Shown here: positions 1 through 31,561 of the stretch, piece by piece
Layout of the letters: each line of letters opens with the position of its first letter
Numbering within the stretch: position 1 is the stretch's first letter
IMG/VR virus record: IMGVR_UViG_2534681698_000021
DNA length: 31,561 nucleotides
Source of the DNA: a virus
Taxonomy: Duplodnaviria; Heunggongvirae; Uroviricota; Caudoviricetes
Reading direction: 5' to 3' (one strand)
Made by a program: the position numbers and the translations under genes
The notes under the pieces: generated by a model
Seen by the model: the letters and a program-made list of their open reading frames with translations, nothing else
Database searches by the model: none
What the model was told of the DNA's origin: nothing

Positions 1-1004
1 TTTAAATAAAAATAATAAATATAATTCATTATCCCGTTAATTGGTTTATTTTGTTTAAAATTATGCTTGGCGCAATAACGAGCATAGTTTGAGTTAACTG
101 GCCGCATTAACGGTTCATTTTTCCAGGGCGATGCCTCTTTGACTTTGATAAAAGGTCGCGCACTTGGATAACCGGCCCAGTAATGCCAGGGTTTTGTCGG
201 GCCGACATAATGAATTAATACGGTTTCATCATTAATTGGACAAACAAATGATTTTTTTAATTCATAATTTAAACTAAATTGCGTATTGTATTTAGCATCA
301 ATGAATTTAACTTTCCCTGACAGGATAAGATTAAGTATATCTTGATCCATATAGGTTAAACGGGAAACGACGGCTTTATCAGCAAGCATCGACATCGCTT
401 TAGCAGAAACGGACTCCTGCGCCCACGCTAGTGTATTAATTAACAGGACACCTGAATTAAAGTAACCCTTTTCAAGTTCATTACACTGCAGACTTTGACC
501 CCGTAACGACCACCAGTTAGCATCGCGTTCAGTAACAACAGCAGCAATGTTATTGGCAAGATCCATTGTTATCAGCGGCTTTAAGTTTCCCTGACAGGCG
601 ATATCAGCATCCAGGTAAAGAACCTTATCTTGTTGATCAATAAAGTAATCTGCAATTACAAAACGGAAATACATGGCAATAGACCAATTTTTGGTCGTCG
701 GTAATGCCTTAAGCCGTTCACAATTTACCAGATGGATCTGGATACAGGTACGATAGCTTTTCGCCAATTGGGCTAAACGCTGGATATCGGCTTCAGGGAT
801 ATCATCAATAAAAACGTGGAAAACAAAACTCACGTCGTTGTTATGTAACAAAACTGACGTGATTGAAACACCACAACCAAAAAGAAAGTTTTTATCAATG
901 CCATAAGCAACATGGAATGATGATGCCACTGACGCCGCTGGCCTTTCATCGAAGATGATTGTCTTAGTGATCATCTCTTGTGGATTAAAATAGTGGGCAC
1001 TCAT
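1..1004 (-). CDS. waaO: LPS core glycosyltransferase, GT8 family (WaaO/WaaI-like); 3' end runs off the window start
   Basis: Minus-strand translation from the ATG at complement 1002-1004 gives MSAHYFNPQEMITKTIIFDE... and stays open to position 1. It contains a DxD-type motif (YLDADIAC) typical of GT8 transferases. Missing from the ORF track because it is open at the window edge. waaO versus waaI cannot be told apart by eye. Confidence 0.65.
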   Translation of the reverse strand, partial: MSAHYFNPQEMITKTIIFDERPAASVASSFHVAYGIDKNFLFGCGVSITSVLLHNNDVSFVFHVFIDDIPEADIQRLAQLAKSYRTCIQIHLVNCERLKALPTTKNWSIAMYFRFVIADYFIDQQDKVLYLDADIACQGNLKPLITMDLANNIAAVVTERDANWWSLRGQSLQCNELEKGYFNSGVLLINTLAWAQESVSAKAMSMLADKAVVSRLTYMDQDILNLILSGKVKFIDAKYNTQFSLNYELKKSFVCPINDETVLIHYVGPTKPWHYWAGYPSARPFIKVKEASPWKNEPLMRPVNSNYARYCAKHNFKQNKPINGIMNYIYYFYL

Positions 1005-1019
1005 ATTTCTCTCCGGAAA

Positions 1020-1817
1020 TTACAACGATTTTCGAATCGTTCTTTCCCTGATTTTTGTGGCTTTTGCTTCTGCTTGCGACAGCAGTCCTTGTTCCTGCTT
1101 GAGAATGTCTTTAAGCGGGGCGGCAAAATACACTTTCATAAACCGCCAGATATCCCGCTGAGTCAGGTCGATATTCATCGAAGAAAAATAAAGCCCAATA
1201 AGATCTTTATCCCGCCAACGACGTGGAACGCGCGTGCGAAGCTGCGCCCGGTGCAGGTCAATTACCGAAATTTTTAACTCCTCTTCCTTACCGGAAAAAG
1301 GCAAGTGCAGCAGGAAATGACAGATATAACAGTCACGGTGGTTAATGCCCGCAGCATGCATATCGCGCACCATCGTCGCGACACGCTTAATAAGCATACG
1401 CTTTACGCGAACATCTGGAGGGTTAGTCGCCCAGTCAGCACAGTAATCTTCCAGACTTATGGTTGGTGTCAGATCTTCGGTAATAATAAATGAAGTTCTG
1501 GTCAGCGGATTCATGCCTTTTTCGCCAAATGCCACCCCATACATAGTATCAACGCCGACATCCCGCAGTCGATGAATCGCATTCCATTCGCGGTCAGCGC
1601 CTAATACTGGCATCCGCAATGAGAGTAAATTTTTGATTATCTCTTTCAGGGTCGTGCCGCGATGCCATTTGAGAAAATAGCTTTTGCCCGCCATTTCAAA
1701 GCGCAGAGTACGGCGAGTTTCCAGTTCACGAAATACCTCACCCTGCAAGGTTTTAACTTCCTCAAAAGGATCTTTGCCGCGCCATAACGTGGCAAACGGC
1801 TCTTTAAGTTCAACCAT
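1020..1817 (-). CDS. waaP: LPS core heptose(I) kinase
   Basis: ORF 1020-1826; recognised WaaP N-terminus [14 protein letters not shown], so start placed at 1817 (265 aa). Overlaps waaG stop by a few nt. Confidence 0.9.
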
Positions 1818-2934
1818 CCAGACCACCCGTTATGATATCCGCCGCTTTCTCTGGCAGACTGTATAAATCTTGTGTATCAGCATAATGTCGCGCATTTTCC
1901 GCCCAGGCCTGGCGCAATGAAGATTGCGTTAACGCTTTGCGTAAAATCTCATTCAATGTTTCCTGGCGGAATGGCTCAACAATAGCCTCGCCGCAATTGG
2001 CCTCGACAATATAATGCGCATAGCCACAAACGGCTGTTGTTAGTACCGGTAATCCTGCAGTAATCGCTTCCAGCAGCACAATTCCCGCCGCTTCCTGGTA
2101 GGCAGGATGCAGTAATAAATCCGCCGCCGCCATTAATTCCGAGACATCGTTGCGCCCCGAGAAGAAGTGAACATTACTGCGCACGCCGCGTTTTTCTGCC
2201 AGTGCCTCAAATTTTCGCGGTTTATCCTGCCCAACAACATATAGCAATGTGTTGTGGCGCAGCGAATCCGGTAACGAAGCAAGTGCTTCAATGGAACGAT
2301 CGACACCTTTACGCGTGAAGTCTGAACCGACCTGCAACAATAAATATTGTTGTTCGGTTATTCCATTCTTCTTACGGAAGATTTCACGGCTATTGGCTGG
2401 CTGCTGGCTATATTTACGATCAGGATAAATCCCCGGTGGCAGAATATGAAAACGCTCCGCTTCAGTCTGATAATGTTTCTGGAAATCGGCGATTTGCTTA
2501 TCTGTCAGCATCAGCAGCTGTGTCGGCTTACCCTGTTCGAAGGTTGCCCGCTCAAAGGCGGCATAATGGCGATAACGTGACGTCAGGCGATAGAAAAAGC
2601 CTTTCTCCTGCGCTACTTTCTCGGCATAACAAACATCAGCGGCATAATAAACGTCCAGCCCCGGCATTTTGTTGAATCCAACGACTTTATCGACGGGATG
2701 TTCGCGTAAATGTTTTTGCACCCAGGCAAAATACTCCGCATTGCGCCCGTGATTGGTATGCGATTTAACCGGTACTTTGATCAGTTCAAATACATCAGGG
2801 CATTCGCCTTCCCACGACTGGGTATAAACCCGAACATGATGACCTCGGGCGGCGACTGTCTGAGCAATACGCATAAAATCGCGCTGCAAACCGCCAAAGG
2901 GAAAATATTTATATAAACAAAAAGCAACGATCAT
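1810..2934 (-). CDS. waaG: LPS core glucosyltransferase I
   Basis: 374-aa [23 protein letters not shown]..., recognised as WaaG (GT4 family). Confidence 0.92.
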
Positions 2935-3989
2935 AACGACGTACCTGTCGTGGAGGAGGGCAGTAATTTATCGACAGCAGCAATGACATCTGCCGCCGGA
3001 ATAACCGAAAGATACATCTCATTTCGGTCACGCTGATCGCGCGTTGGCATTTCCCGGTAATCTCCCGCCCAGAATTGAATCATGTTATTTGACCAGGGAC
3101 GCCAGAAAATATGGTCTGTCGCACCAAACAGCGATATCAGCGGCGTATTAACTGCTGCGGCAATATGCGCCGGTGCGGAATCAACGCCAATAAATAGCTG
3201 CGCATGATCGATTAACGCACCAAGTTCCGGGAAGGTCACCTTTCCAGCCAGCGCCGTTACTGGTGGCGTCTGGCATCCCTGCGCAATTTCATTGACGCAG
3301 GCCAGATCGTCTTTATCTGGGCCGGACGTCAGAACGACTTCATAACCACGAGCATGTAAGGCATCAATCACAGCGGAAAACTTGGCGTTGTCCCAGCATT
3401 TGAAGATTTGCCGCGCCGTAGGTTGGATAACCACATAATTTTGTCCAACACCAGCGTGATCAAGTTCGCGACGCATACGTTTCCAGCTTGCAGGCGGGTA
3501 ACTCATGGTTGTCTGCTTCACCAACGAATCAAGTCCCAATGGTGTCAGCACGGATAAGTTACTTTCCACCACATTTCCACCCTGCAACGGCACCAAATGG
3601 GTGAAACTTTTACGCCAAAAAGCAGACTGCCGATGATGATAATCCTGGGAAATTTTCACACGGGCATTTAATAAGCGAACCAGTATAGCAACCATCCATT
3701 GATCGGTAAGATTGACGATAAGGTCATACTTATTGGCACGTAATACCTTGATGAGATGAAAAAAGTTGGCAATTTTTTCTGAGGCTTTTGCTTTTTTATT
3801 TTTTATGCCGTAGAGCGCGTTAATCTCTGGATTTTCAGACAGGATCGGGATGGTGTCCTGATAAAGCAGCACATCGATTTTTGCGTCAGGGTAATTTTTT
3901 TTCAGCGAACTAATGACGGGAGTAGTTAATAACATATCCCCATGAAAACGCATCTTAATGAGCAAAATTCTTCGAAATGGCTTATCCAC
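2931..3989 (-). CDS. waaQ: LPS heptosyltransferase III
   Basis: 352-aa ORF with a GT9 heptosyltransferase-like N-terminus (RILLIKMRFHGDMLLTTPV); first gene of the waaQ operon, 4-nt overlap with waaG. Exact start uncertain (a later in-frame Met is possible). Confidence 0.85.
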   Translation of the reverse strand: MDKPFRRILLIKMRFHGDMLLTTPVISSLKKNYPDAKIDVLLYQDTIPILSENPEINALYGIKNKKAKASEKIANFFHLIKVLRANKYDLIVNLTDQWMVAILVRLLNARVKISQDYHHRQSAFWRKSFTHLVPLQGGNVVESNLSVLTPLGLDSLVKQTTMSYPPASWKRMRRELDHAGVGQNYVVIQPTARQIFKCWDNAKFSAVIDALHARGYEVVLTSGPDKDDLACVNEIAQGCQTPPVTALAGKVTFPELGALIDHAQLFIGVDSAPAHIAAAVNTPLISLFGATDHIFWRPWSNNMIQFWAGDYREMPTRDQRDRNEMYLSVIPAADVIAAVDKLLPSSTTGTSL

Positions 3990-4038
3990 AAGTAACTCTT
4001 TTTGTTGAGATTATCCGATTAAGGTGAAGCAGAAAAAG

Positions 4039-4050
4039 CACGCTACCGCC
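4039..4050 (-). promoter_or_regulatory. ops / JUMPstart element (GGCGGTAGCGTG on minus strand) in the waaQ operon leader; RfaH-dependent antitermination site
   Basis: Plus strand reads CACGCTACCGCC at 4039-4050, whose reverse complement is GGCGGTAGCGTG (ops core GGCGGTAG). It lies about 50 nt upstream of the waaQ start on the transcribed strand. Confidence 0.85.
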
Positions 4051-4401
4051 CCAGGCTCAACAGCTACCTGAATACTGATACCGCACTGATATTGACGCGC
4101 TAGTGTATCACTTCTTTCGCGGCAATCCGACCCGAATGATTTTTAAGCACATTGTTGATTTTCAATAAAGAAATCAATCAAATAAAATCATTAGCAACCA
4201 TATTCTTTCACTGTTGCTCTGCGATTCCTTCCTGCACGTACAGCAGAAATCAATGAATCGCATAAAAATACAAAAAAAGTATAGATGTTCAGCAAGAATT
4301 GGCGGGTAAATTGCTATTTAAGTCAAAAACGGGAAAAGTAATGGTAAAGCCACAGCTAAATACATAGAATCCCCAGCACATCCATAAGTCAGCTATTTAC
4401 T

Positions 4402-6166
<1,765 letters not shown>

Positions 6167-6204
6167 CGTTTATGCCGGATGGTATGCCATCCGGCGCGCA
6201 TGAA

Positions 6205-7014
6205 TTACTTCTGGCACTGCCGACAATAAAACGTTGCCCGCTGCGCATGTTTAGTCGCCACAATCGGCGTACCGCACACCCGACACGGCTCGCCTTTTCG
6301 CCCGTAAACCTGCAATTCCTGCGCGAAATAGCCCGGTTTACCATCACTTTGCAGAAAATCTTTCAGCGTTGTACCACCCTGCTCAATCGAACGCAGCAAC
6401 ACCGCTTTAATCACCCGAGCTAACAATTCACACTCTGCCAGCGACAGTGATGACGCCAGCCGATCCGGATGGATCCCCGCCGCAAACAGTGATTCGCTGG
6501 CATAGATATTCCCTACCCCTACCACCAGCTTGTTATCCATCAGCCACGGTTTAATCGCCGTTTTTTTCTTCGCGCACTTCTGATGCAGATACTCACCATT
6601 GAAATCGTCGCTAAGCGGCTCCGGTCCAAGATGAGCCAGCACGTTGTGCCCTTCCAGCTCTTTGGTCCACAGCCAGGCACCAAAGCGGCGCGGATCGGTG
6701 TAGCGCAGCACTTTACCGTTGCTCATCACCAAATCCACATGGTCATGCTTTTCAGGGGGAAGTTCTTCTGGAAGGATGCGCAGGCTGCCAGACATCCCCA
6801 AATGAATGATAATCCAGCCCTCAGGCAGCTCCAGCAGCAGATATTTAGCCCGCCGCTGCACGCTAAGCACTGGTTGGTCGCTTAAACGGTAGATCTCTTC
6901 TGAAACCGGCCAGCGCAAGCGTCCGTTGCGCACCACCGCATGAAGAATGGTTGCACCAACGAGATGCGGTTCTATGCCGCGACGGCTGGTTTCAACTTCG
7001 GGTAATTCAGGCAT
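6205..7014 (-). CDS. mutM: Formamidopyrimidine-DNA glycosylase
   Basis: ORF 6205-7041; Fpg begins at [13 protein letters not shown] (catalytic Pro2), so start placed at 7014 (269 aa). Confidence 0.92.
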
Positions 7015-7065
7015 AGCATCTCCAGGAATGAACAGATGCAATCAATATGGGGGCAAGCAGATAAC

Positions 7066-7087
7066 AAAAAACCCCGCCGGAGCGAGG
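7066..7087 (-). terminator. Intrinsic terminator downstream of rpmG (upstream of mutM)
   Basis: Minus-strand RNA would form CCUCGC-UCCG-GCGGGG (one G.U pair) followed by U6. On the plus strand the same hairpin is followed by TTTTTTGTT. Confidence 0.6.
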
Positions 7088-7111
7088 TTTTTTGTTACAT
7101 CAAAGCGAGAA

Positions 7112-7282
<171 letters not shown>

Positions 7283-7299
7283 TTATTTCCTCTAAGTAC

Positions 7300-7557
<258 letters not shown>

Positions 7558-7752
7558 TTAGCTCGAGCTTCGTATGGGGTATTGGCGCCTCGTCAGGCTT
7601 TACAGCCCGGTCATCGCAGTTCTATGTGAACTCTCGATTGCCAGGCCCAAATGCCAAACCCGAGATTCTCAAAGGTGGCGTAGTATACGCTGACTCAGCG
7701 ATGTGCTCAAGTCCCGAACAGACAAAGATCCCGAAGGATCGCGCATAGCGGG

Positions 7753-8427
7753 TTAAATCCAGCCGCGTTCGGCAAAAGAAACATACTCTCCACGCCCAAT
7801 CACGATATGGTCGAGCACGCGTAAATCCATGAACTGACAACTCTTTATTATCCGTTCAGTAATGAGTTTATCCGCTTTACTGGGTTCAGCACAACCCGAA
7901 GGGTGATTATGTGCAAGGATCAGCGCCGAGGCGTTTATTTTTATCGCTTCGCGGATAATTTCCCGAGGATGGACTTCAACATGGTTTAGCGTGCCGGAAA
8001 AAAGACGGCTATGCGTTATAACCCGGTGTTGTGAGTCGAGAAAGATCACCATAAAGATCTCCCGCTCCTCACCCGTGAGCTGGCTTTGTAAAAATTCCCG
8101 CGTCATCTCCGGGCTGAGTAAAGGGCTTTCTTCACGCATCCGCACGTTGTAGTAACGCCGCGCCAGTTCAGCAATCCCCTTTAACTGGGCAAATTTCGCT
8201 ACGCCAATTCCATGAACGCCACTAAATTGTTCATATTCAGAGGTTAACAAGCCATAAAGAGAGCCGAAATTCTCCAGCATCTCTTTTGCCAGGGTTAATA
8301 CATCTTTACCGCGCGTTCCGGTACGCAGAAATAACGCCAGCAGCTCGACATCCGTTAAGGCGCTAATACCAAACTTCAGCATTTTTTCGCGCGGCATCAA
8401 CAGCTGTGCATTGTTTTTCACCTTCAC
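7753..8427 (-). CDS. yicR: UPF0758 / RadC-like JAB-domain protein
   Basis: 224-aa ORF with a JAB metalloprotease-like motif (HNHPSG); position between rpmB and coaBC matches yicR (formerly radC). Confidence 0.85.
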
Positions 8428-8592
8428 CTCCTTTGTGGTGCTCGCATCCTGTCATAGCCGTTCCGTTAAATCGACGGCCAGTTTTCAATCCTGGAAAGCG
8501 CCTCGCAAAGTGAATCTCAGGTGAAGGCACGACAACAAAAGTATTGTGATAAAATCGCCAACTTCTGGTGTCACCCTACAGGAAAAATCAAC

Positions 8593-9813
8593 ATGAGCCT
8601 GGCCGGTAAAAAAATCGTTCTCGGCGTTAGCGGCGGTATTGCTGCCTATAAAACCCCTGAACTGGTGCGTCGTTTGCGCGATCGCGGGGCCGACGTCCGC
8701 GTAGCCATGACCGAAGCGGCAAAAGCCTTTATCACCCCACTTAGCTTGCAGGCGGTTTCTGGTTATCCCGTTTCCGACAGTTTGCTGGACCCGGCAGCCG
8801 AAGCCGCTATGGGCCATATTGAGCTGGGTAAATGGGCTGATTTAGTGATTCTCGCCCCTGCCACGGCAGATTTGATTGCCCGTGTTGCTGCCGGAATGGC
8901 GAATGACCTGGTATCGACGATTTGTCTGGCTACACCTGCGCCTGTAGCCGTGCTCCCCGCCATGAACCAGCAGATGTACCGTGCCGCTGCCACGCAGCAT
9001 AATTTAGAGGTGCTTGCTTCCCGTGGTTTGCTCATCTGGGGGCCAGACAGTGGCAGTCAGGCTTGTGGTGATATCGGTCCTGGGCGAATGCTCGATCCGT
9101 TAACCATTGTGGATATGGCGGTGGCGCATTTTTCGCCCGTCAACGACCTGAAACATCTGAACATTATGATTACCGCCGGTCCGACGCGTGAACCGCTCGA
9201 TCCGGTGCGTTATATCTCTAATCACAGCTCCGGCAAGATGGGTTTTGCTATCGCCGCCGCCGCTGCCCGTCGTGGCGCGAACGTCACGCTGGTATCAGGT
9301 CCAGTTTCACTACCGACGCCACCGTTTGTTAAACGTGTTGATGTGATGACCGCGCTGGAAATGGAAGCCGCCGTGAATGCTTCTGTACAGCAGCAAAATA
9401 TTTTTATCGGTTGCGCCGCCGTGGCGGATTATCGCGCAGCTACCGTGGCCCCAGAAAAAATCAAAAAGCAGGCCACGCAGGGTGATGAATTAACAATAAA
9501 AATGGTTAAAAACCCCGATATCGTCGCAGGCGTTGCCGCACTAAAAGACCATCGACCCTACGTCGTTGGATTTGCCGCCGAAACAAATAATGTGGAAGAA
9601 TACGCCCGGCAAAAACGTATCCGTAAAAACCTTGATCTGATCTGCGCGAACGATGTTTCCCAGCCAACTCAAGGATTTAACAGCGACAACAACGCATTAC
9701 ACCTTTTCTGGCAGGACGGAGATAAAGTCTTACCGCTTGAGCGCAAAGAGCTCCTTGGCCAATTATTACTCGACGAGATCGTAACCCGTTATGATGAAAA
9801 AAATCGACGTTAA
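8593..9813 (+). CDS. coaBC: Bifunctional phosphopantothenoylcysteine decarboxylase / synthetase
   Basis: ORF 8521-9813; recognised Dfp N-terminus [20 protein letters not shown] starts at ATG 8593 (406 aa). Confidence 0.92.
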
Positions 9814-10249
9814 GATTCTGGACCCGCGCGTTGGGAAGGTATTTCCGCTCCCGACTTATGCCACCTCTGGCTCTGCCGGACTTGACCTGCGTGCCTGTCT
9901 CGACGACGCCGTAGAACTGGCTCCGGGTGACACTACGCTGGTTCCGACCGGGCTGGCGATTCATATTGCCGATCCTTCACTGGCGGCAATGATGCTGCCG
10001 CGCTCCGGATTGGGACATAATCACGGTATCGTGCTTGGTAACCTGGTAGGATTGATCGATTCTGACTATCAGGGCCAGTTGATGATTTCCGTTTGGAACC
10101 GTGGTCAGGACAGCTTCACCATTCAACCTGGCGAACGCATCGCCCAGATGATTTTTGTTCCGGTAGTACAGGCTGAATTTAATCTGGTGGAAGATTTCGA
10201 CGCCACCGACCGCGGTGAAGGCGGCTTTGGTCACTCTGGTCGTCAGTAA
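9791..10249 (+). CDS. dut: dUTP pyrophosphatase
   Basis: [18 protein letters not shown]... recognised as Dut; overlaps the coaBC 3' end. Start may be the second Met (9794). Confidence 0.92.
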
Positions 10250-10355
10250 CACATACGCATCCGAATAACGTCATAACATAGCCGCAAACATTTCGTTTGC
10301 GGTCATAGCGTGGGTGCCGCCTGGCAAGTGCTTATTTTCAGGGGTATTTTGTAAC

Positions 10356-10952
10356 ATGGCAGAAAAACAAACTGCGAAAAGGAACCGTCGCGAGGAAATA
10401 CTTCAGTCTCTGGCGCTGATGCTGGAATCCAGCGATGGAAGCCAACGTATCACGACGGCAAAACTGGCCGCCTCTGTCGGCGTTTCCGAAGCGGCACTGT
10501 ATCGCCACTTCCCCAGTAAGACCCGCATGTTCGATAGCCTGATTGAGTTTATCGAAGATAGCCTGATTACTCGCATCAACCTGATTCTGAAAGATGAGAA
10601 AGACACCACAGCGCGCCTGCGTCTGATTGTGTTGCTGCTTCTCGGTTTTGGTGAGCGTAATCCTGGCCTGACCCGCATCCTCACTGGTCATGCGCTGATG
10701 TTTGAACAGGATCGCCTGCAAGGGCGTATCAACCAGCTGTTCGAGCGTATTGAAGCGCAGCTGCGTCAGGTATTGCGTGAAAAGAGAATGCGTGAGGGTG
10801 AAGGTTACACCACCGATGAAACCCTGCTGGCAAGCCAGATCCTGGCCTTCTGTGAAGGTATGCTGTCACGTTTTGTCCGCAGCGAATTTAAATACCGCCC
10901 GACGGATGATTTTGACGCCCGCTGGCCGCTAATTGCCGCGCAGTTGCAGTAA
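10356..10952 (+). CDS. slmA: Nucleoid occlusion factor SlmA (TetR family)
   Basis: ORF 10314-10952; recognised N-terminus [17 protein letters not shown] starts at ATG 10356 (198 aa). Confidence 0.9.
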
Positions 10953-10958
10953 TATGAC

Positions 10959-10990
10959 GCCGGATGACTTTTCATCCGGCGAGTTTCTTT
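10959..10990. terminator. Bidirectional intrinsic terminator between convergent slmA and pyrE
   Basis: Perfect 9-bp stem GCCGGATGA / TCATCCGGC (10959-10967 and 10972-10980), loop CTTT, T-rich stretch downstream. Confidence 0.65.
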
Positions 10991-11630
10991 AAACGCCAAA
11001 CTCTTCGCGATAGGCCTTAACCGCCGCCAGATGTTCCGCCATTTCCGGCTTCTCTTCCAGATAGGCAATCAGATCTTTCAGGGTGATGATAGAGATCACT
11101 TTGCAGTTGTAATCACGCTCAACTTCCTGAATCGCCGAAATCTCGCCGCGCCCCCGTTCCTGACGATCAAGCGAAATCAATACGCCAGCAAGCGTCGCGC
11201 CATTAGCCTGAATAATCTCCATCGATTCGCGAATCGCCGTTCCGGCGGTGATCACATCATCTACCAGCATTACGCGTCCTTGTAACGCGCTACCAACCAG
11301 ATTGCCGCCTTCACCGTGGTCTTTTGCCTCTTTGCGGTTAAAGCAGTACGGCAGGTCAAGGTCATGATGCTCCGCCAGCGCCACGGCGGTAGTGGTCGCA
11401 ATCGGGATCCCTTTGTAAGCAGGGCCAAACAGCAGATCGAACTCAATGCCAGAATCCACCAATGCTTCAGCGTAAAAACGGCCTAACAGTGCCAGGTCGC
11501 GCCCGGTATTAAACAGCCCGGCGTTGAAGAAATAGGGGCTTTTGCGCCCGGATTTCAGCGTAAACTCGCCAAACTTTAACACCTGCTTGCTAAGCGCAAA
11601 TTCAATAAACTGGCGCTGATATGGTTTCAT
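10989..11630 (-). CDS. pyrE: Orotate phosphoribosyltransferase
   Basis: ORF 10989-11645; recognised PyrE N-terminus [23 protein letters not shown] gives start at 11630 (213 aa). Confidence 0.93.
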
Positions 11631-11660
11631 GCCTTCGCTCCTCATCTTACTTTTCTACAG

Positions 11661-11690
11661 ACAAAAAAAAGGCGACTCATCAGTCGCCTT
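11661..11690 (-). terminator. pyrE attenuator (intrinsic terminator between rph and pyrE)
   Basis: Minus-strand RNA forms AAGGCGACU-GAUG-AGUCGCCUU followed by a U8 run (plus-strand A-run 11663-11670), located between the rph stop (11696) and the pyrE start. Confidence 0.8.
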
Positions 11691-11695
11691 AAAAA

Positions 11696-12412
11696 TCAGT
11701 TTGCCAGCGCCGCCTTCTGCGTCGCTACAATGGATTCGATTCCCCCTCGGGCCAGCGCCAACAAGGTGAGTAGCTCTTCATGGGTGAACGGCTCGCCTTC
11801 TGCCGTCCCCTGCACTTCAATGATGCGCCCGTCTTCGGTCATCACTACGTTCATGTCGGTCTCTGCGGCTGAGTCTTCAACGTATTCCAGATCGCAAATT
11901 GCTTCACCGTTTACAATACCGACAGAAACTGCGGCTACCATCCCTTTCATCGGGTTGGTTTTCAGCTTGCCGTTTTCCACCAGCTTCTGTAGCGCATCTG
12001 CCAGCGCCACGCAGGCACCCGTAATCGACGCGGTACGCGTGCCACCATCAGCCTGAAGCACGTCGCAGTCCAGCGTAATGGTGAACTCACCCAGCGCTTT
12101 CAAATCTACTGCCGCGCGAAGAGCACGGGCGATCAGACGCTGGATTTCCATTGTGCGTCCACCCTGCTTACCTTTCGCCGCTTCACGAGCGTTACGGGTG
12201 TGGGTAGAACGTGGCAGCATGCCGTACTCTGCGGTGATCCAGCCCTGGCCCTGACCTTTCAGGAAGCGCGGCACGCCTTCTTCAATAGAGGCGGTACACA
12301 ACACTTTGGTATCGCCAAATTCGACCAGCACCGAGCCTTCTGCATGTTTTGTATAGTTACGAGTCAGGGTAACGGGACGCACCTGATTATTGCTACGGCC
12401 TGCTGGACGCAT
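11696..12412 (-). CDS. rph: Ribonuclease PH (full length)
   Basis: ORF 11696-12436; recognised N-terminus [16 protein letters not shown], so start at 12412 (238 aa). C-terminus ...[11 protein letters not shown] is intact. Confidence 0.92.
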
Positions 12413-12538
12413 ATTGAAATCTCCGGCTTGAAACAAATGTGGCTGCGCATTATACGGACTTCCGGCGGTTATTCCTATCCTGACAAGGCATCGATGGCTA
12501 TAATCCTTCCACCTCTCCTTTTATAAACAGGAACGTCT

Positions 12539-13402
12539 ATGATCCGCAGTATGACCGCCTACGCCCGGCGTGAAATCAAGGGTGAATGGGGGAGCGCAAC
12601 CTGGGAAATGCGCTCGGTAAACCAGCGTTATCTGGAAACTTACTTTCGTCTGCCGGAGCAGTTCCGTAGCCTTGAACCTGTCGTTCGCGAGCGTATTCGT
12701 TCTCGCCTGACGCGCGGTAAAGTGGAATGTACCCTGCGCTATGAGCCAGATGTTAGCGCACAAGGTGAGCTGATCCTCAATGAAAAACTGGCTAAACAGC
12801 TGGTAACTGCCGCGAACTGGGTAAAAATGCAGAGTGACGAAGGGGAAATCAACCCGGTTGATATTCTGCGCTGGCCGGGCGTGATGGCAGCCCAGGAGCA
12901 GGATCTCGACGCCATTGCCGCTGAAATTCTCGCGGCGCTGGATGGTACGCTGGACGACTTTATTGTCGCGCGCGAAACCGAAGGTCAGGCACTGAAAGCA
13001 TTGATCGAGCAGCGTCTGGAAGGCGTCACCGCCGAAGTGGTCAAAGTCCGCGCCCATATGCCGGAAATCCTGCAATGGCAGCGTGAGCGTCTGGTCGCGA
13101 AGCTGGAAGATGCTCAGGTTCAGTTGGAAAACAACCGTCTGGAGCAGGAGTTGGTTCTGCTGGCACAACGAATTGACGTTGCCGAAGAACTGGACCGCCT
13201 GGAAGCGCATGTCAAAGAGACCTACAACATTCTGAAGAAAAAAGAAGCCGTTGGTCGTCGTCTGGACTTTATGATGCAGGAATTCAACCGCGAGTCGAAC
13301 ACTCTTGCGTCGAAATCTATCAATGCCGAAGTGACAAACTCCGCCATCGAGCTGAAAGTGTTGATTGAGCAGATGCGCGAGCAGATTCAGAATATTGAGT
13401 AA
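12539..13402 (+). CDS. yicC: YicC-family protein (UPF0701; reported endoribonuclease)
   Basis: 287-aa ORF MIRSMTAYARREIKGEWGSATWEMRSVNQRYLE..., recognised as YicC. Confidence 0.9.
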   Translation: MIRSMTAYARREIKGEWGSATWEMRSVNQRYLETYFRLPEQFRSLEPVVRERIRSRLTRGKVECTLRYEPDVSAQGELILNEKLAKQLVTAANWVKMQSDEGEINPVDILRWPGVMAAQEQDLDAIAAEILAALDGTLDDFIVARETEGQALKALIEQRLEGVTAEVVKVRAHMPEILQWQRERLVAKLEDAQVQLENNRLEQELVLLAQRIDVAEELDRLEAHVKETYNILKKKEAVGRRLDFMMQEFNRESNTLASKSINAEVTNSAIELKVLIEQMREQIQNIE

Positions 13403-13437
13403 CTCGTAACACTAATTCTTACTTTTCAGCCTTCACA

Positions 13438-13472
13438 AATGCCGCCCACTCAAACAGAGCGGCATTTTTCTT
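13438..13472 (+). terminator. Putative intrinsic terminator after yicC
   Basis: 8-bp stem AATGCCGC / GCGGCATT (13438-13445 and 13459-13466) with a 13-nt loop, followed by TTTTCTT. Confidence 0.5.
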
Positions 13473-13561
13473 CCCCGCAACTTCAATTCTGTTTTGCGTG
13501 CCTGCTCCAGATTTTGCGATGTTTTTTTGCCCAGCACACTGAGAACGTGAGATACTCACAA

Positions 13562-13577
13562 CTGTATATAAATACAG
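13562..13577 (+). promoter_or_regulatory. LexA (SOS) box upstream of dinD
   Basis: CTGTATATAAATACAG fits the CTG-N10-CAG LexA consensus perfectly, about 45 nt upstream of the dinD start. Confidence 0.85.
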
Positions 13578-13622
13578 TTACAGATTTACTTTCTTTGCAA
13601 TCGATATCACATGGAGTGGGCA

Positions 13623-14447
13623 ATGAACGAACATCATCAACCTTTTGAAGAAATACGGCATTATGGCACTGAAGGGCAAGAATTTTGGTCAGCTAGAGAA
13701 TTGGCACCGTTACTGGATTATCGGGACTGGCGCAATTTTCAAAAGGTACTGGCCCGCGCGACTCAAGCGTGCGAAGCCAGCAATCAAGCTGCATCTGACC
13801 ATTTCGTTGAAACCACCAAAATGGTTGTATTAGGTTCAGGGGCTCAACGAGAACTTGAAGATGTTCATCTCTCCCGCTATGCCTGTTACCTGGTAGTACA
13901 AAACGGCGACCCTGCGAAACCGGTTATTGCGGCAGGGCAAACTTATTTTGCTATCCAGACCCGACGGCAGGAGCTGGCTGACGATGAAGCTTTCAGGCAA
14001 CTTCGTGAAGACGAAAAGCGTCTTTTTCTGAGAAATGAATTGAAAGAACATAACAAACAATTAGTTGAGGCAGCGCAGCAAGCTGGGGTAGCGACAGCTA
14101 TCGATTTCGCCATATTTCAGAATCATGGTTACCGGGGGCTGTATGGTGGATTAGATCAGAAAGCCATCCATCAGCGGAAGGGGCTGAAAAAGAGTCAGAA
14201 GATCCTGGATCATATGGGTTCAACAGAACTGGCGGCTAATCTCTTTCGAGCTACCCAAACAGAAGAAAAACTCAAGCGGGATGGCGTGAATTCAAAACAG
14301 CAAGCTAATACCACACACTTTGACGTGGGTAGCAAGGTGAGGCAAACCATTCAGGAACTTGGCGGAACCATGCCTGAGGAGTTGCCGACCCCGCAGGTCA
14401 GCATCAAGCAGTTGGAAAACAGTGTAAAAATTACAGAGAAGAAATAG
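13623..14447 (+). CDS. dinD: DNA damage-inducible protein D
   Basis: ORF 13611-14447; recognised N-terminus MNEHHQPFEEIRHYGTEGQEFW gives start at 13623 (274 aa). Confidence 0.9.
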   Translation: MNEHHQPFEEIRHYGTEGQEFWSARELAPLLDYRDWRNFQKVLARATQACEASNQAASDHFVETTKMVVLGSGAQRELEDVHLSRYACYLVVQNGDPAKPVIAAGQTYFAIQTRRQELADDEAFRQLREDEKRLFLRNELKEHNKQLVEAAQQAGVATAIDFAIFQNHGYRGLYGGLDQKAIHQRKGLKKSQKILDHMGSTELAANLFRATQTEEKLKRDGVNSKQQANTTHFDVGSKVRQTIQELGGTMPEELPTPQVSIKQLENSVKITEKK

Positions 14448-14737
14448 CAGAAACTAAAAACTCTTTTTGTTGATTGAGACACCCGATGCGTAAGCCAAGG
14501 TCCAGGTGCAGTGAACACAATGGCTAAATATTGCACCTTTCTTTTCCCCCCTCAGTTTTAACCTATTTTTTCTTATGAATTTTCTCAGACAAGAAGTCAG
14601 AAGAATGCATCTCTGCTACAGAAAATAGCGATTTCACATAACTACAAGTTATCAATTTCCCCTCACCTTAAAAAATCTCAATCGTGACAATGCGCACAAA
14701 TCGCTACCCTGCCAGACAGATTTTTAGGGAGAGAACC

Positions 14738-17915
<3,178 letters not shown>

Positions 17916-17969
17916 ACCTGATTTCAGTATCATGCCCAGTCATTTCTTCACCTGTGGAGCTTTTTAAGT

Positions 17970-18245
17970 ATGGCACGCGTAACTGTTCAGGACGCTGTAG
18001 AGAAAATTGGTAACCGTTTTGACCTGGTACTGGTCGCCGCGCGTCGCGCTCGTCAGATGCAGGTAGGCGGAAAGGATCCGCTGGTACCGGAAGAAAACGA
18101 TAAAACCACTGTAATCGCGCTGCGCGAAATCGAAGAAGGTCTGATCAACAACCAGATCCTCGACGTTCGCGAACGCCAGGAACAGCAAGAGCAGGAAGCC
18201 GCTGAATTACAAGCCGTTACCGCTATTGCTGAAGGTCGTCGTTAA
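17970..18245 (+). CDS. rpoZ: RNA polymerase omega subunit
   Basis: 91-aa [32 protein letters not shown]..., recognised as RpoZ. Confidence 0.95.
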
Positions 18246-18263
18246 TCACAAAGCGGGTCGCCC

Positions 18264-20372
18264 TTGTATCTGTTTGAAAGCCTGAATCAACTGATTCAAA
18301 CCTACCTGCCGGAAGACCAAATCAAGCGTCTGCGGCAGGCGTATCTCGTTGCACGTGATGCTCACGAGGGGCAAACACGTTCAAGCGGTGAACCCTATAT
18401 CACGCACCCGGTAGCGGTTGCCTGCATTCTGGCCGAGATGAAACTCGACTATGAAACGCTGATGGCGGCGCTGCTGCATGACGTGATTGAAGATACTCCC
18501 GCCACCTACCAGGATATGGAACAGCTTTTTGGTAAAAGCGTCGCCGAGCTGGTAGAGGGGGTGTCGAAACTTGATAAACTCAAATTCCGCGATAAGAAAG
18601 AGGCGCAGGCCGAAAACTTTCGCAAGATGATTATGGCGATGGTGCAGGATATCCGCGTCATCCTCATCAAACTTGCCGACCGTACCCACAACATGCGCAC
18701 GCTGGGCTCACTTCGCCCGGACAAACGTCGCCGCATCGCCCGTGAAACTCTCGAAATTTACAGCCCGCTGGCGCACCGTTTAGGTATCCACCACATTAAA
18801 ACCGAACTCGAAGAGCTGGGTTTTGAGGCGCTGTATCCCAATCGTTACCGCGTAATTAAAGAAGTGGTGAAAGCCGCGCGCGGCAACCGTAAAGAGATGA
18901 TCCAAAAAATCCTCTCTGAAATCGAAGGGCGTTTGCAGGAAGCGGGAATACCGTGCCGCGTCAGTGGTCGCGAAAAGCATCTTTATTCGATTTACTGCAA
19001 AATGGTGCTCAAAGAGCAGCGTTTTCACTCAATCATGGACATCTACGCTTTCCGCGTGATCGTCAATGATTCTGACACCTGTTATCGCGTGCTGGGCCAG
19101 ATGCACAGCCTGTACAAGCCGCGTCCGGGCCGCGTGAAAGACTATATCGCCATTCCAAAAGCGAACGGCTATCAGTCGTTGCACACCTCGATGATTGGCC
19201 CGCACGGCGTGCCGGTTGAGGTCCAGATCCGTACCGAAGATATGGATCAGATGGCGGAGATGGGTGTTGCCGCGCACTGGGCTTATAAAGAGCACGGCGA
19301 AACCAGTACTACCGCACAAATCCGCGCCCAGCGCTGGATGCAAAGCCTGCTGGAGCTGCAACAGAGCGCCGGTAGTTCGTTTGAATTTATCGAGAGCGTT
19401 AAATCCGATCTCTTCCCGGATGAGATTTACGTTTTCACACCGGAAGGGCGCATTGTCGAGCTGCCTGCCGGTGCAACGCCCGTCGACTTCGCTTATGCAG
19501 TGCATACCGATATCGGTCATGCCTGCGTGGGCGCACGCGTTGACCGCCAGCCTTACCCGCTGTCGCAGCCGCTTACCAGCGGTCAAACCGTTGAAATCAT
19601 TACCGCTCCGGGCGCTCGCCCGAATGCCGCTTGGCTGAACTTTGTCGTTAGCTCGAAAGCGCGCGCCAAAATTCGTCAGTTGCTGAAAAACCTCAAGCGT
19701 GATGATTCTGTAAGCCTGGGCCGTCGTCTGCTCAACCATGCTTTGGGTGGTAGCCGTAAGCTGAATGAAATCCCGCAGGAAAATATTCAGCGCGAGCTGG
19801 ATCGCATGAAGCTGGCAACGCTTGACGATCTGCTGGCAGAAATCGGACTTGGTAACGCAATGAGCGTGGTGGTCGCGAAAAATCTGCAACATGGGGACGC
19901 CTCCATTCCACCGGCAACCCAAAGCCACGGACATCTGCCCATTAAAGGTGCCGATGGCGTGCTGATCACCTTTGCGAAATGCTGCCGCCCTATTCCTGGC
20001 GACCCGATTATCGCCCACGTCAGCCCCGGTAAAGGTCTGGTGATCCACCATGAATCCTGCCGTAATATCCGTGGCTACCAGAAAGAGCCAGAGAAGTTTA
20101 TGGCTGTGGAATGGGATAAAGAGACGGCGCAGGAGTTCATCACCGAAATCAAGGTGGAGATGTTCAATCATCAGGGTGCGCTGGCAAACCTGACGGCGGC
20201 AATTAACACCACGACTTCGAATATTCAAAGTTTGAATACGGAAGAGAAAGATGGTCGCGTCTACAGCGCCTTTATTCGTCTGACCGCTCGTGACCGTGTG
20301 CATCTGGCGAATATCATGCGCAAAATCCGCGTGATGCCAGACGTGATTAAAGTCACCCGAAACCGAAATTAA
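18264..20372 (+). CDS. spoT: Bifunctional (p)ppGpp synthetase / hydrolase
   Basis: 702-aa ORF ...YLFESLNQLIQTYLPEDQIKRL... with HD-domain motifs; the first codon at 18264-18266 is TTG. Confidence 0.93.
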   Translation: MYLFESLNQLIQTYLPEDQIKRLRQAYLVARDAHEGQTRSSGEPYITHPVAVACILAEMKLDYETLMAALLHDVIEDTPATYQDMEQLFGKSVAELVEGVSKLDKLKFRDKKEAQAENFRKMIMAMVQDIRVILIKLADRTHNMRTLGSLRPDKRRRIARETLEIYSPLAHRLGIHHIKTELEELGFEALYPNRYRVIKEVVKAARGNRKEMIQKILSEIEGRLQEAGIPCRVSGREKHLYSIYCKMVLKEQRFHSIMDIYAFRVIVNDSDTCYRVLGQMHSLYKPRPGRVKDYIAIPKANGYQSLHTSMIGPHGVPVEVQIRTEDMDQMAEMGVAAHWAYKEHGETSTTAQIRAQRWMQSLLELQQSAGSSFEFIESVKSDLFPDEIYVFTPEGRIVELPAGATPVDFAYAVHTDIGHACVGARVDRQPYPLSQPLTSGQTVEIITAPGARPNAAWLNFVVSSKARAKIRQLLKNLKRDDSVSLGRRLLNHALGGSRKLNEIPQENIQRELDRMKLATLDDLLAEIGLGNAMSVVVAKNLQHGDASIPPATQSHGHLPIKGADGVLITFAKCCRPIPGDPIIAHVSPGKGLVIHHESCRNIRGYQKEPEKFMAVEWDKETAQEFITEIKVEMFNHQGALANLTAAINTTTSNIQSLNTEEKDGRVYSAFIRLTARDRVHLANIMRKIRVMPDVIKVTRNRN

Positions 20373-20378
20373 TGTTTT

Positions 20379-21068
20379 ATGAACCCAACACGTTATGCAC
20401 GCATCTGCGAAATGCTCGCCAGGCGGCAGCCTGATCTGACCGTCTGCATGGAGCAGGTCCACAAACCTCATAACGTTTCTGCGATTATTCGTACCGCAGA
20501 TGCCGTTGGCGTACATGAAGTTCACGCCGTCTGGCCTGGTAGCCGCATGCGCACCATGGCTTCGGCAGCTGCGGGTAGTAACAGCTGGGTACAGGTGAAA
20601 ACACACCGCACCATTGGCGATGCCGTCGCTCATCTCAAAGGCCAGGGCATGCAGATTCTGGCAACCCATCTTTCTGATAACGCTGTCGATTTCCGCGAAA
20701 TTGATTACACTCGCCCGACCTGCATTTTGATGGGACAGGAGAAAACGGGCATCACGCAGGAAGCATTGGCCCTGGCGGATCAGGACATCATCATTCCGAT
20801 GATCGGCATGGTGCAGTCGCTGAATGTTTCCGTTGCCTCAGCCCTCATTCTTTACGAAGCCCAGCGTCAGCGGCAAAATGCAGGCATGTACCTGCGTGAA
20901 AACAGCATGTTGCCGGAAGCAGAGCAACAACGCCTGTTGTTTGAAGGCGGCTATCCGGTGCTGGCGAAAGTCGCAAAACGCAAAGGCCTGCCTTATCCCC
21001 ACGTCAATCAGCAAGGCGAGATCGAAGCTGATGCCGACTGGTGGGCTACTATGCAGGCTGCAGGGTAA
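20379..21068 (+). CDS. trmH: tRNA (Gm18) 2'-O-methyltransferase
   Basis: 229-aa ORF MNPTRYARICEMLARRQPDLTVCMEQVHKPHNVSAIIRTADA..., recognised as TrmH/SpoU. Confidence 0.92.
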   Translation: MNPTRYARICEMLARRQPDLTVCMEQVHKPHNVSAIIRTADAVGVHEVHAVWPGSRMRTMASAAAGSNSWVQVKTHRTIGDAVAHLKGQGMQILATHLSDNAVDFREIDYTRPTCILMGQEKTGITQEALALADQDIIIPMIGMVQSLNVSVASALILYEAQRQRQNAGMYLRENSMLPEAEQQRLLFEGGYPVLAKVAKRKGLPYPHVNQQGEIEADADWWATMQAAG

Positions 21069-21073
21069 GTGCC

Positions 21074-23155
21074 ATGAAAGGTCGCCTGTTAGATGCTGTC
21101 CCACTCAGTTCCCTAACGGGCGTTGGCGCAGCACTTAGTAACAAACTGGCGAAAATCAACCTGCATACCGTGCAGGATCTACTCTTACACCTTCCCCTGC
21201 GCTACGAAGATCGCACCCATCTCTACCCCATCGGAGAACTACTGCCGGGCGTTTATGCCACGGTGGAAGGCGAAGTGCTGAACTGCAATATCTCCTTCGG
21301 CGGTCGGCGGATGATGACCTGCCAGATCAGCGACGGTTCCGGCATCCTCACCATGCGCTTTTTCAATTTCAGCGCGGCAATGAAAAATAGCCTGGCGGCG
21401 GGCCGCCGTGTACTGGCTTATGGCGAAGCAAAGCGCGGTAAATATGGTGCGGAGATGATCCACCCGGAATACCGCGTGCAGGGCGATCTCAGCACGCCAG
21501 AATTACAGGAAACGCTCACGCCGGTTTATCCAACAACGGAAGGCGTAAAGCAGGCCACGCTGCGTAAATTAACCGACCAGGCGCTGGATCTGCTCGACAC
21601 CTGCGCCATTGAAGAACTCCTGCCGCCGGAACTGTCACAAGGAATGATGACGCTACCGGAAGCGTTGCGCACTTTGCACCGCCCGCCACCGACGCTACAG
21701 CTTAGCGATCTGGAAACCGGGCAGCATCCGGCGCAACGTCGTCTGATTCTGGAAGAACTGCTGGCGCACAACCTCAGCATGTTAGCCTTACGTGCCGGAG
21801 CACAGCGTTTTCATGCCCAGCCGCTGAGCGCCAATGACACGCTGAAAAATAAACTCCTCGCCGCCTTACCGTTCAAGCCAACGGGCGCACAGGCACGCGT
21901 AGTGGCGGAGATCGAGCGCGATATGGCGCTGGATGTGCCGATGATGCGTCTGGTGCAGGGCGATGTAGGTTCCGGTAAAACGCTGGTCGCCGCCCTCGCC
22001 GCGTTGCGTGCGATTGCCCACGGCAAACAGGTAGCATTGATGGCACCAACCGAATTACTCGCCGAGCAGCACGCCAATAACTTCCGCAACTGGTTTGCAC
22101 CGCTCGGTATCGAAGTGGGCTGGCTCGCCGGTAAGCAGAAAGGTAAAGCACGGCTGGCACAGCAGGAAGCCATCGCCAGCGGTCAGGTGCAGATGATTGT
22201 CGGTACACACGCCATCTTCCAGGAACAGGTGCAGTTTAACGGCCTAGCGCTGGTGATTATCGACGAACAGCATCGTTTTGGCGTGCATCAGCGTCTGGCA
22301 TTGTGGGAGAAAGGCCAGCAGCAGGGCTTCCATCCGCATCAGTTGATCATGACCGCCACGCCGATCCCCCGCACGCTGGCAATGACTGCGTATGCCGATC
22401 TCGATACCTCGGTGATAGATGAGCTGCCGCCAGGCCGCACGCCAGTGACTACGGTCGCTATTCCTGATACCCGCCGTACCGACATCATTGACCGCGTGCA
22501 CCACGCCTGCATAACTGAAGGTCGTCAGGCATACTGGGTTTGTACGTTGATTGAAGAGTCGGAATTGCTGGAAGCGCAGGCGGCGGAAGCTACCTGGGAA
22601 GAGTTGAAACTGGCGCTACCAGAGTTGAACGTTGGCCTGGTACACGGGCGGATGAAACCTGCCGAGAAACAGGCGGTGATGGCGTCGTTTAAACAAGGTG
22701 AGCTACACCTGCTGGTTGCCACAACCGTTATTGAAGTCGGCGTTGATGTGCCTAACGCCAGTCTGATGATTATCGAAAACCCGGAGCGTCTGGGTCTGGC
22801 GCAGTTACACCAGCTTCGCGGGCGTGTAGGTCGTGGTGCGGTGGCTTCTCACTGCGTGCTGCTCTACAAAACGCCGCTCTCCAAAACCGCGCAAATTCGG
22901 CTGCAAGTGCTGCGCGACAGCAACGACGGTTTTGTGATTGCACAGAAAGACTTAGAGATTCGCGGACCGGGTGAACTGTTAGGTACGCGTCAGACGGGTA
23001 ATGCTGAGTTTAAAGTGGCGGATTTACTGCGCGATCAGGCGATGATCCCGGAAGTTCAGCGCCTGGCGCGACATATTCACGAACGTTACCCACAACAAGC
23101 AAAAGCCCTGATAGAACGCTGGATGCCGGAGACGGAACGTTACTCCAACGCATGA
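21074..23155 (+). CDS. recG: ATP-dependent DNA helicase RecG
   Basis: ORF 21041-23155; recognised N-terminus MKGRLLDAVPLSSLTGVG at ATG 21074 (693 aa); helicase motifs GSGKT and DEQH present. Confidence 0.93.
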   Translation: MKGRLLDAVPLSSLTGVGAALSNKLAKINLHTVQDLLLHLPLRYEDRTHLYPIGELLPGVYATVEGEVLNCNISFGGRRMMTCQISDGSGILTMRFFNFSAAMKNSLAAGRRVLAYGEAKRGKYGAEMIHPEYRVQGDLSTPELQETLTPVYPTTEGVKQATLRKLTDQALDLLDTCAIEELLPPELSQGMMTLPEALRTLHRPPPTLQLSDLETGQHPAQRRLILEELLAHNLSMLALRAGAQRFHAQPLSANDTLKNKLLAALPFKPTGAQARVVAEIERDMALDVPMMRLVQGDVGSGKTLVAALAALRAIAHGKQVALMAPTELLAEQHANNFRNWFAPLGIEVGWLAGKQKGKARLAQQEAIASGQVQMIVGTHAIFQEQVQFNGLALVIIDEQHRFGVHQRLALWEKGQQQGFHPHQLIMTATPIPRTLAMTAYADLDTSVIDELPPGRTPVTTVAIPDTRRTDIIDRVHHACITEGRQAYWVCTLIEESELLEAQAAEATWEELKLALPELNVGLVHGRMKPAEKQAVMASFKQGELHLLVATTVIEVGVDVPNASLMIIENPERLGLAQLHQLRGRVGRGAVASHCVLLYKTPLSKTAQIRLQVLRDSNDGFVIAQKDLEIRGPGELLGTRQTGNAEFKVADLLRDQAMIPEVQRLARHIHERYPQQAKALIERWMPETERYSNA

Positions 23156-24006
23156 CCAGACTCATCACAAGACAAGTCACGCAGTAAATCTTCAATCTGG
23201 ATAGTGAGGATATCCATTGCCTCATACGCATCCTGTGCAATTCGCGCCGCCATTGCGCCTTCCGGTTCACCACGCAGAATTTCAGCCGCTGCCTGTACGC
23301 CAGCCACAATCATTTCAGGTGTTAACATTTGGCGAAGAAAAGCGCGATTATCAGAGGACCAGCCATCTTTATGGCCTAATGGATGCCCCCAGCCTATCCA
23401 TTCTTGCGACCATAACGGATTGGCTTCTATGGGATAAATTAGATGCGCGGCATACTGAATAGCACACACCGCTTTTCCTGGCGTATCCAGCGCCCACCAG
23501 CGCGACCAGAGAGAACGAATTAACGGCGCGGCCCCACCCAGAGTATTGAACACCGCCAGCCAGCAAAGAACGTTATTGAAACCACGCTCGTTATCCATAC
23601 GCTGCAACGCGGTGTCCAGTAAAAATTGCCGTACCTGCTGGCGTTGGGAAGCATTCATCATCTCCTGCCAGAGATAGGGCCGACACAATGCCTTCATTAA
23701 GGATTCTTCGAAGTGATCACCATAACCGCCAGCTAAAACGGTTTCATGCCATTGCGCCAGGCAGAGCGGAAACAGATAGCGAAACAACTCTATTTGCATC
23801 GGTTCGTTATAAACGAGATTGAGTACATAGTAAGCACTCAAATCCCATTCGCTGATCTGCTGCCACTCTTTAGCCGCCAGCGCCTTGAGTTCGGCATCTG
23901 CGTAATCAAATTCCGTTTCCCATACACAGAGCACTGGCGGCTCATCACCAAAAATATGGCGACAGTGTTCACGTAGCGTTTCCGGTTCCTTCCGACGCTT
24001 TTTCAT
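23140..24006 (-). CDS. Hypothetical protein, 288 aa, Trp-rich, predicted cytoplasmic; function unknown
   Basis: Uninterrupted 867-nt minus-strand ORF (MKKRRKEPETLREHCRHIFGDEPP...SCDESGHALE). ATG sits 2 nt after the gltS stop (TAA-AA-ATG), and its stop lies 16 nt inside the recG 3' end. About 13 Trp in 288 aa, no hydrophobic segments and no recognisable catalytic motif. No convincing Shine-Dalgarno upstream of the start. Confidence 0.6.
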   Translation of the reverse strand: MKKRRKEPETLREHCRHIFGDEPPVLCVWETEFDYADAELKALAAKEWQQISEWDLSAYYVLNLVYNEPMQIELFRYLFPLCLAQWHETVLAGGYGDHFEESLMKALCRPYLWQEMMNASQRQQVRQFLLDTALQRMDNERGFNNVLCWLAVFNTLGGAAPLIRSLWSRWWALDTPGKAVCAIQYAAHLIYPIEANPLWSQEWIGWGHPLGHKDGWSSDNRAFLRQMLTPEMIVAGVQAAAEILRGEPEGAMAARIAQDAYEAMDILTIQIEDLLRDLSCDESGHALE

Positions 24007-24008
24007 TT

Positions 24009-25214
24009 TTAACCGGCAAAAATCGGCAACATTAAATACAGCTTAATCACCAGCGCATTGACGATATCGATAAAGAACGCACCGACCATCGGCACCACCA
24101 AAAACGCCATGTGCGACGGGCCAAAGCGTTCAGTGATCGCCTGCATGTTGGCGATTGCCGTTGGCGTTGCACCGAGGCCAAAACCACAGTGACCCGCAGC
24201 CAGCACTGCCGCATCGTAGTTTTTGCCCATCATGCGCCAGGTAACGAAGATGGCATACAACGCCATGAAGATGGTCTGTACCACCAGAATCGCCAGCATC
24301 GGCAGCGCCAGCGAAGCCAGCTCCCACAGTTTCAGCCCCATCAGCGCCATCGCCAGGAACAACGACAGGCTTACGTTACCCAGCACGGATACCGCACGCT
24401 CAAAGACGCGGTAAAAGCCCATCATTGACAGACCGTTGCTCAGAATCACGCCAACAAACAGTACACAGACGAAGGTCGGCAGTTCAAAAGCAGTGCCAGC
24501 CAAAAGTTGCGCAACAATTTTCCCCACCGTCAGGCAGATAGCAATCAGCGCGATAGTTTCAATCAGCACCAGCGAGGTGATCATGCGGCCCACATCCGGC
24601 TTTTCAAACGCCGTCGGGACTTCCTGGTCATCCGGAATACCGTTCGGCGTGGTGGAGTGTTTCACCAGATAGCGCGCCACCGGACCGCCAATCAAGCCGC
24701 CCAGCACCAGACCGAACGTTGCACAGGCCATCGCCACTTCCGTCGCATTGGTGAAGCCATAACGTTCAATGAACAATTTACTCCACGCAGCGCCCGTACC
24801 GTGACCGCCGGAAAGCGTAATAGAACCGGCCAACAGCCCCATCAGCGGATCAAGCCCTAACAGGCTAGCCATACCAATGCCAATGGCATTTTGCATCACC
24901 AACAGACCAACAACCACAATCAAGAAGATGCCAACCACACGCCCACCGGCACGCAAACTGGCAATGTTGGCGTTCAGGCCAATGGTGGCGAAGAAAGCCA
25001 GCATTAACGGATCGCGCAGGGACATATCAAAGTTGACTTCCCAGCCCATGCTTTTTTTCAGTACCAGTAGCGCTAGCGCCACCAACAAACCACCCGCAAC
25101 AGGTTCCGGTATGGTGTATTTCTTCAAAAAGGAGACGGAATGGACCAACTTACGCCCGAGCAGCAACGTCAGCGTTGCGGCAACAAGCGTTGCTAAAGTA
25201 TCGAGATGAAACAT
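24009..25214 (-). CDS. gltS: Sodium/glutamate symporter
   Basis: 401-aa polytopic membrane ORF MFHLDTLATLVAATLTLLLGRKLV..., recognised as GltS. Confidence 0.92.
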   Translation of the reverse strand: MFHLDTLATLVAATLTLLLGRKLVHSVSFLKKYTIPEPVAGGLLVALALLVLKKSMGWEVNFDMSLRDPLMLAFFATIGLNANIASLRAGGRVVGIFLIVVVGLLVMQNAIGIGMASLLGLDPLMGLLAGSITLSGGHGTGAAWSKLFIERYGFTNATEVAMACATFGLVLGGLIGGPVARYLVKHSTTPNGIPDDQEVPTAFEKPDVGRMITSLVLIETIALIAICLTVGKIVAQLLAGTAFELPTFVCVLFVGVILSNGLSMMGFYRVFERAVSVLGNVSLSLFLAMALMGLKLWELASLALPMLAILVVQTIFMALYAIFVTWRMMGKNYDAAVLAAGHCGFGLGATPTAIANMQAITERFGPSHMAFLVVPMVGAFFIDIVNALVIKLYLMLPIFAG

Positions 25215-25493
25215 AGTTACTCCTTTGTATCCGCATCACTCTTTCATACTCGTCATACTTCATCGCGCAGTGGCAACCTCATGAACTATGACGGGTATCG
25301 AGTTATGCTTTCCTGGGTCAAATTCTCAGCTGTTAATGAACAAATGGCATGGATTTTAAGCAGAAAAATACCAAAAGTTATATAAAAAAGTGCATTTATC
25401 TCATTTAAATATTTAGATGAGGATGTGGCAAACGTTTGCTTTTCTCTTTCGGTCAGCTAAAATGCCCGCTTTGCTACCACGGGATTGTTTTCG

Positions 25494-26885
25494 ATGTCTG
25501 TTTCCACCCTCGAGTCAGAAAATGCGCAACCGGTTGCGCAGACTCAAAACAGCGAACTGATTTACCGTCTTGAAGATCGTCCGCCGCTTCCTCAAACCCT
25601 GTTTGCCGCCTGTCAGCATCTGCTGGCGATGTTCGTTGCGGTGATCACGCCAGCGCTATTAATCTGCCAGGCGCTGGGTTTACCGGCACAAGACACGCAA
25701 CACATTATTAGTATGTCGCTGTTTGCCTCCGGTGTGGCATCGATTATTCAAATTAAGGCCAGGGGTCCGGTTGGCTCCGGGCTGTTGTCTATTCAGGGCA
25801 CCAGCTTCAACTTTGTTGCCCCGCTGATTATGGGCGGTACCGCGCTGAAAACCGGTGGTGCTGATGTTCCTACCATGATGGCGGCTTTGTTCGGCACGTT
25901 GATGCTGGCAAGTTGCACCGAGATGGTGATCTCCCGCGTTCTGCATCTGGCGCGCCGCATTATTACGCCGCTGGTTTCTGGCGTTGTGGTGATGATTATC
26001 GGCCTGTCGCTAATTCAGGTGGGGCTGACCTCCATTGGCGGCGGTTACGCAGCCATGAGCGATAACACCTTCGGCGCACCGAAAAATCTGCTGCTGGCAG
26101 GCGTGGTTTTAGCCTTAATTATCCTGCTTAACCGTCAACGTAACCCTTACTTACGCGTGGCATCACTGGTAATTGCGATGGCGGCCGGATATGCGCTGGC
26201 GTGGTTTATGGGCATGTTGCCAGAAAGCAACGAACCGATGACGCAAGAACTGATTATGGTGCCAACGCCGCTCTATTACGGTCTTGGCATTGAATGGAGT
26301 CTGCTGCTGCCGCTGATGCTGGTCTTTATGATCACTTCGCTGGAAACCATTGGCGATATCACGGCGACCTCTGACGTTTCCGAACAGCCAGTGTCCGGTC
26401 CGCTGTACATGAAACGCCTGAAAGGCGGCGTGCTGGCAAACGGCCTGAACTCGTTTGTTTCGGCGGTGTTTAACACCTTCCCGAACTCCTGCTTCGGGCA
26501 AAACAACGGAGTGATCCAGTTGACTGGTGTTGCCAGCCGCTATGTCGGTTTTGTCGTCGCGCTGATGTTGATCGTGCTGGGTCTGTTCCCGGCAGTGAGC
26601 GGTTTTGTACAACACATTCCAGAACCGGTTCTGGGCGGCGCAACGCTTGTAATGTTTGGCACCATCGCCGCCTCCGGTGTGCGTATCGTTTCTCGTGAGC
26701 CGCTGAACCGTCGGGCGATTCTGATTATCGCGCTGTCGCTGGCGGTTGGTCTGGGCGTGTCTCAGCAGCCGCTGATTTTGCAGTTTGCCCCTGAATGGCT
26801 GAAAAACCTGCTCTCCTCCGGGATCGCCGCGGGCGGTATTACTGCCATCGTGCTGAATCTGATTTTCCCACCAGAAAAACAGTAA
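25494..26885 (+). CDS. xanP: Xanthine permease (NCS2 family)
   Basis: ORF 25485-26885 (track begins at a TTG); recognised N-terminus [18 protein letters not shown] at ATG 25494 (463 aa). Confidence 0.9.
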
Positions 26886-26891
26886 TTCACT

Positions 26892-26916
26892 GGCGGCGGT
26901 AAGATAATTACCGCCG
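26892..26916 (+). terminator. Inverted repeat / putative hairpin downstream of xanP
   Basis: 10-bp perfect stem GCGGCGGTAA / TTACCGCCGC with a 5-nt loop, 7 nt after the xanP stop; no clear U-tract. Confidence 0.35.
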
Positions 26917-27005
26917 CAGTCTCACCTCTTTAACCATTCCCGCCTTGAGGATTGCGCGTAAATCGTGCATAACTCCCTTATGTGCATTTCACGGGATGGA
27001 AGACC

Positions 27006-28715
27006 ATGAAATTTATTGGGAAGCTGCTTCTCTACATTCTCATCGCTCTGTTAGTGGCGATCGCTGGCCTCTATTTTCTTCTGCAAACCCGCTGGGGAGC
27101 AGAACATATCAGCGCATGGGTTTCCGAGAATAGCGACTATCATCTGGCCTTCGGGGCGATGGATCACCGTTTTTCCGCGCCATCTCATATCGTGCTGGAG
27201 AACGTCACGTTTGGTCGTGATGGCCAGCCCGCGACCCTGGTGGCCAAAAGTGTCGACATTGCGCTAAGCAGTCGGCAACTGACCGAACCACGCCATGTCG
27301 ATACCATCCTGCTGGAAAACGGGACGCTGAATCTCACCGACCAGACCGCGCCGCTACCGTTCAAAGCCGATCGTCTGCAACTGCGTGATATGGCGTTTAA
27401 TAGCCCGAATAGCGAATGGAAACTGAGCGCGCAGCGGGTAAATGGCGGCGTAGTTCCGTGGTCACCAAAAGCCGGTAAAGTGCTGGGTACGAAGGCGCAG
27501 ATTCAGTTTAGTGCCGGATCGCTTTCGCTCAATGATGTTCCTGCCACCAATGTACTGATTGAAGGCAGTATTGATAACGATCGCGTTACGCTGACTAACC
27601 TGGGTGCCGACATCGCCCGCGGGACATTAACCGGAAACGCGCAGCGTAACGCCGACGGCAGCTGGCAAGTGGAAAACCTGCGCATGGCGGATATACGTCT
27701 ACAAAGCGAAAAATCGCTAACCGACTTCTTTGCGCCATTACGCTCTGTCCCGTCGTTGCAGATTGGTCGCCTGGAAGTGATCGATGCTCGTTTGCAAGGT
27801 CCGGACTGGGCGGTGACCGACCTCGATCTCAGCTTGCGCAACATGACCTTCAGTAAAGATGACTGGCAGACACAGGAAGGCAAACTGTCGATGAACGCTA
27901 GCGAGTTCATTTATGGTTCGCTGCATTTATTTGACCCGATTATAAACACGGAATTTTCCCCGCAGGGCGTAGCGCTGCGCCAGTTCACCAGCCGCTGGGA
28001 AGGGAGTATGGTCAGAACGTCAGGGAACTGGCTGCGTGACGGGAAAACGTTGATCCTTGATGATGCGGCAATTGCCGGGCTGGAATATACCTTGCCGAAA
28101 AACTGGCAACAGTTGTGGATGGAAACGACACCCGGTTGGTTAAACAGCCTGCAACTGAAGAGATTTAGCGCCAGCCGCAATCTGATCATTGATATCGACC
28201 CTGACTTCCCGTGGCAGCTCACCGCGCTCGATGGTTACGGTGCCAACCTGACGCTGGTTACCGATCATAAATGGGGCGTCTGGAGTGGCTCGGCGAATCT
28301 GAATGCCGCCGCCGCGACATTCAATCGTGTTGATGTTCGTCGCCCGTCGCTGGCGCTGATCGCCAACAGCAGCACGGTGAATATCAGCGAACTGAGTGCA
28401 TTTACTGAAAAAGGCATTCTGGAAGCCACCGCCAGTGTTTCACAAACGCCACAACGTCAGACACATATCAGCCTGAATGGACGCGGTGTGCCGGTGAATA
28501 TTTTGCAACAGTGGGGATGGCCTAAATTACCGTTGACTGGCGACGGCAATATTCAGCTTACCGCCAGTGGCGATATTCAGGCCAATGTCCCGTTGAAACC
28601 TACGGTTAGCGGGCAATTGCATGCCGTGAACGCCGCAAAGCAGCAAGTGACTCAAACCATGAATGCTGGCATCGTTTCCAGCGGTGAAGTTACATCGACG
28701 GAGCCGGTGCGGTAA
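27006..28715 (+). CDS. yicH: AsmA-family protein
   Basis: ORF 26982-28715; recognised N-terminus MKFIGKLLLYILIALLVAIAGLYFLL (N-terminal membrane anchor) at ATG 27006 (569 aa). Confidence 0.88.
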   Translation: MKFIGKLLLYILIALLVAIAGLYFLLQTRWGAEHISAWVSENSDYHLAFGAMDHRFSAPSHIVLENVTFGRDGQPATLVAKSVDIALSSRQLTEPRHVDTILLENGTLNLTDQTAPLPFKADRLQLRDMAFNSPNSEWKLSAQRVNGGVVPWSPKAGKVLGTKAQIQFSAGSLSLNDVPATNVLIEGSIDNDRVTLTNLGADIARGTLTGNAQRNADGSWQVENLRMADIRLQSEKSLTDFFAPLRSVPSLQIGRLEVIDARLQGPDWAVTDLDLSLRNMTFSKDDWQTQEGKLSMNASEFIYGSLHLFDPIINTEFSPQGVALRQFTSRWEGSMVRTSGNWLRDGKTLILDDAAIAGLEYTLPKNWQQLWMETTPGWLNSLQLKRFSASRNLIIDIDPDFPWQLTALDGYGANLTLVTDHKWGVWSGSANLNAAAATFNRVDVRRPSLALIANSSTVNISELSAFTEKGILEATASVSQTPQRQTHISLNGRGVPVNILQQWGWPKLPLTGDGNIQLTASGDIQANVPLKPTVSGQLHAVNAAKQQVTQTMNAGIVSSGEVTSTEPVR

Positions 28716-28726
28716 ACATCAATCTC

Positions 28727-28753
28727 GCCGGGTACGACTCAGACGTACCCGGC
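28727..28753. terminator. Hairpin between convergent yicH and yicI (putative bidirectional terminator)
   Basis: 10-bp perfect stem GCCGGGTACG / CGTACCCGGC with a 7-nt loop; no strong U-tract on either side. Confidence 0.4.
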
Positions 28754-28767
28754 ATTCCATCAATAGA

Positions 28768-30147
28768 TTACAACGTAATTGTCAGCGCATTCCCTTGAGG
28801 CTTCACCACCAGCCCCTGCTCACTTTCAGCCTGCGAACCGTCTTGCAGACCATTTACTTTCACAACATTGCGCAGGCACAGTGTCCAGTTCTTCGCCTCG
28901 CCCGCACCAGTCACAGTAATCGTGTTGCCAGTACGTGCTGCTTTTAAAGTAAAGATCACCGATCCGTCAGCAGCGGGCACTTCACAGACGGCTTCATGCC
29001 CGTCTTGCAGATTAAAGAGGTGGAATGCCGTGCCTTCGTGCCACACGTAATCGGGACGTTGATCGTTGTTGCCCAGCGCCAGTAGAGTGTTATCACGCAC
29101 ATAAACGGGCAGACTCAGGAAGCCGTGCTGCTGTTTATGCCAGCGACTACCGTCGAGTTCATCGTTGTGCCACAGGTGTGTCCAGCGACCTTCCGGCAGG
29201 TAGAACTGCACATCGCCCGCTTCAGTGAACACCGGCGCAACCATCACGTTGTCGCCTAACATGTATTGACGGTCAAGGTAATCACAAGCCGGATCGTCCG
29301 GGAACTCCATCATCATGGCCCGCATCATCGGCGTACCCCGCGCGTTCGCACGCGCAGCTTCACGATACAGATACGGCATCATGCGGCATTTCAGTTGCGT
29401 GAAGAAGCGCACCACATCACAGGACTCATCATCGTAGGCCCACGGCACACGATAAGATTTGCTACCGTGCAAACGGCTATGGCTGGAGAGCAAACCAAAC
29501 GCGCACCAGCGTTTGTAAACGTGCGCCGGAGCGGTATTTTCAAAGCCGCCGATATCGTGGCTCCAGAAGCCAAAACCTGAAAGGCCAATAGACAAACCAC
29601 CGCGCAGGCTTTCCGCCATTGATTCGTAGTTAGCGTAACAATCGCCACCCCAGTGTACCGGGAATTTCTGCGCACCGACGGAGGCCGAGCGGGCAAACAA
29701 GACAGCTTCTTCCTCACCAACGGTGTCCTTGAGCACGTTCCACACCAGTTCGTTGTAGATGTACGCATAATGGTTATGCATTTTCTGCGGATCGGAACCG
29801 TCAAACCACTGAACATCAGTTGGGATACGTTCGCCAAAGTCGGTCTTAAAGCAATCAACGCCCATCGCGACCAGACCTTTCAGTTTGTCGGCGTACCATT
29901 TGCAGGCATCCGGATTGGTAAAGTCATAAATCGCCAGACCTGGCTGCCATTTATCCCACTGCCATAGCGAACCGTCCGGGCGTTTGAGTAAATAGCCTTT
30001 CTCTTGTAACTCTTTAAAGACGGGGGATTTTTGACCGATATAGGGGTTAATCCAGACGCAGATTTTCAGCCCTTTCGCTTTCAGGCGGCGGATCATCCCT
30101 TCCGGGTCAGGGAAAGTCAGCGGGTCCCACTCAAAATCGCACCACTG
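28768..30147 (-). pseudogene. yicI: Alpha-xylosidase YicI (GH31), 3' portion only; gene interrupted by IS150
   Basis: Minus-strand frame is open from the stop at 28768 to 30147 and encodes ...QWCDFEWDPLTFPDPEGMIRRLKAKGLKICVWINPYIG..., which matches internal YicI sequence. The reading frame is broken at 30147/30148, where the IS150 terminal sequence begins. The ORF-track start at 30096 is an internal Met. Confidence 0.85.
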
Positions 30148-30194
30148 TGTACTGCACCCATTTTGTTGGACGATGAAATGGAATAGCCCCTAAT

Positions 30195-30716
30195 ATGTCA
30201 AAGCCAAAATACCCTTTTGAAAAGCGCCTTGAAGTCGTGAATCACTACTTCACAACTGATGATGGTTACAGGATCATCTCGGCACGTTTTGGTGTCCCCC
30301 GAACCCAGGTCAGGACATGGGTTGCCCTCTATGAAAAACATGGAGAAAAAGGTTTAATTCCCAAACCTAAAGGCGTTAGTGCTGATCCAGAGTTGCGTAT
30401 TAAGGTCGTGAAAGCTGTGATCGAGCAGCACATGTCCCTTAATCAGGCTGCTGCTCACTTTATGCTTGCTGGTAGTGGTTCTGTAGCCAGGTGGCTGAAG
30501 GTCTATGAAGAGCGCGGAGAAGCTGGTTTACGCGCGCTCAAGATTGGCACCAAAAGAAACATTGCAATATCAGTTGATCCAGAAAAAGCGGCATCAGCAT
30601 TGGAGCTGTCAAAAGACCGACGCATTGAGGATCTTGAAAGGCAAGTTCGATTTCTTGAAACGCGGCTTATGTATCTAAAAAAGCTGAAAGCCTTAGCTCA
30701 TCCCACGAAAAAGTGA
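30195..30716 (+). CDS. insJ: IS150 OrfA (InsJ), helix-turn-helix DNA-binding protein
   Basis: 173-aa ORF MSKPKYPFEKRLEVVNHYFTTDDGYRIISARFGVPRTQVRTW..., recognised as IS150 InsJ. Confidence 0.92.
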   Translation: MSKPKYPFEKRLEVVNHYFTTDDGYRIISARFGVPRTQVRTWVALYEKHGEKGLIPKPKGVSADPELRIKVVKAVIEQHMSLNQAAAHFMLAGSGSVARWLKVYEERGEAGLRALKIGTKRNIAISVDPEKAASALELSKDRRIEDLERQVRFLETRLMYLKKLKALAHPTKK

Positions 30717-30736
30717 AAGTACTCAACGAGCTAAGG
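30677..30736 (+). promoter_or_regulatory. Programmed -1 ribosomal frameshift signal of IS150 (slippery heptamer A AAA AAG plus stem-loop)
   Basis: AAAAAAG at 30677-30683 in the insJ frame (CTA AAA AAG), a 6-nt spacer, then a perfect 10-bp inverted repeat GCCTTAGCTC (30690-30699) / GAGCTAAGGC (30727-30736). The insK frame is -1 relative to insJ. Confidence 0.8.
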
Positions 30737-31561
30737 CAGTTTTATCCTCTTGATGAGCTTCTCAGGGCTGCGGAGATACCGCGCAGTACGTTTTATTATC
30801 ATCTAAAGGCTCTCAGCAAGCCTGACAAGTATGCGGACGTTAAAAAGCGTATTAGTGAGATTTATCACGAGAATAGAGGCCGATACGGATACCGTAGGGT
30901 AACGCTGTCTCTTCATCGAGAAGGGAAACAGATTAACCATAAAGCTGTTCAGCGCCTGATGGGAACCCTCTCACTTAAAGCAGCGATTAAGGTCAAGCGA
31001 TACCGCTCTTACAGAGGAGAGGTAGGGCAAACCGCCCCTAATGTTCTCCAAAGAGATTTCAAGGCTACGCGGCCAAACGAGAAGTGGGTTACCGATGTTA
31101 CTGAATTTGCAGTCAATGGGCGCAAGCTGTATTTGTCTCCAGTAATAGATCTCTTCAACAACGAAGTTATTTCTTACAGCCTTTCGGAAAGACCAGTGAT
31201 GAACATGGTTGAGAATATGCTCGATCAGGCATTCAAAAAGCTTAATCCTCACGAGCATCCTGTTCTGCACTCTGACCAGGGATGGCAGTATCGTATGAGA
31301 AGATATCAAAATATCCTTAAAGAACATGGTATTAAACAAAGCATGTCCAGAAAAGGCAATTGTCTGGATAATGCTGTGGTGGAGTGTTTCTTTGGAACCT
31401 TAAAGTCGGAGTGTTTTTATCTTGATGAGTTCAGTAATATAAGCGAACTGAAGGATGCTGTTACGGAATATATTGAATACTACAACAGCAGAAGAATTAG
31501 CCTGAAATTAAAAGGTCTGACTCCAATTGAATATCGGAATCAGACCTATATGCCTCGTGTT
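30713..31561 (+). CDS. insK: IS150 OrfB (InsK), DDE transposase catalytic domain; 3' end beyond the window
   Basis: Frame -1 relative to insJ, open from 30689 to the window end; translation from GTG 30713 gives [34 protein letters not shown]...[14 protein letters not shown]. Missing from the ORF track because it is open at the window edge. Confidence 0.88.

Follow-up and report, generated by a model that had tools for sequence, protein, structure and literature searches.

ybl159, a conserved accessory gene packed between gltS and recG of Escherichia coli

The recG–ybl159–gltS locus

The window analyzed here, by which we mean the whole stretch of 31,561 nt, contains an open reading frame for 288 amino acids (ORF288) packed tightly between two well-annotated genes. 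On the plus strand, recG (21074..23155; 693 aa), which the ORF list and RefSeq annotation place at the end of the spoT-trmH-recG transcription unit, runs toward ORF288 (23140..24006, minus strand), and gltS (24009..25214, minus strand) lies directly 5' of it, encoding a sodium/glutamate symporter of 401 aa according to the ORF list and the RefSeq annotation of identical DNA in O157:H7 and REL606. The TAA stop codon of gltS (complement of 24009-24011) is followed by AA on the minus strand (24007-24008) and then by the ATG of ORF288 (complement of 24004-24006), so that the 2-nt gap described in a preceding sequence-only reading of this DNA is borne out by the coordinates. This ATG is the first start codon past the preceding in-frame stop and agrees with an N-terminus (MKKRR...) that is common to all orthologues. 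At the other end, the TAA of ORF288 (complement of 23140-23142) indeed falls inside the last codons of recG, the TGA of which occupies 23153-23155. The resulting tail-to-tail overlap of 16 nt (23140..23155) is visible directly in the sequence as coding on both strands, read as (CG)T TAC TCC AAC GCA TGA in recG and as (GG)T CAT GCG TTG GAG TAA in ORF288.

ORF288 is identical to the RefSeq coding sequence WP_000747329.1 and carries the UniRef name Ybl159, with ybl159 being the gene name used in E. coli B. It belongs to a family of all-alpha proteins of roughly 300 aa without annotation, for which we found 33 close homologues and, at 50% identity, 440 clusters, and which shares the invariant motifs VWE.EFD, LFRYLFP.CL..W, and WW. 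Its AF2 model is confident (pLDDT 87.9) and contains 15 helices, and within E. coli the gene evolves with a dN/dS of 0.27. By these sequence-based measures ORF288 is a genuine gene, which probably encodes a soluble all-alpha protein. HEAT/ARM-like alpha-solenoid proteins may be considered for comparison.

Neither ORF288 nor 10 to 15 distant family members matched a curated family in Pfam, NCBIfam, PADLOC, or PHROGs, a sequence profile search of the PDB returned nothing below an E-value of 0.04, no structural match to the family emerged, and the source names of the distant clusters are all “hypothetical” or absent. A role in polymorphic-toxin immunity or defense is a weak lead. Recurrent adjacency to toxin or defense genes was not found, as the enterobacterial loci lie among housekeeping genes and the distant loci have unrelated neighbors. 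Literature searches for ybl159 returned nothing on this gene beyond a single remark in a 2026 genotyping paper, which notes just a “variable intervening gene” separating recG from gltS (PMC13185298). The Cupriavidus locus, alone in this respect, has DUF6869, DUF6714, and McrBC nearby.

Conserved position and an allele without the gene

In Enterobacteriaceae, ybl159 always converges on the 3' end of recG, as seen in E. coli, Salmonella, Klebsiella sp., Pseudocitrobacter, Superficieibacter, Intestinirhabdus, Enterobacter sp., and further lineages. In 11 of 12 enterobacterial lineages, the arrangement of the 2 genes ranges from overlapping by 16 nt to lying 12 nt apart. The convergence with recG is constant while the 5' neighbor varies between gltS, xanP, and glpX. 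Since the same packing recurs in orthologues from several genera that are just 48% to 71% identical, this comparison of sequences tells us that it is beyond chance and shows that the gene already abutted the recG 3' end when the enterobacterial genera split. The packing is therefore old, common to enteric bacteria, and a matter of ordinary operon architecture rather than a new regulatory device. We also considered a functional link to GltS and rejected it because ybl159 persists where gltS is absent and vice versa.

The 16-nt overlap itself is less constant. It recurs in Pseudocitrobacter, Intestinirhabdus, and 2 further lineages (L030 and L034), but is replaced by gaps of 1 to 12 nt in Salmonella, Klebsiella sp., Enterobacter sp., L006, and L032. 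The overlapping codons encode merely the end of the C-terminal tail of ORF288 (..SGHALE), which is modeled with low confidence (pLDDT of about 58) and is missing from Salmonella and others, where an earlier stop codon is used. For these reasons, the overlap is explained more simply by stop-codon drift in a junction that was already without a gap. It arose because the ORF reads the antisense of the last recG codons until it reaches a TAA, which added a disordered tail.

Among complete E. coli genomes, about 1,912 of 5,426 (approximately 35%) carry ORF288, so that the gene sets E. coli B (REL606/BL21), O157 (including O157:H7), and many B1/E-type strains apart from K-12, which has no ORF288. In the ORF-less allele, recG and gltS are parted by a 33-bp spacer (L002, 1857-1889) with an 11-bp GC hairpin (−22 kcal/mol; z −2.5). 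This spacer keeps TAAccgATGAAGCGGCGG, matching TAACCGATGGTTAAGCGCCGCCG at the intact start of the Intestinirhabdus gene, and the hairpin is thus built partly from a remnant of the ORF288 start. Comparison of the alleles shows, at the level of sequence, that ybl159 was deleted in about 65% of E. coli and that its first codons (ATG AAG CGG CGG) remain in the GC hairpin. Neither this polymorphism nor the hairpin of the ORF-less strains was known to the sequence-only reading.

This history leaves very little room for the idea that ORF288 is a recent foreign insertion or a nonfunctional, decaying ORF of O157-like strains, which we regard as very improbable. Its patchy distribution in E. coli would fit such an origin, as would a GC3 of 0.50 compared to 0.60 to 0.65 in the neighboring genes, a synonymous diversity below that of the flanks, and frameshifted alleles that occur frequently in certain E. 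coli populations (e.g., P0002 with 269 members). However, many genera have orthologues at this very position, features of mobile elements are absent, and the low dN/dS, conserved family motifs, and confident fold prediction all argue for a maintained protein. Recent horizontal insertion in particular was rejected because synteny is conserved and the ORF-less alleles keep the start codons of the gene. The sequence data are best explained by ybl159 being a vertically inherited yet dispensable accessory gene, and it may be weakly expressed or decaying given that frameshifted alleles are common and its GC3 is low.

Translation of ybl159 downstream of gltS

The junction of gltS and ybl159 (24004..24011, minus strand), characterized by its sequence, anti-Shine-Dalgarno (anti-SD) energy, and fold z-score, reads UAA-AA-AUG and consists of the gltS stop, a 2-nt spacer, and the ORF288 start. 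Within 22 nt 5' of this ATG, the best anti-SD duplex reaches just −2.4 kcal/mol compared to −8.2 kcal/mol for the Shine-Dalgarno (SD) sequence of gltS itself, confirming that ORF288 has no SD. The gene pair thus has the layout of coupled genes: both lie on the same strand, the gltS stop is within a few nucleotides of the ORF288 start, and the latter is without an independent ribosome-binding site, though its start region is A-rich and unstructured (fold z +0.92). The sequence-only reading had also seen no room for a promoter, which is correct for the intergenic space but overstated otherwise because a promoter could sit within gltS. A consensus scan for sigma-70-like sites found one weak candidate there on the ORF288 strand (24607-24580) and no convincing promoter internal to gltS, with promoter-like sites in total at chance level (2 found, 2.3 expected).

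The claim that ORF288 is co-transcribed and translationally coupled with gltS gained ground from a comparison of junctions in different lineages. In the 3 gltS-linked lineages (E. coli, Salmonella, and L006), the stop-to-start distances are 2, 2, and −1 nt, and the junctions read TAAaaATG, TAAagATG, and TAATG, respectively. None of them has an SD, since pairing with the anti-SD amounts to −2.4, −3.3, and +0.7 kcal/mol. Conversely, 4 of 6 stand-alone orthologues in the absence of gltS have a strong, correctly spaced GGGAGG (−11.1 to −12.4 kcal/mol). The remaining 2, from Klebsiella sp. and Intestinirhabdus, are likewise without a strong SD, and its absence is therefore not peculiar to the coupled state. 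Taken together, the tight SD-less junctions with gltS and the SD-bearing stand-alone orthologues support co-transcription and translational coupling as judged from sequence.

Translational coupling by termination–reinitiation at close or overlapping stop and start codons is well known from pairs like trpE-trpD and trpB-trpA. Similar to these, gltS and ORF288 share one strand with stop and start 2 nt apart (UAAAAAUG), the distal gene has no SD, and one orthologue even has the overlapping arrangement UAAUG. Unlike in these pairs, no functional link is known between the membrane transporter and the soluble protein that are joined here, most strains do not have the distal gene, and we infer the coupling from comparative anatomy alone. 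In E. coli, gltS and ybl159 would form a transcription unit of two genes with ybl159 in the distal position, and ribosomes ending gltS translation at the UAA would start again at the AUG 2 nt downstream, probably helped by the A-rich and unstructured start region.

Alternatively, ORF288 could be expressed apart from gltS, from a promoter in the gltS coding region and with an SD-independent (S1-assisted) start, in which case the 2-nt spacing would reflect mere compaction. The unstructured start region, the sigma-70-like site inside gltS, and the 2 stand-alone orthologues without a strong SD are all compatible with this scenario. Nevertheless, we find it unlikely, if worth keeping in mind, as the promoter-like sites occur at chance frequency, the tight stop–start arrangement is kept in 3 lineages despite differing junction sequences, and a strong SD is present in 4 of 6 orthologues without gltS. 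Coupling to gltS is the preferred reading, and the locus offers a clean natural case of likely SD-less coupling with matched stand-alone orthologues that bear strong SDs.

Fate of the convergent transcripts

The tight packing had been taken to leave no space for a terminator of either transcript, and this view stands. No terminator-like hairpin was found on the plus strand after recG or on the minus strand after ORF288, and the 130 to 150 nt past each stop codon show no excess of structure compared to shuffled sequences (z −0.04 to +0.96). Judged by structure and composition, transcripts would read through without a hairpin terminator into untranslated regions antisense to ORF288 (23156..23400, plus strand) and antisense to recG (22900..23139, minus strand). 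The recG read-through region contains windows with C>G, and another such window (C/G up to 2.3) is located 80 to 230 nt past the ORF288 stop in the gltS-ORF288 read-through. The C>G windows of the recG read-through could fit Rho loading, with base composition as the sole ground for a role of Rho. Each RNA polymerase probably enters the opposite gene on untranslated RNA and would be halted by Rho and/or head-on collisions, and read-through would yield some complementarity between the 3' ends of both mRNAs.

For convergent genes of E. coli, bidirectional terminators were described by Ju et al. 2019 (as cited in bioRxiv 10.1101/2022.10.23.513370), and the citing study reports termination driven by collisions where E. 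coli gene pairs converge. Like in such pairs, the recG and ORF288 transcripts have to terminate inside or shortly beyond one another, and the ORF-less allele has a typical hairpin between both stop codons. A hairpin of the kind expected for a bidirectional terminator is found in the ORF-less allele only, while the allele in the window lacks both intergenic space and a hairpin between the recG and ORF288 3' ends. If collisions act at this junction, they would have to do so without the pausing element that the collision model requires.

Excludons and overlapping 3' UTRs of convergent genes are known from Listeria and Staphylococcus, and recG and gltS-ORF288 resemble them in that they converge and would give mRNAs with complementary 3' ends. 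The recG/ORF288 overlap could by analogy be a functional antisense or transcriptional interference device that reciprocally tunes recG and gltS-ORF288. This would be in line with the lack of a terminator in either direction, the recurrence of the 16-nt overlap in at least 4 other lineages, and the hairpin exactly at the junction of ORF-less strains. Yet we consider such a device improbable: the coding overlap spans just 16 nt, is not kept in all lineages, and encodes a low-confidence tail, the gene is missing altogether from about 65% of E. coli, and DNA repair and glutamate uptake have neither opposing functions nor an apparent functional link. A search of Rfam yielded no RNA family in the vicinity. 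Antisense interplay between the recG and gltS-ORF288 transcripts, as suggested by the sequence-only reading, is possible, with no specific support. More speculatively, and in our view improbably, Ybl159 might be the founder of a new, widely scattered single-gene family (e.g., a stand-alone defense, immunity, or stress protein), and, separately, the terminator-less junction might make the transcripts of recG (spoT operon) and gltS-ybl159 interfere, with the ORF-plus/ORF-less polymorphism shifting the expression of recG or gltS from one E. coli lineage to another (e.g., B/O157 versus K-12) and the K-12-type hairpin made from the remnant of the gene.

Overall, the best explanation, which we consider reasonably likely, is that ybl159 is a genuine, vertically inherited, and dispensable gene that is coupled to gltS and anciently abuts recG without intrinsic terminators. 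The tightly wedged ORF has thus become a real, conserved accessory gene, which mostly tidies up an unexplained feature and overturns nothing in current understanding. With 440 clusters devoid of annotation and an all-alpha model that is confident and looks novel, the Ybl159 family makes a sensible target for functional study. The 2 alleles form a natural pair at one convergent junction, one with no terminator and one with a hairpin, on which models of termination by Rho or by collisions could conveniently be tested.

An uncharacterised gene packed between gltS and recG

The window is part of an E. coli chromosome of the O157:H7 type and matches several O157:H7 genomes at 100% identity across positions 22800–24400. 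In it, spoT-trmH-recG on the plus strand face ORF288-gltS on the minus strand, with xanP-yicH next. In the ORF list, gltS occupies 24009..25214 (-) and ORF288 23140..24006 (-), and recG (+) ends at 23155. The minus strand reads GCC GGT TAA AA ATG AAA AAG across the gltS/ORF288 junction, leaving 2 nt between stop and ATG, and the recG end (CGT TAC TCC AAC GCA TGA) lies opposite the ORF288 end (GGT CAT GCG TTG GAG TAA), so that both genes overlap tail-to-tail by 16 nt (23140–23155). Every coordinate of this gap and overlap in the earlier sequence-only reading proved correct when re-read. For recG we used the RefSeq ATG at 21074 (693 aa), not the GTG at 21041 of the mechanical ORF list, which would overlap trmH by 28 nt. 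An Rfam JUMPstart RNA element at 4039–4077 (-; 55.2 bits, E 3e-10), probably the leader of an LPS-core (waa) operon, is unrelated to ORF288.

ORF288 is a real gene, listed as hypothetical protein WP_000747329.1 in RefSeq and as Ybl159 in UniRef. Its 33 close homologues include those of Salmonella (69–71% identity) and Superficieibacter (66%), and the lowest identity, 37%, is that of a Zoogloeaceae MAG. A profile search recovered 440 clusters at 50% identity, mostly ~300 aa long and with 111 below 1e-30, from Proteobacteria, Planctomycetes, Armatimonadota, and Cyanobacteria. Across the family alignment, 41 columns are invariant, among them VWE.EFD, LFRYLFP.CL..W, and WW, and the AlphaFold2 model is confident and all-alpha (pLDDT 87.9, pTM 0.87, 15 helices). 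With a basic N-terminus that lacks a hydrophobic segment, the protein is expected to be soluble and cytoplasmic. Searches of Pfam, NCBIfam, PADLOC, and PHROG gave no match for ORF288 or the diverse family members searched, a PDB sequence search gave none for ORF288, and we found no literature on ybl159/ORF288. Within E. coli its dN/dS is 0.27 (10 synonymous and 10 non-synonymous differences), a weaker constraint than that on gltS and recG (about 0.02–0.03). Clustered at 90% identity, the protein collection places ORF288 (23143–24006) in a 9,280-member cluster represented by a 401-aa GltS, presumably because some gene calls run over the 2-nt gap as chimeras or fusions; because of this placement, the exact E. 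coli cluster is missing from the homologue search.

Probable coupling to gltS

Comparison among orthologues makes the earlier proposal that ORF288 would be co-transcribed and translationally coupled with gltS well supported. Where gltS lies upstream, the junction is TAAaaATG in E. coli, TAAagATG in Salmonella, and TAATG at the retrieved locus L006, with anti-SD energies of -2.4, -3.3, and +0.7 kcal/mol, respectively. By contrast, the stand-alone orthologues of Pseudocitrobacter, both Superficieibacter, and Enterobacter sp. kpr-6 carry GGGAGG 4–6 nt before the ATG (-11.1 to -12.4 kcal/mol), and those of Klebsiella sp. and Intestinirhabdus have weak sites (about -1 to -3 kcal/mol). This difference is the strongest evidence at hand that gltS-linked ORF288 would depend on ribosomes brought in by the translation of gltS. 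The start region in E. coli, UUAAAAAUGAAAAAG, lacks structure (z +0.92), which would also permit SD-independent initiation. A promoter within gltS might drive ORF288 instead, but a consensus scan of that strand found a single weak site, at chance frequency.

The recG junction and transcript ends

At every enterobacterial locus recovered, the ORF288 orthologue converges on the recG 3' end regardless of its upstream gene, which is gltS (E. coli, Salmonella, L006/L007), xanP (Intestinirhabdus, Enterobacter sp. kpr-6, L030), or glpX (L005, L032, L034); Klebsiella sp. MISC125 (L012), Pseudocitrobacter (L013), and Superficieibacter (L014, L015) have no gltS in the 4-kb flank. Rearrangement breakpoints always fall upstream of ORF288 and never between it and recG, because no spacer exists there. 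The distance to recG varies, from the 16-nt overlap (E. coli, Pseudocitrobacter, Intestinirhabdus, L030, L034) to gaps of 1–2 nt (Salmonella, L006, L032, Klebsiella sp., Superficieibacter sp. 1612_C1) or 12 nt (Enterobacter sp. kpr-6), and Superficieibacter electus has an extra small ORF in between. Overlapping forms share a C-terminal extension (..SGHALE or ..RGQALE) that is missing from the others, and this tail is modelled with low confidence (block pLDDT 58). The E. coli end (GAG TCT GGT CAT GCG TTG GAG TAA) and its Salmonella counterpart (GAA TAG GAT TAG GCG TTG GAA TAA) differ simply by the presence or absence of in-frame stops, one of which hinges on the use of TGA or TAA as the recG stop. 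Stop-codon drift in an already spacer-less junction would thus be the simplest account of the overlap.

As the sequence-only reading had anticipated, neither transcript has an intrinsic terminator at this junction: we found no hairpin with a T-run after the recG or the ORF288 stop, and folding of the first 130–150 nt past either stop is no stronger than that of shuffled sequence. Read-through at either stop would produce antisense RNA that is not translated and contains C>G windows, and C/G peaks at 1.7 in the first 160 nt past recG and at 2.3 at 117–195 nt past ORF288. Untranslated, C-rich antisense RNA is a substrate for Rho termination. Together with a published model of collision-driven termination for convergent E. 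coli genes (bioRxiv 10.1101/2022.10.23.513370), this suggests that both transcripts may end inside the opposite gene via Rho and/or collisions. Such ends would allow the antisense interplay between the recG and gltS-ORF288 mRNAs that had been proposed, but a selected regulatory role is difficult to reconcile with an overlap that is not conserved among lineages, with ~65% of E. coli managing without ORF288, and with no evident functional link between the two units. Interference or antisense interplay is unproven and not required by the data. The locus is a new and well-documented case of known types of organisation, combining an operon pair that is probably translationally coupled with a convergent 3' overlap, and it involves an uncharacterised protein family.

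Probable loss, possible spread, and genomic contexts of ORF288

About 1,912 of 5,426 complete E. coli genomes carry ORF288, with at least 99% identity to the window in 1,873 of the 1,918 matching genomes and 100% in O157:H7, O103:H2, and E. coli B REL606/BL21 derivatives. The remaining genomes have one of two recG-gltS spacers. The shorter (33 bp; L002 1857–1889) corresponds to window positions 23140–24008 and forms an 11-bp GC hairpin (-22 and -19.3 kcal/mol for the two strands; z -2.5 and -2.3). The K-12 spacer (168 bp; L025 3293–3460) is the same type enlarged, with two hairpin copies flanking an insertion that by eye resembles the REP (repetitive extragenic palindromic) type. On the gltS strand, the ORF-less spacer reads TAA ccg ATG AAG CGG CGG, directly resembling the first ORF288 codons (ATG AAA AAG CGT CGG); it retains TAAccgATGAAGCGGCGG, apparently a remnant ORF288 start, and agrees as well with TAACCGATGGTTAAGCGCCGCCG, the junction at the intact orthologue in Intestinirhabdus. 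These resemblances lead us to infer that the ORF-less alleles arose by deletion, with the leftover ORF288 start codons apparently supplying one hairpin arm.

In the protein collection, E. coli alleles with a frameshift or truncation are common (clusters P0002, P0014, and P0022 with 269, 73, and 26 members), and cluster P0001 has an in-frame 31-residue deletion, which suggests ongoing decay in some lineages. These broken alleles and a GC3 of 0.50 (0.60–0.65 in flanking genes) are signs of dispensability. O157:H7 and REL606 are identical over 2.1 kb (22247–24367), a stretch that runs from the 3' half of recG through ORF288 into the 3' end of gltS, and differences restart deeper in gltS and in xanP. 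Compared to strain Trh52, the dS of ORF288 (0.055) is about one-third of that of its flanks (0.16–0.18). The ORF-bearing allele may thus have spread lately through recombination.

A functional tie of ORF288 to GltS or RecG is improbable: orthologues stay beside recG where the locus is gltS-free, and the majority of E. coli retain gltS and recG without ORF288. Beyond Enterobacteriaceae, homologues lie in unrelated contexts, e.g., downstream of a retropepsin-like protease (Zoogloeaceae MAG) or near RNA ligase and RlaP genes (Isosphaeraceae MAG). Scattered occurrence as a lone gene with no fixed context is what accessory genes typically show. The Cupriavidus campinensis homologue shares an island with DUF6869 and DUF6714 proteins and a McrBC component (L019 3176–8263), and the related locus L009 has IS integrase/transposase genes as well. 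This island is the sole context hinting at a neighbourhood of defence or immunity genes, and involvement in either is no more than a lead. The Leminorella grimontii homologue (L018 3929–4897; 45% identity) stands alone between gapA and an aldose-epimerase gene resembling yeaD, two genes that are neighbours in E. coli, and provides another example of a single gene wedged among housekeeping genes.

Follow-up and report, generated by a model that had tools for sequence, protein, structure and literature searches.

An IS150 copy in yicI of an O25:H42 ST1201 ETEC lineage, with a right flank resembling frlC

What has become of yicI at the end of this DNA, where the frame of an alpha-xylosidase gene gives way to an insertion sequence, and how did the two junctions of that element arise? 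The window, by which we mean the whole stretch of 31,561 nucleotides that was analysed, holds on its minus strand exactly codons 314-772 of yicI and the stop codon, with the TAA at 28768-28770 (TTA on the plus strand) and 459 sense codons at 28771-30147. This fragment does not differ from the final 1380 nt of the intact 2319-nt yicI of strain HKUOPY1. The GH31 TIM-barrel profile of Pfam (PF01055) is matched only from profile position 50, and the GH31 C-terminal domain (PF21365) is matched as well. Asp at 416 and Asp at 482, which we take to be the catalytic nucleophile and acid/base of YicI, were checked for and are both present in the C-terminal piece. The longest internal open reading frame of the fragment starts with an ATG at 30096 and encodes 442 aa. 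The translation aligns with YicI chains of known crystal structure (1WE5, 2F2H and 1XSI) over residues 314-772; unlike in those proteins, the N-terminal 313 residues are cut off here by the insertion sequence, which breaks the 772-codon frame at codon 313 and leaves a pseudogene. The PGAP annotation of the closely related strain 510016 labels the 3' fragment 'incomplete; missing N-terminus' and treats both halves of yicI as pseudogene fragments. A previous reading of this DNA, made from the sequence only, had placed the break at 30147/30148 with 459 of the 772 codons on this side, and both its coordinates and its codon counts proved exact.

The interrupting element is IS150, as the sequence-only reading had it, a member of the IS150 group of the IS3 family, which moves by a copy-out/paste-in route. 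The yicI frame gives way to TGTACTGCACCCATTTTGTTGG at 30148, the position where the left inverted repeat of IS150 (TGTACTGCACCC...) begins. From there to 31561 the window is identical at 1414 of 1414 positions to the annotated IS150 of K-12 MG1655 (3720633-3722075). The last sense codon of orfB is also the end of the window, which leaves out the final 29 nt of the element; the TAA stop of orfB is formed by the next three bases, as seen in 510016. The full-length 1443-bp copies at this site in 510016 and in strain 503046 are identical (1443/1443) to the MG1655 element. The terminal inverted repeats, starting with TG and ending with CA, are imperfect, the left repeat agreeing with the reverse-complemented right repeat at 18 of the first 24 positions; the right repeat lies outside the window and is present in 510016 and 503046. 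The orfB frame, at -1 relative to orfA, opens at 30713 and overlaps the end of orfA at 30716, with a slippery site at 30677-30683, and the joined orfA-orfB coding sequence carries the PGAP tag 'programmed frameshift'. The K-12 element (insJ/insK) thus shares with this one the same sequence over 1414 bases, the inverted repeat, orfA, the A AAA AAG heptamer and orfB with its DDE domain. The present copy, oriented against yicJ-yicI transcription, differs in lying in yicI rather than at the hokA/sokA locus and in a right flank apparently borrowed from a third locus. The features are collected in Table 1.

Table 1. Coordinates of yicI, its neighbour and the IS150 element in the window
Feature	Position	Strand	Basis
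yicH (AsmA family), convergent neighbour	27006..28715	+	annotation of the colinear 510016 record
yicI 3' fragment (GH31 alpha-xylosidase)	28768..30147	-	intact-allele identity, PDB, Pfam, PGAP
CTG, presumed target-site duplication (3 bp), left copy	30145..30147		intact allele, CACCACTG followed by GAAGGCTTTC
IS150, first 1414 of 1443 bp, cut by the window end	30148..31561	+	identity to K-12 MG1655
left terminal inverted repeat TGTACTGCACCCATTTTGTTGGAC	30148..30171	+	left repeat against reverse-complemented right repeat
orfA (insJ), 173 aa, helix-turn-helix DNA-binding	30195..30716	+	ORF list; Pfam HTH_28 4e-23, HTH_29, HTH_23
A AAA AAG slippery heptamer, -1 programmed frameshift from orfA to orfB	30677..30683	+	read in the orfA frame
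orfB (insK), 283 codons, DDE/integrase catalytic domain	30713..31561	+	Pfam rve 3e-29, rve_2, rve_3, HTH_21

Since the window ends 29 nt before the tip of the element, we infer its right junction from relatives. A 601-bp probe across the left junction, searched in 5,426 complete RefSeq E. coli genomes, was found at 100% identity in a single one, that of ETEC strain 510016 (NZ_CP025851.1). A lookup of the 442-aa reading frame recovered the same left junction in strain 503046 (CP025886.1) and in the drafts AQET01000054.1 and JAAPJH010000018.1. Full identity in NZ_CP025851.1, together with these further independent assemblies, means that the left junction is not a chance resemblance. The window and 510016 differ at 14 of the 31561 positions, seven of the differences being private to each, and over the 5634 bases compared with AQET01000054.1 the window shows no difference, sharing even 25761A, which is otherwise private to it. 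In both 510016 and 503046, another 29 bp beyond the window complete IS150, and yicI nt 1-937, yicJ and selC come next, as in K-12. One copy of the element is therefore flanked by yicI nt 1-937 and 940-2319, which are contiguous in the uninterrupted gene apart from nt 938-939; only these two bases (TC) are missing, and five foreign nucleotides are present. The remaining IS end and the 5' part of yicI, predicted to lie beyond the window, thus occur in the sister genomes 510016 and 503046 and in several drafts, and this arrangement identifies a simple insertion, with yicI divided at codon 313.

The lineage of 510016 and 503046 has been described as undesignated phylogroup A, O25:H42, ST1201 and STh-positive, with CS6, CS4 and CS21, its isolates having been collected in India in 2009-2012 (PMC6446980). 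The split allele is found in several draft assemblies of this same O25:H42 ST1201 phylogroup A lineage. IS150 had also been connected with B-lineage strains. It occurs in 2862 of the 5426 complete E. coli genomes (53%), at a median of 2 and a maximum of 14 places per genome, and so is no marker of that lineage; the family that carries the allele is the ST1201 O25:H42 phylogroup A ETEC, and the 601-bp probe detected no yicI::IS150 junction in B strains among the 5426 complete genomes. In 510016 the element occupies 8 places, and one other copy is identical to that in yicI. These 8 copies, together with an IS150-mediated inversion considered below, make past activity of IS150 in the lineage plausible.

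What does the insertion do to yicI and its neighbours? In 510016, HKUOPY1 and K-12, yicJ and yicI both lie on the minus strand with yicJ at the higher coordinates and 9 nt between it and the start of yicI, so that transcription runs from yicJ to yicI. Polarity on a downstream yicJ had been proposed, with the order of the two genes reversed: yicI is the distal gene, and yicH, next downstream, runs towards it, so that no co-directional gene follows the insertion and polarity on yicJ falls away. Being upstream, yicJ should stay intact, and 510016 and HKUOPY1 share one accession for its protein. The break falls within the catalytic barrel of the enzyme. The first 312 residues are now followed by an 11-residue tail that the junction and the element encode (STCTDPKKLDS), and the C-terminal piece has neither a natural start nor a promoter-like site, from which we infer loss of YicI function: the split gene would probably yield no functional alpha-xylosidase. 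No sigma-70-like site was found on the minus strand between IS150 and the yicI 3' fragment, and an outward promoter driving the 3' part was rejected on this ground. The PGAP pseudogene annotation agrees with a loss of YicI.

The right junction is unusual. In the intact gene, ...CGCACCACTG is followed directly by GA AGGCTTTCATCC. A canonical insertion would be expected to leave ...CACCACTG to the left of IS150 and CTGGA AGGCTTTC to its right; what is observed is ...CACCACTG, IS150 and TGTCG AGGCTTTCATCC. The 3-bp target-site duplication anticipated by the sequence-only reading is accordingly half there, as CTG on the left; its right copy is absent in the sister genomes, where TGTCG stands in place of CTGGA. 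In five or more assemblies the right flank reads TGTCG, and the duplication of 3 bp (sometimes 4 bp) that a canonical insertion leaves on both sides of the element is incomplete. The short-read drafts APXK01000233.1, PNSK01000110.1 and JAAPJH010000131.1 have the IS tip followed by TGTCGAGGCTTTCATCC, the same as the two PacBio genomes, and a 323-aa product encoded across the junction occurs on 9 contigs. Past position 31561 the genome of the window would be expected to continue with ...TAACTGTCCAACTTTTTGGGGTCAGTACA and then TGTCGAGGCTTTCATCC; CTGGAAGGC at that place would denote the unconverted allele. The lacking duplication concerns the history of this copy, not the identity of the element.

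Where do the five bases come from? A 52-nt probe made of 40 nt of the IS tip and 12 nt of flank matched, at 100% identity, a second place in 510016: an IS150 that lies between hokA, to the left, and the 5' part of frlC, to the right. The right flank of this hokA/frlC copy reads TGTCGAGGCTTTCGCG / TGTCGAGGCTTTCGCGACG, and native frlC reads GATCATGTCGAGGCTTTCGCG. The 3' part of frlC lies 0.22 Mb away, adjoining another IS150 that has the K-12 sokA/glyS sequence to its right, and this other half of frlC ends in ...ATGT beside its IS150. With the frlC halves 0.22 Mb apart and each beside an IS150, the lineage must once have carried an IS150 in frlC with the duplication TGT and then undergone an inversion of about 0.22 Mb by way of the hokA copy. 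The five foreign bases at yicI (TGTCG) equal the frlC duplication TGT plus the next two bases of frlC, and the eight bases that follow, AGGCTTTC, occur in native yicI and native frlC alike.

The likeness of yicI and frlC just outside the element is accounted for by the register in which IS150 inserts. On the side of the right end, IS150 sites follow the motif duplication (3-4 bp) + Y + GRGGC, with which ten sites with verified duplications agree (Table 2). Among 19 de-duplicated IS150-type right flanks, some of which are orthologous sites and hence represent fewer independent ones, 17 have RGGC starting at +5 to +7. The same holds for 6 of 95 unrelated elements recovered by a genome-collection scan with the right-end 22-mer; this control set shares the 22-nt tip and consists mostly of unrelated insertion sequences of Streptococcus and other genera. 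Native yicI lies in this register, as CTG-G-AAGGCTTTC, and its CTG + G + AAGGC matches the other IS150 sites, which argues that the yicI target was captured by the transposase in what would be the usual way. The motif is often continued by TTTC. It may already be known, as one paper states, giving no details, that IS150 has an insertion preference (PMC10379815); a mutation-accumulation study with only 2 IS150 insertions gave no motif.

Table 2. IS150 insertion sites, read outward from the right end
Site	Duplication	Next base	Following motif
L014	CGCT	T	GAGGCTTTC
L016	CTG	T	GAGGCATTTTC
L113	ACC	T	GAGGCA
L143	AAG	T	GAGGCT
L145	AAG	T	GAGGCC
L141	GAA	T	GAGGCT
L144	CCC	T	GGGGCT
L149	CCGG	T	GAGGCG
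frlC	TGT	C	GAGGCTTTC
L146 (weaker)	AAA	T	GGCGC
L148 (no motif)	CGT	C	ATCTC

We propose the following history for the allele. In an ancestor of the O25:H42 ST1201 CS6 ETEC lineage, an intact, reference-identical IS150 inserted at codon 313 of yicI, and all sampled carriers have inherited the resulting yicI::IS150 allele. The first step would be a canonical insertion with duplication of CTG, and the second a later repair or gene conversion templated by the frlC copy of IS150. Such a conversion would begin inside the element, pass out of it at the right tip and terminate within the shared AGGCTTTC, turning CTGGA into TGTCG. Cutting by the transposase at the right tip could have left a break there, and its repair by synthesis-dependent strand annealing would give this outcome. 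We give the overall account, an inherited IS150 insertion into yicI for which a later frlC-templated conversion is the most likely second step, a probability of about 0.8. Against the conversion, a run of five mismatches with no more than 8 matching bases behind it makes a short landing pad for homologous repair.

The strongest competitor is a single aberrant insertion, in which the yicI copy would have been made directly from the frlC copy and no duplication was ever formed. The left end would have been joined canonically, and synthesis or processing at the right end would have run 5-13 nt past the tip and been sealed at AGGCTTTC. This yields exactly the CTG, IS150, TGTCG and AGGCTTTC that are observed, and the two routes predict the same final sequence. 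IS150 insertions that lack a duplication are indeed known from the long-term evolution experiment, though only with adjacent deletions; every IS150 insertion there that had no associated deletion duplicated its target, and for this reason we favour two steps (PMC11708052). A slighter point against the single step is that IS nt 1074 and 1183 are not the same in the yicI copy and in the copy now beside the frlC right flank, a weak argument because the latter copy is an inversion hybrid. Weighed together, two steps are the most likely course and the single event is unlikely, roughly 55:20, with the remainder given to neither. We know of no IS3-family pathway that brings donor flank into a target.

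A separate proposal, that the loss of yicI was selected in a gut pathogen lineage rather than neutral, draws on independent lesions of the gene in other E. coli, namely delT972, delC981, W315* and W320*. These lie within 50 nt of one another and were sampled solely because each yields the same 442-aa reading frame. Recurrent loss fits relaxed selection equally well, and mutational bias would suffice for a site that matches the IS150 target motif, so that we consider selection quite improbable. Still less credit can be given to the idea that IS150 marks a rearrangement breakpoint and that the halves of yicI are not neighbours in the genome from which the window comes. An absent duplication is a classic sign of recombination between IS copies, and the same lineage has the inversion of about 0.22 Mb between the IS150 copies at hokA and frlC, but in 510016 and 503046 the element is flanked by yicI 940-2319 and 1-937 in the same orientation, followed by yicJ and selC. 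An assembly or polishing artefact at the right junction, through a chimeric repeat join or mis-polished bases, was worth considering while the first two sightings were both PacBio genomes from one study and one pipeline. With the left junction in four assemblies, and the TGTCG right junction in at least three further drafts besides the two complete genomes, it is barely conceivable; assembly error was rejected on the repetition of TGTCG in independent drafts.

Several other sources of the five bases were rejected. Point mutation of the right duplication would have to change five bases in a row. If the 3-nt spacer of an IS circle had been carried over, this would account for TGT at most, not TGTCG, and would predict an extra duplication. 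Two nearby insertions with a deletion are rejected since the five bases do not belong to yicI. Correction of a quasi-palindrome, with the GCCTCG inside the element towards the end of orfB as template, would leave ACA-CGAGGC where TGT-CGAGGC stands; the GCCTCG complementarity shows no co-variation in related elements.

How does the allele compare with known cases? As a gene disruption yicI::IS150 is ordinary, already annotated in RefSeq and not of a new kind. That a very common insertion sequence has made a pseudogene of a dispensable sugar-hydrolase gene is routine and in itself matters little; our literature search returned no paper pairing yicI with IS150. IS150 disruptions in the E. coli B long-term evolution experiment involve the same element, simple insertion into non-essential genes and typically a 3-bp duplication (PMC11708052). 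The present case differs in belonging to a natural ETEC lineage, in having been inherited by several isolates of 2009-2012 and in the replacement of the right copy of the duplication. With IS copies that lost their duplications through IS recombination it shares the involvement of another copy, and the same genome does carry an IS150 x IS150 inversion. In contrast to that type of loss, the flanks have not been wholly exchanged: 5 nt by the tip are replaced, and yicI resumes after the shared 8-mer. The 5-nt flank replacement is thus a small variant of duplication loss by interaction between IS copies, and the borrowed bases offer a clean natural example that an absent duplication need not mean a rearrangement. 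Tentatively, and with considerable doubt, we suggest that copying from IS150 to IS150 can overrun the tip, resolve in the target motif and overwrite one copy of the duplication with the other flank. If true and general, this would be an unrecognised route of duplication loss without rearrangement.

On the same reading, target choice by IS150 would be more sequence-specific and more asymmetric than is usually stated. The motif could be of help in finding likely insertion hot spots, as in E. coli B strains that are being engineered or evolved. Found in one of 5426 complete genomes, yicI::IS150 is useful as a clonal marker of one Indian CS6 ETEC lineage.

Insertions of IS150-type elements share an asymmetric motif on the right-end (orfB) side, in which the target-site duplication of 3-4 bp is followed by T/C and then by G(A/G)GGC, with T-rich sequence often coming after it. 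The motif is based on IS150 right flanks from the retrieved loci L013-L016, L020-L135 and L141-L150, together with native yicI (window 30139-30147; L003 5449-5460). Its pentamer is the reverse complement of a GCCTC located near the orfB end, about 35 nt inside the IS150 tip; the complementarity to this interior GCCTC does not extend further and shows no co-variation in relatives. A genome-contig scan (L017-L136) gave exact matches to CCAACTTTTTGGGGTCAGTACA, the 22-nt tip at the right end of IS150, within IS elements from Streptococcus, Fusobacterium, Alistipes, Oribacterium, Anaerosphaera and other genera. The interior sequence beside the tip is unrelated to IS150 in these elements, and their flanks are T-rich, not GAGGC.

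The ETEC strain 510016, which carries the same yicI::IS150 junction, contains an inversion of about 0.22 Mb bounded by two IS150 copies, one at the hokA/sokA site known from K-12 and the other inserted in frlC. Two hybrid copies result, one flanked by hokA on its left and the 5' part of frlC on its right, the other by the 3' part of frlC on its left and sokA-glyS on its right. Because frlC (fructoselysine 3-epimerase) holds an IS150 and its halves are parted by the inversion with the hokA/sokA copy, this gene is likewise disrupted. The frlC left flank in 510016 (L138 3643-3651) reads GATCAATGT, compared with GATCATGT in native frlC, a single additional A adjoining the duplication that could be genuine or a homopolymer error.

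Coordinates of the hybrid IS150 copies and of the window-private differences
Feature	Positions	Location
IS150 hybrid copies	L013 4598-6040, L138 3652-5094	NZ_CP025851.1, about 2.082 and 2.304 Mb
Window-private differences	9783, 10021, 14578, 18584, 20570, 22246, 25761	

K-12's own IS150 is without a duplication, with GTA on its left and AAC on its right (L139 1614-1633, 3077-3106). Other strains (L143, L145) have an oppositely oriented IS150 with a clean AAG duplication in the hok/sok region where the K-12 copy lies. IS150 seems to target hok loci repeatedly.

At seven single bases the window differs from both 510016 and HKUOPY1, a strain with intact yicI; among these private changes are xanP W90R (25761) and dut K77N (10021). 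The 25761A allele is common to the window and the draft assembly AQET01000054.1. Private to 510016 are also seven differences, every one a G:C to A:T transition.

Independent yicI lesions occur in other E. coli lineages, as 1-nt deletions (T972, C981) and nonsense changes (W315*, W320*; L005-L008, L010). They all came to light only through the same 442-aa ORF downstream of the lesion, and they suggest that loss of yicI is common. Outside the window, just beyond yicJ, both 510016 and HKUOPY1 have a gene for a tyrosine recombinase after tRNA-Sec (selC) (L002 34217-34311 onward), indicating an island integrated at selC in these strains.
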